Source: a bacterium
GTDB lineage: Bacteria > Bdellovibrionota_C > UBA2361 > CALJRW01
DNA length: 64,000 nt
Direction of reading: 5' to 3'
Assembly: GCA_031385045.1 (NCBI GenBank)
Contig: JANNBC010000016.1
Coordinates: forward strand, 1-64,000
Shown in pieces: positions 1 through 64,000 of this stretch. Positions within the stretch are counted from its first letter, which is position 1; every line of letters starts with the position of its first letter. The position numbers and the translations under genes were made by a program. The notes under the pieces are model-generated. The model did not search any database, was not told the DNA's origin, and was given only the letters and a program-made list of their open reading frames with translations.

Positions 1-141
1 CAGGTGTCACGGACACTGCCTCCTGCCTCAACTTCTTGTAAGATTTTTACAATTTGTTCTTCCGTATATCGCTTTTTCATAGGTCCTCCAGTTAAAATAG
101 TCTATCATTTTAACTGGCTCTATTCACGCAGGGCAGACCCC
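1..141 (-). mobile_element. IS3-family (IS407-like) insertion sequence left end and start of orfA, running off the window
   Basis: Minus strand from ATG at 80 reads MKKRYTEEQIVKILQEVEAGGSVRDT, a typical IS3 OrfA HTH start, with a GGAGG RBS. The IR-like end is (G)GGGTCTGCCC at ~141, and there is an internal CCAGTTAAAA/TTTTAACTGG inverted repeat. Confidence 0.85.
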
Positions 142-300
142 TAATTTATCATACTTGATGAAAGCGTACGTATCCTCGAGTGATGAGGTACAAAACTCTA
201 CTAATTGATCATCAGGTACGAAAGGTATATGGGGAGGAGAACAAGCAAAAACGCTATTAAATGAAAATAACACACTTAATGATAAAGCTAATAATCTCAT
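142..300 (-). pseudogene. 5' part of a secreted protein gene interrupted by the IS
   Basis: ATG at 300 with AGAGG-like RBS; MRLLALSLSVLFSFNSVFAC signal peptide. The frame runs into the IS end and stops inside it. Confidence 0.55.
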
Positions 301-418
301 AAAACCCTCTTTGAAAGTATTGAATACAAATTCTAATATTAATATCTGACTTAATTGGGGAAATGCTTCTATAAAAGATTAGGAAATCACAAGAAATCAG
401 GAAACTGCCAGTTGCTAA

Positions 419-925
419 TTAATAGACATCAATTCTAACACTCCTTAAAGGCAAGTTTCTAGTTACATGATCAACACATTCATCACTGTTTTTAGCAAGG
501 CTATCAAATCGATTTTCTCCATGACCCACACAAAATTTGGTAACAACGCCTTCGTTAATTTTTTTCCTTGAAGCTGTTCCACTTGAGAGGTGACATAGAT
601 AGTAGATAGCTCCACCTAAAAAATAGCAAGCAACATCCCAGGGATCACTATATCCTTGATGCAGATATTTAGGGCTAATATATTCACTGACTAAAGACCA
701 AAGGCAAATATGAACTAATAGTTCAGCTTTTGATGGGTAGGATTGATTGCGCAAGCCTAGATAATAAAAGCTCGTGAACATTAAGGGAATTAATATTGGT
801 ACAAATAATAAGTCATTAAGATATGAATTTAGAAATAAACAGCTATCCCAGATATTTAATTCTAATCCTATTTTGTTAATCAAATAAATTAACGAACAAG
901 AGTAAAAACAAAGTTTAGAGATCAA
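419..925 (-). CDS. Small membrane protein, function unknown
   Basis: 168-aa ORF with several hydrophobic segments and NSYLNDLL / SDPWDVACYFLGG motifs; start uncertain. Confidence 0.55.
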   Translation of the reverse strand: MISKLCFYSCSLIYLINKIGLELNIWDSCLFLNSYLNDLLFVPILIPLMFTSFYYLGLRNQSYPSKAELLVHICLWSLVSEYISPKYLHQGYSDPWDVACYFLGGAIYYLCHLSSGTASRKKINEGVVTKFCVGHGENRFDSLAKNSDECVDHVTRNLPLRSVRIDVY

Positions 926-1407
926 GATTATTAGCAGAAATAAAGAATGGAAATGCTAATACTAATGGAAAGTATAATTTGAATAAGGCTCGTTAAGGTA
1001 AACATCTATTATAGTATCTGAAATTAGTATTAATTTATGGAATCTTGTTGTGAGAGTAGCTTATTTTTGAATAAAGTGCCATTTAGCTTCTCATGCTTAA
1101 ACACATTTGCATTATTTAAAATATTAAGTCGGAGGCGGATCTAAAGTTGATTTAATTAAGAGTCATGTGAAATTTCCAAAAACAGCCAAGTAGCAATTTG
1201 CAGTTATTTGGAGATCCTTTAGGTGAGGAGATGCGTGGAGCGGAAACAATGAAGAGAATTAAAATAACCCCACAACTAATTTCTCTTCCTTAAAGAATGA
1301 AAGTATTTCAGTAAAATCAAGGCGGTCGCAAATTATTGAGTTGATGAAAATCAATAGTACTGGCACCCTTTTTCATAAAAAACCATAACAAGCATTCCAT
1401 TTCATCC

Positions 1408-1443
1408 TAGACAACGAGCCAAGAATGGCGTACATTCTTGGCT
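1408..1443 (+). promoter_or_regulatory. Putative sigma70 promoter (TAGACA-17-TACATT) overlapped by an 11-bp inverted repeat (operator); likely leaderless
   Basis: AGCCAAGAATG (1417-1427) / CATTCTTGGCT (1433-1443) immediately before ATG 1445; no SD. Confidence 0.5.
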
Positions 1444-1444
1444 T

Positions 1445-2599
1445 ATGTATGCTAGAGGATTAAAACCGTCAAAAAATCATAGTTTCTTCGTTTTTGGAGC
1501 GAGAGGTACTGGGAAAACAACATTACTTAAAAGTCTTTTTCATGCGGACTCAGTATTAACTCTTGATTTACTTAGTCCAACGCTGGTTAACCGACTTCAA
1601 GCCTATCCTGAGGAATTTAGCGAAATGGTTCATGGAACTAATAAAGAATGGATCTTTATTGATGAGGTGCAAAAGGTTCCTGCCTTACTCGATTTAGTTC
1701 ACAAGCATATTGAAGAGGATCAGAAAAAGTTTATTCTAACAGGTTCTAGTGCTAGGAAGCTAAAAAGAGGTTCGGCTAATCTTTTGGCTGGAAGAGCATT
1801 TGTCTATAAACTTTTCCCCTTAACTCATCAAGAACTTGGAACAAGTTTCAAACTCAATGATGTGCTGAGTTATGGATCTTTACCTAAGATATTTTCTCTA
1901 AATCAAATTGATGAAAAAAAACTTTTTTTGAGCTCATACACCGATACTTATTTAAAAGAGGAAATTCTACTAGAGCAAATAATTCGAAATTTACCACCAT
2001 TTAGGCGTTTTTTAGATGTCTCAGCACAACTAGATACTGAGCAAATTAATTTATCAAATATTGCTAAGGATATTAGCTCTGATCCTAAAACCGTTTCTAA
2101 ATATTATTCTATTTTAGAAGATACCTTACTTGGATTCTTTCTGGAGCCTTATCATACCTCAATTCGTAAGCGACAAAGAGTTGCACCTAAATTTTATTGG
2201 TTTGATACTGGAGTAGTACGTTCTTTGACCGGAAGTATCGAATCAAAACTATTAAAAAAATCTTATGAGTATGGTAAATTATTTGAATCATATATTGTAA
2301 GTGAAATTCATCGCTTACTGACATATAAAAATAAAAAATTCCAGCTATCTTTTTTAAGAACAAAAGAAAATGCTGAAATTGATTTAATTATAGAGCGTCC
2401 TGGAATGCCCATTTGTTTAGTAGAAATAAAATCTACAAGTCATGTTACCGAAAAAAATATTTTACACTTAAAATCATTTTTGCTGGATTTCAAAAATGCC
2501 CAGGCTTATTGTTTGTCAAATGATCCGCAACGAAAGGCTTTTGGAGAAATCATAGCAGTTGATTGGCAGACAGGGTTAAAAGAAATGGATATAGTTTAG
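1445..2599 (+). CDS. AAA_14 ATPase with C-terminal DUF4143 (PD-(D/E)xK-like) domain
   Basis: Walker A GARGTGKT, IDEVQK, LTGSSARKL, LAGRA, KFYWFDTG, EIDLIIE..VEIKS. Confidence 0.9.
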   Translation: MYARGLKPSKNHSFFVFGARGTGKTTLLKSLFHADSVLTLDLLSPTLVNRLQAYPEEFSEMVHGTNKEWIFIDEVQKVPALLDLVHKHIEEDQKKFILTGSSARKLKRGSANLLAGRAFVYKLFPLTHQELGTSFKLNDVLSYGSLPKIFSLNQIDEKKLFLSSYTDTYLKEEILLEQIIRNLPPFRRFLDVSAQLDTEQINLSNIAKDISSDPKTVSKYYSILEDTLLGFFLEPYHTSIRKRQRVAPKFYWFDTGVVRSLTGSIESKLLKKSYEYGKLFESYIVSEIHRLLTYKNKKFQLSFLRTKENAEIDLIIERPGMPICLVEIKSTSHVTEKNILHLKSFLLDFKNAQAYCLSNDPQRKAFGEIIAVDWQTGLKEMDIV

Positions 2600-2647
2600 C
2601 CAACAAATTCTTGTAATAACAGAAGTCATCCGATATTGTTACCTTAT

Positions 2648-3601
2648 ATGTTAAATAAATTATTACTTCACTCCTCCTTGATTTTTTTTGCTCTAACAGT
2701 ATTTGCTGAAAACCAAACAATTCGAATTTGTCGTCCGAACAATATGGTCTCAGCCTTGTTTTACATAGCAGAGTCAGCCAAGCTTTTTGAAACTGAAGGC
2801 CTAACACCAGAATTTCAAACAACAACGAATGGTAAACTTTGCCAAGATACTATGCTGGCAAGAAAATCTGATTTTTTGATGACAGCGGAAGGGCCATTTA
2901 CTTATATCGCACAGCATAATCCACCAGTTAAGATCATTGCGACTACTCAGAAAAATCCTGAAACCGCAATTTTTGCCAGAAAAGATGCCGGCATTAATAG
3001 TTTTGCCGATCTAAAAGGTAAAAGACTGGGATACTTGCCTGGAACTGTTTCTTATTTCTTTTTATCTCGAGTACTTGTTAAAAATCATTTAGCTAAATCT
3101 GACTTAAAGCTGACAGCAATGCAACCACCAACAATGCCTTCAGCTTTAATTGGAGGAGCAATCGACGCCTTCTCGATGTGGGAGCCTTGGGGGGCGCAAG
3201 CAGGTGCTGTGCTAAAAGAAAATTTTATTATCTTGGAAGATACAGCAGCATATCAATACGAATCGATTCTTTTAGCACATCAAGAGATTTTAGATTCAAA
3301 CCCGGAACAGGCTAAAAAATTACTGCGAGTTTTGAAGAAAGCATTAACTTTCTTAGCAGAAAATCAAGAAGCTAGTTTTGAAATTTTAGCGACTGCCCTG
3401 AAATTTGATCCCACTCCACTTCGCCGACTTTGGAATAAATATCAGCATTCTGTTGGTGCCGATGTTGGTATTGTTAATTTAATGGCAGAAAACTTTAAGA
3501 TTCTACAAGCAGAAGATCCTAATTTTAAAGATATTCCTTTGCCGGACTTTAATAAGTATTTAGATTTTAGTTATTTAAAATCAATCGAGGACTCGAAGTA
3601 A
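2648..3601 (+). CDS. NitT/TauT/SsuA-family ABC substrate-binding protein
   Basis: Signal peptide; DLKGKRLG and GAIDAFSMWEPW motifs; first gene of an ABC operon. Confidence 0.85.
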   Translation: MLNKLLLHSSLIFFALTVFAENQTIRICRPNNMVSALFYIAESAKLFETEGLTPEFQTTTNGKLCQDTMLARKSDFLMTAEGPFTYIAQHNPPVKIIATTQKNPETAIFARKDAGINSFADLKGKRLGYLPGTVSYFFLSRVLVKNHLAKSDLKLTAMQPPTMPSALIGGAIDAFSMWEPWGAQAGAVLKENFIILEDTAAYQYESILLAHQEILDSNPEQAKKLLRVLKKALTFLAENQEASFEILATALKFDPTPLRRLWNKYQHSVGADVGIVNLMAENFKILQAEDPNFKDIPLPDFNKYLDFSYLKSIEDSK

Positions 3602-3607
3602 AGCTCA

Positions 3608-4363
3608 ATGTTAAATAATGTTACGCTACGAATTCTTGGTATTTTAATCTTACCTCTAGTTTGGTTACTGACGGCTGATTTGTTACAACTTGCCAGCCCT
3701 TTACTGTTACCAAAGCTTGCCGATGTGATTGCCAGATTCTACCAATTAGTTACCGATGGAACTCTCTGGCATGATTTCTATTCTACTTTTTTGCGTTGGT
3801 TGGCTGGATATAGTCTAGGAGTTTTTGCTGGAATTTTATGTGGATTAATTATTGGACTTTCCACTAAAGTCAGAATTACGACAGAGTTTTTAGTCGAGTT
3901 TTTTAGAGCGATGCCAGTTACGGCTATTTTCCCTTTATTTCTTTTGGTTTTTGGAATAGCTGATAGTTCTAAGATTGCCATGGCTTTTACGCCAACATTT
4001 TTGCTGATGTTAGTGAATACTAGTTATGGGGTCACTTTAAGTGATCCTGGAAGAAGGAGAATGGCGCAAGTTTTTGGAGCGACTAAATTTCAGATCTTTC
4101 GTTATGTAGTTATCTTTGATGCCCTACCTCAGATTTTTGTGGGACTGCGAATGGCCTTAGCTCAAAGTTTGATTGTTACGGTTGTTTCAGAAATGTTTAT
4201 TGGAACAGACTATGGTTTAGGTCAAAGAGTTTATGACTCTTATTTAACAAGTTCTATTCCAACACTTTATGCTTTGTTAATTGTTCTTGGGATTTTAGGC
4301 TACACCTCTAATAAGATTATTATGGCACTAGAAGCAAAGTTCGTTTTTTGGACTGGCAAATGA
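3608..4363 (+). CDS. NitT/TauT/SsuC-family ABC permease
   Basis: Multi-TM, EAA-like loop (AQVFGATKFQIFRYVVIFDALPQIFVGLR), SEMF..GLG. Confidence 0.9.
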   Translation: MLNNVTLRILGILILPLVWLLTADLLQLASPLLLPKLADVIARFYQLVTDGTLWHDFYSTFLRWLAGYSLGVFAGILCGLIIGLSTKVRITTEFLVEFFRAMPVTAIFPLFLLVFGIADSSKIAMAFTPTFLLMLVNTSYGVTLSDPGRRRMAQVFGATKFQIFRYVVIFDALPQIFVGLRMALAQSLIVTVVSEMFIGTDYGLGQRVYDSYLTSSIPTLYALLIVLGILGYTSNKIIMALEAKFVFWTGK

Positions 4364-5133
4364 TTAAGCTTCAACATGTTCGAAAAAGTTTTTTACAAAA
4401 TAATCATCGTAAGCTTGTTTTAGAAAATATTAGCTTTGAATTGAAAGAAGGATCTTTTACTACGTTATTTGGCCCCAATGGCTGTGGTAAATCAACACTG
4501 GTTAATATCATTGCTGGCTTAGATCGCCCTGATAGTGGAGAGATAATCGGACTAGAAAATATTCGGAGCCAAGTTGGTTATGTCTTTCAAGATTATCGAC
4601 GGAGCTTACTGCCTTGGGCTACTGCTAAGGAAAATATTTTATTTCCATTAAAGCTTCGCGGTCTGCCACAAGCTGAACAACAACAGCTTTTCCAAGAAGT
4701 TTTAGCTCTGGCAAAGATTAATTTGGATTGGAACCAAAGAGTACTCTCACTTTCTGGTGGTCAAGCCCAAGCTGTGGCAATTTTAAGAGCCTTAATTATT
4801 AAACCTAAGTTTTTAATTCTAGATGAACCATTTGCCGCACTCGATTTTGAACGTACGCTATCGTTAAGAGAAATGATCTCAGAAGTATCTCATCAATTAA
4901 ACTTAACAGTTTTATTTATTTGCCATGATTTAGATGAAGCAGTGATTCTTGGCGATCAAGTTCTATTTTTATCCCGAGTTCCAACTACAGTCCTGCATTC
5001 TTTGAATGTTTCCTATCCAACTCCTAGAAGCAATAGTTTTTCTACTACAAATGAGTTTTTCCAACTTAAAATAAAAGCACTTCAGTACTTTCAGGACTGT
5101 TGTCAGTATGCTCAGCCTAATTACTCTAAATAG
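4360..5133 (+). CDS. NitT/TauT/SsuB-family ABC ATP-binding protein
   Basis: GPNGCGKST, LSGGQ, LILDEPFAALD, H-loop; ATGA overlap with the permease. Confidence 0.92.
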   Translation: MIKLQHVRKSFLQNNHRKLVLENISFELKEGSFTTLFGPNGCGKSTLVNIIAGLDRPDSGEIIGLENIRSQVGYVFQDYRRSLLPWATAKENILFPLKLRGLPQAEQQQLFQEVLALAKINLDWNQRVLSLSGGQAQAVAILRALIIKPKFLILDEPFAALDFERTLSLREMISEVSHQLNLTVLFICHDLDEAVILGDQVLFLSRVPTTVLHSLNVSYPTPRSNSFSTTNEFFQLKIKALQYFQDCCQYAQPNYSK

Positions 5134-5175
5134 ATTTTTATTTAAAACTCCTTTAGTCCATGATACTGTCTTGCT

Positions 5176-6147
5176 ATGAGATACATCTTAATTGCCTTAC
5201 TTTTATTGCCATCAATTAAACTTTTTGCTGAAACAAACGTTGGAGTGATTATTCCATTAGCAGGTGACTTCGCGCGTTATGGAGAAAGAGTTCGTGATGG
5301 AATTCTAAGTGCTAAGTCTACTGATTTAAAATACTTTTTTGATGATGAAAAATGCAGTCCGAGTGTTGCAGTTACTGCCTACAAGAATTTATCAGCGTTA
5401 CATAATGTGAACTTTTTCTTAGGCCCTTGGTGTGGTTCTCCGCAAACAGCTGTAGCTCCATTAATCAAAAGTGCCGGACAGTTAGCAATACTTGGGAGTA
5501 GTGCTCCACGTCGAGTTTTTGAAGTCTCTGGTGGGAGAATGTTTTCTACGCAACACTCGATTGAGGAAGAATCGATTTTTAATGCTCAACAAATTGAAAA
5601 AGCTGGAGCAAAAAGAGTAGTAATTGTTTTCTTTGATAATGATTTTAGCCGTGCCCATGAGGCTGCTTTTCGTGCTGAATTTAAAGGAGAGGTAGTCGAA
5701 ACTATGACTTACACTTCGGTTGATTCTTCCTCCATTAAGCCAATCGTTTCTAGAATTAGAAGATTACATCCTGATGCCCTTTATGTGCCAGATGCTTACC
5801 CTCTAATGCATGGTATAATGAAAGACCTAAGAAATATGGGCCTAAAAAATCTACCTGTTTACTCTGTTTACTCAGCAGAATCTAAGCCTGTTGCAGAAGC
5901 AGTTGGGAAATATGGCGAAGGATTAATCTTGTCTTATCCCCAAATTGGTTCCGAGGAAGCTCTGGTACATTTCCCAAAATTAGCTGCCGAGATTTTAGCT
6001 GCTGGACTTAATGCTTGCCCCAAGAAAGAAGCTGATTGTGTGATCGATGCAATTAAGTCGGCCTATCCCTTTGACCAATATGGAGTACTAGAAGGAAAGT
6101 TAGGTCTAAAGACCCTGCAAGGTGGAAGTTTTGTTTGGTATCAATAA
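5176..6147 (+). CDS. LivK/LivJ-like type I periplasmic binding protein
   Basis: Signal peptide; VGVIIPLAGDFARYG, DEKCSP, LGPWCGS. Confidence 0.85.
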   Translation: MRYILIALLLLPSIKLFAETNVGVIIPLAGDFARYGERVRDGILSAKSTDLKYFFDDEKCSPSVAVTAYKNLSALHNVNFFLGPWCGSPQTAVAPLIKSAGQLAILGSSAPRRVFEVSGGRMFSTQHSIEEESIFNAQQIEKAGAKRVVIVFFDNDFSRAHEAAFRAEFKGEVVETMTYTSVDSSSIKPIVSRIRRLHPDALYVPDAYPLMHGIMKDLRNMGLKNLPVYSVYSAESKPVAEAVGKYGEGLILSYPQIGSEEALVHFPKLAAEILAAGLNACPKKEADCVIDAIKSAYPFDQYGVLEGKLGLKTLQGGSFVWYQ

Positions 6148-6151
6148 AATT

Positions 6152-7225
6152 ATGAAAAAATTTCTGCTACTACTTATCTTCGTTTTTAGTCTGATAGAAT
6201 TTTCTTCTGCCGAAACAATTAAAATTGGCATACCTACAGTATTAAGTGGGGATTTTGCAATTGTCGGTGAGGGTGCCGAGCGAACTGTTCAAATTTATCA
6301 AGAGCATGAGTTGCGACACGATCTAAAATTTATTTTTGAAGATGCAAAATTATCCAGCACTGATGGCTTTAAAGCTTATCAAAAATTAATTAATTTTGAT
6401 CATGTAAATCTAATCTTAGGTATGTGTACTTCAAATGCGACTATGGCTTCAAAGAGCTTGATTAATAGTAGTCACACACCAACTGTTAGTATCTCCACTG
6501 GTGGATACAATATTGATCAAGCAGGGGACTATGTTTACCGAATTGGAAATAGTGATGTCCTAAACGGGATTAATCAATCAGAGTATTTTATTAAATCAAA
6601 GATTCTAAAAATTGCTATACTGGCGGAAGAGACTGAATACACTCAAGATATCGCCATTGCTTTTCGAAAACATTATTTAGCAAATGGCGGGGAGATAGTC
6701 TTTGATCAAGATTTCATGCCGGGAACAACAGATTTTAAATCATTAATTACGGCCTTAAAGGTTAAGAAGCCCAGCGCTATTTTTATGCCCACTCAAACAG
6801 GAACTGCGTTAGGTTTATTTCTTAAACAACTCAACACCCAAACTAATATTAAAGATTATCAAATTCATACTACCTTTGTAGCTGCTCCCAATGCCGATGC
6901 TCGTAAAATTGCTGGAGACTTAATAAATGGAGTTTATTACTTAGCACCAGAATATCAAAAGGATAATCCAAGACTTTTAAAAATCTTTCAGCTTTATCAA
7001 GATAAATTTAAGTCAAAACCAGGATTAGAGTTTCACGCGGCTGGGCTAATTGATATTCTTGATTTGCTTCAAATCTTTTTAGATAGCCATCCAAAATTTG
7101 AGACTGAAGCATTTAATAAATTTTTAATTAGCGAGGTTAAGGATTATCAAGGGTTGCTTGGTAAGATTAATTTTGATGCAGACGGTAATACTGATTTAGG
7201 TTTTAAAATTGAACAGATTAAATAA
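6152..7225 (+). CDS. LivK/LivJ-like type I periplasmic binding protein
   Basis: IKIG..LSGDFA..G, EDAK, TDFKSLIT, GLLGKINFDADG. Confidence 0.88.
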   Translation: MKKFLLLLIFVFSLIEFSSAETIKIGIPTVLSGDFAIVGEGAERTVQIYQEHELRHDLKFIFEDAKLSSTDGFKAYQKLINFDHVNLILGMCTSNATMASKSLINSSHTPTVSISTGGYNIDQAGDYVYRIGNSDVLNGINQSEYFIKSKILKIAILAEETEYTQDIAIAFRKHYLANGGEIVFDQDFMPGTTDFKSLITALKVKKPSAIFMPTQTGTALGLFLKQLNTQTNIKDYQIHTTFVAAPNADARKIAGDLINGVYYLAPEYQKDNPRLLKIFQLYQDKFKSKPGLEFHAAGLIDILDLLQIFLDSHPKFETEAFNKFLISEVKDYQGLLGKINFDADGNTDLGFKIEQIK

Positions 7226-7239
7226 TTTATACTTCAAAG

Positions 7240-7830
7240 TTAATTTTTAGATTTAATTAATTCAAGTACCTCTGCTTTAAAATTAATTCTACAATTAGAA
7301 ATCTCTTGGTTAATAAATTCTATATTAATCATATTATTAGTAAGTATTTCTTTAATATCATCTAGATCCTTGTACCTCTCAGGATTGCTATTTAAGGCAA
7401 TGAGTTTGGCAAAAATTAGGCTTTCTGGGGTAATTGTAGGAAGAGTTGCAAAACCATAATCGATTAAATTTCCTTGTGCCAGATAAACAGCTTGTTCCAC
7501 CCAAGCCTGAACAGGCAATAAGAAATCTAATCCCTTAAAGCGATCTTCTTTAATATCCCTTGCACAAACTAGAGCATTTAATTGTTTAGTTTCATTTTGG
7601 GGATCGGGAACAAAGCCTTGATATTCCTGATAACCTAAATTTTTGATAATTAAAGTTGCTAAGTCCTTTGCCTTAATTAAATCACTATCAATCACAGCAA
7701 AGTCAATATCATCAGTATATCTTGGAGAGCTTCGATAGATACTAGAGGCTACACCTCCACAAATTGCCCATTGCCCAGGATAGGTTCTAAGCAATTCAGT
7801 CGCTCTTTTTAACTCAGCAAATAGTTTCAT
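7240..7830 (-). CDS. AbiEii/DUF1814-like nucleotidyltransferase (MenT-like toxin)
   Basis: WAICGG..S...PRYTDDIDF motif and C-terminal LIFAKL...R.KDLDDI motif. Confidence 0.8.
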   Translation of the reverse strand: MKLFAELKRATELLRTYPGQWAICGGVASSIYRSSPRYTDDIDFAVIDSDLIKAKDLATLIIKNLGYQEYQGFVPDPQNETKQLNALVCARDIKEDRFKGLDFLLPVQAWVEQAVYLAQGNLIDYGFATLPTITPESLIFAKLIALNSNPERYKDLDDIKEILTNNMINIEFINQEISNCRINFKAEVLELIKSKN

Positions 7831-8000
7831 TTCTTTGTTTGTTGTCGGTAATTTTCTCTCGCAGTAAAAATAATATCTCCAAGCTCTTCAATTCTTTTTA
7901 GCTTTTCTTCTGCGCGGTAATCAGAGTTTGCGAGTCTTTCTTTCACGAATTCTAGATATTCACTTTCTGAAACATATTTTGTTTTTGACTCTTCCGACAT
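7827..8000 (-). CDS. 57-aa charged helical protein, putative antitoxin (not in the ORF track)
   Basis: MSEESKTKYVSESEYLEFVKERLANSDYRAEEKLKRIEELGDIIFTARENYRQQTKK; its TGA overlaps the NTase ATG (ATGA); TAGAAT -10 lies 6 nt upstream. Confidence 0.7.
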   Translation of the reverse strand: MSEESKTKYVSESEYLEFVKERLANSDYRAEEKLKRIEELGDIIFTARENYRQQTKK

Positions 8001-8119
8001 AAACTAATTCTAGCAGTCAATGTTTCCTTAGTAAATTTATAAAGATCATAGAAATTAGCTTGATTTGGGTGATTTAGAAGGTTAGGCTGGATTAATTAAC
8101 CCTTTTCACTGTTCTAATT

Positions 8120-9196
8120 ATGTTGAAAATCTGCTTAGTATTATTTTTCTTATTTACCGCAAGCTGTTTGAATGCTGAGCAAAAGGTTGTTGGAGTTATC
8201 TCAGATTTATCAGGTTATAATCTAGAAACTGGAACTAGTTGTAAACGCGGCTTTGAATTTGCAACTAAATACGCTTCTCCTAAATTATTAACAGCGGTTA
8301 GTTTTGTTTATGAAGATAGTCAATCTTTTCCTAAATTCGCTGTGAATGCTTTTCAAAAGTTAAAAAGTACTAATCAATTAGTCGGCATATTTGCTTTTAG
8401 CTCCCCTAATGCACTAGCAATTTCTCCTTTGATGCTTAGTGCTAAGATCCCCTTAATCGCTATGGCTAGTAGTACAGTACTTACTGATCAAAATCCCATG
8501 GCCCTCAGCACTTGGATTAGTTCTCGCACAGAAGGGGGCGAAATTGCCGAGGCAATTGCGAAACAAGGAATGAAGAAAGTAGCTATGATTACAACTGAAA
8601 ATGATTACATGCTGGATGTCTCCAAGTTTTTTAAGGCGAAAAGTAAGCTAAGAGAATTAGAAATAGTTGCCGAAGAATTAGTCAGTTATGACTTAATGGA
8701 TTTTAAGGCAATTGTTACGCGGATTCTAACTCATAAACCTCAGGCGGTGTTTATTAATTTACACACGGGAACAGCACCGGCATTTTTAAAGCAGTTACGT
8801 CAGGCAGGTTACCAAGGAGAAGTTTATGGGAATTTTTACTTAGGTAAAGAGAATGAAATATTGGCTGCCGGTAAAGAAAATGCCGAAGGAGGGAAAGTTA
8901 TTTCCATTCGGATTAATAATCCAAAATATTTAACAGAGTATCGCAAGGTCTATGGTGCAGGTGAAGATTCTGTGATGGATTATTCTTGTTTTACTGGAGC
9001 GACGCTCTTGTTACAATCGATCCAGAAGATTATTAATCAACAAAAAGAGCTTACTAAGGAATCTTTGCAAGCTGAGATGCTGAGTGCCAAAGAAGTTCAA
9101 CTTTTTGATCAGAAAGTTGCCATCAAAGATCGCTGGTTTGAGTATCAGTATGGCTTGAAAGTTATCCACGATGGAAAGACAGAGTTTATTGATTAA
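8120..9196 (+). CDS. LivK/LivJ-like type I periplasmic binding protein
   Basis: Signal peptide; VGVISDLSG, YEDSQ..P, DFKAIVTRI. Confidence 0.85.
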   Translation: MLKICLVLFFLFTASCLNAEQKVVGVISDLSGYNLETGTSCKRGFEFATKYASPKLLTAVSFVYEDSQSFPKFAVNAFQKLKSTNQLVGIFAFSSPNALAISPLMLSAKIPLIAMASSTVLTDQNPMALSTWISSRTEGGEIAEAIAKQGMKKVAMITTENDYMLDVSKFFKAKSKLRELEIVAEELVSYDLMDFKAIVTRILTHKPQAVFINLHTGTAPAFLKQLRQAGYQGEVYGNFYLGKENEILAAGKENAEGGKVISIRINNPKYLTEYRKVYGAGEDSVMDYSCFTGATLLLQSIQKIINQQKELTKESLQAEMLSAKEVQLFDQKVAIKDRWFEYQYGLKVIHDGKTEFID

Positions 9197-9673
9197 ACTT
9201 CCCAATTTTCACCCTTCACCTAAGATCAAAGCACTAACTCCAGATATTGATCAGGATCCTAATCAAGATATTTATCCTGATGACCTTTTTCGCTGCTTAA
9301 ATCTGGTAGAGATAATCCCTCTTGGATTTTTTTCCGATCATTCTAATAACTCTTACTTGCACAGGTTAGATTTTACCAATATCTTGATAATCAATTCAGA
9401 TGGTAAGGATTTGCAGTTTGAGATTTACTTCTTTTCGCTTGATTATTAGTAAATATCAGGGAATTTAGACTGATATTAACCAATGCTAAGAGATAGGGAT
9501 TTTATGAATTCCTATCTTAAACCCAAAATCAATCTAAAAATCACCATACAAGAAGCTGTAGAGGGGATAATGTTTACACTCAAAATTTTGTTGCCTTCAA
9601 TGGTGCTAGTCAGTTAAAGATAATTTGGCGGCGATAAATATTTTGTAGTGTTTGGTTATCTCGTCAGTGTTTA

Positions 9674-10051
9674 TTACAAAGGAACCTTTTTGCTTTTTCC
9701 GGAACCATTGCAGGCTGCGCATACTCCAAAAAGCAGTTTTCTAAGCAATGGCGTAACAAACCATAAGCACAGGATGAAAGCTAGAAGGCACGCACCCATG
9801 ATAAGCCACCAATAAGACAGAAGTTCGTAAATATCCAATGGTAGCAGTAGCGACAATACGTAAAGTGGCACGCTTATCAATATGATTGGTAGGGCTAGAT
9901 CAACTCCTACAAAGAAGAAGTGCGAACCCAAGTAATACGAATCAAGTTCGCAGACTCCTGTACCCTTGCATTGTTTACACCGAGAACCAGAGAAAAACAT
10001 AATAATGTTACCAATAAAAGCGAGGCAAGATAACGTAAAAATTGCCAGCAA
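9674..10051 (-). CDS. Small membrane protein with two CxxCxGxG zinc-finger half motifs
   Basis: CKQCKGTG and CAACNGSG flank two hydrophobic helices. Confidence 0.6.
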   Translation of the reverse strand: MLAIFTLSCLAFIGNIIMFFSGSRCKQCKGTGVCELDSYYLGSHFFFVGVDLALPIILISVPLYVLSLLLPLDIYELLSYWWLIMGACLLAFILCLWFVTPLLRKLLFGVCAACNGSGKSKKVPL

Positions 10052-10201
10052 ATAACGGTATTGTTGAAAGCTAACTTTTACAAAATTACTTCTTTAAGGC
10101 TAGCACTTTCTTTGGCTGGTGGGTCTCGTTGTTCCCTTTGGTGCCAGGCAACTTTTCATTTCTTTCCTATTGATTCATTAACGACTATTTTTAATGATCT
10201 C

Positions 10202-10400
10202 CGATAAATCATAATTAAATTTTATGGAAATTTATTTAAGGAAATATTAAAAAACACATACCATCCTTTCAGACTTTTAGTATCGCAGGCCTTTCTCCAA
10301 GAAGTTTTAAATTTGAATCAGGTTTATGTACTTTGTAAAAATTGGCAGGCACAATATGTTCTTCACAATATTAAAGCATCTATATGAACTTGCTGACTAG
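10202..10400 (+). pseudogene. Decayed Phd/YefM-type antitoxin with upstream palindromic operator
   Basis: Translates EILKNTY..FLQEVLNLNQVYVLCKNWQAQYVLHNIKA..LYELAD; start lost, frameshift; homologous to 58585-58827. Confidence 0.55.
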
Positions 10401-10681
10401 GGAGGAAGGATATATGAAGCTCAAGACATTAGAGATATTGGTGATTCTCAGTAAAATACAAGTGATCAAAGATGCCAGGCTCTAAATAAAATAATCTCAA
10501 GACAAATCCTGTACAATGATAAATTTATTAAACAAATCAATTGTTTATCTGAGACCTTGGTTTTTTTAATTTAGCTAGATTGAATGTTCACTAAAAAATT
10601 AGAAGCAAATAGTTAAAATAACTTGATATTACTACTTGTTGTGACGAAAACAACAAACAGCCATTTTCATGGAGTTTTTAT

Positions 10682-11155
10682 ATGAAATTTTTGAACATTT
10701 TTGTATTATTATCTTTTGTTACAGTTAGCAATTCAGTATTTGCTGAGTTTAAATACTTTACTAATGCAAATGCCTTGGATCTTGTTACTGTAGATTTGAG
10801 ATGTGACTATCGTGTTAAGACTTCTCTTGGTAGTGGAGTTTATACTTATGCTAAAGTTACAAATATTAAAACAGTATACGGAAAACTTGACTATCTGAAA
10901 GTTCGATTAGATAGCAATGATGTAACAGAGTATCTTTTGGCTACTAATAATACTTTTTTATCAAATCCTTACAAAGAATTAATTAGAGACATCGTCACAA
11001 CAAGTGGTAATTTTGAGAATAACTATGAATTTTCACTTACTTTTTCTCCTAAATCAAATAACAAGACATTTCTTTTCTATAAGAGCGGAGCTGTTCCAAT
11101 GAGGGATAATTTTTTCATAATTGAAAAAGACTGTGGCACTACAGTTATAAAGTGA
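10682..11155 (+). CDS. Secreted hypothetical protein
   Basis: GGAG RBS; signal peptide MKFLNIFVLLSFVTVSNSVFA. Confidence 0.75.
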   Translation: MKFLNIFVLLSFVTVSNSVFAEFKYFTNANALDLVTVDLRCDYRVKTSLGSGVYTYAKVTNIKTVYGKLDYLKVRLDSNDVTEYLLATNNTFLSNPYKELIRDIVTTSGNFENNYEFSLTFSPKSNNKTFLFYKSGAVPMRDNFFIIEKDCGTTVIK

Positions 11156-11171
11156 AGGAATTAAATTACAG

Positions 11172-11236
11172 TGGATCTGCCCTGCCTGAATAGAGCCAGT
11201 TAAAATGATAGACTATTTTAACTGGAGGAACTATGA
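11172..11236 (+). mobile_element. Orphan IS3-family left end (IRL + RBS + ATG), no transposase
   Basis: 61/65 nt identical to the reverse complement of 77-141; begins with TG. Confidence 0.85.
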
Positions 11237-11348
11237 GCTTGACCCAAATTTTCACCATCTGAGACTCACTGACAATCAAGTCACCTAGATAAAGCTGTGT
11301 TTGACCCACTGAAGTTCTTTTCATAGGCTCTGGCTTCCAAGCACTTCC

Positions 11349-11999
11349 GAGAAATCTGCAGAGTTTACATTCTATAAGTTAAAAGCAAATAAGGTGGCAG
11401 TAATTGCGACCAATGCTGAGTGGTCGCTGGAGGTCAGTGCTGGTTTTCAAAAACATTTTAAAGCGATTGCTGGGGAGGTTACAGCTACGATTGAAGCTAG
11501 TCCCGAAGAGCTCGATTTTCGGACTATTTTACAAAAAGTTTTAAAAACAAACCCAGATGTTATTTATGGCCCAGTTAATAACGATCCTAATGCTTTCTTT
11601 AAACAACTACACTCCTTAAATTCAACTATCACAATAGTGACATCGGATATTTTAAATCCAGATTTGATTAATGAAGATCTCAAACTTTACGAAGGTGTTT
11701 ATCAAAGCATGGTGATTGATCCAGCAAACTCAGAATTAGACAAAGCTAAGATTGCTTACAAGGAATATTTTAAAAAGCCGTTGACTCTACCTCTCTATGT
11801 TGGCTGGGGAATGGATGCCGTTAATTTATTTTTACTTGCTAGAGAAAATAACGCTCAAGATTTAGCAGCTGGACTTTATAAGATTAAGAATTTCGTTAGG
11901 GTATCTGCTAATATTTCCATTTCTCAGGGAGGTTCATCTCCAATGTACGTTTGTATTGTACAGGTGAGGAATGGGAAGTTCGAGATTATTAAACGATAG
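11349..11999 (+). pseudogene. 5'-truncated LivK-like binding protein
   Basis: Only the C-terminal half (KVAVIA..DFRTILQKV..PDVIY) is present; no signal peptide; lies just downstream of the IS end. Confidence 0.7.
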
Positions 12000-12079
12000 G
12001 TGGTTATTATGTATAGGCCAATTATTACTTAAATTGACTATTTTGGGTAATTTAAGAAATTTGTAGAATCATAGTTAAG

Positions 12080-12124
12080 TTTCATGAAATTCTGCTTGAT
12101 AAATGCCGAATTTCATGAAATAAT
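12080..12124 (+). promoter_or_regulatory. 13-bp inverted repeat overlapping a TTGATA-17-AATAAT promoter; likely leaderless
   Basis: TTTCATGAAATTC (12080-12092) / GAATTTCATGAAA (12108-12120); GTG start at 12131. Confidence 0.5.
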
Positions 12125-12130
12125 GCCTAG

Positions 12131-13276
12131 GTGTATAATCGTATCCTTAATCTGGCGGAGATTCTAAAATATCGTTCAGTCTTTCTTTTTGGCCCCAGAC
12201 AAACTGGTAAAAGTACCTACCTACAAACTCTCTATCCAGAGGCTCGCTATGTAAACCTCTTAAAAGCTGATGAATTTTTAGAGTTAAGTCTTAGGCCGGA
12301 GCGGTTAAGACAAAGTTTAACTAGTAATGATGAATTAGTCATTATCGATGAGATTCAAAAACTGCCTCAAATGCTTGATGAGGTACAGGCGATGATCTTA
12401 GAAAATCCAAAACTTAGATTTATCTTAACAGGGAGTAGTGCTAGAAAATTAAAAAGAGGGCAGGCAAATTTATTAGCTGGGCGAGCAATCGTTCAAAACT
12501 TTTATCCGCTAGTTAGTGTAGAAGTTGGGTACTCAAAAATACTCCAAAGATTAAATCAAGGAAGTCTGCCGGCGATATTTAATTCTGAAATTTATCAGGA
12601 AGATTTGCGAAGCTATGTCGGTACTTATTTAAAAGAGGAAATCTTAGAAGAAGGCCTGACGCGTGGAATTGAAAGTTTTTCCAGATTTTTAGAAATCGCA
12701 GCGCTATCTAATAGTAAGCAATTAAACTTTACTGAGATTGGAAACGATGCCGGAGTTCCTCCAAAAGTTATCCGAGAATATTATCAAATTCTAGAAGATA
12801 CGCTTCTTGGATTTCAACTTCCAGCATATCAAAAAACTATTAAGCGGAAGCCCGTTAGTACTGCAAAGTTTTATCTGTTTGATATTGGAGTAACTAATAG
12901 TCTTTGCCGAAGATCCAAGATAGAATCACGTTCGGAGTTGTATGGAGAAGCATTGGAACAACTAATTGCTTTAGAGCTGAAAGCTTACTTAGATTATCGT
13001 AGAATAGATCTACCCTTAACTTACTGGAGGAGCTTGTCACAAATTGAAGTTGATTTTGTAATTGGAGATAGTGTAGCAATTGAAGTTAAGGCAAAGGAGC
13101 GAATATCTAAACGAGACTACAAAAATTTAGAATTGCTCGGAGAAGAATTAGTAGGGCTTCGTAAAATAGTTGTATGTAATGAGCAACGTTATCTTAGAAT
13201 TAATCAAAATATTGAAATTATGCCAGTTGAGTATTTTTTAAAGGAACTTTGGGAAGATCGAATAGTAAGCATTTAA
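12131..13276 (+). CDS. AAA_14 ATPase with DUF4143 domain (paralog of 1445-2599)
   Basis: GPRQTGKS, IDEIQK, LTGSSARKL, KFYLFDIG, EVDFVI..AIEVK. Confidence 0.9.
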   Translation: MYNRILNLAEILKYRSVFLFGPRQTGKSTYLQTLYPEARYVNLLKADEFLELSLRPERLRQSLTSNDELVIIDEIQKLPQMLDEVQAMILENPKLRFILTGSSARKLKRGQANLLAGRAIVQNFYPLVSVEVGYSKILQRLNQGSLPAIFNSEIYQEDLRSYVGTYLKEEILEEGLTRGIESFSRFLEIAALSNSKQLNFTEIGNDAGVPPKVIREYYQILEDTLLGFQLPAYQKTIKRKPVSTAKFYLFDIGVTNSLCRRSKIESRSELYGEALEQLIALELKAYLDYRRIDLPLTYWRSLSQIEVDFVIGDSVAIEVKAKERISKRDYKNLELLGEELVGLRKIVVCNEQRYLRINQNIEIMPVEYFLKELWEDRIVSI

Positions 13277-13295
13277 TAATGTACTTTTACTTATA

Positions 13296-14945
13296 TTGTT
13301 CAAGAAAAATCTAAGTCTCAAAAATATTATGAGATCATCAATTGATTGCGGTAACTTGTCTAAAAATTTTAAAATCTACACATTCCTAATAGGAATTTGC
13401 CTATATTTATTTTTCGCAACATGGAAGCTTAATATTCCAGGCCCATATTATGATGAGCTACTTTTTGTTGATACTGCCACCTCTTTTGATCCATCATTAT
13501 TTATCTACAAGTCCTTTCTGGGAATTCCGATCTTATTGATGAGTTATATTGGTGCATTAAAGGCTTGGATCTATGCTCCAATTTTTAATTTATTGGGGGT
13601 TAGTATTTATAGCATCCGCCTCCCAATGATTCTTCTTGGTCTAGGTACTTTAAGTATTTATTTTTTTATTCTGCAAAAGCTAGTTAGGCAAAAGCTCTTA
13701 TTTTTTTGTTCCTTTTTACTTCTTTGCACAGATCCAGCTTTTAGTTTTGTTAGTCGGATTGATTGGGGGCCAAATGCTATTGCTCATTTTTTGATTGCCT
13801 TGTTGTTCTGGCAGTTTCTGCGCTATCTGAAATATGGTTCTCCTTGGATGCTTCTCAGTATAGTTATCACCGCTCTGCTGGGAGTATTTGAGAAATTAAA
13901 TTTTCTATGGTTTTTAAATGGATTGCTGTTTGCAGGATTTTTTTGCTATCGAAGGGAACTTTGGGGAAAATTTAAATTAAACAAAAGACCAACAGTCCTA
14001 ATCCTTTGCTTGGCTATGATTATTGCCATTTGGTTAATGATCGTTTGGATTATTCCAGCATCACAAGCTCTGGAAGCGGATAAGCCTTTTACGTTATTAG
14101 ATAAGGCAAATAATACATATCATCAACTACGCCTAGTATTGTCTTCGGAATCAATCTATTCGATGGTCTTTGCTAGTAGTTATCCTTATGCTATTCAAAT
14201 GATCCTACCTGTCTTGCTAGGGGTCTCAATTCTGACATTACTAATTCGCAAGAATGAGATGATTGTTTTGGCAAGATTTTCTCTACTAATTAGCATTTGT
14301 ATCTTAGTGCAAATATGGTTAACCCGTTCGGCTGGTGGCCCACATCATCTTTTATTAATTTGGCCACTAATCTGGTTGGTAATTATTTTAAATTCTTCAG
14401 CAATTATTTGTTCTTACTCTTATTTAAGATCGCCAATTTATTTAATTATTTTTATTTTGCTAATTGGAAATATTCTTCATGGAAGCTATTTTATTACTCA
14501 AATAAATCTCGCTAATAGCTGGAGACCAAGTTGGTCTCCAGCTATTTATAAATTAATTGAAGATCTTGAACAGGATCCTGCGGAAGAAATATTTTGCCTA
14601 GATTGGGGATTAGCTACCTCGATTAAAGCCTTGGCAAATTTACCTGTCAGAACAAATATTCATGATATTTGGCCGAGCTTTTGGAATAAACCTAAGATTA
14701 GTCGTGCCCGTAATTTACGAAATCTGATTAAATCAAAGAATAGCGATTTAACAAAAATTAGATTAGTTGAATTTATTCCTAGTCAAGCAGTAAGACCTCA
14801 AGTACATCGAAACCTTAAAAAATTATTAAAATCACTAAAGCATTATCAGGCAGAAGTTTCTTTAGTTCAACTAAATGGTTATGGATATTTAGTTTATAAT
14901 TTTAAAGAAAGGATGGAGTCCCCAATATTAACAAAGCCTAGATAG
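13296..14945 (+). CDS. Multi-pass GT-C glycosyltransferase (ArnT/PMT_2-like)
   Basis: YYDE motif in the first loop and many TM helices; start may be ATG 13329. Confidence 0.7.
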   Translation: MFKKNLSLKNIMRSSIDCGNLSKNFKIYTFLIGICLYLFFATWKLNIPGPYYDELLFVDTATSFDPSLFIYKSFLGIPILLMSYIGALKAWIYAPIFNLLGVSIYSIRLPMILLGLGTLSIYFFILQKLVRQKLLFFCSFLLLCTDPAFSFVSRIDWGPNAIAHFLIALLFWQFLRYLKYGSPWMLLSIVITALLGVFEKLNFLWFLNGLLFAGFFCYRRELWGKFKLNKRPTVLILCLAMIIAIWLMIVWIIPASQALEADKPFTLLDKANNTYHQLRLVLSSESIYSMVFASSYPYAIQMILPVLLGVSILTLLIRKNEMIVLARFSLLISICILVQIWLTRSAGGPHHLLLIWPLIWLVIILNSSAIICSYSYLRSPIYLIIFILLIGNILHGSYFITQINLANSWRPSWSPAIYKLIEDLEQDPAEEIFCLDWGLATSIKALANLPVRTNIHDIWPSFWNKPKISRARNLRNLIKSKNSDLTKIRLVEFIPSQAVRPQVHRNLKKLLKSLKHYQAEVSLVQLNGYGYLVYNFKERMESPILTKPR

Positions 14946-15005
14946 TAGGAGCTATAAATTTTTGTTTTCAGTTGAATAAGTTTTAAAAATAACTATACTC
15001 CCAGC

Positions 15006-15626
15006 ATGTCGTTGCCCCCATCTGAAGTACAAACTGCTAAAGAATATCATCTACAACTAGAAGGACTTAGTTTTAAGCCTTGTGGATTTAGACATGAATT
15101 CTCTGGTCTAAAGGGAGAGACCTTTCCCCTATGCGTCAATCGCGAATCTGAAAATTTAGGCTGTGCTCATGTTCGTGATCAGGCAATCAGATCGACTATC
15201 ACCTTTCTTACTCGATACCAAATATTTACAGAGCAGGATCAGAAAAGCTTAATTGAAGTCTTAGGAGTAGTTAATGCGGAACTGGGGGCGATTGATACTT
15301 GGGCTCAGGAGTTAGATTCCATGCTCCGCGACTTTCGTAAGTTAGATCCTTTAGCAGTCGAGCAGAAGCTTGGAAAACATGGCTTAACTCATCAAGGGTA
15401 TAACTCTATTCCTGCTATCTTGCGGAAAGCACCTCAAGAAGAACAAGTAGTCGCCGCGCAGCCAAAAATTTATTTAAATGAAAAACTTAAACTTATTCTT
15501 AAATCTTTACTAAATCGGGAAACGATTGAGGCCAAGCAACATGCCAAGGAGTTAATGGCCAAGATTACTAATTGGTTTGAGCAAGATGATACCGTAGCAC
15601 CTCGTTTTGATTGGTCTGTTAACTAA
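15006..15626 (+). CDS. Hypothetical cytoplasmic protein
   Basis: 206-aa ORF; TATACT 6 nt upstream of the ATG. Confidence 0.65.
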   Translation: MSLPPSEVQTAKEYHLQLEGLSFKPCGFRHEFSGLKGETFPLCVNRESENLGCAHVRDQAIRSTITFLTRYQIFTEQDQKSLIEVLGVVNAELGAIDTWAQELDSMLRDFRKLDPLAVEQKLGKHGLTHQGYNSIPAILRKAPQEEQVVAAQPKIYLNEKLKLILKSLLNRETIEAKQHAKELMAKITNWFEQDDTVAPRFDWSVN

Positions 15627-15765
15627 TTTTAGTTACTATTACTGATTTGTAAACCTTCACGTATTTGTAAAAGTTTCAAAGGAACAAATCCCCTTAAAGG
15701 GGTCAATTTACGAAGTAAATTGGGGGTGGAGACACTATCCGTTCACACTACTCGACAAAATCATT

Positions 15766-15798
15766 TCCGCCGTTGCACCATGTGCTATGGCGGACAAG
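15766..15798. repeat. REP-like palindromic repeat (TCCGCCG..GC-loop-GCT.TGGC..ACAAG family)
   Basis: Related copies at 37023-37053 (-), 52099-52159 and 54985-55044. Confidence 0.6.
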
Positions 15799-15857
15799 CT
15801 AGATTCTAACCAAGGAATAAATTAGTTTTTGCTCTAATAAAACCTTTTCAAAACACT

Positions 15858-16904
15858 TTAATCTTCGCCGTGAACGGATACACTGATTTTTCCTTGTTCA
15901 ATTTTAAAGAGTGCTGTTGGGATACTTAAATATTGATCGTCCTTAGTTTTTACTAATCGTGAAGTACTGTGTGCTCCTTCATAACCATCTATTGATAATA
16001 TTTTAGCCATTAAGCTAGTAGTAGCTTGATTAGCAAGCGCCAGTGTTAAGATCCTTCCAACATCGTACATAATAGCAACGGAGATGATATGGTATTGATC
16101 TGGGTGGGTAGCGGTATAGTTGTTAATGAAATCAGCACTCAAGGCTGACGAGAAAAAATAAATTGTTTTTTGATAATTTTTAGTAGCATCGAGATCCGCT
16201 GTAGCTTCGATAAAGTTACAGGCAAAAACTTCTGGTTGATAATCAAGTTGCTTTAATTGTTTAATGAATATTCCGTTATCCCCTGGGTTTAGACAAATAG
16301 CAAAATTTTTGACTGCTTGGCTTTTAGCTCTGAGTATTAAGGATTTAAAATCTTGTTGCGAAGCAGGTAACTCGGCTAAAGATTTACTAGGAGAGTCATA
16401 GCGTGCGTATAATTCTTTCCCCCAAAGGGAGCTGTAGTTATGAGGATGAACTACTACTTGCAATGAACCAGTAGCTTTTTCATTTAGAATTTTCGCAGTT
16501 GCTAGAAATTCTTCCTCTGGTGTTGTGCCAAGTCTAATAACATAAGGATTGTTAAGAAAAATTGGCTCTTTGCTAGCCCAGATAATTGTTGGGATTTTAA
16601 ATTTAAGAGCCAGGGGAGCAATTGCTGTGCCTGTGACCGTATCTCCCACAATCATGACTTGCACTTTATCTTTTTCAATTAGTTTGTGAAAAGAGGCAAT
16701 TGTTTTAGCTGGAGCAAATTGGTCATCTTCATATATAAATTCAATTTGTTTTTTGGCGTCGGCCATTTGCAAGCCTTGGCGATAGGCATTGCCATAAGTT
16801 GACCAAGGGCCAGAGAACCCAGCGATTACTCCAACCTTTAATCTTTCAGCTTGTAAATTAAAAGTTGGCAGAACTAGTAAAGTGAGCAGTAAGATTCTAA
16901 ACAT
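15858..16904 (-). CDS. LivK/LivJ-like type I periplasmic binding protein
   Basis: LKVGVIAGFSG, YEDDQFAP, DFKSLILR, YD motif. Confidence 0.85.
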   Translation of the reverse strand: MFRILLLTLLVLPTFNLQAERLKVGVIAGFSGPWSTYGNAYRQGLQMADAKKQIEFIYEDDQFAPAKTIASFHKLIEKDKVQVMIVGDTVTGTAIAPLALKFKIPTIIWASKEPIFLNNPYVIRLGTTPEEEFLATAKILNEKATGSLQVVVHPHNYSSLWGKELYARYDSPSKSLAELPASQQDFKSLILRAKSQAVKNFAICLNPGDNGIFIKQLKQLDYQPEVFACNFIEATADLDATKNYQKTIYFFSSALSADFINNYTATHPDQYHIISVAIMYDVGRILTLALANQATTSLMAKILSIDGYEGAHSTSRLVKTKDDQYLSIPTALFKIEQGKISVSVHGED

Positions 16905-16910
16905 TAATTT

Positions 16911-17387
16911 CTACTTTAACAAACTAAGGTACTCAGCAAATAGCTTTCGTTCTAATCTTCGCATTCGATCTGCTTCTGATTTGCTAACATTTACATGATC
17001 GTACCCCATTAAATGCAAAAGTCCATGAATACTTAAACGCAGGACTTCGTGATCAAGAGAATGGTGATACTTTTTAGCTTGCACTTTGGCAGTATCAAGA
17101 GAAATAACTACATCTCCCAGTTGGTTATTGTGGGAAAAATCTGGGTCGATGATTTCTGGTATTTGTGATTCAATCTGGGAAAAGGAAAGAACATCAGTTG
17201 GTTTATCTTTATTGCGATAGGTTAAATTTAAATGGTGAACCTCAACATCGGTTGTTAGCAAAAAAGATACCGAGTTAATTTGGCTAGGTATATTCTTCCA
17301 GTCCGAGTCGTTTAAGATTTTCGCCAGAATTTTCTTGAATCCCAGGTTTTTCAGTTTGATTGTTCGGTGCTTTTTTTGAAGAGTCAC
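16911..17387 (-). CDS. ybeY: rRNA maturation endoribonuclease YbeY
   Basis: LN..YR.KDKPTDVLSF, LGDVVIS, IHGLLHLMGYDH; real start probably GTG 17387 (ORF open to 17534). Confidence 0.93.
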   Translation of the reverse strand: MTLQKKHRTIKLKNLGFKKILAKILNDSDWKNIPSQINSVSFLLTTDVEVHHLNLTYRNKDKPTDVLSFSQIESQIPEIIDPDFSHNNQLGDVVISLDTAKVQAKKYHHSLDHEVLRLSIHGLLHLMGYDHVNVSKSEADRMRRLERKLFAEYLSLLK

Positions 17388-18954
17388 CTGCCATTTCTTT
17401 TTCGTTAGGTTGGGTGACTTTTTCAGATTTTCTTTTTTGCCTGCTATCTTCAATGTTTTTGTCGGTTTTTTCATTTTTTGCTGGGTGTTTATCGTCGTGT
17501 TCATCGTAAGAGATTCTTTGATGATAGATACCATTTAATGTTCTAGTAAAACAACGGGCAACTTTATGTAAATCTCTAAGTGTCAGATCGGTCTCTTCTA
17601 ACTGCCCACTAGCAAAGATCTTATTAATCATCTTTTGCACATGCATTTGGATTCGGTCAACTGAAAACTCGGTTAATGTTCGGGAAGAAGATTCAATAAC
17701 ATCAGCTAACATTAAGATTCCTGCCTCTCTAGTTTGAGGTTTTGGGCCTGAGTAGCTGTAAAGACTCTGATCAACTTCTGTTGTTTCACCATGCTCTTCA
17801 GATTCTTTACAGGCCTTGTTGTAGAAGTATTCAATCATCCCAGTGCCATGATGCTGTTGAATTAAATCAATAATTGCTTGTGGTAAGCGATGCTCTTTGG
17901 CCATTTCTACACCATCTTTGACGTGAGCTCTAATAATTAGCGAAGACATTGAAGGGCTTAAACGATCGTGACGATTCTCATTACCTTTTTGATTTTCTAC
18001 AAAATAAATTGGTTTTTTTGCTTTGCCGATATCATGAAAATACGCACCAACTCGAGAGAGAACTTTATTTGCTCCAACTTCATCCGCAGCAGCTTCAACC
18101 ATCATTCCTACAACCATGGAATGGTTCCAAGTTCCAGGGGCTTGAACACTTAGTTCTTTCAGGAGTGGATGATCTAATGTGGACATTTCGATTAATCGTA
18201 AATCTGTCACATAGCCACCGATATGCTCAAGGAGTGGAGTGAAGGCTGCGGCAATTGCGACGGCTAGTAAACCAGAAACTAGTGGGGAGAGGATTCTAAA
18301 GAATATTTCTGCGGTGGAAATGTAATCCTGATGAATAACTGCGACGATGCTAAAAGGTACCGCAATAATACCAATTTTTAGTGCGGCCCGTAAGTATGTG
18401 GAGCGAGATCTTAAATCAGATAAGCTTAAGCAAGCGATTAAATTTGTTAACAGAACATAGGGGATAATTAATGGATCGTTTGGTAAGTAAAATCCAACGA
18501 TAATCGAGAAGCAAATTCCAAAAACTAATCCATAGTTTAAACCTTTTACCGCAGCAATTAACAGTCCACCAAAAGCAAATGGTACGGCAAAGCGTAACGC
18601 CTGAGAAGTTACACCAACTAAGCTTGGAAATTTAGAAGCAAAATATTCAGTGAAAGCTAGGGTGGTAATATTCCCAAACCAAAAAACGAATACGGAAAGA
18701 ATTAACATCCCATGAATTAGGACCAGATCTTTGTATTGCGGACGAAAACGCACCATGCTTTGAATGGCGTAATATTGAATGACAGAAAGCGAGATGAAAA
18801 TTATTGCGACACGTCCGATAGTGGATTCAATGGAATTGTTTCCAATAAATTTCTGAAAAAGAAATTCTCCAAAAACTGTCGTGAGCAAAGTCAGTAACAG
18901 CAGGCCTGAATATCTTTTAATTTCTGGATTATCACTAAAAAGATTATTGCTCAT
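17284..18954 (-). CDS. 7TM-HD (HDIG) phosphohydrolase, PgpH-like
   Basis: TM helices, then APGTWNHS, YFHDIGK, HV.DG, QHHGT, LAD..E; phoH-HD-ybeY context. Confidence 0.9.
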   Translation of the reverse strand: MSNNLFSDNPEIKRYSGLLLLTLLTTVFGEFLFQKFIGNNSIESTIGRVAIIFISLSVIQYYAIQSMVRFRPQYKDLVLIHGMLILSVFVFWFGNITTLAFTEYFASKFPSLVGVTSQALRFAVPFAFGGLLIAAVKGLNYGLVFGICFSIIVGFYLPNDPLIIPYVLLTNLIACLSLSDLRSRSTYLRAALKIGIIAVPFSIVAVIHQDYISTAEIFFRILSPLVSGLLAVAIAAAFTPLLEHIGGYVTDLRLIEMSTLDHPLLKELSVQAPGTWNHSMVVGMMVEAAADEVGANKVLSRVGAYFHDIGKAKKPIYFVENQKGNENRHDRLSPSMSSLIIRAHVKDGVEMAKEHRLPQAIIDLIQQHHGTGMIEYFYNKACKESEEHGETTEVDQSLYSYSGPKPQTREAGILMLADVIESSSRTLTEFSVDRIQMHVQKMINKIFASGQLEETDLTLRDLHKVARCFTRTLNGIYHQRISYDEHDDKHPAKNEKTDKNIEDSRQKRKSEKVTQPNEKEMAGDSSKKAPNNQTEKPGIQENSGENLKRLGLEEYT

Positions 18955-19029
18955 GATTCTCAACCTTTTGGATCACAAAAGTTCAAACTATTTAATTGCT
19001 TAGAAGATGAGTATCCCCAAAAGGGAGAG

Positions 19030-20019
19030 TTAAACATTATAACTATTATAAGCCCTAATAATTTCAGCAACAAGGCGATGTCTAATCACATCTGTTTCAT
19101 CAAAATGAATAATTTTCATTCCGGAACAATCTTTTAGCACATGCAACGCCTGCTTTAAACCAGATTCTTCATGGCGTGGTAAGTCAATTTGAGTAATATC
19201 TCCCGTAACCAGGCATTTAGAGCCTTGTCCTAGGCGCGTCAGGAACATTTTCATTTGTCCACAGCTAGTGTTTTGGGCTTCATCTAAAATAACAACTGCA
19301 TTACTTAATGTTCTTCCACGCATAAAAGCTAAGGGAGCTACTTCAATTGCGCCCTTCTCAATTAATTCATTTCCTTGTTCCACGCCAACTAAGTCATAGA
19401 GTGCGTCATAGAGTGGACGAAGATAGGGATTCACTTTTTCTGTTAAGTCACCTGGTAAAAATCCAAGTTTTTCACCAGCTTCAACTGCTGGTCTTGTTAA
19501 GATAATTCTTTTGACTTCCTTATTCAGTAAAGCCGAGACAGCCATGGCCATTGCTAAGTAAGTCTTACCAGTTCCTGCTGGTCCAATACCAAAGACCAGA
19601 TCGTACTGTCGCAAAGCTTCTAAATATTGTTTTTGGTTAACAGTCTTTGGAAAAACACTTTTATTGCGGCCATTAATATGAATTTTATCAGCCATTAACT
19701 GTGATAGCTGAGCATTTCGATCGCCAGATAATATTTTAATTGCTCTTTTTAGATCCCCTTCAGAGAAATGTTGATCGCTGTCTAGGACACTTGTTAGTTG
19801 AGTGAAAAGATCGGTTGCTAAATCTACTGAACTACCTGGTCCCAAGATTGTAATTCCATGTGAAGTACTAGTAAGTTTAAGATCTAAAAGCTTCTCGGCT
19901 GATTTTAAGAGAGCATCTTGATTGGCACTAAGTGTTTTTAAATGATCGTTACTTAAATTAACAAAAGCTTCTTTTTTTGTTTCACTAATATTTTTAATCG
20001 ACTTATCTTTATCTGTCAT
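19030..20019 (-). CDS. phoH: PhoH-family ATPase
   Basis: GPAGTGKTYLA, RPAVEAGEKLGFLPG, LAFMRGRTL, DEAQN. Confidence 0.95.
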   Translation of the reverse strand: MTDKDKSIKNISETKKEAFVNLSNDHLKTLSANQDALLKSAEKLLDLKLTSTSHGITILGPGSSVDLATDLFTQLTSVLDSDQHFSEGDLKRAIKILSGDRNAQLSQLMADKIHINGRNKSVFPKTVNQKQYLEALRQYDLVFGIGPAGTGKTYLAMAMAVSALLNKEVKRIILTRPAVEAGEKLGFLPGDLTEKVNPYLRPLYDALYDLVGVEQGNELIEKGAIEVAPLAFMRGRTLSNAVVILDEAQNTSCGQMKMFLTRLGQGSKCLVTGDITQIDLPRHEESGLKQALHVLKDCSGMKIIHFDETDVIRHRLVAEIIRAYNSYNV

Positions 20020-20091
20020 TCATTATCCATATTACTCTACCAACTAGTAATCCACTAGGACTTTTCTCTAGCTAGTTAGAGTCAATTAAAA

Positions 20092-22728
20092 TTATTGATC
20101 ACTTACCAAGGCAAAAAATTTATCCAAAGCAGGTTGTAGATCTTTTGGTTCTAAACCACCACCCTGAGCAAAATCAGCCCGACCTCCACCTCGACCACCA
20201 AACAATTTTAAGCTATCACCCAGAGCTTTGCCAACGTTAATGGAATTCTTTAAATCTCCAGTCGCACCAGAGATAACAATGTTCGTTCCATCAGACATTT
20301 GGCTAGCCAGAGTTACAACTCCACTGCCTAATTTGAGACGCACACGATCAACAAGTGTTCTAAGTGAGTCTTGGTCTAGATTATCGACCGTTCCAACAAC
20401 GACCTTTAGTCCTGATTTAGTTATTTGTTGAGTTTGGCAGAGTTCGTCCGCCTCATTAACAGCAAGTTTTGATTTTAACTGCTGGATTTCACGCTCACCT
20501 TGCTTTAAGCGTTCCATTGTTTTTTGAAGTTTTTCCAAGAGGTTTGCTTGATCAACTTTAAGAATTTCAGCAATCTGCAGGCGTTCTTCTGTTAATTCAC
20601 TAAGTCTTTGTTCGGCAACAAGCCCAGCGACACATTCAATCCGACGAGTTCCCGTAGCAATCCCTGATTCAGAAGTGATTGTTAGAAAACCAATCTCTCC
20701 ACTAGCTGAAGCATGTGTGCCTCCACAGAGTTCGGTTGAGTTTGGTCCAATATGTACAACTCGCACTTGATCGGAATACTTCTCATCAAAAAGTGCCATG
20801 GCTCCAGTTGCTTTTGCTGTCTCTAGATCCATGATTTTTGTTTCGATTGGATAGTTGTTTCGAATCTCTTGGTTAACCCAAGCTTGAATCTCTTGTAATT
20901 CCTTTGGCGTTACAGATTCAAAGTGAGAGTAATCAAAGCGAAGCGAGTTGCTATCGACTCTTGATCCTGCTTGTTTCACATGAGTACCTAAGAATTTTCT
21001 AAGTCCCGCATGTACTAAGTGAGTTGCTGAGTGATGAGCTCGGATTATTTGGCGACGAGTAACATCTACTTGTAGCTCAGCTTTTGAACCAAGATCTTTC
21101 TCTGAAATTGTCCCTGAAAGTAATTCGCAATAATGCAGGAAATATTTACCAGAGATTTTTTGAGTATTAAGAACTTTTAAATTAGCATCCTTAAATTTAA
21201 TTTCACCTGTGTCTCCGACTTGACCACCTGACTCAGCGTAAAAAGGTGTACTGTCGAAGAACAGGCTAAAGTTACCTTCCTCATGAGTAATTAATTGTTT
21301 TAATTCTGAGGTGCTAGTCAAAGCCTCGTATCCTAAAAACTTTGTTTCCGGAGCTGAGACATTCACAGAGCTATAGGTAATATTTTGAGATTCGCGATCT
21401 AAGCGAGAACGATCTTTTTGTTCATTCATTGCTAAATCAAATTCTTGACGATCAACACTAATGCCATGAATCTTTAAGGCATCTTCTGTTAGATCCAATG
21501 GAAAGCCATAAGTGTCATGCAGTAAAAATGCTGTTCTCCCAGAAAGGCTTTTAGCCTTCCCAAGTTTTTTAACTTCTTCTTCTAAGTACTCCAAGCCACT
21601 ATCAAGTGTTTCGTTAAATTTCGATTCTTCCGCGCTAGCAATTCGTAGAATTAAATCTTTACTTGCTGCTAGCTCTGGGTAGGCATCTGACATAATGCTA
21701 ATTAATTTCTCACAAGTCTTAGCTAAAAATAAATCTTTAAAATTTAAGACCCTGCCATGGCGAATTGCCCGGCGAATTAAGCGACGTAAAACATAACCGC
21801 GCCCATCACTAGCAGGGTTTACTCCATCAGCAATCAGAAAAGAAATAGATCTCGTGTGATCAGCAATCACGCGCATTGCGACGTCTCGGGCATAGTTTAT
21901 GTCCGTTTTTAAATCTCGAACAGTGTAGTCACGACCATCATACTTATAACCAGAGATTTCTTCACAAGTACTAATCACACCTCGGAGAGAGTCAGTATCA
22001 TAGTTTCCAGCGAATCCATTTAGAATAGAAACTGCACGTTCCAGTCCCATACCAGTATCAATCGAAGGTTTTGGAAGTGGATTCATAACGCCACTGGTAT
22101 CACGATTAAATTGCATGAAAACTAAGTTCCAAAATTCAAGGTAGCTACCATCATCTTTTCGAAAATCAGCTTCACACTGAGACTCTGGTTTGTTGCCAAC
22201 ATAGTAATGCAACTCGGAGCAAGGCCCACAAGGACCAGTATCGCCCATTGCCCAAAAATTATCAGCTTCTCCACATTTTAAGATTCGATCAGGAGAGACT
22301 CCAACTTCTTGCCAGAGTTTGCCGGCTTCATCATCATTTTCAAAAATTGTGATCCAAAGTCGGCTAACATCAAATTTAAGATATTTAGTGGAGAATTCCC
22401 AAGCATAAGCAATGGCATCTTTCTTGAAATAATCACCAAAGGAGAAATTACCCATCATTTCAAAGAAGGTATGGTGTCGTGCAGTTACTCCAACATTCTC
22501 TAAGTCATTGTGTTTCCCGCTAATTCGCATGCACTTTTGAGCGGTAGTAGCCCGAGAATACTCTCTTTTTTCTGCTCCTAAGAATAAATCTTTAAACTGA
22601 TTCATTCCTGCATTAGAGAAAAGCAAAGTTGGGTCATCCTTAGGTACTAAAGATGAACTAGAAACGATTTGGTGACCTTTGCTGGCAAAGAAATCAAGAT
22701 ATGCTTGGCGTGCTTGTTTGGTATTCAT
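20092..22728 (-). CDS. alaS: Alanine--tRNA ligase
   Basis: DPTLLFSNAGMNQFK, HHTFFEMMGNFSFGDYFK, HSATHL, ELCGGTH, GGRGGG. Confidence 0.98.
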   Translation of the reverse strand: MNTKQARQAYLDFFASKGHQIVSSSSLVPKDDPTLLFSNAGMNQFKDLFLGAEKREYSRATTAQKCMRISGKHNDLENVGVTARHHTFFEMMGNFSFGDYFKKDAIAYAWEFSTKYLKFDVSRLWITIFENDDEAGKLWQEVGVSPDRILKCGEADNFWAMGDTGPCGPCSELHYYVGNKPESQCEADFRKDDGSYLEFWNLVFMQFNRDTSGVMNPLPKPSIDTGMGLERAVSILNGFAGNYDTDSLRGVISTCEEISGYKYDGRDYTVRDLKTDINYARDVAMRVIADHTRSISFLIADGVNPASDGRGYVLRRLIRRAIRHGRVLNFKDLFLAKTCEKLISIMSDAYPELAASKDLILRIASAEESKFNETLDSGLEYLEEEVKKLGKAKSLSGRTAFLLHDTYGFPLDLTEDALKIHGISVDRQEFDLAMNEQKDRSRLDRESQNITYSSVNVSAPETKFLGYEALTSTSELKQLITHEEGNFSLFFDSTPFYAESGGQVGDTGEIKFKDANLKVLNTQKISGKYFLHYCELLSGTISEKDLGSKAELQVDVTRRQIIRAHHSATHLVHAGLRKFLGTHVKQAGSRVDSNSLRFDYSHFESVTPKELQEIQAWVNQEIRNNYPIETKIMDLETAKATGAMALFDEKYSDQVRVVHIGPNSTELCGGTHASASGEIGFLTITSESGIATGTRRIECVAGLVAEQRLSELTEERLQIAEILKVDQANLLEKLQKTMERLKQGEREIQQLKSKLAVNEADELCQTQQITKSGLKVVVGTVDNLDQDSLRTLVDRVRLKLGSGVVTLASQMSDGTNIVISGATGDLKNSINVGKALGDSLKLFGGRGGGRADFAQGGGLEPKDLQPALDKFFALVSDQ

Positions 22729-22881
22729 AGACTCGCCAATATAACAAGAAAAATCGGACAGGTCATCTTTTTATTTCAAGAGTAGTTTTTAGTAGAAAAG
22801 CCAATCTGACGGAAATACTTTTGAAAATCAGAGTAATGTTTTATGGTAAGAATGCTTTCAACTTTAATTTTAGAATTAACT

Positions 22882-23376
22882 ATGGCTCGATCAACAAACT
22901 TTCAAGGTAAGCCTTTAACATTACTTGGCCAGGAACTTAAGGTAGGTCAAAAACTTCCTACATTTAAGATCACTGCCAATGATATGTCGGATGCAACTAA
23001 TAGTGATTTTGCTGGTAAAAAACTAATTATTGTTACAGTACCAAGCTTGGATACCTCTGTTTGCTCAATGGAATCCAAGAAGTTTAATGATCAGGCGGCT
23101 AGCTTAGGGTCCGATGTTTTGGTGTTGGTCATTAGCCGAGATTTGCCTTTCGCCCAAAAGCGTTGGTGCGGAGCTGAAGGAGTAGAAAATATCAAGACTT
23201 TTAGTGATTATAAATATCGCAACGTTGCGGAAAACTTTGGTGTTTTAATAGAAGATTGGCAATTATTATCAAGAGCAATTTTTGTTGCAAATGCCGATGG
23301 CATAATTGAATATCTTGAGTATGTTCCTGAGATTGTAGCAGAGCCTGATTATCAAGCAGTTTGGAAGGCGATTTAA
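22882..23376 (+). CDS. tpx: Thiol peroxidase Tpx
   Basis: VPSLDTSVC, ISRDLPFAQKRWC, EPDY. Confidence 0.95.
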   Translation: MARSTNFQGKPLTLLGQELKVGQKLPTFKITANDMSDATNSDFAGKKLIIVTVPSLDTSVCSMESKKFNDQAASLGSDVLVLVISRDLPFAQKRWCGAEGVENIKTFSDYKYRNVAENFGVLIEDWQLLSRAIFVANADGIIEYLEYVPEIVAEPDYQAVWKAI

Positions 23377-24599
23377 CTTTTAGGGTTACTTTTTAATAGC
23401 AACCCAAGAGTATAATAACTGGCGAATCTCCTTACTTGCTCTCTTGTTCCGGAGAAGAAAATTTCCTTAGTAAAAGATCGATTATTGTCAGCGTATCCTA
23501 TGTAGACTGTGCCAACTGGGGGTTTTTCATTTCCACTAGTTGGCCCAGCTATGCCAGTAACAGATAAGCCAATATCTGATTGTAATTTTTTTCTGACTCC
23601 TAGAGCCATCTCCAGTGCGCACTCAGCACTTACTGCTCCATATTGAGTTATAATCTTTGAGCTAACTTCCAAAATATTTTCCTTTACAGAATTATGGTAG
23701 CTGACAATCGAACCAAGGAAATATTCGGAGCTCCCCGCCTGATCTGTCAATGTTTTTCCAATTAATCCTCCCGTGCAAGATTCAGCGATAGCCAGAGTTT
23801 GTTTAGATGCTATTAGTTCTTGATGGATAACCTCTAGCATACTTTGCTCTCCACAAGTTATTAAGAATTCTTTTGCTGGAAGACTTAAGACTTGCTCAGA
23901 TGCTCTCTGGAGCTCAGGCAGGTTTTTACTTTTTAAGATTAGCTTATTTTCCGGAAAGCTTGTTTCGTAAATTACTTCAATTTCCTCTGATAGTTTTAAT
24001 TTTGAAACTTGATCATTTAAAGCAGACTCGGGGATATTAAAAAACACAAAACGTTTTTGAGCGATCTTCTCAGGAGTAAAGATTCTTGAAATTAGTGGCA
24101 AAATTTCTTCTTGAAAAATACCTTTAAGCTCACTCGGAACTCCTGGTAGCGAAATTAGCCAACGATTCCCCTTGTTTACTAAGAAGGATGGCGCAGTACC
24201 AAAGTTATTTTTAATAATCTGGGAACCTATCGGAAAGGTCGCTTGCTTGATATTAGATTCTGGAAACTCTCGGCCCCGATCGGCATAACGTTTCTTTTGC
24301 TTGGCTAGCTCTTCGGGATCAATTATTAATCCTGTCTGGAAAAATTTAGCAACAGCTTCTCGTGTTAGATCATCTGTTGTTGGACCAAGCCCACCACTTG
24401 TAATCACTAAGCTGATATCTTGTTGATAGGCAAAAGTTAGTGCATCAACAATGCTATCGATTTGATCAGCGCAGGTTAAGATATTTGCCACTGAGAAAGA
24501 GTTTTGACTTAATCCTTTTGCTAGGTAGTTAACATTTGTATCTAGCGTTCGACCATCTAGTAACTCGGATCCAATTGTTAGTAGGGCAACTTTAATCAT
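23373..24599 (-). CDS. cinA: CinA (MoCF-like domain + NMN amidohydrolase PncC)
   Basis: GSELLDG..DTN, GGLGPTTDDLT, AESCTGG, GAVS, TGIAGP. Confidence 0.93.
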   Translation of the reverse strand: MIKVALLTIGSELLDGRTLDTNVNYLAKGLSQNSFSVANILTCADQIDSIVDALTFAYQQDISLVITSGGLGPTTDDLTREAVAKFFQTGLIIDPEELAKQKKRYADRGREFPESNIKQATFPIGSQIIKNNFGTAPSFLVNKGNRWLISLPGVPSELKGIFQEEILPLISRIFTPEKIAQKRFVFFNIPESALNDQVSKLKLSEEIEVIYETSFPENKLILKSKNLPELQRASEQVLSLPAKEFLITCGEQSMLEVIHQELIASKQTLAIAESCTGGLIGKTLTDQAGSSEYFLGSIVSYHNSVKENILEVSSKIITQYGAVSAECALEMALGVRKKLQSDIGLSVTGIAGPTSGNEKPPVGTVYIGYADNNRSFTKEIFFSGTREQVRRFASYYTLGLLLKSNPKS

Positions 24600-24626
24600 A
24601 AGAAGATAGTGGTTAATACAGAGAAT

Positions 24627-24671
24627 CCAAAAAAGAATTTCCGAAAAACTTTTTCGGAAATTCTTTTTTGG
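24627..24671. terminator. 22-bp-arm perfect inverted repeat with a 1-nt centre; probable terminator
   Basis: CCAAAAAAGAATTTCCGAAAAA-C-TTTTTCGGAAATTCTTTTTTGG between the M23 gene and cinA. Confidence 0.65.
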
Positions 24672-24698
24672 GCTTACTATAATAATTGCTAGTAAGAG

Positions 24699-26081
24699 TT
24701 AGGCCAAGTCTTCTTTTATTTTCTCTCTTAGTAGTTTGAGGTAACGTTTAAATTTGGCGTCCTTGGAATCAACTTTTTGGCTATCAAGTACGGGCAATTC
24801 AATTTTCATTGGGTCAACATATTTGCCATCAACATAGAAACTGTAATGTAAGTGTGGACCGCTGGAAAGACCAGTTGTTCCCACATAGCCAATTACGTCT
24901 CCCCGGGCAACTTTAAATCCTTTTTTCACACCTGGAGCAATCTTAGAAAGATGGAGGTAGGCAGTCGAATAGTGTGGAGAATGTTTTAACTTAATCCAAT
25001 TACCATTTGCACGATGATAGCTAGCTTCATCAACTTGCGCATCAGCTACTGCTCGCACAGGAGTTCCTGTTGGGGCTGCAAAATCAACTCCATTGTGTGG
25101 ACGACTAATTTTTAAAACTGGGTGGAAGCGACTTGTAGTAAAGACTGAGGAAATTCTAGAAAATTTCACGGGATATCTTAAAAAGAAATTACCAATTGCT
25201 ATACCTTTCTGATCAAAATATTGGTTTTTACCCTGCTCGTTCGGAATATTAATTGCAATATATGCTTTGCCTCTAGCTGTTACAGATGCCGCCCTAACCT
25301 TTCCAGGTGCTAGGATTTTTCCATTATCAAGAGAGCGCTGATCATAAATTACAGTAAATGTATCTCCTGGATGAATATCTTTTGTGAAAGCAATTTTACT
25401 CCCAAAGATATCTACAATTTCATCAACAATGTCATAGGAGAGTTGATGGCTCTCAGCCGTTGCGGCAATTGAATTTTGAATAGCAAAGCTTACTTTTACT
25501 TCTTCGACTCTAATTTCGGGGATAATTTGTTCTACTCGGTATTCTAAAAGTTCCGGATCGTAAAGTAATGAAACCTTGGCTCCATCGCTGATCGTTTTAG
25601 AAAGCCGTGTAAGAACATTGTTTCGAGCTTCTATTTCTATCTTTGAACCTGATCGTAACAGTTGATTGATATTGAAGTCAGAGTCTTTAAAGGCCTTTTC
25701 AGCTTGCAGCGCAAGGCTAGTATCAACGCCAAATTTATTCCAAATTGTTGATAAGGTATCTCCAGGGCTTACAATATATTCAACAAAATCAGGTCGATAG
25801 ATCGATTGGAGGCCGTCAGTATTATACAATTGCTCGCTATCAAGGCTAGCTCGTACTTGATCAAAGTCAATTGGCAAATCGCTTTCCAGGCTTCCCCAGA
25901 CGCTTTCAGAAGAAAGTAAGTCTTGATCTTCCAGATCTAGGAACTGATCTTCTTGGATTGCTCTTTGTTCTGTGCGTGTGCTTTGCTGATTAAGGGAACT
26001 AAGGTTATAATAGGCATTTAAGGCTAAGAATCCAAAAACTGAACCTATAATAAAGAAGATGAAACTTTGTCGAAACGGCAT
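24699..26081 (-). CDS. M23-family peptidoglycan endopeptidase (MepM-like, with LysM/OapA region)
   Basis: HNGVDF, YLHL, GPHLHY; N-terminal TM. Confidence 0.92.
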   Translation of the reverse strand: MPFRQSFIFFIIGSVFGFLALNAYYNLSSLNQQSTRTEQRAIQEDQFLDLEDQDLLSSESVWGSLESDLPIDFDQVRASLDSEQLYNTDGLQSIYRPDFVEYIVSPGDTLSTIWNKFGVDTSLALQAEKAFKDSDFNINQLLRSGSKIEIEARNNVLTRLSKTISDGAKVSLLYDPELLEYRVEQIIPEIRVEEVKVSFAIQNSIAATAESHQLSYDIVDEIVDIFGSKIAFTKDIHPGDTFTVIYDQRSLDNGKILAPGKVRAASVTARGKAYIAINIPNEQGKNQYFDQKGIAIGNFFLRYPVKFSRISSVFTTSRFHPVLKISRPHNGVDFAAPTGTPVRAVADAQVDEASYHRANGNWIKLKHSPHYSTAYLHLSKIAPGVKKGFKVARGDVIGYVGTTGLSSGPHLHYSFYVDGKYVDPMKIELPVLDSQKVDSKDAKFKRYLKLLREKIKEDLA

Positions 26082-26188
26082 GGAGAAATCGCTTTAATAA
26101 TTTTCGATAATCAAAGCCTACTATAGTGGATTGCTGGAAATTAAGAAAGTTTTTGAGGAACTTCTCTTAAAAACCACAAATATTTAAC

Positions 26189-26599
26189 ATGAAATCAAAA
26201 AAATACTTAGGACTTGATGTCGGAGAGCGAATTGTTGGTTTAGCAATTGGCGACTTGCAGTCAAAGTTAGTCTTTCCGCGTAAGGCCTTGGACTTAAAGC
26301 AAGTTGATGCGAAAAAAGTTCTCAGCCAAATGTTAATTGATGATGCTCTTACTGGTTTTGTCGTTGGTTGGCCACAAAACAGCGATGGGAGCAAAAGTTT
26401 ACAGTGTGCTAAAATTGAAAAATTTGTTAATAATTTAAAACTTCCCGAGCATTTTGAGGTACATTATATTAATGAGTATGCCTCTAGCTTAGAAGCTCAG
26501 AGTCGCTTTCGAGCCTTTGGGGTTAAAAAAGTCGGTCGAGAAATAATCGATTCAACTGCCGCAATTATTATTTTAGAGTCGTTTTTTAATAGATGTTAA
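26189..26599 (+). CDS. ruvX: YqgF/RuvX RNase H-fold nuclease
   Basis: LGLDVGERIVGLAIGD, VVGWP, NEYASS, DSTAAIIILE. Confidence 0.9.
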   Translation: MKSKKYLGLDVGERIVGLAIGDLQSKLVFPRKALDLKQVDAKKVLSQMLIDDALTGFVVGWPQNSDGSKSLQCAKIEKFVNNLKLPEHFEVHYINEYASSLEAQSRFRAFGVKKVGREIIDSTAAIIILESFFNRC

Positions 26600-27747
26600 A
26601 GTTATTATTAAGAATTTTTGTTGTCTTAGGTATCCCGGCTCTAGTTGGTATAGCATTCTTTCTTTTTTTAAGAAGTTATTTTTTCACTCCTTTTATCCCA
26701 GAGAGTGATAAGGTGTTCTTAGTTGAACTGGCTTCCGGTAGTAGCTTTCGATCCTTCTGTGATCAGCTAGAGTCAAAAGGCATTATTCGAAGTGCCTGGA
26801 TGCTTGATTTTATTTCTCAAGTTAAGAAAAGCGATACAAAAATTAAGGCTGGGGAATATCAACTTTCTCCGGCAATGTCTCCGCAAGATATTCTAAATAA
26901 ACTTAGCAAGGGCGAGGTCTTTAAAAGGATTCTGACTGTTAAAGAAGGAATGGATATATGGCAAATTGCTAAAGCTTTAGAGGATGCTCAAATACTACTG
27001 GGTACTGAATTCATCCAAGCTGTACAGGATCGAATGTTATTAGATAAATTGGAAGTTACTGCTCCTTCTCTGGAAGGTTATCTTTTCCCTGAGACATATC
27101 ATTTCTCTGGCAAACAGACTGCTCTCGCAGTGATTTGGACCATGGTGGAGCAATTCTATAAAAAATGGAAACCAGAATATGATCAAAGATTAACCGAATT
27201 AAACTTATCTAAGCATGAGATAATTACGCTCGCTTCTATTATTGAAAAAGAATCAGGTAATCAATCAGAGCAACCGCTAATTTCCTCTGTATTTCACAAT
27301 CGCTTGCGAAGTGGCATGAAGCTAGAGTCTGATCCAACATTAGTTTATGGATTGCAAGATTTTAATGGTGTTGTGCTTAATAAGCATAAGGAAACTGAGT
27401 CTCCTTACAATACTTATAAAAATTTTGGATTACCTCCTGGACCAATTGCGAATCCTGGGCAGAGTGCTATTCGAGCTGCCCTATATCCAGAAGATAGCGA
27501 TTTTTTATTTTTCGTAGCAGATGGTAAGGGCGGACATAAGTTTTCCACAAATCTTCGGGAGCATAATGACGCTGTTCGTGATTATCGCAATATGATTAGA
27601 GAAGCTAAGGAAGCTTCTGCCAATGCTGCTAGTGATGCACCAGTGGCAGAGCCCGCAGTAGTTACTGAAGTAGCAGAATCTGCGGTGGCGGAAGTTCCAG
27701 CCAGTAATGAAAATTTGGAGGCTAGTGAATCTCCAGCAACAAATTAA
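26593..27747 (+). CDS. mltG: Endolytic transglycosylase MltG
   Basis: LEGYLFPETY, LASIIEKE, SVFHNRL, SPYNTY..GLPPGPIANPG. Confidence 0.95.
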   Translation: MLKLLLRIFVVLGIPALVGIAFFLFLRSYFFTPFIPESDKVFLVELASGSSFRSFCDQLESKGIIRSAWMLDFISQVKKSDTKIKAGEYQLSPAMSPQDILNKLSKGEVFKRILTVKEGMDIWQIAKALEDAQILLGTEFIQAVQDRMLLDKLEVTAPSLEGYLFPETYHFSGKQTALAVIWTMVEQFYKKWKPEYDQRLTELNLSKHEIITLASIIEKESGNQSEQPLISSVFHNRLRSGMKLESDPTLVYGLQDFNGVVLNKHKETESPYNTYKNFGLPPGPIANPGQSAIRAALYPEDSDFLFFVADGKGGHKFSTNLREHNDAVRDYRNMIREAKEASANAASDAPVAEPAVVTEVAESAVAEVPASNENLEASESPATN

Positions 27748-29626
27748 ATTACTACAAGATCGCTTTCTAAAGTTTAAGCGCCAAAACTTATTGGCCTTGA
27801 TTTTGATTCTTGTTATAAATTTTTCTGCGCTGTTATTTTTTCTATATGTGTCTTACTGGCTAGGCCTCGGACTGTTTCTAGCTATTATTCCTAATGCCTA
27901 TTTCTTAATTCGAAATTACCGGCGACTTAATACTCCGTCTGCCCAGCAGTGGGCCGTTTTGATAGATGAAGAGTGTCAAGGTGGAAGTCGATTGACTGCT
28001 TTAAACCAATTGCAAGAAGCGAGTTTGGAGGATTCTGATGTTGCTAAATTTATCGCCCAACAAGTCGTAGACGAGAAGATTTCTTTTGCTAAAGTTAATC
28101 AAATTTATTTTAAAAGATCTCGTAGTCTGAAGTTAAATCTTTATAGTTTACCAGTTCTTTTAATTATTTGTTTGATCTTATTTTTTCTATTTAAGGATAA
28201 CTTTATTGAGCCTGCGCTGGATAAAAGTCTTTTTGCTCCAGAAATTAAAGTTTTGCAAGAAATAGTTGCGGAGAAGCAACTACCACCGGAACTAAACGAG
28301 AAGTTAGAGAAGCTATTAAATAATTTAAGTTCAAAAGATTCCAGCCTAAGTGAGGTAAAGGAAAAGTTAGCCGAAGCTGAACAAAAATTAGCAGAGCAGC
28401 AATCTAAGGAAGAACAAGAAAAACAAATAGAAAAAAAAGAAGCTGAGTCGAAGGAAGAAAAACAAAAAAAATCTGAAGAACAAAAACAAGAACAGCAAGA
28501 AGAAGAAAAAAAGAAAGATCAGCAGGAAGAATCTGAAAAGCAAGATCAAAAAGAAGAGAGTGGTGAGAAATCTGAAACTGCTGCAGAAACTAAATCAGGC
28601 AAAAAAGACAATCAAAAAGGTGAGCAACAATCTGGCCAGGAAGACCAGCAAGGGGAAAAGGGAGGAGAGAAACAGTCCGATCAAAAATCTGCAGAAGGTA
28701 AAGAAAAGTCTGAAGGGGGAAGTGGGGATAGTAAAGACTCTGGAAAGCAAGAAGGTGGTCAGCAGGAATCTAAAGCTGAGCAAAAGGGTGGCGAGAAAGG
28801 CGAACAGCCAGGAGAAAATTCGCAGAGTGATAAGAAGTCGCAGTCTGCTAGTAAGGAGTCCCAAGAAGGAGAAGGATCAGATAAAAGTGATCAGACTGGT
28901 AGTCAGCAAGAATCTAAAGATGGAAAGTCTAAGGAAGATGCCAAGCAAGAAGGTGGCAAAGAGCAAGGTAATTCTCAAGAAGGTAAGGGTGGTAAACCAC
29001 AACAAAAATCTGGTGGTGAAGGAGAGAAAAAAGCCGAACAGGTAATGGATCAACTAAAAGAAAAAATCTCTAAACTAGAGCAGGAAAAAAAAGAATCTTC
29101 CACCAAGGAAGGAAAAGAGAATAAGCCAGAGAAGCCTCAAGAAGGACAGTCCGGTGAGGGTGGTGGTAAGGCCTCAGAAAAAAAAGACAAACAGGATCCC
29201 GCTAAGTCACCAGATAATTCTAAGAAGCAAGAGAGTCAGAATAAATCAGAGGAAAAATCTAAGGAGTCTTCTGCTTCTGGAGAAGGCGATGCTAGTGAAC
29301 CTCCGAGTTCGGAGAATAAAGAGTCGGAAAGTAAAATGCCAGGTAAGCAAGGAGCCGCTGCCAGTGGAAAAGAGGGCGATCCAGGTGCGGGTGATGACGC
29401 TCCCAAGATTGATGAAGGAGAATTAAAGTATCAGGATGTGAAAATTACGGAAGACCCAGAAGGCATTGATCAAAAATTTGCAACTGGAGATGCTGAAATT
29501 AAAAAAGGCCAAGAAGGTCAAGAGTATCGCATTACTCAAGAAGAGTTAGAGCTCAGTCGTCCTACTGCTCCCACTAAAAGCAAGCAAATTAAGATTCCAA
29601 TGGAATATCAGGATATTCTAAAGTAA
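27707..29626 (+). CDS. Membrane-anchored protein with a long E/K/Q/S/G low-complexity region
   Basis: Three N-terminal TMs, coiled coil, ~350 aa low-complexity segment, IPMEY C-terminus; start uncertain. Confidence 0.8.
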   Translation: MKIWRLVNLQQQIKLLQDRFLKFKRQNLLALILILVINFSALLFFLYVSYWLGLGLFLAIIPNAYFLIRNYRRLNTPSAQQWAVLIDEECQGGSRLTALNQLQEASLEDSDVAKFIAQQVVDEKISFAKVNQIYFKRSRSLKLNLYSLPVLLIICLILFFLFKDNFIEPALDKSLFAPEIKVLQEIVAEKQLPPELNEKLEKLLNNLSSKDSSLSEVKEKLAEAEQKLAEQQSKEEQEKQIEKKEAESKEEKQKKSEEQKQEQQEEEKKKDQQEESEKQDQKEESGEKSETAAETKSGKKDNQKGEQQSGQEDQQGEKGGEKQSDQKSAEGKEKSEGGSGDSKDSGKQEGGQQESKAEQKGGEKGEQPGENSQSDKKSQSASKESQEGEGSDKSDQTGSQQESKDGKSKEDAKQEGGKEQGNSQEGKGGKPQQKSGGEGEKKAEQVMDQLKEKISKLEQEKKESSTKEGKENKPEKPQEGQSGEGGGKASEKKDKQDPAKSPDNSKKQESQNKSEEKSKESSASGEGDASEPPSSENKESESKMPGKQGAAASGKEGDPGAGDDAPKIDEGELKYQDVKITEDPEGIDQKFATGDAEIKKGQEGQEYRITQEELELSRPTAPTKSKQIKIPMEYQDILK

Positions 29627-29628
29627 GA

Positions 29629-30660
29629 CTATTTGATTGGAAAGAAGCGTTCTTTAAATCTTGCTAAGTCGGCTGTGCTACCAAAATAACAAACCAAATC
29701 TTTACCGTAATTTTCTAAGAAAACAGGAGTTACTTTGATAGTAAAATCTTTACCAGCAATTAGTTTGGGAACTTCGATCTCCAGTAGATTACTAAAGTGT
29801 CTAGAATCTTCCTGGCTTGCTCCAGTAATTTTAGAAGCAATTGTAGCATGAGTCCCACTTACCGCTACTGTTTTATCAAAAGTTGTGCTGCCAGCACTTT
29901 TTCTAAGGAAGCTTACTAAATCTGATTTAAGTGCGTATACTTGATCAGGAGTTTTTTTAGCTTCAGCTGTAAATAAGTTTTTAATTCTTAACTCTACGGC
30001 ACCACCAACTAGCTGGCGTTCTTTAAATTGTTCAGCTTTTGGAGTAGCGGCCCCAATCTTGGATAAATGTCCTTTAAAACCTAATGAGGCTTGATTTTCT
30101 AGATCGCTTGGTGAGAGTTCGATTGTAGGGTAACTTTTTTGAATTCTAGCAAGAACGTCTGGATCGCTTGGCTTAAGAAAAGCAATAGTAACAGCAGCTG
30201 CCTCTACTGTAGCTTCTCTGATTGGACGAAGCTCGGTCCGATCTTTTAGCGTCGCTAAGTAAAATCCTTTGTCTTCTTTTATGGAGACAGTCTCTGTCGC
30301 TTTTTCTAAATTACCTGGGCTTAATTTAGATTGTATGTCAGCAACAATATCATTTAGCGTACGACCATGGGCACTAACAACCACTAAGCCTTGTTGTTGA
30401 GCTAATTCTAGATAATTTAATTTAGCAGTAACTTTGCCTAAGTCTTTTCCCGTTTCAACTTTTAAGTCATTCAAGTCGGACTGAATTCCTCTAGTCTTTA
30501 TTATTAACCCGATAGAAGAAATAGCAGCTAAACTAAGGGCCGCAATAGTAACTCCCGTTACTACATTTCGAGCGTTGAAAGTCCCTTCAGACTTACGGTC
30601 AGCTCTAGGAAGCTGTCTAACTGGGTGTCCTTCTGCGTAAGGATCATTTGATTGAGGCAT
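29629..30660 (-). CDS. Single-TM hypothetical protein
   Basis: 343-aa ORF with one TM followed by a coiled coil. Confidence 0.75.
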   Translation of the reverse strand: MPQSNDPYAEGHPVRQLPRADRKSEGTFNARNVVTGVTIAALSLAAISSIGLIIKTRGIQSDLNDLKVETGKDLGKVTAKLNYLELAQQQGLVVVSAHGRTLNDIVADIQSKLSPGNLEKATETVSIKEDKGFYLATLKDRTELRPIREATVEAAAVTIAFLKPSDPDVLARIQKSYPTIELSPSDLENQASLGFKGHLSKIGAATPKAEQFKERQLVGGAVELRIKNLFTAEAKKTPDQVYALKSDLVSFLRKSAGSTTFDKTVAVSGTHATIASKITGASQEDSRHFSNLLEIEVPKLIAGKDFTIKVTPVFLENYGKDLVCYFGSTADLARFKERFFPIK

Positions 30661-30780
30661 GTTAAATCTCTGACTGTAAGTAAAATGAAAAACAATGTAT
30701 TCTATGTTATATCGCTTACTTAAGCAAAAACCTTAAGTAGTTTTTGCTAGTATATATTTTCCATATAAAGTTCCTAAGCT

Positions 30781-31770
30781 ATGAGTAATATTGAAGAAAG
30801 ACTGAATAATTTTCGAGAGACCTTTGGTCAAGTGGAGTCCGAAATTAGCAAGGTTATTGTCGGACAAAAGGACATTATTAGAGGAACGCTGGGAGCCATT
30901 TTTAGCGGAGGACACGTCCTACTTGAAGGTGTACCAGGGTTAGGTAAGACACTTTTAGTTAATTCAATCGCTAGGGCACTAGGCTTAAACTTTAAGCGGA
31001 TTCAATTCACTCCAGATTTAATGCCCAGTGATATTACTGGAACAGAGATCTTAAATGAAGGTGATGACGGCAAGAAGCAATTTATTTTTATGCCAGGGCC
31101 ACTTTTTGCCAATATCATTTTAGCTGATGAAATTAACCGAGCTACTGCCAAAACTCAGGCTGCTTTGTTAGAAGCGATGGAGGAAAAACAGATTACAGTC
31201 ATGGGGAAAACTCATCCGCTCCAAACTCCGTTCTTTGTTTTGGCAACGCAAAATCCTGTTGAGCTAGAAGGTACTTACCCTCTACCAGAGGCTCAGTTAG
31301 ATCGTTTTATGATTAAGTTAGTTCTTAAGTTGCCGAGTGAGCCAGAGATGCAAGAGATCCTAACTAGAACCACAGGTTCTAATATTCCTCTAGCAACTGC
31401 GGTACTAGAAGAATTTAATCCGGCAGAAAAAATTAATGAATTAAAATCTTTAGTTCGTGAAGTGGTTGTACCTAAGCCCTTACAAGAAGTTTTGGTGCGA
31501 ATGCTTTCTGCTTTAAATCCTGATTCCAATTTTGCAACAGAAAAAGTTAAGAAATATGTTAGGTTTGGATCAGGTCCACGCGGTGCGCAAGCAACAGTCC
31601 TTTTTTCTAAAGTGTCAGCTTTACTGGCCGGACGAATGAATATCGACTTTGTTGATTTGCAAACTGCATTAATTCCTTGCCTCCGTCATCGCTTGATTCT
31701 TAACTTTCAAGCTGAAGCTGAAGGCGTTACTGCGGAAGAAATTATTTCAGAAATTGTTAAAGCTAAGTAA
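30781..31770 (+). CDS. moxR: MoxR-family AAA+ ATPase
   Basis: HVLLEGVPGLGKT, RIQFTPDLMPSDITG, ADEINRA, ATQNP.E.EGTYPLPEAQLDRF. Confidence 0.95.
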   Translation: MSNIEERLNNFRETFGQVESEISKVIVGQKDIIRGTLGAIFSGGHVLLEGVPGLGKTLLVNSIARALGLNFKRIQFTPDLMPSDITGTEILNEGDDGKKQFIFMPGPLFANIILADEINRATAKTQAALLEAMEEKQITVMGKTHPLQTPFFVLATQNPVELEGTYPLPEAQLDRFMIKLVLKLPSEPEMQEILTRTTGSNIPLATAVLEEFNPAEKINELKSLVREVVVPKPLQEVLVRMLSALNPDSNFATEKVKKYVRFGSGPRGAQATVLFSKVSALLAGRMNIDFVDLQTALIPCLRHRLILNFQAEAEGVTAEEIISEIVKAK

Positions 31771-31775
31771 GATCT

Positions 31776-32645
31776 ATGCCTTTGCCTGAATCCTTTACAC
31801 CGCAACTCTTAAGACAGCTAGAGTTGCAACAAGTTAAAGCGCGCAAAGCTTTTCTAGGTTCACGGCAAGGAGCCCATTATTCTCCCAAGCGCGGACATGG
31901 AATTGAATTTTCTGATTTTAGGCAGTATCAACCAGGCGATGATCTAAGACATATTGATTGGAACTTAGTTGCTCGCTCAGAACGCTTTTACATCAAACGT
32001 TTTAGGGAAGAACAGGACCTTTTGGTGCATTTGATCCTCGATAATTCGGCCTCCATGTTTAATCCCGGAGCTGCCAAGTGGAATCGAGTAGTGGAGCTGG
32101 CTTTGGCAATTGGCTACTTATCTAGCATGCAACAAGATCGCTTGCAGTTAGCGGTTCCGGGGCATTTTATAGGCAAAAAGTATTCTGGTAAAAACTTAGT
32201 TTATAAATTAGCCGATGACTTGAATTTGGTTCGTAGTAACCCAACAGTGACATTTGATGCCGATTTAAAACTGAGCTTTACTGCCACAAATTTTCCAGGT
32301 GTTGCCTACTATATCTCGGACTTTTTAGATGATCCTGAAAAGATTAAAGCCAATTTCCAAACTTTACTTGCTCGTAATTTAGATTTGCGAGTGATTCAAG
32401 TTTTAACTCCGGAAGAAAAACTTCCTCAGATTGGCACAAAGATGATTGCCATCGATAGTGAGACTGGGCAGGAAGTTCCCTTAGAAGTAACCGCGAGTAG
32501 TTTAGTCGAGTATCAGAAGGCTTTTAATGCTCATCAAAAAGATTGGCAAGAGTATGCCTATCAGCGACAAATCGCTTGGTATAGTTGTGATACAAGTGAA
32601 AAGCTAGCCGATATTTGCAGGTCTGTTTTGGGAGTTAGTAAATGA
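31776..32645 (+). CDS. DUF58 (VWA-like) protein
   Basis: G.EFSDFRQYQPGDDLRHIDWN, DNSASM, ISDF. Confidence 0.9.
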   Translation: MPLPESFTPQLLRQLELQQVKARKAFLGSRQGAHYSPKRGHGIEFSDFRQYQPGDDLRHIDWNLVARSERFYIKRFREEQDLLVHLILDNSASMFNPGAAKWNRVVELALAIGYLSSMQQDRLQLAVPGHFIGKKYSGKNLVYKLADDLNLVRSNPTVTFDADLKLSFTATNFPGVAYYISDFLDDPEKIKANFQTLLARNLDLRVIQVLTPEEKLPQIGTKMIAIDSETGQEVPLEVTASSLVEYQKAFNAHQKDWQEYAYQRQIAWYSCDTSEKLADICRSVLGVSK

Positions 32646-34432
32646 ATCTTGGTTTTACTGCCCCAGGATTTTTGTTATTAGCATTTCCTGCAATTGGGTT
32701 TTTAATTTTCGCCTATCTAAATCGTGGACAAGCAAAGCGCCAATTTGTATCCAGCACAATTATCTTTAAGCAACTAAAGAATCGACCGAATGTGCGCGAG
32801 AAAGTAAAATTACCTTGGAGATTTTTTTATGAATTATTACTTTTAACATTATTACTTTTAGCAATTGCCGGATTTTATTGGCAATCACCTGGGAAATATT
32901 GGCAGGTGATTATTGATAATTCTTTAAGTCTTTCTGCTGTTGCTGATGCTAGCAGTTCTAGAAATATCTTGGCCTTAAATATTGCGCAATTAAAAAATGA
33001 TCGGCAAGATCGCTTTAAGAATTTGTCAGGAATAAAAGTTTGTCTTACGGCTCCCAGCTTTCAATGTTGGTCCGAAGGATTTGAATCTTGGGAAGCGGTA
33101 AGCTCGAAATTAAATAATATTCCAGCTATTCCAGCGAATGATTCACTAGAAAGTGTCCTGGGATCCTTAACAATTGCTCCCAAAGTAAATTTAACAATTT
33201 ACAGTGATTACTTAAGTAATAGTCGACAATCTAATAATTTTAGACTTTCTACAGTTCGTACTGGAGAACTTGGTAATTTAGCGATTACAGAAATTATCTC
33301 TCGCCCGAATCATACAGTTAGTGTTGGTATTCAAGCATTCGTATCTACGCCAATTCAAAAAAAGGTTAAACTTTATTCTTTAGTGGAAAATTCCAAAGGA
33401 TTAGAAGTCGCTGAAATTAAAGAGGCGAACTTTAAAGCTAATCCAGAAGAGAAAGTTTTTGTAGATTTTAAGATTTTTAATAACATTAGAGCTGTAATTG
33501 CTGAAATTGATCCTGCTGGAATAAGCTCGGCAATTGATGCTATTAGTGCTGATAATATTAGTTATCAAGTAATAAATCAGCAGGTAAGTGCTGCCGTATT
33601 ATTAGTAAGTAAAAATTCCCTTGCTGAAAGTGGATTGGAGGCAGTCTTTCCTGGGAAGCTTAAGTTGCTATCTCCGGAGGAATATCAAGCAGTTCCAGAA
33701 GATGCTCAGAAATATTCTTTGATAATTTTTGATAATTATATACCGAGTAAGTTTCCTAGCTCCAATCATCTAATTGTTGCCAGCAATGCTGAGCCTGGTG
33801 TGTTAGAAACAACTTTACAGAGGTCCCCGAAGATTACTAGTTGGGACAAAGAGAGTTCTTTGCTTCGGTATTTATCCCCCGATAATTTTAGCTTTAAAAA
33901 TGTTTGGTCAGCGAAGCTGCCGAGCTGGTTCCAACCTGTGATTACTAGTAATAATCAGACGATTCTGGCAACTGGTTTCCAAGGTCCGATTAGATCGATT
34001 TATTGGGGGTTTCCCTTATTGCCACTTGAGAAAAGTAATAATCAAGCACTAGCAATACTTAGTCTGAATGCCTTTAAGTGGCTAGAAGAAGAGAGCCAGT
34101 CTCCACTTAGTTTTCAGGGCGAAACTTTGGCCTATGTTTTAAAAGACCAACAGTTGGAATCTGAGAAGATTAATGGCAATTGGGAATTAGCTGCTGGTAT
34201 TATTCAAAGTGTCAGTGAAAATAAAGTTAATTTTATTGCTAAAAATTTCTACTCTGAAGAAGAATCTAATTTATTGGCAGTTAGAAAAATTGCCCTTCCA
34301 ATATTAACAAGAAACTCAGACAAATCCGATTTAATTAATACCAATCCCAATCTAAATCAGCTGATCTGGCTAGCTTGGTTAATGTTACTGGCGTCTTTCT
34401 TTATTTGGCGAAAGGGGAAAGCAAAAGCATGA
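32642..34432 (+). CDS. BatA-type N-terminal membrane anchor + VWA-like protein
   Basis: N-terminal BatA-like double TM, IIDNSLSL (DxSxS), C-terminal TM. Confidence 0.75.
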   Translation: MNLGFTAPGFLLLAFPAIGFLIFAYLNRGQAKRQFVSSTIIFKQLKNRPNVREKVKLPWRFFYELLLLTLLLLAIAGFYWQSPGKYWQVIIDNSLSLSAVADASSSRNILALNIAQLKNDRQDRFKNLSGIKVCLTAPSFQCWSEGFESWEAVSSKLNNIPAIPANDSLESVLGSLTIAPKVNLTIYSDYLSNSRQSNNFRLSTVRTGELGNLAITEIISRPNHTVSVGIQAFVSTPIQKKVKLYSLVENSKGLEVAEIKEANFKANPEEKVFVDFKIFNNIRAVIAEIDPAGISSAIDAISADNISYQVINQQVSAAVLLVSKNSLAESGLEAVFPGKLKLLSPEEYQAVPEDAQKYSLIIFDNYIPSKFPSSNHLIVASNAEPGVLETTLQRSPKITSWDKESSLLRYLSPDNFSFKNVWSAKLPSWFQPVITSNNQTILATGFQGPIRSIYWGFPLLPLEKSNNQALAILSLNAFKWLEEESQSPLSFQGETLAYVLKDQQLESEKINGNWELAAGIIQSVSENKVNFIAKNFYSEEESNLLAVRKIALPILTRNSDKSDLINTNPNLNQLIWLAWLMLLASFFIWRKGKAKA

Positions 34433-36933
34433 GTTATTTTTCACTCAATAATTTTTGGATTTTGCTTTTAGTAATTCCAACATTACTCTCGTTTTTTCTG
34501 TTAAAACAGGAAAAGAGTCTTCGCGTAAAGGTATTAGAAGCTCTAGCACTTCTAATGTTAGTCTTAGCCTTGGCTCAGCCTGTCACTAAGAAAGAAATTA
34601 TCGCTAACGGCGTAATTGTAGCAGTTGATCGCTCTGCTAGCATTACTCCAGAACTAATAGCTAATTTTAAAGAACGTCTAGCTAAGTTAGCTTTGCCGAC
34701 AGACACTAAGTATCTTTCATTTGCTGGAGGCTTAGGGACTCTTGAGTCTAGTTTAAGTGATGCCTATCAAGGGTCAATTGATCAGCTAAAAGCCAGTAAT
34801 TTTGAAAATTTAATTAATTATTTCCCACAGACACCACTCGTTCTGCTTTCTGATGGTCAAGAAAATTCAGGAAATGCGCTCACTGCTTTACAGCTTCGGG
34901 GACGAGATGCCCCAGTCTATCCAATTGTCTTGGATGGTGAAGAGATTATTGCTGGCTTTGAAATTAAAAAATTAACTGTCCCACTTTTATCTGATGCCGG
35001 TATTAAGCAGGATTTAAGTTTGTTGTTTAAGAATTTTACGGCCGGCCAAGTTTCTGGAAAAATTGTTATTAAGCAAGAAGATCAAGTCCTAAAGGAAGAA
35101 GAGAAAGAGTTATCTGCACAGGAAGTTTTAAATTATTCATTTACTACTAATGAGCTAAAGTCTGGCCTTAATAAGTTTAGCGTTGAATTTAAAGATGCTA
35201 ATATTCTAATTGAACAACTTGTTTTTTATATTACAGGCAAAGAAAAAAATCAGGTCTTAATTCTTACATCTAGTCAGGCTGAAACCAAGATCCTAGAGCG
35301 AGCCCTAGTAGAGCAAAAATATCAGATTGTTACTCAAGATTCATCCCAGCAAGCTGTTGCCGTAGATGATTTAAGTAAGTTTCAAATTATTTTCTTAAAT
35401 AATATTCCCTTCAAAGATTTGCCCAATAAATTGGTAGACTCGCTTACTACTTATCTAAAAGAGGGCGGAGCCCTGATGATGCTTGGTGGTAATAAAAGTT
35501 TTGGTTTAGGTGGATACAAGGGAACGATTGTAGAAGATGTCTTGCCGGTAGATCTACTTGAGCCAGAAAAAATTAAGCAACGAGTAAACGTGGCTGTTTC
35601 TTTGGTACTAGATAAGTCAGGGAGTATGCGTACGAGCCAGAGAATGGATTATACAAAGTTAGCCTCACGCTCCGTGATTGATGCCTTAAAAGATGATGAC
35701 TACTTTGGATTAATTGGTTTTGATAATCAGCCTTTTATTGCCCTTAACATGCAACAGCTCACTGCTAGTAATCGAGATAAGGCTACCAAGCGTGTCGATC
35801 TACTTTTCCCAAATGGTGGTACAAGTTTATATCCTGCCATGGATGTTGCTAGGCAAGAGTTGGAATTAGCTAAGGCTGGCCGAAAGCATATGATTATTCT
35901 GACAGACGGACGACTACCAGATGAGGCTCAGCTAGGTACTAGTTATGTTAACTTAGCCCGAGAATTAAAAGCCATAAATATTTCTGTTTCTACATTTTTA
36001 ATTGGTTCTGATGATTCTAAGCTACTTAAAGAGATTGCTTCTTTTGGTGGTGGAACATTTCATCAAACAATGGATGCTCAAAGTCTACCGCGATTATTTT
36101 TAGATGATGTGCGAATTAATACAGCTGAAAAAACTCAAAAAGAATTTTCTGAATATCCAGTTAAGAAGGATAAAAGCTCTGTTGGCCAAATAACTAAACT
36201 AACAGACTTCCCGAGTCTCTTAGGGTATGTCGAAACAAAGGTTAAAAAAGAAGCTCAGTTAGAGTTAGTTACTACCGCAGTTAATGATGATCCAATTCTT
36301 GCTGGATGGAATTATAAAGGTGGGGGGCGGGTGGTCGCCTTCACTAGTGATCTTTCTGGACGTTGGTCAAAAAACTGGATTGGATGGAAATCTATTTATG
36401 ATTTTTTAGAACAAGTTTTAGCATACTTAACACCGACTCAAGATGGCAGATTGTTTTCTGATTTCGATTTTGATTATTTGATTAAAGGGCAGAGATTACA
36501 ACTTAACTTGACTACTTACCAAAGTGCTTTCCAAGTTGGTGATTTTCCTTTGCATATAACCTGGGCGGATAATTCAGAAGAAGATCTTAGCTTTCTTACT
36601 ATCAATAAAGGATATTATCAGGCAGATCTGCAGGCGCCTGTTGCTGGCCTTGCAAAGATTAAGCTAGGAACTCCAGATGGTCGCGATCATCAGTTTATGA
36701 TTGATATTCCCAATCCGGATGAAGTGGAAAAACCAATGGGAATTAACCAGGCTTTTTTAAGTTCATTAGCTAGTCTAAGTGGTGGCGAAGTTAATCCAAC
36801 TGAAATCAAAGCTACTGCAACTGCTGAATCTAAAGTGGTCGAAAAATCTTGGCAGGCATTCTTTTTATTACTTTCCTTAGTTTTGATCCTAGCATCCATT
36901 TGTAGTCGTGAAGGAATTTTTTCTAGAAAATAA
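34429..36933 (+). CDS. Membrane protein with two VWA domains and a GATase1-like domain
   Basis: VDRSAS...LSDG; GGALMMLGG.KSFGLGGY; LDKSGSM..GGT..LTDG; G.GRVVAFTSD. Confidence 0.85.
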   Translation: MSYFSLNNFWILLLVIPTLLSFFLLKQEKSLRVKVLEALALLMLVLALAQPVTKKEIIANGVIVAVDRSASITPELIANFKERLAKLALPTDTKYLSFAGGLGTLESSLSDAYQGSIDQLKASNFENLINYFPQTPLVLLSDGQENSGNALTALQLRGRDAPVYPIVLDGEEIIAGFEIKKLTVPLLSDAGIKQDLSLLFKNFTAGQVSGKIVIKQEDQVLKEEEKELSAQEVLNYSFTTNELKSGLNKFSVEFKDANILIEQLVFYITGKEKNQVLILTSSQAETKILERALVEQKYQIVTQDSSQQAVAVDDLSKFQIIFLNNIPFKDLPNKLVDSLTTYLKEGGALMMLGGNKSFGLGGYKGTIVEDVLPVDLLEPEKIKQRVNVAVSLVLDKSGSMRTSQRMDYTKLASRSVIDALKDDDYFGLIGFDNQPFIALNMQQLTASNRDKATKRVDLLFPNGGTSLYPAMDVARQELELAKAGRKHMIILTDGRLPDEAQLGTSYVNLARELKAINISVSTFLIGSDDSKLLKEIASFGGGTFHQTMDAQSLPRLFLDDVRINTAEKTQKEFSEYPVKKDKSSVGQITKLTDFPSLLGYVETKVKKEAQLELVTTAVNDDPILAGWNYKGGGRVVAFTSDLSGRWSKNWIGWKSIYDFLEQVLAYLTPTQDGRLFSDFDFDYLIKGQRLQLNLTTYQSAFQVGDFPLHITWADNSEEDLSFLTINKGYYQADLQAPVAGLAKIKLGTPDGRDHQFMIDIPNPDEVEKPMGINQAFLSSLASLSGGEVNPTEIKATATAESKVVEKSWQAFFLLLSLVLILASICSREGIFSRK

Positions 36934-37002
36934 AATATCTAAATCTAATTATAGTAATGACAAAAAATAATTTACGTTAGTAAATTAAACAGAGTTATTA
37001 CG

Positions 37003-37144
37003 GCTAATGCAAATCTTGGATTCTTGTCAGGCCAAAGCATTTGCGGCGGCGGATATCCAAGTTTGCATAGCTAAAAACAACATAAATAGTGAGTCCAAGC
37101 AAAATCGTTAGTTTTTAAAGTAATTTATTTCTTGGACTCACTAT
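37003..37144. repeat. Two long inverted repeats (hairpin enclosing a REP-like unit; 14-bp TIR mini-element)
   Basis: 37003-37021 pairs imperfectly with 37055-37071; ATAGTGAGTCCAAG (37086-37099) / CTTGGACTCACTAT (37131-37144). Confidence 0.65.
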
Positions 37145-37280
37145 AATCTTTTTTTGAGTAGCATTAAAATTACTTGATCCTAAGCTAATGCTAGAAAATA
37201 CATTTTTAACTTTCAAGATTTTCAAATCTGCAACATCCTATATAATATGAGAGCTACGCTGACGTTTATTAGCTCTAAAT

Positions 37281-38213
37281 TTATAAAGATTCTAGGTAGC
37301 GCTCGGCTTCGATTGCCGCCATACATCCACTACCCGCGGCAGTAATTGCTTGTCGGTAAACTTTATCTCGAACATCACCACAGGCAAAAACTCCGGCAAC
37401 TGTTGTTTTGGTGGAATCTGGAGCTGTAATAATGTACCCATCCGAGTCTAAGTCTAATTGATTTTGAAATAGTTGCGAATTAGGAACATGGCCAATCGCC
37501 ATAAAGATACCTGTTAGCTCAAGTTCTCGCTTTGAATTATCTAGCGTGCTGGTTAAGATTACTTTTTGAAGTCCAGTTGGCTTTTCTCCAATTAGCTCGC
37601 TCACTCCACTGTTCCAAATCATTTCAATTTTAGGATTTTTAAAGACTCGATCTTGCATAATTTTTGATGCCCGTAATTGATCGCGGCGATGAATTAAATA
37701 AACTTTTTTGGCAAAGCGCGTTAAGAAAAGTGCCTCTTCGCAGGCTGAGTCACCACCCCCAACAACGGCAATTGTTTGTTCACGAAAGAATGCTCCATCA
37801 CAAGTAGCACAAGTAGATACACCAAAGCCAATTAAGCTTTTTTCATTCGGAAGATCTAAGTAACGAGGATTCGCACCAGTTGCGATAATTAAGGCATCGG
37901 CGGTGAATGTTTCCTCTGCCGTAATAATTTTATATGGACGTTGTAACAAATCAACTTTTTCAACTAATGTAGTTTGAAATGTACAGCCAAAGCGCTTGGC
38001 TTGATTTTCCATTTCAAGCATCAAATCAGGCCCTAGAATACCATCAACAAACCCAGGGTAGTTTTCTACCTCGGTAGTAGTTGTTAGTTGACCTCCTGGC
38101 ATAGCACCTTGAATTAATAGGGGAGCTAAGTTAGCTCGTGCCGCATAGATCGCCGCGGTGTAACCTGCAGGACCTGAGCCAATAATAATAATCTCGAAAT
38201 GTTTAGTAGTCAT
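37281..38213 (-). CDS. trxB: Thioredoxin reductase
   Basis: GSGPAG, VENYPG, CATCDG, GGGDSA, YRQAITAAG. Confidence 0.97.
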   Translation of the reverse strand: MTTKHFEIIIIGSGPAGYTAAIYAARANLAPLLIQGAMPGGQLTTTTEVENYPGFVDGILGPDLMLEMENQAKRFGCTFQTTLVEKVDLLQRPYKIITAEETFTADALIIATGANPRYLDLPNEKSLIGFGVSTCATCDGAFFREQTIAVVGGGDSACEEALFLTRFAKKVYLIHRRDQLRASKIMQDRVFKNPKIEMIWNSGVSELIGEKPTGLQKVILTSTLDNSKRELELTGIFMAIGHVPNSQLFQNQLDLDSDGYIITAPDSTKTTVAGVFACGDVRDKVYRQAITAAGSGCMAAIEAERYLESL

Positions 38214-38222
38214 ACCTATACG

Positions 38223-38930
38223 TTAATGATTCTTAATAAAATCCGCAAGGTAAGCGGGCAAGGGAGCAGTAAAATCTATTTTTTTAGAAAATTGGTTTTT
38301 GGGAAGGCACAGACGATATCCATGAAGCAGGAATGAAGGAAAATTGTTGATCTGTAAATCAGTAAACGAGACTTGACTTCCATAAAGGGTATCGCCAATT
38401 AGTGGAATATTTAAATGTCCAGCTTGAGCCCGCACTTGATGTCGCCGACCAAAACTTGTGGTTGCTCTGATTAGAAAGATGTTTTTATTAATGATTGCTT
38501 TCTCTGGTGAATATAAAGTTTCGGCATAAAGTGATCTAGCAACGCCTTTTTCTAGGATTGATACTTTTTTACTTCCACGATATCGAGAGAATAGATAATT
38601 CTTTGCCCAGACTGGCTTGGCAAGTTTTTGATTACTTAATAGTAGGTACTCTTTCACAACCTGATGTTTCTTGATTTGATCTTTAAAGAAATTAAAAGCT
38701 ATAGAATTTTTGGCGACTAGCTGGCATCCCGACGTTTCAAAATCAAGTCTCTGAAGCAAGCCACCTTCATTATTAATTTTAAAGTTTTCTGGATAATCTT
38801 TTTTTAAAAAATCAGTAATTGTTAAATCTGTGTTTTTACCAGCTGTTGAATGAATTGCTGTTGGCTTATTAAGAACTAGAATGCTTTCATTTTCAAAGAT
38901 GATTTGATAGCTTGTATTTTTCTCTGACAT
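38223..38930 (-). CDS. RluA-family pseudouridine synthase
   Basis: NKP, QRLDFETSG, GRRHQVR, PLIGDTLYG. Confidence 0.9.
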   Translation of the reverse strand: MSEKNTSYQIIFENESILVLNKPTAIHSTAGKNTDLTITDFLKKDYPENFKINNEGGLLQRLDFETSGCQLVAKNSIAFNFFKDQIKKHQVVKEYLLLSNQKLAKPVWAKNYLFSRYRGSKKVSILEKGVARSLYAETLYSPEKAIINKNIFLIRATTSFGRRHQVRAQAGHLNIPLIGDTLYGSQVSFTDLQINNFPSFLLHGYRLCLPKNQFSKKIDFTAPLPAYLADFIKNH

Positions 38931-38942
38931 AAATTGACTATA

Positions 38943-39425
38943 ATGAAGAATTTAACTCTTAAGCAAGTGCTTCAAAAGTACTCCGAAGGTCCACAGACTG
39001 GAATTTTCACTGATGGTGGATCTCGTCCTAATCCCGGCCCAGGTGGGTGGGGCGTTGTTCGAGTGGACAATGGTGAGATTGTTAAACATCTTTACGGATC
39101 AGATCCAATGACTACTAACAATCGCATGGAGATGACGGCGATTATTAATGCCTTGAATTCTATTGAGCCAATGGAAGCAATCACGATTTATGCTGATAGC
39201 CAGCTTTGTATTAATACTTTAACAACTTGGGCGAAGTCCTGGGAGCGAAATGGCTGGAAAAAGAAAGGTGGAGAGATTAAGAATTTAGATTTAGTTCAAG
39301 AGGCCTACCAACTGTTTCAAAGTCGTCCAAATGTTCGCTTCGAATGGATTGCTGGTCATGGTGGATGGTTGTGGAATGAATATGTCGATTCACTTTCTGC
39401 TGCATGGGCAAGAGAAACATTATAG
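38943..39425 (+). CDS. rnhA: Ribonuclease HI
   Basis: TDGGSRPNPGPGGWG, TTNNRME, DSQ, WIAGH, NEYVD. Confidence 0.95.
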   Translation: MKNLTLKQVLQKYSEGPQTGIFTDGGSRPNPGPGGWGVVRVDNGEIVKHLYGSDPMTTNNRMEMTAIINALNSIEPMEAITIYADSQLCINTLTTWAKSWERNGWKKKGGEIKNLDLVQEAYQLFQSRPNVRFEWIAGHGGWLWNEYVDSLSAAWARETL

Positions 39426-39435
39426 GTTTAGAGAG

Positions 39436-40314
39436 TTACTCTAGCTCGCGACATTCTTTAATAATTTTTTCTAAGTATTGATCAGCTTGCTCGGCATCTT
39501 TTGCTTTGCCTAATTTTTTTACTGCCTCATTCCAACTGCCTAAATCATCTTTCTTCTCTAGTAGTAGGTTTAGGCCAAGGCGAATATTGTAAATTGGATG
39601 GTATAAGCTAATTGCTCCCAAGAATGGTAGATCTATTTTCTTAGTAATTAGACGAGCTTCGTTCGGGTGAATTTGCAATAATCCCACTCGACCATCAGCA
39701 CTCTCGGCATAACGATTAAAGCCAGATTCTTGACTGATTAAAATTGTTGTAATGATTGGATTAATCTTAACAGATTGGCTTTCTGTAATGATAATTGTTG
39801 CTAGCTCTTCTGCATTTAAGTTAGCCAGTTTTCGGCTAGCAATAAAACTAGTAATGATTTTTTGATAGTTTTTTGTTTCATCAAATTCAAAAATCTGATT
39901 ATTTTCTGGCGCAACTAAATCTATTGGCGTCTTTGCGTTAGTCTCTGTCGGTGGAGTTGTTGGAGTTACTTCCACGCTAACATCAGATGGTGGTTCAACC
40001 TTTAGGGTGCTCGCTTCTTCCTCTAAAGCCTCAGCATCCTTTGTCGTAATATCTTTTGCTGGCAAGAAAACATCCGTTTCTTTTTTAAAGACTTTTTTAA
40101 ATACTTCAGATTTTTCTAGCTCCTCAATCGATTTTTCCGTTTCGCTAAGAGTAGGATCTTCTGTGGTAATTTTAGGTGTAGAATCTTTTCTCTTCGCTAG
40201 AATCTTTACTGTTCCTAATACTAATGCTGACAGCACAAAACAAAATAAGCCTAACTTAATGATAACTTTAAGATAAGGAATCGACTTATTTGGTTGATGC
40301 TCAAGCGAGGTCAT
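39436..40314 (-). CDS. Membrane-anchored lytic transglycosylase (SLT domain)
   Basis: QESGF, GLLQI, NIRLG; motif III (AYN) absent. Confidence 0.8.
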   Translation of the reverse strand: MTSLEHQPNKSIPYLKVIIKLGLFCFVLSALVLGTVKILAKRKDSTPKITTEDPTLSETEKSIEELEKSEVFKKVFKKETDVFLPAKDITTKDAEALEEEASTLKVEPPSDVSVEVTPTTPPTETNAKTPIDLVAPENNQIFEFDETKNYQKIITSFIASRKLANLNAEELATIIITESQSVKINPIITTILISQESGFNRYAESADGRVGLLQIHPNEARLITKKIDLPFLGAISLYHPIYNIRLGLNLLLEKKDDLGSWNEAVKKLGKAKDAEQADQYLEKIIKECRELE

Positions 40315-40331
40315 TGGGACAATTCGGAGAA

Positions 40332-41195
40332 TTAAATTGTTTGCAGGATATTAATATCCTTAGAGCCAGAGTGGCGAATATACGCATTCTTCCAATTATC
40401 AGTTAATTTTTGAATTTTGGCACTGTAGCTTATGCTGATACTTGGAGGATTTTTCCCTTGTTTAACATTATTCGGTCCCCAGTTGTATGCAATCAGCATT
40501 TTATTGGTATTCCCAGAGAACATTTTCTTTAAATATTGGATATAGGAAATGCCTAGTCTAAGGTTAACAGTTGGATTATCTAAGGTGTGCAGTCCTTTCC
40601 ACTGGTAGTTAATTTTTCTGGCAATATATTCACCCGTTTTTGGCATGATCTGCATTAAGCCCCTAGCTCCAACCTTAGATCTAGCATGAGTACGGAAAGA
40701 GCTTTCCGAGAAAACCATCGCTGCTACAAAAAATGGGTCCTCATTTGCGATATAGCTCTCGCTAATAATTTTAAAAGCTAGTTCTTCCGGGTTAGAAATA
40801 TCATATTTAGTTTTGCTAATAATTTCTTCACTAAAAAATGCAATTAGCTTAGCAAATTCAATTTGAGCCTGATGATCTCCCGGTATATATACTGTCGGAG
40901 TATGACGGGAGATAAAGCCAGTGTTTAGTGTAAAATCTTCCCAGTAGTTATCTTTAGCAAAAATTTCTAATGAGGATGAAAGTTTATTATTAACTGCCAT
41001 TGGTATAACGCAGATAATTAAACTGGCAATTAGTAAGAAGCAGCCTAAGAGGCTGAGATCTAGTTTAGTAATCTTAGGTTGGTTGGAATTATCAGCTTCT
41101 ATTAATAATAGCTCTTCAACAACTAATTTATCATTAATAAAACCTGCTAACTCCATATAATAACATCGGATTTTGAATAGTATTTGCTTCAGCAT
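40332..41195 (-). CDS. Lytic transglycosylase (SLT domain)
   Basis: SESSF, GARGLMQIMP, AYNWGP; start may be ATG 41156. Confidence 0.88.
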   Translation of the reverse strand: MLKQILFKIRCYYMELAGFINDKLVVEELLLIEADNSNQPKITKLDLSLLGCFLLIASLIICVIPMAVNNKLSSSLEIFAKDNYWEDFTLNTGFISRHTPTVYIPGDHQAQIEFAKLIAFFSEEIISKTKYDISNPEELAFKIISESYIANEDPFFVAAMVFSESSFRTHARSKVGARGLMQIMPKTGEYIARKINYQWKGLHTLDNPTVNLRLGISYIQYLKKMFSGNTNKMLIAYNWGPNNVKQGKNPPSISISYSAKIQKLTDNWKNAYIRHSGSKDINILQTI

Positions 41196-41276
41196 AAGTT
41201 TTCTAGTAAAATCAAGTATTTGTAACTACAATCGAACTTCAGAAAGTTAGATGACCCTTTTTGCACACCTAGATTC

Positions 41277-43148
41277 ATGAATTATTCAGTTATCGTTATC
41301 GGAGGAGGCCATGCCGGAGTTGAAGCGGTTGCTTCCGCTTGTCGACTAGGAGCAAAAGTAGCCTTAGTAACTCTTCGAAAAGAGGGCATTGGGCAGATGT
41401 CTTGTAACCCGGCAATAGGTGGTTTGGGAAAAGGACAGCTAGTTAAGGAAGTTGATGCGCTTGGCGGTTTAATGGGCCAAGCTATTGATAATACTGGAAT
41501 TCAATTTAGAATTTTAAATTCTAGTCGAGGCCCTGCAGTACAGTCTTCTAGGGCACAGGCTGATCGTAATCTATATAAAGCGGAAATTCAGCGACTTCTT
41601 AGCCTCCAGCCTAACCTAGATATTATTGAAGGCGAAGTTGCCGAGATCTTAGCGACAAATAATAGTGTCCAAGGGATTGTTCTTAAGGATGGAACAAGGC
41701 TCAATTCTTCAAACATCGTTCTAACTTCCGGCACTTTTTTACGTGGCTTAATGCATACTGGTTCAGAAATCACAGCGGGTGGAAGGCATGGGGATGTCGC
41801 TTCCAATAATTTGAGTGATTCTTTAAAAAATTTAGGGTTTGAGCTTGGTCGACTAAAGACGGGTACCCCTGCAAGACTTAGACTTTCCTCAATTGATTTC
41901 TCTAAAACAGAAGAACAGGCAGGGGATCTAGTTCCACAACCATTCTCCATGCTTACTAAGCAAATCCAACAAAAACAAATTTCTTGTTGGATTACGAATA
42001 CTTCAGAAGCAACTCATGAGATCATCCGTGTTAACAAAGAGCGTAGTCCAATGTTCAATGGTCAGATTAAATCTGGCGGGCCACGATACTGTCCATCGAT
42101 TGAAGATAAAGTTTTTAGATTTACAGATAAAGACAGTCATCACGTGTTTTTAGAACCAGAAGGTTATACTTCCGATATTGTTTATCCAAATGGAATTTCC
42201 ACAAGCTTGCCACTAGATGTTCAGGACAAATTCATTCGTACAATTCCTGGATTAGAAAATGTTGAAATTATTGTGCCTGGATATGCAGTCGAATATGACA
42301 TGGTAGATCCACGAAATTTAAAACCAACTTTAGAAACTAAATTAATTTCGGGTTTGTTTTTTGCAGGTCAGATTAATGGTACTTCAGGTTATGAAGAAGC
42401 TGCTGGGCAAGGTGTCGTCGCGGGAGCTAATGCCGCACTGCGCTCTAAGGAGCGATCGCAGCTAATACTTTCTCGTGCGGATGCCTACATTGGCGTGATG
42501 ATTGATGACTTAATTAGTAAAGGTGTTGATGAGCCATATCGTATGTTTACCTCTCGTGCTGAATATCGATTAATTCTAAGAGAAGATAATGTTACTCTAA
42601 GACTTTGTCCCTTAGCTAAAGAGCTTGGCCTACTATCAAGTGTCGCCATTAATCGCTTTCGGGAATTGCGAGAATCTTATGTCACACTAGATGCCCATAT
42701 CGAACAAGAAAGAATTTCACCAAAGCGACATCAAAAATTGATTGAAAGCCTGCCCGCTAATAGTGAAGTTAAGGTTGGGACGAAGGTTGCCGATTTAGTA
42801 CGTCGACCAGAGTTAAAACTAGCGCAGATCTTAGAATATTTTCCAGAGTGGGGAATATTTCCAAATCAGATTATTACAATGGTAGAAACTCAATTGAAAT
42901 TTTCTGGTTACATTAAAAGACAAGAGTTGGAGATCGAACAATTAAAAAAAGCTGAGCGACAATTGATCCCAGTAAGTTTTTCCTATGAAAATGTTTCTGG
43001 TTTAAGAGAGGAGTTTAAGCAGAAACTATCGAAAGCTCGTCCACACTCTTTGGGACAAGCAATGCGGATACCTGGCATGACCCCAAGTGCCGTTAGCCTA
43101 CTCTCAATTAGCCTTAAAAAGACATCAACTCAAGAAGTTGTTGCTTAA
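41277..43148 (+). CDS. mnmG: tRNA uridine-5-carboxymethylaminomethyl modification enzyme MnmG (GidA)
   Basis: [55 protein letters not shown]. Confidence 0.98.
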
Positions 43149-43469
43149 TAAAGTTCTTTAAGGAACACTTTTCGATCGATATCAGGCAAGTTTTATCTAT
43201 CTTAAAATATTTTCAATTAAGTATTTGAAATCATTAAAAAGATATAAAGTTTATCAAATCCCTTAGACTCAAAGTTAAAAATCAAATTTTTGATTATGGC
43301 AAACTCCTGTAGCAAGGTCCGAGTGGTGAAAATTAAATGCCTAAAAAGTAAAAATAACTTATTGCAATTATTTTTTAACGATGTATGTTACTGGTCAGAT
43401 TCAGGAGCTACATGTCCAGCTTTGAATCCGGCCAATATTATTGTTCTTTTTTCGCTAATGGAGAATTAC

Positions 43470-45302
43470 ATGCCAAAATTTCATCAGAAATTTACTCTAA
43501 AAAAAATCTCATGTTTGATTTTTGCCCTACTTTTATCAATGCCAATTCAGGTATTTTCTGAAGCAGCAGAATCATCAAAAAAACTAAGCTTTGAATTTAA
43601 TGACACGAAAGAGTCAGTATTTACAGCTAAATCTGAAGCCGACGTCGACTATCTTTTTGAAAAATCAGCTAGTAGCGAGTATGTTTTAACTCTTAAAGAC
43701 ACTCCACTTCCGGAAGGTCAAGAAGAGTCAATTCTTGCTAAAGATACTGAAGCAGACATCCGTTCAGTTCGTTTTGTTACTAAAGGTGACGATCTTCAAT
43801 TAAGATTCTTCACTAAGCCAAACGTTTTTCTACAAGCTAACCAAAATAAAGGTTCTATAGTTGTGGGCTCTGCGCTTAGCGAGATTGCTCCTGCTGATGT
43901 AATGGCTCAAGCTAGTGAAGTAGAGCTAGAAGGCGAAGTCACTGGTAAGTTTGAAGAAACTTTTAATGAAGGCTTTGACTCCAAGTATACTGGCCGACTA
44001 ATCTCTCTTGATTTGCAAGATACAGATATCGATAACGCTCTAAGGATTATTGCTGAAGTTTCTAACTTAAACATCATTGCTAGCGAAGATGTTCGTGGAA
44101 AAGTCACTTTAAGACTTCAAGATGTTCCTTGGGACCAAGCTTTGGATGTAATTCTTAAAACTAATGGATTAGATTTAGTTCGCGAAGGTAATGTTGTTCG
44201 TATCGCTCCACTAGAAAAGTTAAGAGCTGAGCGCGAAGCATTAAAGCAAGCCAAGCAAGCAGAGGAAGAGTTAGAAGCATTAAGAGTTCAGTATCTAAGA
44301 ATTAGCTACGCACGCGCTTCTGATTTACAACCAATGATTGAAAGCATCCTAACTGAAAGAGGAAGTGTAGCTTTTGATGAAAGAACTAACCAGTTAATCA
44401 TTAAAGACATTTCTCGCGGTCTTACAAATGCTCAAAAATTAGTGGAAAAGTTAGACTTGAGAACTCCTCAGGTTCTAATCGAAGCTCAAATTGTTGAAGC
44501 AACAAGAACGTTTACAAGACGTCTTGGTAGCCAAGTTGGATTTAACTTCTTAAGAAGTCCAGATTTAGGAAATGCACTTCCATACAACTTCCCTAACTCT
44601 TTAGAGATTGGTGGTTCGGCTGTATCTCCTAGTGGTCAATCGAATAATAACGTATCTGAATTTGCTAACGGTGAATCTTCAGCGTTAAGCTTTCTATTCG
44701 GTAGCGCAGATGGAACTAAGAACTTAAGCTTCCGCTTAACTCAAGCTGAAGAAGAAGGTATTGCTAAGATTGTTAGCCGTCCATCTGTTGCTGTTGCTAA
44801 CAATACTCCTGCTGAAATCAAGAGTGTTAGAAAGTTAAGAATTAAACTTCCAGCCGGCGGTGGTGTTAACATCGGAGTAGGTGCTGGTGCTGCAGGCGGT
44901 GGCGGTGGAAACGTTGCTACTGAAACAATTGAAGTTGGTATCGTATTAAACGTTACTGCTCAAGCATCACCTGATTACTTTGTTCTGATGGACATTAAAG
45001 CCAAATCAAGCTCAATCGGTACTTTTGATATTGAAGGGGTTCCGGAAGAGTTGGAAAGATCTGCTACTTCTAGTGTTCTAGTATCAAGTGGCCAGACTTT
45101 TGCAATGGGTGGTATTTATAAAATTGATGAGACTAACGGTGTCAATGGTGTGCCTTTCTTTAAGGATATCCCAGTACTTGGTCACTTCTTTAGAAGCTCA
45201 ACAACAATTGATTCAGATCAAGAGTTGCTGTTTTTCTTAACTCCTCGAATAATCGAAGGTAGTTTTGATGACGCAGCTTTAGAAACAGAGTCAGAAGTAT
45301 AA
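43470..45302 (+). CDS. pilQ: Type IV pilus secretin PilQ
   Basis: GGAG RBS; YTGRLISLDLQD, VPWDQALD, QVLIEAQIVE, VPFFKDIPVLG.FFR, ELLFFLTPRII. Confidence 0.9.
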   Translation: MPKFHQKFTLKKISCLIFALLLSMPIQVFSEAAESSKKLSFEFNDTKESVFTAKSEADVDYLFEKSASSEYVLTLKDTPLPEGQEESILAKDTEADIRSVRFVTKGDDLQLRFFTKPNVFLQANQNKGSIVVGSALSEIAPADVMAQASEVELEGEVTGKFEETFNEGFDSKYTGRLISLDLQDTDIDNALRIIAEVSNLNIIASEDVRGKVTLRLQDVPWDQALDVILKTNGLDLVREGNVVRIAPLEKLRAEREALKQAKQAEEELEALRVQYLRISYARASDLQPMIESILTERGSVAFDERTNQLIIKDISRGLTNAQKLVEKLDLRTPQVLIEAQIVEATRTFTRRLGSQVGFNFLRSPDLGNALPYNFPNSLEIGGSAVSPSGQSNNNVSEFANGESSALSFLFGSADGTKNLSFRLTQAEEEGIAKIVSRPSVAVANNTPAEIKSVRKLRIKLPAGGGVNIGVGAGAAGGGGGNVATETIEVGIVLNVTAQASPDYFVLMDIKAKSSSIGTFDIEGVPEELERSATSSVLVSSGQTFAMGGIYKIDETNGVNGVPFFKDIPVLGHFFRSSTTIDSDQELLFFLTPRIIEGSFDDAALETESEV

Positions 45303-45323
45303 TTTTTCTTGGAGATATATCAA

Positions 45324-45929
45324 ATGAAACTACTTAAACTGTTTCTAATTACCCTTACAGTCTTTGCCGTATCTTGCGGAGATTCCGTCAGAAACGATAA
45401 TGGCGTTAGCTTTACATTCTTTGGTTGGTTCCAAGATGATGCTGGTGATGTCAGTGCTACCTTTGGCAGATTTGCATTAGAAGGTAACGGTATTGCAACT
45501 GGCACTGAAGTTTATGCGGGATTACAAAACAACCTTTCTGGTCAATTCATCATCGTGGAAAGAGCCTACCATACGTACACTGTTCCAGGCTCAGCAATAA
45601 GAATTCCTTCAACATCTGTTGGGGTATCTTCTTTAGTTCGCCCTGGCCCAGTTAGTACAACGATTGGGAACACAACGTTACCAAACAATGCGCTTACAGA
45701 CACTAATGCCACTTACGCCGGTACTAACCTTATGCCTGCAACAATTGGTCAATTTATCTCCCTAAACAGAGATCAGTTACCAAGACTTCCTTTTCAAATG
45801 GTTGTTTCAACTTATTTTGAAGGTGTAACTTCAGCCGGAAGAAGAATCAAATCAAATCCAATTCAATTTGAAATTGAGGTTGTATCTGATATGAACATCG
45901 GTGGTGCAGCAGAGGATCCAGCGGCTTAA
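45324..45929 (+). CDS. Lipoprotein of unknown function in the pilQ operon
   Basis: Lipobox FAVSC; GGAG RBS. Confidence 0.8.
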   Translation: MKLLKLFLITLTVFAVSCGDSVRNDNGVSFTFFGWFQDDAGDVSATFGRFALEGNGIATGTEVYAGLQNNLSGQFIIVERAYHTYTVPGSAIRIPSTSVGVSSLVRPGPVSTTIGNTTLPNNALTDTNATYAGTNLMPATIGQFISLNRDQLPRLPFQMVVSTYFEGVTSAGRRIKSNPIQFEIEVVSDMNIGGAAEDPAA

Positions 45930-45985
45930 TTTTTTAGCAACTGATTATTTTAATGAAGAATATTTTTTTAATGAGGAAGGCTCTA

Positions 45986-46972
45986 ATGAATAAGAAATTA
46001 TTTCTAATTCTACTTACCATGGTATCAGTGGCAACAGTTGCCTGTAACAGTGGTAAGACTGCTGATAGTGGGGATACTGATTTGTCATCAATCTTTGTTT
46101 CGGACAATGGCAATACGGGTCGAGTTCAAATCGATCTCTCAACTACTGAGATTCCAGTAGCAGGTACAGCATCTTTTCATGTATCAGCAATTGGCGTTGA
46201 TGGTCAGGCAGTTACTAATGTCAGAATTGTTTGTGATACAGAAAATGATTTAAGAATTATCGAGCCTAGCTCAGGTACCTTTTACACTGCAGGTTATGGA
46301 TCTGCTAGTGGAGTTATTGGATGTGAAGACAACGGTAGCTTTCTTTTCGCTTGTAGTTTAGGCGATGGGCCAACTTTAAGAGATACTGTCTTAGTTAAGT
46401 GCCAAGGAACAAGACCGATTGGATTCGCTGGATTTCCAGGATCGTTTGGTGGTGGTTTAGGCAATGGTGTTAGTGACATCGGTAGCGATGAAGAAGATCC
46501 AGACAATACCGGATTTACAGTTCGTTTAACTAGCGTTGAATTTATTGAATTGGGAAGCCCAACTAGCTCAATCGATATTCAGCAAGGACAAAACTGTGAT
46601 GGTGATGTTACAACTAATGATCCAGAGCCGTTCTCGGATGCTTCAGTAAGATTTACTGTAAGCAATAGCACGGAACAGATTGTTCGTTATACCTCATACA
46701 GCTATGAAGTTTTAGACTTGGATGGAAGCGTTGTTGATGAGTCTCCAGTGCTAAATCTTATTGGTGAAGCAGTTGGTGGAGGTTCTTCTGGGACATTTAC
46801 AGGTTTATTTGGCTTCGCTAATGGTGGTGTTAAATCTGTACCAGGAAATAGCAATTTTACTTCCGGATTTAAAAATATCAGATTTACTCTGTATGGAACT
46901 CTTTCTGATGGAAGTCAGCAAGATATTACTGCTAGCCAGGCTGGAAGTTTTAACAATTTCAACAATTGTTAG
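45986..46972 (+). CDS. Lipoprotein (Ig-like, Cys pairs) in the pilQ operon
   Basis: Lipobox TVAC; beta-rich, acidic. Confidence 0.8.
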   Translation: MNKKLFLILLTMVSVATVACNSGKTADSGDTDLSSIFVSDNGNTGRVQIDLSTTEIPVAGTASFHVSAIGVDGQAVTNVRIVCDTENDLRIIEPSSGTFYTAGYGSASGVIGCEDNGSFLFACSLGDGPTLRDTVLVKCQGTRPIGFAGFPGSFGGGLGNGVSDIGSDEEDPDNTGFTVRLTSVEFIELGSPTSSIDIQQGQNCDGDVTTNDPEPFSDASVRFTVSNSTEQIVRYTSYSYEVLDLDGSVVDESPVLNLIGEAVGGGSSGTFTGLFGFANGGVKSVPGNSNFTSGFKNIRFTLYGTLSDGSQQDITASQAGSFNNFNNC

Positions 46973-47005
46973 TCCTGCTTGAGTTTTAGGCAAAATTAAA
47001 CTATT

Positions 47006-47040
47006 AATAAAAGCCGTTTCAACACGGCTTTTTTTATTTT
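47006..47040 (+). terminator. Rho-independent terminator
   Basis: AAAAGCCGT-TTCAAC-ACGGCTTTTTTT. Confidence 0.8.
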
Positions 47041-47052
47041 CCCTATCAGACA

Positions 47053-47535
47053 ATGAACTTAAAAGATTTACAAAAGATTATTGATATACTTAAAGAGAGT
47101 GACGTTAATGAATTCCATCTAGAAGAAGAAGGAACTTCGATTAAGTTAATTCGTGGTGTTTCTTTTGCGACACAGTCACAAGTAAATACCTACGCAACTC
47201 CGCAGTACGCTCAGCAACAACAGCAAATGCCCACAAGTGTAACTGTTAATGTTCCGGTCAATGCAGTTACTGAAGCGATCAAGGAAGATGAAGGTTTATT
47301 TAAGGTAGAGTCTCCAATAGTTGGAACTTTTTTCCGGAAGCCTTCACCAGATAGTCCATCCTTTGCCGAGGTTGGTAAGGTTGTGAAAAAAGGAGACAAG
47401 CTTTGTATCATCGAAGCGATGAAGTTAATGAACGAAATTGATGCACCAATTTCTGGAACAATTGAAAAAATCTTAGCGCAAGACGGACAGGTAGTGGAGT
47501 TTGGTGAGCCACTATTCTTAATTAGACCTTCTTAA
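47053..47535 (+). CDS. accB: Acetyl-CoA carboxylase biotin carboxyl carrier protein
   Basis: [18 protein letters not shown]. Confidence 0.96.
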
Positions 47536-47555
47536 CCTGATCAAACAAAAATAAT

Positions 47556-48920
47556 ATGTCTGAACCAACTAAGTTTAATAAAATCTTAATTGCTAACCGT
47601 GGAGAAATTGCTCTTCGTGTTATTAGAGCCTGCCATGAGTTAGGAATTAAAACAGTAGCAGTCCATTCTCAAGCGGACGTAGATGCGCTTCACGTTAAGT
47701 TAGCAACTGAGTCTATTTGCATTGGACCAGCATCGGCAAAATTAAGTTACTTAAATATCCCATCGGTAGTTTCTGCTGCTGTGGCAACAGGGGCAGATGC
47801 GATTCACCCCGGGTATGGATTCTTAAGTGAAAACTCCAAATTTGCTGAGGTTTGTGCCTCTTGTGGTATTACCTTTATTGGCCCAAATGTTAAAAATATG
47901 CGCATGATGGGTGACAAGGCTCGTGCTCGTAGAGCCGCAGAAAAAGCAGGTGTACCAACAATTCCGGGTATTAGTGAAGGCTTAATTGATGCTAAATCTG
48001 CTCTGCCGATCGCTGAGGGCATTGGATATCCAGTACTATTAAAAAGCTGTGCCGGAGGCGGTGGTCGTGGAATGAAAATTGTTCATAATTCTGATGAATT
48101 TGAGAATTTATTTAATACAGCTGCTCGCGAAGTCGAAGCAGCTTTTGGCGATCCAAGTCTAATCATTGAGAAATTTCTTCCACGAGTTAGACACATTGAA
48201 GTTCAAATCGCTGGTGATAAATTTGGTAATGTAGTTCATCTAGGAATCAGAGACTGTTCCATGCAACGTCGCTATCAAAAACTAGTTGAAGAGTCCCCGT
48301 CAATCGGTCTACCAATGGAGCTTCAAGAGCAGATCCAAAATGCAGCTGTAGAGCTCGGAAGATCTGCCAATTACACCAATGTCGGAACGGTGGAATTTTT
48401 AGCTGATCTAGAAAACAATAAATTTTATTTTATTGAAATGAATACCAGATTACAGGTAGAACATCCTGTAACTGAGATGGCTACTGGAATTGATTTAGTA
48501 AAAGAACAAATTAGTCTTGCAGCTGGCAATCCTTTAAGTAAGACGCAGGATCAAATCATCCCAACAGGGCATACGATTGAAGTAAGGATTAACGCTGAGG
48601 ATTCCAGAACCTATGTACCTTCACCTGGTAAAATCACTAGTTTTCATGCTCCGGGTGGCTTTGGAGTTAGGGTTGATTCCGCGATTTATCATGGTTATGT
48701 GGTTCAGCCACACTATGATTCTATGATTGCTAAATTAATTGTCAAAGCAGATACTAGAGAGAAATGTATTAACAAAGCACTAGTTGCTCTTGATGAATTT
48801 ATTATTGAAGGAATCAAGACAAATATTGAAATGCAACGTCGGATTCTATTAAACGCAGATTTCCGTAGCGGTAATTTTTATACCAAATATTTAGATAGTG
48901 TTGATTTATTTGCCAGCTAA
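47556..48920 (+). CDS. accC: Biotin carboxylase
   Basis: ANRGEIA, HPGYGFLSEN, GGGGRGM, EMNTRLQVEHPVTE, YDSMIAK. Confidence 0.97.
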   Translation: MSEPTKFNKILIANRGEIALRVIRACHELGIKTVAVHSQADVDALHVKLATESICIGPASAKLSYLNIPSVVSAAVATGADAIHPGYGFLSENSKFAEVCASCGITFIGPNVKNMRMMGDKARARRAAEKAGVPTIPGISEGLIDAKSALPIAEGIGYPVLLKSCAGGGGRGMKIVHNSDEFENLFNTAAREVEAAFGDPSLIIEKFLPRVRHIEVQIAGDKFGNVVHLGIRDCSMQRRYQKLVEESPSIGLPMELQEQIQNAAVELGRSANYTNVGTVEFLADLENNKFYFIEMNTRLQVEHPVTEMATGIDLVKEQISLAAGNPLSKTQDQIIPTGHTIEVRINAEDSRTYVPSPGKITSFHAPGGFGVRVDSAIYHGYVVQPHYDSMIAKLIVKADTREKCINKALVALDEFIIEGIKTNIEMQRRILLNADFRSGNFYTKYLDSVDLFAS

Positions 48921-48927
48921 ATTACTA

Positions 48928-49950
48928 ATGAAGAATTTAAGCATTAGGTTTTTGGTATTATTTTCTCTATCGTTTTTTTTATCTTCTAAAGTAATTGCAG
49001 AGATAGAGCCATTAGTTTCCACAATTAAAGTTAGTAGCTCTAGTTTTGATTTTGGAAATGTCCTCGAAGGTGAAAAGGTTACCGCTCATTTTCAAATTGA
49101 AAATACTGGTAACGCTCCATTAAATATTATTAATTTTATTCCAAGTTGTGGTTGCCTAGTTGCAAAGCTTGATTCGCAAATAATTCCCGCAGGTGCCATA
49201 TTACCTATCTCCGCTGAGTTTGATACTCGGGGGTTTTCTGGTTTTCAGTCACAGCAAATTGCTTTTAACACCGATAACCTAGAGCAAAAACAAGTTCTTT
49301 TTACAATCCAAGGAAATGTTGAGCCAGAGTTACTAGTTGAGCCAGATAAGATTTTTATTTCTCAAATCGCACCTCAAGAACTACTAAATTCTCCTGAGCT
49401 TAAATTCAAAGTCTCTGTTAATACTAAGAGTAAAGCTACAATCACTGATTTAATTGATCTTAGTCAGCTAGTAGAAATAAAAGATTTAAAAATATCTTCA
49501 AAGCAAGCTACCTTTGTTGCTAAGTATTTATTGCCTACAAAATCAGGACTATTTCGTGACCGCCTATCAATTATTTTAAAGGATGGTAGTCAAAAAAGCT
49601 ATAACGTCCCAATTTTTATTAAGGTCGAGGATCAATTAGAGATTACACCGCCGGCCTTGTCTTTCGGACTAATTCAGCCAGGTGGTAAGATTACTAAGAA
49701 ATTAAAAATTAAATTTCAAAAAGAATTGCAACTAAAGATCCTTAGTCTGACATCAGAAAACCCAGCTATTTCAGCAGAGCTTGATCCAAAGTTATCTAAC
49801 GATAATACTTTGGTTGTAAACGTAACGATCGATCCGGATCAGGTTCAAGAGAATATTTTAACTGATTTGATACTTACTACAAATCAAGCTGATTTATCTG
49901 AGCTTCGGGTAAATGTATTTGCAACAATTCCTCCAATCTTGGAAGATTAG
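48928..49950 (+). CDS. DUF1573 (Ig-like) periplasmic protein
   Basis: FDFG.V..F.IENTG..PL.I....SCGC motif; signal peptide. Confidence 0.85.
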   Translation: MKNLSIRFLVLFSLSFFLSSKVIAEIEPLVSTIKVSSSSFDFGNVLEGEKVTAHFQIENTGNAPLNIINFIPSCGCLVAKLDSQIIPAGAILPISAEFDTRGFSGFQSQQIAFNTDNLEQKQVLFTIQGNVEPELLVEPDKIFISQIAPQELLNSPELKFKVSVNTKSKATITDLIDLSQLVEIKDLKISSKQATFVAKYLLPTKSGLFRDRLSIILKDGSQKSYNVPIFIKVEDQLEITPPALSFGLIQPGGKITKKLKIKFQKELQLKILSLTSENPAISAELDPKLSNDNTLVVNVTIDPDQVQENILTDLILTTNQADLSELRVNVFATIPPILED

Positions 49951-49990
49951 TTTTTAAAAGCAAAATCCTTAGTTGGAATTTGAAAAAGAT

Positions 49991-51652
49991 ATGTACTACT
50001 TGCGATCATTAATTTTATTATTATTGTTATTAGTCAGTAGTGCTAACTTGTCCTTTGCTGACAAAGTCACAATTTATAATTTAGATTTTGCATACTCGAT
50101 TGAATCACAAATTGATTCTGAGCAGAAGGAAATTAAAATTGGAGACTACTCTAAGATTATTAAAATCAGTAATCTGCATGATTTTATTGTTGAGCACTAT
50201 TTCTTCCACACTAATACCGAATATAGCTTTGCCGAGCTTCGCGATTTTCTAAAGGCTTCTGTAACTGATAACAGACCCTCCTTGGTAGCTTATATTATTA
50301 AAAAAGCAACCTTACAGCGTGACTGGACTTTCGCTCAAGCATCGGAGATGTTCTCTCTCTTAACTCCAGAATTTATCGCCCAAATTGCTAAAAAAGATCA
50401 GTTTGAACTTGATTATCAACTGAGTAAGCGGACCAATGTAGGCAAGTATTTTCTTTTAATTGCCACTGAACATTACTCCGATAGCTTCTTAAGGAATTGT
50501 TGCTCTAAGCCTTTTAATTTATTACCTTCGGTCGCTTTCTACTTGAGGCAGAAGCTTTCACTAGGAAATTCCCCAGTAGAAATAATTAATGATTTTTACC
50601 GTAAGAAATCAGAAATCTTAAGTAATGAAGATTTAAAAACAATTGAAAAAATCCTTTCATATCTGCAGGTCATGGGTCAGTTAAACTCGAGCTTTCCAAA
50701 GACCTATGAAACTATCAAGAAAGAATATCCTAGCTATTTTTCTGAGCTGAAAGAATTTTTCTTGGTTCTTAGACAACAAGCCCTAGATCAAGCAATTAAA
50801 CTGAAGAACTTTCAGCTAGCATTTGATTTATTACTTTTGCAGGATGTTAAAGAGCGCACCGAAGATACCCACAAGCTTGTAAAAGACTTGTTACAAGAAC
50901 TTGATTTAGGCTTTGCTCCGCTATTAATTATTGACCCCTATAAATCTTACCTTAAAACTATTGCCGAGAAAGATTATCAGGTTAAAGAAGCTGTGATTGC
51001 CGCACTAGAAAAAGTAGTCAAAGGCCTAGTTGATTCAGGGAAAGTTTTTGAATCGAAGGAATACCTTCCCGAAATCTTCTTGTATCGGGAGAATCCAAAT
51101 TCTGAAAATACTAAATTAGTTTTTTTATTAATTAAAGAACTGGATCGGGGTGGGCTTCGAGATCAGATCTACCTACTTCGAGATACTTACGAATTAAATT
51201 ATTCGGTCGGGCAAAAATTTTGGTTTTTTAAGCGAGGCTATTATTTTAGCTTATTATTTATCTGGGCTTTCCTAGCTATAATTATTGCCTTCTTTATCCT
51301 TGTTTACTTTAAAATTATTAAAATAGATAAGTACCAGATTTTCCTTAAGAAGCTTTTAAAAGATTTAATTAGTATTAAACCAGTTATCACAAAAGGCCCG
51401 GCGAATCAGTTTAATCACCAATTTGATCAGTTAAACAGTGATCGCCAAAAGTTCAAATCCATGCTGAAGTATTTTGAGATGACTGAAAAATCTACTTTAG
51501 AACAAATTAAAAGTAACTATCGTAAAAAGATCAAAGCTTATCACCCTGATTTAAATCCAAATCAAAGTGAAATAGATAAAGCAAGATTTCTAGAAATAAC
51601 GGAACGCTATGAAGAATTGCTTGGCCTATACTCTCGTTTTGGTCCTAAGTAG
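49991..51652 (+). CDS. Membrane protein with a C-terminal J-domain
   Basis: Signal peptide, large helical domain, TM, then IKSNYRKKIKAYHPDLN..FLEITERYE. Confidence 0.8.
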   Translation: MYYLRSLILLLLLLVSSANLSFADKVTIYNLDFAYSIESQIDSEQKEIKIGDYSKIIKISNLHDFIVEHYFFHTNTEYSFAELRDFLKASVTDNRPSLVAYIIKKATLQRDWTFAQASEMFSLLTPEFIAQIAKKDQFELDYQLSKRTNVGKYFLLIATEHYSDSFLRNCCSKPFNLLPSVAFYLRQKLSLGNSPVEIINDFYRKKSEILSNEDLKTIEKILSYLQVMGQLNSSFPKTYETIKKEYPSYFSELKEFFLVLRQQALDQAIKLKNFQLAFDLLLLQDVKERTEDTHKLVKDLLQELDLGFAPLLIIDPYKSYLKTIAEKDYQVKEAVIAALEKVVKGLVDSGKVFESKEYLPEIFLYRENPNSENTKLVFLLIKELDRGGLRDQIYLLRDTYELNYSVGQKFWFFKRGYYFSLLFIWAFLAIIIAFFILVYFKIIKIDKYQIFLKKLLKDLISIKPVITKGPANQFNHQFDQLNSDRQKFKSMLKYFEMTEKSTLEQIKSNYRKKIKAYHPDLNPNQSEIDKARFLEITERYEELLGLYSRFGPK

Positions 51653-51911
51653 TGCTCTGTTTCTAAGCCTTCTTGCCATATTTAAATTTGCTAAGCAGTA
51701 CTCTTTTCTTGGTGCTAAAAGAATCCCTCGCCAAATTTGTTGCTGATTAGAGTAGTTTTCTGTTTCTAGTTTTTGTAAGTTATTCATACAATTTATATTG
51801 CAAAAAACATGCCAGTAATTAACCACAGCAAGCCTTATTAAACTGTATCTTCGTGTAGAAAAACTCCCCTATGCTGTTGAGTTTTTCAGCAAGTAAAGCT
51901 AGTCTTATCCT

Positions 51912-51995
51912 GGGCAAGGCGCGAGGTAGCTTGCGAAACTGGTCAGATTCGGAAGGAAGCAGCCATAAGCGAATCCTACTTGTGTTGCTTTGCCC
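51912..51995 (+). ncRNA. ffs: Signal recognition particle RNA (small, 4.5S type)
   Basis: GGTCAGATTCGGAAGGAAGCAGCC domain IV motif in a long hairpin closed by GGGCAAGG/CTTTGCCC; upstream of dnaX. Confidence 0.92.
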
Positions 51996-52200
51996 GCTTT
52001 CGCTGAAGCTTCAGCGTGGTAAACCCGTTTTCTCACCTTTTGGTACACACTAGATTTTGCTATTCAATAGCTAGGTCTATTGTGTCCCAAAAGGGTAGAA
52101 TCACGCCGAAGCTTGTTAGATTATTATATCTGCAAAAAACTTTAGAGCGAAGGCGGATTGCTCATAGTATATAGGTCTTTTCTTTTGTATAATCTTCCAC

Positions 52201-53847
52201 ATGTCCTATCTGGTAATTGCTCGTAAGTATCGTCCAGAAGCATTCTCTGAAGTTAGTGGTCAGATTCATGTGACAAAAACACTGGCTAATGCGATTAATC
52301 GGAATAAGGTTGCCCATGCCTACCTCTTTTGTGGGCCTAGAGGAGTTGGTAAGACTTCCATCGCCCGTATATTTGCTAAATCTTTAAATTGTGAGCAGGG
52401 ACCAACTGCCACACCATGTTTAAAATGTAGTAACTGTACCGAAATCAAAGCAGGTAAGAGCCTAGCAGTGAGAGAAATTGACGGAGCCTCTCATAATAGT
52501 GTTGATGATGTAAGAGATTTAATTGATAATTTCAGAACACTACCACCTCCCAATTCAAAGCATAAGATTTATATCATCGATGAAGTGCACATGTTAAGCA
52601 CCGCCGCATTTAATGCTTTGCTAAAAAGCTTAGAAGAGCCACCACCAAATACTATCTTTATTTTAGCGACAACAGAAGCTCATAAGATTTTACCAACAGT
52701 GCTTTCTAGATGTCAGCGATTTGATTTACGTGCATTACCAATTGATGAAGTCCAATCCTGCTTACAGGCAATTTGCCGCGAAGAAAAAGTTAAGATTTCT
52801 GGCGAGTCTTTGCGGATGATTGCTCGCTTATCAGATGGATCGCTTCGCGATGCTCAGTCATTACTAGAACGGGTCTTAGCATTTTCCAATGATGATGTCT
52901 CACTTGATGATACGGCGCTAGCCCTTGGGACAGTAGGTAAAAATCAATTGCTACTACTTTCTCAAGCAATTTTTAATCGTGATGTAGAAACAGCCCTTGG
53001 TAAATTATCAGAAGTATTTTCTACCGGCCTTGATTCCAGTTTGTTCTTAAAAGAATTTGTAACTCATTGGCAGGAACTCTTAATTGCTAAGTTTGCTGGC
53101 AAGAAAGAACTAGTAGCGCTTGGCATCGAAGAAGATTGCCAGGCAGAATTACTAAGACAAGTGGAGTCTATTAATAAAAGTGATTTACAAGACTTGGTAG
53201 ATCTAGCAAGAAAAGGTGCCGATCAAGCACTCCGCAGTTCTTATCTAAAATTTTCTTTAGAAAGTTTAATTGTTCGTTTGGCAACAAGAGTTCCAATCTT
53301 AGATTTCGCAGAAGTCTTAAATACACTAAGTACTGGGCAGTCAGTTCAAAAAAAAAAGCCAGTAGCAATTCCTGAGATTAAAAATAAGCCAGAATTTATT
53401 CCGCAATCTCCGATTACTTCACCTGCTCCGACACTTGTTCCACAACCAACTCCTAGTGTTACTACCGAATATACCTGGAAAGATTTTATTGATTATGTTG
53501 GTAAGATTTCCCAACCATTAATGCTGGAGAGCCTAAAAAGAATTTCGGTAGAGCGGTTTGTGCACCCACAACTACAAGCTAGTGGTAATGACTTAAGTCT
53601 TAGGTACTTTAACAACCAAGCAAATATTATTAAGTTAAAAACAATCCTTAAGGATTTCACAAAACTTGATGACTGGCACATTAAGTTAACCTTAGCCCAA
53701 CAGGCAGATTATATTCCAGGCAGTGTTCAACACCAAGAAGCCAAAAGTCGCTTTAAGGATAAGCAAAATCGTATAGCTGAAATCTTAGAAGACCCTAACG
53801 TTAAAGCAATGAAAGAGCTTTTTCCTGGAAGTGAAATCGATCGATAA
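52201..53847 (+). CDS. dnaX: DNA polymerase III subunit gamma/tau
   Basis: ARKYRP, GPRGVGKTS, C..C..C Zn motif, IIDEVHML, LKSLEEPP, SRCQ. Confidence 0.97.
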   Translation: MSYLVIARKYRPEAFSEVSGQIHVTKTLANAINRNKVAHAYLFCGPRGVGKTSIARIFAKSLNCEQGPTATPCLKCSNCTEIKAGKSLAVREIDGASHNSVDDVRDLIDNFRTLPPPNSKHKIYIIDEVHMLSTAAFNALLKSLEEPPPNTIFILATTEAHKILPTVLSRCQRFDLRALPIDEVQSCLQAICREEKVKISGESLRMIARLSDGSLRDAQSLLERVLAFSNDDVSLDDTALALGTVGKNQLLLLSQAIFNRDVETALGKLSEVFSTGLDSSLFLKEFVTHWQELLIAKFAGKKELVALGIEEDCQAELLRQVESINKSDLQDLVDLARKGADQALRSSYLKFSLESLIVRLATRVPILDFAEVLNTLSTGQSVQKKKPVAIPEIKNKPEFIPQSPITSPAPTLVPQPTPSVTTEYTWKDFIDYVGKISQPLMLESLKRISVERFVHPQLQASGNDLSLRYFNNQANIIKLKTILKDFTKLDDWHIKLTLAQQADYIPGSVQHQEAKSRFKDKQNRIAEILEDPNVKAMKELFPGSEIDR

Positions 53848-53992
53848 ATTTACTGTTTTTCTATTAAATTTACACTTAATCAGTGGCATCTAGACTAGCC
53901 AAATTAATCCTACAGTGCTAAATTTTACTTACTGATGCAGGGCAAATTTTCTTTCTGCCATGCTTTAAATGATAATTTTTTTGGTACTAGTT

Positions 53993-54340
53993 ATGAACAA
54001 AGGAAGAGGTGGATTTCCAGGTGGTGGCGGTGGTGGAGTTGGTGATTTAATCAACCAAGCCAAGCAAATGCAAGCTAAATTAGAAGCTGCGCATGGTGAA
54101 GCACAACAATATTCTGAAGAAGGTCAGTCTGGTGGTGGAATGGTGAAAGTTGTTGCTAAAGGTGACAATAAGATCGTTAGCGTTACAATTAATCCAGAAG
54201 TGCTTGATCCCAATGATGTGGAAATGTTACAGGATATGATTTTAGCTGCAACTAATGATGCCTTAACAAAAGTTCAAGCCAAGGTTCAAGGTGTTCTAAC
54301 AAACATCACTGGCGGGATGAGCATTCCAGGGCTATTCTAA
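53993..54340 (+). CDS. ybaB: YbaB/EbfC nucleoid-associated protein
   Basis: QAKQMQ, GGGMVKV, D.EMLQD.ILAA.NDA, IPGLF; dnaX-ybaB-recR synteny. Confidence 0.93.
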   Translation: MNKGRGGFPGGGGGGVGDLINQAKQMQAKLEAAHGEAQQYSEEGQSGGGMVKVVAKGDNKIVSVTINPEVLDPNDVEMLQDMILAATNDALTKVQAKVQGVLTNITGGMSIPGLF

Positions 54341-54345
54341 ACTTA

Positions 54346-54942
54346 ATGCAGTATCTTCCTAAATCATTACAACGTTTAATTTCAGAATTAAACAAATTGC
54401 CAAGCGTCGGTGGTAAATCTGCCGCTCGCTTGGCTTATCACTTAATCAATTTCCCTCAGAACGCTGATGCCCTAGCCGCAGCCATGCGCGACGCCGCAGG
54501 TTCATTGCAACAATGTCAGCAATGTTATTTCATCACTGATGAAAAACTTTGTACTATTTGCAAAAGTACTAATCGAGATCATTCCGTAGTTTGTATTGTG
54601 GAAAAACCAGCCGATCTAATTGCCATTGAACAAGCTGGAGTTTTTCGTGGTTACTATCATGTCTTACACCAACTTTGGTCTCCAATTCGCGGACAAGGAT
54701 TAGATGCCATGCACTTATCCGAGCTAGTCGAGCGTGCTAAAAAAGAAGAAGTTACCGAAGTTATTATTGCAACTGGTGCTACCGTAGAAGGTGAAGCAAC
54801 CGCACTTTACTTAGCAAGATTGTTAACTGATAGTGGAATTAGAGCAACAAGATTAGCCCAAGGATTACCAAAGGGTGGAGATTTAGAATATCTTGATGAT
54901 GTAACTCTTTCCCGCGCCCTTTCTGGCCGTACGATAATTTAG
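54346..54942 (+). CDS. recR: Recombination protein RecR
   Basis: LPSVG.KSA.RLA, C4 zinc finger, EGEATA.Y, TRLA.GLP.GGDLEY.D. Confidence 0.96.
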   Translation: MQYLPKSLQRLISELNKLPSVGGKSAARLAYHLINFPQNADALAAAMRDAAGSLQQCQQCYFITDEKLCTICKSTNRDHSVVCIVEKPADLIAIEQAGVFRGYYHVLHQLWSPIRGQGLDAMHLSELVERAKKEEVTEVIIATGATVEGEATALYLARLLTDSGIRATRLAQGLPKGGDLEYLDDVTLSRALSGRTII

Positions 54943-54984
54943 TGTTGTTTCAATTAAATTTTTTATATTAAAGTAATAACACTA

Positions 54985-55044
54985 TCCACCGTAGCTAAAG
55001 CTTTGGTAAGACAAGTCCACCGTAGCCCATAGGGCGAAGGAGGA
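54985..55044. repeat. Tandem REP-like units
   Basis: TCCACCGTAGC occurs twice (54985, 55016), followed by GCTTTGG..ACAAG and GCGAAGGAGGA. Confidence 0.65.
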
Positions 55045-55169
55045 TTATAGGCTCAGATATAAGACAAGCTTTATTTAAGTAACTTAAATCACAAATAAAT
55101 CTACCTATTTTGTACCGGCAATCTCTTGACTTTAATTTATTTTAAGGTAAATTTTCAGTCCACAACTAT

Positions 55170-55242
55170 TCCCCGGTAGCTCAGTTGGTAGAGCAGTTGA
55201 CTGTTAATCAATTGGTCGTAGGTTCGAGTCCTTCCCGGGGAG
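55170..55242 (+). tRNA. tRNA-Asn (GTT), CCA not encoded
   Basis: TCCCCGG/CCGGGGA acceptor stem, D arm GCTC/GAGC, anticodon loop CTGTTAA, T loop TTCGAGT; TTGACT/TAAATT promoter upstream. Confidence 0.95.
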
Positions 55243-55260
55243 TTTCTTCCTTTTTTATGA

Positions 55261-55611
55261 CTAGAAAAAACTAACAGGATTTTGAGAGTCGAAATTATTT
55301 GGGAAAAGATTCTTTCTTGATTTAGTAAAATCTTGATTGATTTTTTGTTCTTGGATTGCAAGGACCATCGAAGCAACCTCAGGCAGCATATTCTTTAGGC
55401 TAATCTGATAAGTGGTTTTTAAGCTCTCAATAGCTGTAATAAACTGATGAGTAAAAGATCTGGATATAAAATTAATATCTGTAAAATCAATAATAATTTG
55501 TTTTTTTGAGTCTGATTGAGAAAGGATTTCTTGAAGGATTAGATCTGTAGTTGTTCTAAGTGCAACCTGACTGGAATTTAGTAAATTCTTTAAGTAAATT
55601 GTTCTTTCCAT
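55261..55611 (-). CDS. STAS-like (DUF4325-type) protein
   Basis: IIIDFTDINFISRSFTHQF motif; downstream of the HATPase gene. Confidence 0.75.
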   Translation of the reverse strand: MERTIYLKNLLNSSQVALRTTTDLILQEILSQSDSKKQIIIDFTDINFISRSFTHQFITAIESLKTTYQISLKNMLPEVASMVLAIQEQKINQDFTKSRKNLFPNNFDSQNPVSFF

Positions 55612-55664
55612 ATTGTTTATAATACTTCTTCTAAATAAAATTCGCTAGATAAATATATAATGAG

Positions 55665-56531
55665 CTATTTGGATATATATTTTAGTATATCGACTCTCGT
55701 TGTTGGGCGCATTAGCCTAGCACTAATTATTGTCCCCTGCCAATTAATCGGTATTGTTCCAAGTTTTGGTTCTACTATATTTGAAGAATTATGATAGCAA
55801 GCATTCCCGCTAATCAGTGTAAATTCGCCTTGAAGTTCACTCGAGCAGAAAAGATTAATATTCGTCCCAATTCCGTATCCACGTTCATTTGGTGTTTCTA
55901 ATTTAGAGGATTTGCCCTCAATCGCTTGACTCAAAGCATCGTAATGACTTGAGGTTCCAATTCCTCGCCGATCGTAACACCCTTTAAGACCAAGCCCATC
56001 GTCTAACAAGCAAATTTCAAGTTCTCCGCGAGTTGGCCAAAATTGACTGAAAATCCAAAAGTTTTCTGCTTCGGAATGTTGGATAACATTATCGCAAAGT
56101 TCAGAAATCAAGTATGAGATTGACCCTCGATAGTTTTCGCTGACTTCTTGATTCCTTTTAAGATATTCAATAATGAAATGATCATATTCTGTTGAGATTC
56201 TCTCGATCAGGTTGATCCGATTCATTTCTGGTTTAATTAAATTGACATGGCAAATAGGCATTTGATTTTTATTGTCATCGGCGATTGGAGTTGTTGTACC
56301 TTCTGGAAAAAATATTGACGATAAAGAATTAGGAGTATTGAGGGATATATTGCAGTTTTCACTGAGTTTCGTAATTTTAGCAGCTATAGGAAGTATGGTA
56401 AGAGGGGTTAGATAATGAATTTCTGATAAATCAATATTACTAGCAAACTCTTCCAGTGTTTTGAGATTATTGACAAGCTCTTGTATTCTTTGAATGGGGT
56501 CTCTTTCTTGGGTTAATGATAGCTTGATCAT
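55665..56531 (-). CDS. Histidine-kinase-like ATPase (GHKL) with N-terminal STAS-like region
   Basis: N box ELCDNVIQHS, G1 DDGLG, G2 ERGYGI, WQGT; no H-box/DHp or sensor domain; likely start ATG 56531. Confidence 0.8.
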   Translation of the reverse strand: MIKLSLTQERDPIQRIQELVNNLKTLEEFASNIDLSEIHYLTPLTILPIAAKITKLSENCNISLNTPNSLSSIFFPEGTTTPIADDNKNQMPICHVNLIKPEMNRINLIERISTEYDHFIIEYLKRNQEVSENYRGSISYLISELCDNVIQHSEAENFWIFSQFWPTRGELEICLLDDGLGLKGCYDRRGIGTSSHYDALSQAIEGKSSKLETPNERGYGIGTNINLFCSSELQGEFTLISGNACYHNSSNIVEPKLGTIPINWQGTIISARLMRPTTRVDILKYISK

Positions 56532-56597
56532 GTTAGAAAGCTTAAGCGTCAAAATAGGTAAAGTAAAGTGGTTTTTAGTTGAAATGCTTGTTCTTAT

Positions 56598-56960
56598 TTA
56601 GAGCGCTAGGTTTCGAAGCTCGACCGCCACGGGGAGTTTCTTTCTACCGTCTTTTCAGCCAAGCTTTTCATTGAATGGCGCACTCACTGAAAAGCCTAGC
56701 TTTTTATCTCTTAATGTTGTGTTCTGAATTAGATAATTAATAAAAGTCCTCTTTTCACTTATCTCAGAACTTTCAAAAATACGCTTAGCTCTTTTTGCTA
56801 AAGAAAAGACAGTGTTTGCAGTTAATAAGTAGTCCTGATCAGCCTTAGTAAAGATTTCAATCTCAATGTTTAATTTTTGTTGATTAGATTTTAACTGGTA
56901 CAGTTTTATTTCATAGTCTTCCTTAGCAATGCTCCAGTTTAAGAGTCTATCGTTAGACAC
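56598..56960 (-). pseudogene. C-terminal remnant of a large serine recombinase
   Basis: SLAKRAKRIFESSEISEKRTFINYLIQNTTLRDKKL..SAPF resembles an LSR tail; past the TGA at 56655 the frame continues KDGRKKLPVAVELRNLAL* through the att repeat. Confidence 0.75.
56606..56640 (+). repeat. att-like repeat 1
   Basis: CTAGGTTTCGAAGCTCGACCGCCACGGGGAGTTTC; CGGGGAGTTTCTT is shared with the tRNA 3' end (55236-55248). Confidence 0.85.
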
Positions 56961-57069
56961 ATCATCATTAATGGTATCACCTAGCCAGACGTAAAGTCCA
57001 GGTTGATCATAGGATAAAAGTTTGCCCTACAATGTTTTTTGTAATGAGCCCCAGATTTTATAAATCTTA

Positions 57070-58224
57070 CTACTCAGCTACAATTTTGTTTATCAACTTC
57101 TTAAGTGCTCTAAGTGCTTTTGACTTAAGTGGAACGAAATTACTTTCGGATCGTTTTGCCGCAAGTGCCGCAGCATTAACTGCTTTGACAGCAAGTTCGC
57201 TCGAAAGAATTAATTCATCTACAGTTTTATCTGTTCTTAAAGCTAGCTCGCCAGCAAAAGTATCGACATGACTATCGGCAAGTTGCGTGGCACTTTTAGC
57301 TGCTTTTCCACCTTTGCCTACAGATAGTTTTTTTGTTTTATTAATCGCATCACTGACCAATGCTCGATAATCTGCTTGGCAATCGGTGAATCCAAAATTT
57401 GCGATAGTCGCTTTAACCTCAGAGGTTAAATCCCCAAAAAGATTGGCGGCATTTACTGTTGTCATTGAGCTAAAAACAGCAGCTCCTGTTGCGGCAAGCT
57501 CATTTGTTGAATTCAATTGAACAAATGAAGCGAGGCGCTTAGTTTCACCTGGTGCGAGCTTGAATGTGAATCTTGTAATAAGATTATCGGAGATTTGTAT
57601 CGCAAGATCTGTCCTACTAGATAGACAACTTGGCCCTTGAGCGATAAAAGCGACAGCTGGATCACTTGGGGTAGTTGGATTATCACTTGTTACAATCCAA
57701 CTATCATTATTAAAAAAACTTGTATCGCCGGAACTGCTGTATCTTTTTGCCGTACTTTCATCAGATCCAAGGTTGCCATAGATAAAGACTTCTGCAGTTC
57801 TAGCTACGGCGGTAGGATTTTCAATCGCAACTAAGAGTCGTGCTGTTGGAGAACCTCCAACGAGGTTACTAAAAAATAGGTATTGCCCTGTTACATTTAA
57901 ACCGTCAATTGCTATTTTTTCAGCAGTAATAGCTGTTCCAAATGGGTTACCTTCCACTGAAATGTTAGACTGATCTGCAGAACTACTTGGTATGTAGTCA
58001 ACATTATTAACGGTCACTAAAAAGAACTCATCGAAGGCATCAGAATGACTGGGAATGCTTGCATCGCCAATATTGAAAGCTGGATTAAAATCAATTGAGG
58101 TCCATGTCGCCCCAGCCTCATTAACGGAGTCAACGGGCAATGATATTGGAGTGGCACTAGCAATTGAGCTAATCATTAGCACTGCTAATAGACCTTTAAT
58201 TTTGATAGCGGTTTTAATCTTCAT
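57070..58224 (-). CDS. Secreted beta-rich protein with an Ala/Lys-rich helical C-terminus
   Basis: GAGG RBS, signal peptide, SDAFD motif. Confidence 0.8.
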   Translation of the reverse strand: MKIKTAIKIKGLLAVLMISSIASATPISLPVDSVNEAGATWTSIDFNPAFNIGDASIPSHSDAFDEFFLVTVNNVDYIPSSSADQSNISVEGNPFGTAITAEKIAIDGLNVTGQYLFFSNLVGGSPTARLLVAIENPTAVARTAEVFIYGNLGSDESTAKRYSSSGDTSFFNNDSWIVTSDNPTTPSDPAVAFIAQGPSCLSSRTDLAIQISDNLITRFTFKLAPGETKRLASFVQLNSTNELAATGAAVFSSMTTVNAANLFGDLTSEVKATIANFGFTDCQADYRALVSDAINKTKKLSVGKGGKAAKSATQLADSHVDTFAGELALRTDKTVDELILSSELAVKAVNAAALAAKRSESNFVPLKSKALRALKKLINKIVAE

Positions 58225-58584
58225 ATTTTCCTCAATTAACATTGATTGACAAAATGGGAATAACTAATCTGACCTTCGCCACATTTCTGGACAGGAGTCT
58301 CTCGGTTATTGACCAGCATAAATTAACTTAAATTTATATGGACTACAATCCCCAACAGACGAATGGATTCTTGTAGTAATATAGAAGTTTTCTATCAACC
58401 AGTAATAGCTGAACCATACGACAACATCAAGTAAAATTTTTTTTGATAAATAAGTGTTGAAACTAGAGCTAGGTGACTTTTTTAACTATCTTGTCATATT
58501 TTATCTAGAGTCAGGCAACTTTTGCGTAGCAATTTCTTAATTCATAATCACTTTAGTTCCTAAGCAACAATTTCTAAAAATTAT

Positions 58585-58827
58585 CGATAAATCATAATAA
58601 AATTTTATGATAATTTAACTATGGAGATAATCAAAAAATACCTATAATCTATCTAAGTTTTTGATATCAGCAAAGTTTAGACAAGAGATCCTAACTTCAA
58701 ATCTCAGTTATGTCCTAAGCAGAAATGGATAGGCAGAGTATGTGGTGCATAATCTAGAAGCTTTCCAACGGCTTTATGGGCTAGCAGATTATGCAAGAAT
58801 TCGAATTGAGTCAGAGCGAACTGATTA
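58585..58827 (+). pseudogene. Decayed Phd/YefM-type antitoxin with palindromic operator
   Basis: With one frameshift reads MEIIKNTYNLSKF..FRQEILTSNLSYVLSRNG*AEYVVHNLEAFQRLYGLADY; TCATAA-N7-TTATGA upstream. Confidence 0.6.
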
Positions 58828-58941
58828 ACTAAGGAAGAGAAGCCAGATAACTGAGTAGGCTTTTTTAAAAAACTAGCCTGGTTTTAGTTTAAAAAGTTGA
58901 AAGATAGTTTTCTTGCAGAGAAACTTTAATCTTACCCCAAT

Positions 58942-58976
58942 CAAGAGTCCTGAACTCTTTCAACTTGGGGAGTTTC
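58942..58976 (+). repeat. att-like repeat 2 (divergent arm)
   Basis: GGGGAGTTTC core; the minus strand reads KLPKLKEFRTL, in the same register as KLPVAVELRNL; about 21/35 identical to repeat 1. Confidence 0.6.
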
Positions 58977-59232
58977 CCTTTTCTAGTCAGATTCTGAATT
59001 TCATAAATGTCTTTAGTCAATTTGAGTAAGCTTCTAACATAATTTGAGTAGAAAGTGACCTGACTCTATTTGTAAGTAACGAGCTTAGTAAAAATATTGG
59101 ATGGGAATCCCTATCAACACTACAGGTGAATTTCTTCAAATTCATCAGGACTATAATGCCCCAACAAAGAATTCAATTTAAGGGTATTTTTATCCAGCAA
59201 AATAGTAAAGTTCACTTTTAAAATGTTAGGAG

Positions 59233-59598
59233 TTATTCTAGTTTGCCTAATGCATACTGCATACCCGCCGCAAATCCTCCCATCGCAACTAATGATAGGC
59301 TCATTAATCCCAATAGTTTTGCCACAGCTACAGACTTTACTGCAATCGTGTCATGAGAATGAAACTTCATCGATTTCATAAAGTCAGTCACAGTGTCGCC
59401 CGTTTTTGGGGTCAAATTACTGTTAGTATGCAAGTCGGCAGAACGCTCTTTACTTGAACCACCACTCCTGGAATATTTAGCAATATTTTCTGGGCTAGAA
59501 GGACTTCCCATTCCAGGTGGCAGGGCATTAGCGTTGCCTATTCCAAACGAGGCAGCGGCCAATCCTGTTAATAATAGTGATTTTTGAGTTTTTAGCAT
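59233..59598 (-). CDS. Small exported protein with a C-terminal TM
   Basis: Signal-like N-terminus (ANA cleavage site), hydrophobic C-terminus. Confidence 0.6.
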   Translation of the reverse strand: MLKTQKSLLLTGLAAASFGIGNANALPPGMGSPSSPENIAKYSRSGGSSKERSADLHTNSNLTPKTGDTVTDFMKSMKFHSHDTIAVKSVAVAKLLGLMSLSLVAMGGFAAGMQYALGKLE

Positions 59599-59776
59599 TT
59601 AATCATCTTTTTTGAATATTATTATACAGGGTTATGTAGCTACTCTCCTCTGGTGTGATATGAATTATTTACCGTAATATTATTAAATGTTGAGTATTTG
59701 TATGTGTGAATTTTTAACGTAAATTTTGATAGGCTACTAACTTCTTCCAGATAAGTATTTGCGATAGTCTTTAACT

Positions 59777-59811
59777 CTAAGTTTCGAAGCTTGACCGCTA
59801 AGGGGAGTTTT
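59777..59811 (+). repeat. att-like repeat 3
   Basis: CTAAGTTTCGAAGCTTGACCGCTAAGGGGAGTTTT; 30/35 identical to repeat 1. Confidence 0.85.
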
Positions 59812-59967
59812 TTACTACTCAGCATTCTGACAGAGTCCAAGTTCCTATAGTTTTTAAAATATAATAGTAGAATTGAATTGATGTCTATTGATTGCTTCTT
59901 CGCAATAACTCGATAAAGCTACTCAGCCCCATTTTAAATCTTGAGGAATTTAGTTGAAGAAGGTTTA

Positions 59968-60510
59968 TTATTCCTTTAAGGACTGGAACCCTAATTTTCT
60001 TTTTTTAGTTTCAATCGGTTGTTCAAGCTGGGAGATCACAAATCTGATCTCCTGTAATTCCTCGCTATGTTCTGAGAATCCTTTGGAGACTTTTTGTTCA
60101 AGTGCCTGTAACCGTTGTTTCAAATCAGTGTGTTCCTGTGCAACTTCCTTTAGTTTGAAAAAACTCGAACTAACATAATGCTAGCTTGAATTGCGATCTT
60201 ACTGTTTAGCACATTAGCAGCCATAACTGCTCCATATTCAGTAAAGACTCTTGGAGATTTCCTTCTTCCGCCGTGGGCATAACTTGAAGTCGCAATTTGC
60301 GACTTCAAGTCTGTAACTTCTTGAATATTAAGAGAAAACATAAAGTCAGAGGGGAATCTTTCCAAGTTTCTAGTAACCTGTTCATTTAGGCGTTTTGTGT
60401 TGACACCATAAAGATCCGCCAAGTCGCTATCTAAAATAACCCTTTGACCTTTAATTATAATAATTCTTGATTCAATCTCTTTAGTAAGTTTAAGTTTTGG
60501 TCTGGAACAA
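59968..60510 (-). pseudogene. ORF6N (KilA-N-like) DNA-binding protein, frameshifted
   Basis: IKGQRVILDSDLADLYGV.TKRLNEQV.RN.ERFP.DFMF..HGGRRK.P.VFTEYG; frameshift in the T6 run at 60158-60163; continues ..KRKLGF; start lost. Confidence 0.85.
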
Positions 60511-60757
60511 CCCTACATGGCTTTAACTGCTTTACTGATACCAATTGCTACTATGATCATGATTAAAAAAGTGAAACCCACTTAGTTCAAAGTAGGAATA
60601 TTCTCTGAGAAGAATTTTATGTTACTTGTTCCATCTTTCCCTCTTGTGCCACCCAACTCTAGTTCTAAGAGTAGCCGGTCTCTCTCGCCACCATTAACTT
60701 CTCAGTCCTTAGGTCAATGAATGTAAAAGACAGGCTACTTACTTATTGAAAACTAGT

Positions 60758-61348
60758 TTAAAAAACTGCAGCTGGAGTTTGCGTCATTGCCCAAGTTCCC
60801 CAAGCATAAAAATTAACACCATTTGTTTCATTGTAACCATATAGCGCTCCACCATAAATTGAGGATGTCGATATGTCACCAGTCCCAGCATCAATAGCGT
60901 TATATAAGAAATACCTGTCCTCAAATTGTGTATCTAGATTATCTGCCAGAGTTTCATAGATACACAAGACTCCTTCTGGGGCAGTTGGGTTACTGAACGA
61001 ACCAGTGCAGGTAGCATTCCAGGTATCTTTTTTTACAAAGACAACGGAACTTGGGGCTGTTTGTAGCTTAACGGGAAAGGAGATTTGTGCAGCAGCATAA
61101 TTTTCGGCGGTTCCACCTGATAGATTCCAAACGCCAGTTTGAGTTACAGGAGCTTTATTTAAATCTGTTAAGGAAGAATAGCCTGTTGGACAACTTGAGC
61201 TTTCTATGGTGATGAGCTTTGGTGTTTTTATATTTACCTTGCCATTAACTACGCTAGCCTTTTTAGAATTTTTAAGGCAGATAATTTCTGCTTGCAAATT
61301 GCTGGCTAGAAGAAACAATCCTAAAGTAAGTAACGCTAAATTTTTCAT
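60758..61348 (-). CDS. Secreted protein, paralog of 61834-62412
   Basis: Signal peptide; WNL.G, ISFP, CTGS...PTAP.GVLCIYE, GTWA. Confidence 0.8.
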   Translation of the reverse strand: MKNLALLTLGLFLLASNLQAEIICLKNSKKASVVNGKVNIKTPKLITIESSSCPTGYSSLTDLNKAPVTQTGVWNLSGGTAENYAAAQISFPVKLQTAPSSVVFVKKDTWNATCTGSFSNPTAPEGVLCIYETLADNLDTQFEDRYFLYNAIDAGTGDISTSSIYGGALYGYNETNGVNFYAWGTWAMTQTPAAVF

Positions 61349-61592
61349 TTTTATTTTCAAGAGTAAAAGATTGAGAGTTTTGGGTTATGCCCAAATTTTT
61401 TCAGATTAGATGATAGAAATATGAAAGTAAACAAATAAGTATCTTGCCCTAAGTTAGAGGGTAGGAGTGGAAAACCACTTTGCCAAGATGGCTGTGAGAG
61501 TCAGGTAACTTATTACTAGAAATGCCAATCCAGCTTTTAATGAGTTTTATCAGATATTGGGACCCCCTAGAATGAATATCTGGGCTAGGATT

Positions 61593-61629
61593 ATAGGTTT
61601 CAAAGTTCGACAGCATTATAAAGAGTTTT
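61593..61629 (+). repeat. att-like repeat 4 (core decayed)
   Basis: ATAGGTTTCAAAGTTCGACAGC is 18/22 identical to the repeat 1 arm, followed by ..AAAGAGTTTT. Confidence 0.55.
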
Positions 61630-61833
61630 GTTCTTTTATTAATAGATTTTCCTTCCTAAATTCAAACACATACTAAACGCGATTTTTTAATTGTTAATAC
61701 TACTAGATTATCGTGCTTCCAGTATCTTTCTTCGAATATTGCAATTCTCAATTAAGATTCCCTTCATGTATTTTATTGCTTTAATATCCTAAAGGAAGTT
61801 ATATTATTTTGCCAAGATTTATATGGAGACTAT

Positions 61834-62412
61834 ATGAAAAAAATTGTTCTAATATTACTGAGTATTATTTTCTGTACATTTAATATTCAAGCAGAAGTGG
61901 TGTGTATGAAAAATATCAAAAGATATAAAGTATCAGCTACTAGTAAAGTAAAAGTGAAAACACCTCAATTGTTAACGACTGAAGATTTAACTTGCCCTGC
62001 TGGATATACTCAATTAGTAGAAGTTCCAAGCAAACCTACTACCTTTATTGGCTCATGGAATTTGGCAGGACAAGGAAATGGTAGCTATGGGGCGGCAAGT
62101 ATTTCTTTTCCAGAACCTTTAGATTCCGATCCCAGCGAGGTTATTGTTGTGCAGTTTGGAACTAACAATGGGACATGTACAGGATCGTCTACCGCACCAA
62201 CTGCTCCAGCAGGCGTGCTTTGTATTTATGAAGGTTATCAGAGTGGACTAAGGAGTGATTTTAATAATCGATACAATGCCTTTACACCAGTCGATGACAG
62301 TGGTTCAGGGAGAAGCGCCTCAAGATTTGGAACAGCCTTATTTGGCTATCCAACTATTGCTTCGTCATTTGAATACTATGCTTTCGGTACTTGGGCGGTA
62401 ACAAAACCATAA
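61834..62412 (+). CDS. Secreted protein, paralog of 60758-61348
   Basis: GGAG RBS, signal peptide, same conserved motifs. Confidence 0.82.
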   Translation: MKKIVLILLSIIFCTFNIQAEVVCMKNIKRYKVSATSKVKVKTPQLLTTEDLTCPAGYTQLVEVPSKPTTFIGSWNLAGQGNGSYGAASISFPEPLDSDPSEVIVVQFGTNNGTCTGSSTAPTAPAGVLCIYEGYQSGLRSDFNNRYNAFTPVDDSGSGRSASRFGTALFGYPTIASSFEYYAFGTWAVTKP

Positions 62413-62474
62413 TTTAAACTTTTACAGATAAGTAAAGGGTTACGCTAGCTAAAATGCGTGATAAATTATTTTGT

Positions 62475-62746
62475 ATATACTAAAACACATTAAGTTTTTC
62501 CTTACGGCATGGAAAAATGCGAAGAGCATTTTCCGCTCATCGTGTTTTAGTATATTTGTTTTCCCCAATAATTAACCTTATAAAATAAGGTTAATTACCT
62601 TAGCGACCCCCAAGGGTCGCCGCAAGCACTTCGTGCTTGATATACTAGGCGATTAGATTTGGACGGTAATTATCAATGTCGCCTAGTATATACAAATACT
62701 TAGAGTTGGTAGTTGCAAATTTGAATCGGTGCTTCTAATTTGCAAC
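62475..62746. repeat. Cluster of six inverted repeats
   Basis: Perfect arms of 14, 13, 7, 7, 13 and 10 bp (detailed in findings). Confidence 0.75.
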
Positions 62747-62848
62747 AAATATTAATTGGCATTGGAAGGTAGGAGAAGTAGGCTCGCTCTACAGGCATTA
62801 AATTGTTTATTACTTTTATGCCATCGGTTAGTTTGTTACTTTAATAGC

Positions 62849-63145
62849 ATGAAAACAGGGCGTAACTTCAAACTATCCTTTTTAGTTGTTGCAATCTTGA
62901 GTTACATTCTTTATTTGGCTATTGGACAAAAGCCTCCCACCCAAACTAAGCCCCAATATCTTAGCTATGTAGTTGATCCAAAATTACAGGAATTAAGATT
63001 TTTTTCGAAAGACGACCAAAACAAAAAACTTCTAAGCATTAGAAGGTTGCTAGAATATTTAGTTGGGAGCGGTCAAGAATTAGTATCCGCTATGAATGGT
63101 GGGATGTATCAGATGGATTTTACACCCAAATTGATCTTCTCCTGA
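62849..63145 (+). pseudogene. 3'-truncated YigE/DUF2233 (phosphodiester glycosidase-like) gene
   Basis: VDPK...LRFF.KD...L.S...L...G.ELVSAMNGGMY...P is the family N-terminus; the ORF stops right after it, next to an inverted repeat at ~63145-63184. Confidence 0.65.
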
Positions 63146-63305
63146 TTTTTGGACTCCTAAGTCTATAGTTGGGGGTCCAAAAATCTGGGAAAGGTCATGA
63201 TGTCATACAGTTTTCCTCCTATTGATAGCCAAATGGTTTTGCTCATAAACAATTTCTTGACAAAGTTTATTCCAATTCGAGCCAGGCACAAGTTCAAAAA
63301 TAGCT

Positions 63306-64000
63306 TTAAGGAGCTGGTGCTAATTTGATAATATTACCTTTAGAATACTCTCTAGCAACTACTTCAAATTTTGCTTTTTGATTTTTAAAATTTACAACCT
63401 CATCCCAAGTAGCAATGTCTTTCATTTCTGAAAAGATTGTTTGAAAATTACTATTGTCAATTTGATGTCTTTCGCAGGCTTGATAAATTGCTTCGCTTGT
63501 TAAGTAGCAACTATAGCCCATGGCAGAAGGCTCTTTGCCGTTAGTTAATTTTTTATACTGCAAGGTGAAATTTAGCTTTTCTACACCAGTTTCAACATAA
63601 GTAATTTTGTCTAGTAATTCTTTAGTAAGTCCCTTTAGAACATCTTCATAACGAATCATAAATGTTGTGTAGATTTTTTGTTGCATCCCAGCGGAGCGAA
63701 ATTGCTTGATAAAAATTGCTAATTGATTTGGAGCTAATCCAACGAAAACAGTGTCGGCATTACTTTGCTTAATTTTCAGGATGATACTTCGAAAATCATT
63801 AAACTCAGGATCTACATGCTCAGTTTCACGAAGACTCCCTCCTAATTCTTTAAATTTTTTAATTAGTCCTTGTTCAAAGGATAATAACCAGTCATCTTCT
63901 CTGGTTAGAGAATAAATATTCTTTATGCCATCTTGAATCATGATCTGAGCAAGTAAGCTTGATTCATCATCAGTGCTAGGCCAAAACTGATAAGCATAGG
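63306..64000 (-). CDS. LivK-like binding protein (5' end beyond the window)
   Basis: DFRSIILKIKQ..AD.VFV motif; frame open to the window edge. Confidence 0.8.
   Translation of the reverse strand, partial: YAYQFWPSTDDESSLLAQIMIQDGIKNIYSLTREDDWLLSFEQGLIKKFKELGGSLRETEHVDPEFNDFRSIILKIKQSNADTVFVGLAPNQLAIFIKQFRSAGMQQKIYTTFMIRYEDVLKGLTKELLDKITYVETGVEKLNFTLQYKKLTNGKEPSAMGYSCYLTSEAIYQACERHQIDNSNFQTIFSEMKDIATWDEVVNFKNQKAKFEVVAREYSKGNIIKLAPAP

Follow-up and report, generated by a model that had tools for sequence, protein, structure and literature searches.

What are the short repeats behind the tRNA-Asn gene of this bacterium, and how did small units of unrelated genes come to lie between them? The locus is part of a window of 64,000 nt (contig JANNBC010000016.1, positions 1 to 64,000) from a member of the Bdellovibrionota_C. 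An earlier note, made from the sequence alone, proposed that a large serine recombinase (LSR) had integrated serially at the regenerated tRNA gene and that the units may be minimal non-autonomous cassettes moved in trans. This first reading of the locus is partly borne out. The account towards which we lean, with limited confidence, is that visiting LSR elements have built up a CIME-like stack by accretion. In the window the tRNA-Asn gene is followed by four small cargo units, split by att-like repeats:

55169..55243, + strand: tRNA-Asn(gtt), the integration target (ARAGORN; Rfam span 55170-55242; CCA not encoded)
55261..55611, - strand: unit 1, STAS-like (DUF4325) protein (Pfam E 1.5e-4, below cut-off)
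55665..56531, - strand: unit 1, HATPase-like protein (Pfam E 0.05, below cut-off)
56607..56640, - strand: repeat 1, attP arm 56607-56630 and core 56631-56636 (24.2 bits, rank 1)
56637..56951, - strand: unit 2, LSR C-terminal relic, roughly the final 105 codons before the core (68/97 identical to residues 392-488 of the LSR P0001)
57070..58242, - strand: unit 2, protein of 390 aa whose start resembles a signal peptide (ORF and family scans)
58552..58825, + strand: unit 2, frameshifted relic (the genome has three more broken copies at other places)
58942..58976, - strand: repeat 2, core 58967-58972 and an attP arm from a different member of the family (17.2 bits, rank 3)
59233..59598, - strand: unit 3, small protein of 121 aa, hydrophobic at both ends (no family match)
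59777..59811, - strand: repeat 3, attP arm and core 59802-59807, the last clear junction (21.5 bits, rank 2)
59954..60490, - strand: unit 4, ORF6N-domain gene (Pfam E 2e-22; frameshifted in the window)
60758..61348, - strand: unit 4, protein of 196 aa whose start resembles a signal peptide (ORF)
61594..61629, - strand: repeat 4, decayed attP arm, core unrecognisable (18/21 against the arm of repeat 1); probably the old outer boundary

Measured from core to core, the units are 1.39, 2.34, 0.84 and ~1.82 kb long, and 18 bp separate the tRNA from the stop of the STAS-like gene. The earlier note had given the same spacing and matching lengths (~1.4, 2.3, 0.8 and 1.8 kb), and its figure of 30/35 identical positions between repeats 1 and 3 was confirmed. 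The assembly of the window is supported, since spanning and bridging contigs from sequencing runs agree: a single contig of a possible source run covers 55198-60310, and a second study has contigs that link repeats 1, 3 and 4 in an order identical to that of the assembly.

The cargo labels proposed in the note held for ORF6N, which is firm and whose gene is undamaged in a same-genus genome, and less well for the rest. Both proteins of unit 1 remain below Pfam cut-offs (a 67% homologue of the HATPase-like protein matches HATPase_c with E 8e-4), and the supposed antitoxin relic at 58552..58825 had no Pfam or PHROG match and is at most antitoxin-like by resemblance. The 390-aa protein of unit 2 had no match in Pfam, NCBIfam or PADLOC and has 941 representatives at E<=0.001. 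PADLOC returned no match for six cargo proteins. In ORF and family scans the units contained neither integrase nor transfer genes, and the sole recombinase trace was the LSR relic of unit 2, as the note had observed. Unit 2 retains both arms, units 1 and 3 have an arm and core with no recognisable prime arm, and the outer site of unit 4 is decayed. Promoter and terminator scans gave hits at chance level (23 versus 22.8 and 7 versus 5.1, respectively). Signs of decay are the in-frame stop in the LSR relic, the frameshifted ORF6N gene and the broken repeat 4.

The crossover core is 6 bp long, GGGGAG, the final bases of the tRNA-Asn (55237-55242), and is common to the tRNA and repeats 1-3. The note had placed the tRNA 3' end at the center of the repeats, which is correct for GGGGAG; the TTTCTT behind the core has no tRNA origin. 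The left arm, described there as an echo of the T arm, is more than that: it is LSR C-terminal coding sequence and attP arm. In order to scan the genome, we used a 30-bp profile trained on 23 LSR-family junctions, none of them taken from this genome. Over 5,653,330 positions on both strands, repeats 1, 3 and 2 were the top three sites, and the best other site scored 14.5 bits. This profile places repeats 1-3 far above chance. Repeat 4, whose best profile score was -11.3, failed owing to a decayed core displaced by 2 nt; only the 21-bp arm still matches repeat 1. The repeat of the same-genus genome scored 26.5 bits with the same profile.

Compared with its place in the tRNA, the binding motif of the attP arm is 5 bp more distant from the core (agreement peaks at 0.53 for shift +5, against 0.39 for the next best), which points to attP and attB arms of the serine-integrase type. 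Such an offset between attP and attB motifs is described for serine integrases in the available text of PMC3783163. With the domains of a cognate LSR family, a short core and this offset all found, repeats 1-3 appear to be LSR attachment sites. Another possibility is that the repeats are integron attC sites, direct repeats of a tyrosine integrase, or chance resemblances. They are short, co-oriented and lie between unrelated genes, and repeats 2 and 4 in ungapped alignment are each just 21/35 identical to repeat 1. However, tyrosine recombinases (PF00589) are absent from this contig, with 4 elsewhere in the genome; the repeats share no hairpin fold (z -1.6, -1.8, +1.0 and +1.7); and the ranking by an LSR-derived profile refutes all three readings for repeats 1-3, with repeat 4 still weak when taken alone. 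We therefore consider them very improbable. A CRISPR origin was rejected in the same screening.

The intact LSR P0001 carries the resolvase, recombinase and zinc-ribbon domains PF00239, PF07508 and PF13408. Genes of its family read into tRNA-Asn in 70 of 160 loci and into other tRNAs in 15, with no call in 75. The family LSR gene crosses its own att site at the gene's 3' end. Family elements of 5-10 kb consist of an attP arm, a rolling-circle-Rep-like gene, an excisionase-like HTH gene, cargo and the LSR, and ten family loci have two tandem LSR genes. The relic of unit 2 is 70% identical to P0001 and colinear with it up to the core; it has one in-frame stop and lacks the first ~390 codons. At the level of sequence, this identifies unit 2 as a full element reduced to cargo and LSR tail, and a unit in one other locus (L311) carries an LSR tail of the same type. 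By translation the relic reads into repeat 1, the sole true P-O-P' junction in the window; the note had postulated such hybrid junctions throughout, and the others have no LSR-coding prime arm. Derivation by deletion was thus found for unit 2. For units 1, 3 and 4 no parent element was found among the family loci, 401 Patescibacteria-class genomes and viral contigs, and the window cargo had no match in the 160 LSR loci.

In the accretion account, small integrative elements would insert at the last bases of tRNA-Asn. Given that the 3' end of the LSR gene spans the att site, each insertion regenerates the tRNA and leaves an attP arm and core at the far end. Repeats 1-3 are the far ends of such insertions. 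Units 1, 3 and 4 would be integrase-less residues of the CIME kind, either trimmed elements or accessory genes caught between arm and core, and would be unable to move alone. A visiting family LSR could excise any block between the tRNA and an arm, carry it in cis, or re-insert it at the tRNA. Re-insertion would reorder the units, and the newest material would adjoin the tRNA. Serial LSR integration at a regenerated tRNA, as put forward in the note, is supported by the family loci at tRNA-Asn, by repeats made of attP arm and core, and by the LSR-less stretch found directly at the tRNA in 12 of the 16 Patescibacteria loci that were fetched with the target tRNA in view.

Tandem elements exist in family loci, but this host has no active cognate element. 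No cognate LSR was found in this genome, in the same-genus genome or in 124 genomes of the phylum (E<=1e-50). The note had looked to an intact enzyme elsewhere in the genome; the only two LSRs there read into tRNA-Ala and tRNA-His, and the one LSR of the same-genus genome sits at tRNA-Ala. With P0001 as query, only the tRNA-His LSR (31%) was recovered among 91 and 124 genomes. The circular junctions that the note expected were likewise not seen: contigs of four of the seven listed runs, which drop rare forms, contained no circle, joint or skipped unit. Because the host has no cognate LSR, we believe that the stack may now be stranded and decaying. Some observations count against accretion. Random decay should give LSR-coding prime arms of mixed length, yet such an arm was present at only 1 of 91 distal family junctions (1 of 4 units in the window). 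The regular unit sizes, good arms and stacks of up to eight sites are also not what it would lead one to expect.

These last features come from arrays in Patescibacteria. The arm pattern was present in 120 of 401 Patescibacteria-class genomes, compared with 5 for a control pattern. The arrays consist mostly of one-gene, LSR-less units; the median length of 112 family units was 873 bp, 62 of them had a single ORF, and up to eight att sites were stacked (locus L124). Unit arms are nearly equal to those of intact elements (median 24.8 versus 29.7 bits, a comparison inflated by the cut-off of 14). Cargo classes include NUDIX, methyltransferases, peptidase S51 and DUF1801, which resemble the cargo of integron cassettes. 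Unit 1's HATPase had 2 distant matches in the 401 genomes, neither with an att site within 1.5 kb, and a search of viral contigs for the repeat pattern and the HATPase gave nothing.

The units could instead be minimal cassettes. The LSR would use the tRNA-side arm and the attP arm, ignore the prime side and move single units in trans, much like an integron though on double-stranded DNA; we regard this as possible but doubtful. In a wider form, which we hold just as tentatively, the tRNA-Asn LSR family would read one site arm, any circle with a 30-bp arm and the 6-bp core would be a cassette, and visiting elements would add, excise and reorder one-gene cassettes in about one third of Patescibacteria, with a spill into an unrelated phylum of which the window and an empty 135-bp cassette would be traces. 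On their prime side, family junctions have promoters or hairpins rather than LSR sequence, and the cargo classes and the LSR-less stretches at the tRNA agree with this reading. The gene-less 135-bp unit is 84-91% identical, core to core, in four genomes, which represent two families and three genera within the host's order. In each of them it lies within 300 bp of tRNA-Asn, and the four outer flanks are unrelated, whereas the recR DNA of two of these genomes is 65% identical. The unit is the best sign of movement in trans, which may occur. However, half of it consists of a dispersed repeat, and serial deletions might also have produced it. One shared NYN-gene unit ends exactly at the core, but none of the 112 units was common as a whole to two arrays, and none of the window units was found whole elsewhere in the array and genome comparisons. 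Among 21 homologues of the genes of one Patescibacteria array, 15 had no nearby att site, 2 had a weak distant match, 2 had a site on one side and 2 had sites on both sides with other arms. Genes shared between arrays usually carry other arms or are found away from any array, which leaves the traffic of intact cassettes unproven. The lack of a cognate LSR and of joints in contigs, and units of <1 kb without transfer function, also argue against cassettes. As for the note's proposal of minimal non-autonomous cassettes, unit 2 is a deletion relic and not such a cassette.

The same-genus genome bears both on cassettes and on a further reading, in which each repeat is the inert scar of one past insertion and is never reused, while ordinary deletion, insertion and homologous exchange add and remove genes at a hot spot. 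That genome has both unit 4 genes head to tail, as secreted gene - att - ORF6N, with an 85% identical orthologue of the 196-aa protein on the opposite side of its att junction, which speaks for cassettes. However, the arm after the secreted gene is not an orthologue of repeat 4 (its score is equalled in 68 of 300 shuffles), and the exchange breakpoints at 60492 and 60666 are unrelated to the repeats. These breakpoints, the dispersed repeats and pseudogenes inside the window units, and a variable region extending >15 kb past repeat 4 without att site or synteny with the same-genus genome would suit inert scars. Against them, non-coding family arms keep the binding motif, third codon positions included; scars would not persist as sets of up to eight, spaced regularly by one gene; and same-genus homology stops 15 bp behind the tRNA core. 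We consider inert scars unlikely. The comparison of tRNA-Asn loci that the note proposed therefore gave a boundary at the core together with two shared genes exchanged partly at non-repeat points. Such exchange, and the lack of a cognate LSR and of circles, had been named in the note as grounds for refutation, and these two grounds partly apply. A motif screen of the tRNA-Asn loci of 14 order-level relatives found no such repeats. A loose arm pattern occurred in 47 of 124 genomes of the host's class, with controls equally frequent, and only sites confirmed beside tRNA-Asn were used from that scan.

The accretion stack can be compared with known systems. SCC composite islands also combine an LSR, tandem att sites and recombinase-less members. 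The ccr-less pseudo-SCC elements lie at rlmH, a protein gene, and SCC elements are much larger; ccr genes are not known to span the att site. Among named proteins, CcrA/B/C come closest to P0001 (E 3e-31), though far below the cut-off, and membership was rejected on the score of P0001 against CcrB (108 bits, cut-off 900) and on the target, tRNA-Asn instead of rlmH. Like an integron, the locus is a row of small, mostly one-gene units between recombination sites, with the newest presumably at a fixed anchor. It differs in having no IntI, attI or Pc platform and no attC hairpin; the sites are double-stranded serine-integrase arms, family units have their own promoter-like sequence, and genes seem not to carry their site into other arrays. 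Streptococcal CIMEs and microCIMEs, as described in part in PMC7563491 and PMC5704250, are likewise integrase-less att-bounded units that are stacked with intact elements at a gene or tRNA 3' end and need a helper to move; the available text of PMC7563491 gives 1.2-13 kb for CIMEs and 130-220 bp for gene-less microCIMEs. Here, in contrast, the recombinase is an LSR whose gene spans attP, most units have no prime arm of a parent, and up to eight sites occur, whereas classical stacks rarely exceed two or three. In the S. salivarius composites, so far as the source describes them, an ICE or IME adjoins the target, where here it is often an LSR-less unit. Dehalococcoides ssrA islands and DsiB (PMC3146451, in the part available) share tandem islands at an RNA gene 3' end, an LSR module on the reverse strand beside attL and a conserved non-target motif upstream of each repeat, and 15 of 31 islands are without the module. 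They differ in their tmRNA target, T-loop crossover and 20-bp repeat, and the vcrABC islands are ~12 kb with a six-gene module, compared with a 6-bp acceptor-stem core and units of 0.3-2 kb here. Tycheposons, from the accessible portion of bioRxiv 10.1101/2020.12.28.424599, similarly build islands with tandem junctions by tRNA-anchored accretion, but 910 of 937 encode a tyrosine recombinase, each has its own integrase and the partial tRNA repeats are ~40 nt. Membership was rejected, as the window units have no integrase of their own and the contig no tyrosine recombinase. Our literature search did not find this layout described in print.

If the units are only residues, they would still be a useful marker of insertion history, within the known CIME kind. 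If the enzyme truly ignores prime arms, it would break the four-arm rule that usually governs serine integrase directionality, and could offer a simple tool for gene stacking at a tRNA. Ultra-small Patescibacteria have few known routes to accessory genes. A single tRNA-anchored site with a findable 30-bp motif in ~30% of the sampled genomes of one class gives a concrete route of gene gain, and this layout, common in Patescibacteria, may let the hosts collect genes somewhat as integrons do. The window shows that this machinery has been at work in another phylum as well, in a host with a larger genome.

Repeats 1-3 behind tRNA-Asn each consist of the attP arm of a large serine recombinase (LSR) family, that of P0001, together with the crossover core GGGGAG.

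55169-55243, tRNA-Asn, the integration target
56607-56640, minus strand, repeat 1, bounding unit 1 (HATPase-like and STAS-like, DUF4325)
58942-58976, minus strand, repeat 2, bounding unit 2 (LSR relic and cargo)
59777-59811, minus strand, repeat 3, bounding unit 3 (small protein)
61594-61629, minus strand, repeat 4 (decayed), probably bounding unit 4 (ORF6N and secreted gene)

A 30-bp profile was trained on 23 family genes whose ends read into the arm, not the tRNA. Repeats 1, 3 and 2 scored 24.2, 21.5 and 17.2 bits, respectively, and were the top three of 5,653,330 genome positions, the next best scoring 14.5 bits; the repeat of G001, a genome of the same genus, scored 26.5 bits with the same profile. 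Repeat 4 fails the profile, and its likeness to repeat 1 is limited to the 21-bp arm. The identity of 30/35 between repeats 1 and 3 reported in the earlier note was obtained again on recount, and repeats 2 and 4 each match repeat 1 at 21/35. The tRNA 3′ end had been taken as the repeat core; GGGGAG is indeed common to tRNA-Asn and repeats 1-3, but the T-rich stretch behind it is not tRNA. Translated on the minus strand, each junction resembles the end of an LSR gene, with KKLPGKDSNLRP at the junction with the tRNA and KKLPVAVELRN, GKLPKLKEFRT and KKLPLAVKLRN at repeats 1, 2 and 3. The left arm had also been thought to echo the tRNA T arm. The two conserved motifs do agree (0.53 at a shift of +5 bp, next best 0.39). 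Since this shift equals the offset between attP and attB that PMC3783163 describes for the zinc-ribbon site of serine integrases, the common motif is most likely not an echo as such but an LSR binding motif.

Adjoining repeat 1 is an LSR fragment in which 68 of 97 residues are identical to residues 392-488 of P0001, a 504-aa LSR. Its length to the core is as in P0001, and it contains one in-frame stop. The analysis as a whole establishes the insertion target, the LSR family, the arm identity of repeats 1-3 and the decay of unit 2. The assembly of the array is sound: one contig of a possible source run covers 55198-60310, and a second study supplies contigs bridging repeats 1, 3 and 4. All intact cargo genes in 55261-61348 face the tRNA, versus 120 of 147 ORFs of catalogued units (below) that point away. 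A repeat piece at 59075-59175, within unit 3, resembles an insertion-sequence end in that the repeat is also present where six contigs end. Beyond repeat 4 lie an opposite-strand paralogue of the unit-4 secreted gene (61834-62412; 57% DNA identity) and a ∼230-bp non-coding repeat (62460-62700) with dozens of copies in the host genome and in G001.

Using an alignment of 15 relatives as query, we ran two scans and fetched the 80 best loci from each, giving 160 family loci; those with names are mostly Patescibacteria. At 70 of the 160 the LSR gene runs into a tRNA-Asn in reversed orientation, and at 15 into other tRNAs; the 75 loci with no call are contig ends, tRNAs with insertions or LSR ends reading into the attP arm. 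Many Patescibacteria tRNA-Asn targets (L080, L104, L143, L145, L308, L330 and others) appear to hold long anticodon-loop insertions, because of which ARAGORN misses or misnames them. Intact elements span 5-10 kb in the order attP arm, conserved gene, excisionase-like HTH (PHROG E 5e-9), cargo and LSR. For the conserved gene there is a Phage_CRI-like lead (0.97), a family carried by 25-61% of the members of the cluster. Genome G002 has two tRNA-Asn loci; at one of them, L340 (contig C152), the DNA at the tRNA weakly matches an LSR C-terminus (E 5e-4). The host genome itself carries a 6.9-kb sister element at tRNA-His (L039; end of contig C43 and C44), with an intact LSR, a type IIG restriction-modification gene and a Rep-like gene that has 35% identity to its counterpart in the family. 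The same assembly also contains an unoccupied tRNA-His site that shares this flank, so within the sample the sister element is either polymorphic or excising.

The array layout with tRNA-anchored arms is widespread. Scanning the 160 loci with the profile yielded 115 additional matches on the LSR strand versus 10 on the other, some of them being tRNA junctions barely above the cut-off. Rows of up to eight sites, spaced 0.3-1.2 kb, extend beyond an intact element at L124 and L093. Of 401 genomes from one Patescibacteria class, 120 contained matches to a degenerate arm pattern (reversed control, 5). We fetched 36 of these places, a non-random sample preferring multi-hit contigs; where the target tRNA was visible, the LSR was absent between tRNA and first arm in 12 of 16. 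We catalogued 112 short units, of which 5 come from the window and G001. Their median length is 873 bp; 62 contain a single ORF of ≥70 aa and 17 contain none, and the cargo (134 proteins scanned) is of mixed accessory functions. The prime arm, on the other side of the core, codes for LSR at only 1 of 91 distal junctions, the remainder having hairpins or TTGACA boxes. One LSR-less family unit (L064:372-1692) carries the same class of cargo as unit 1, a HATPase-like gene paired with a DUF4325 gene, but the alignment is weak and confined to the STAS parts. An arm-like 27-mer in G018 (L279), in six near-identical copies on five contigs, is probably another repeat.

On balance we lean towards the locus being an accretion stack like those of cis-mobilisable elements (CIMEs), stranded in this host. 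Each insertion would restore the tRNA and leave arm and core at the distal end; elements may afterwards be trimmed, or accessory genes with promoters may settle between arm and core. A later visiting element could excise any tRNA-to-arm block, carry it or re-insert it, and units would therefore be reordered. It is possible, if rather doubtful, that the units are genuine cassettes, mobilised in trans by an enzyme ignoring prime arms, an integron analogue; the two readings are compatible. A gene-less unit found in four genomes from two families of the host's order argues for cassettes:

L344, L345, L346 and L347 (genomes G058, G086, G084 and G087), 135-bp unit in which the attP arm, ending at its stop codon, is joined to a dispersed repeat of 70 bp

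Core to core it is 84-91% identical in the four, always ≤300 bp from tRNA-Asn and bordered on the outside by unrelated DNA, whereas two of these genomes have recR genes with 65% DNA identity. However, with one half a dispersed repeat, repeated deletion could create the unit. That half is an order-wide repeat matching in 54 of 124 genomes, where it occurs beside tRNA Asn, Ala, His and Thr (L348, L349, L351, L355, L358 and others) as well as in tandem, and may represent a separate tRNA-seeking miniature element.

Boundaries in relatives, which the earlier note proposed to compare, gave a divided answer. In favour of cassettes, the cargo of G001 departs from that of the window 15 bp past the tRNA core, its unit-4 genes run secreted gene, att, ORF6N, a head-to-tail form of unit 4, and the window spacer between these genes weakly matches G001 tRNA-proximal DNA (score 40, shuffle maximum 39; 0/300). 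Against them, the arm that follows the secreted gene in G001 is like repeat 1 (0/300 shuffles as good), not repeat 4 (68/300), and breakpoints 60492 and 60666 lie off the repeats. No whole unit was common to two arrays among the 112. All genomes used are species representatives, so the comparisons are between species rather than strains. The genes of one array were also sought across 36 genomes from the same family. Of 22 loci looked at again, 21 could be aligned, some on short contigs: 15 had no att site near the common gene, 2 a weak distant match, 2 a one-sided att and 2 a two-sided att, one with homology stopping exactly at the core, but with different arms. Neither the intact cognate LSR nor the circular junctions that the note suggested seeking turned up, the former in the host genome (95% complete), in G001 or among 124 genomes from the host phylum, the latter in contigs of four runs. 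That the repeats are inert scars is improbable, and any other reading of them very unlikely.

Integron readings in the strict sense fail, as the contig lacks a tyrosine recombinase and the repeats share no hairpin. Pseudo-SCC elements are a further system for comparison. The tRNA-Asn stack, in the accretion reading adopted here, is like CIMEs, described in PMC7563491 and PMC5704250 as att-bounded integrase-less residues of 1.2-13 kb, moved in cis, with gene-less forms of 130-220 bp. Dehalococcoides ssrA islands are tandem and LSR-driven, with the module in 16/31 (PMC3146451), and most tycheposons have tyrosine integrases (bioRxiv 10.1101/2020.12.28.424599). Titles and abstract openings of the open literature, a search that mostly leaves subscription journals uncovered, gave no description of LSR arrays at tRNA-Asn made up of one-gene units. 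This type of stack is apparently undescribed yet CIME-like, and the window is a real, decayed instance of it in a host outside Patescibacteria.
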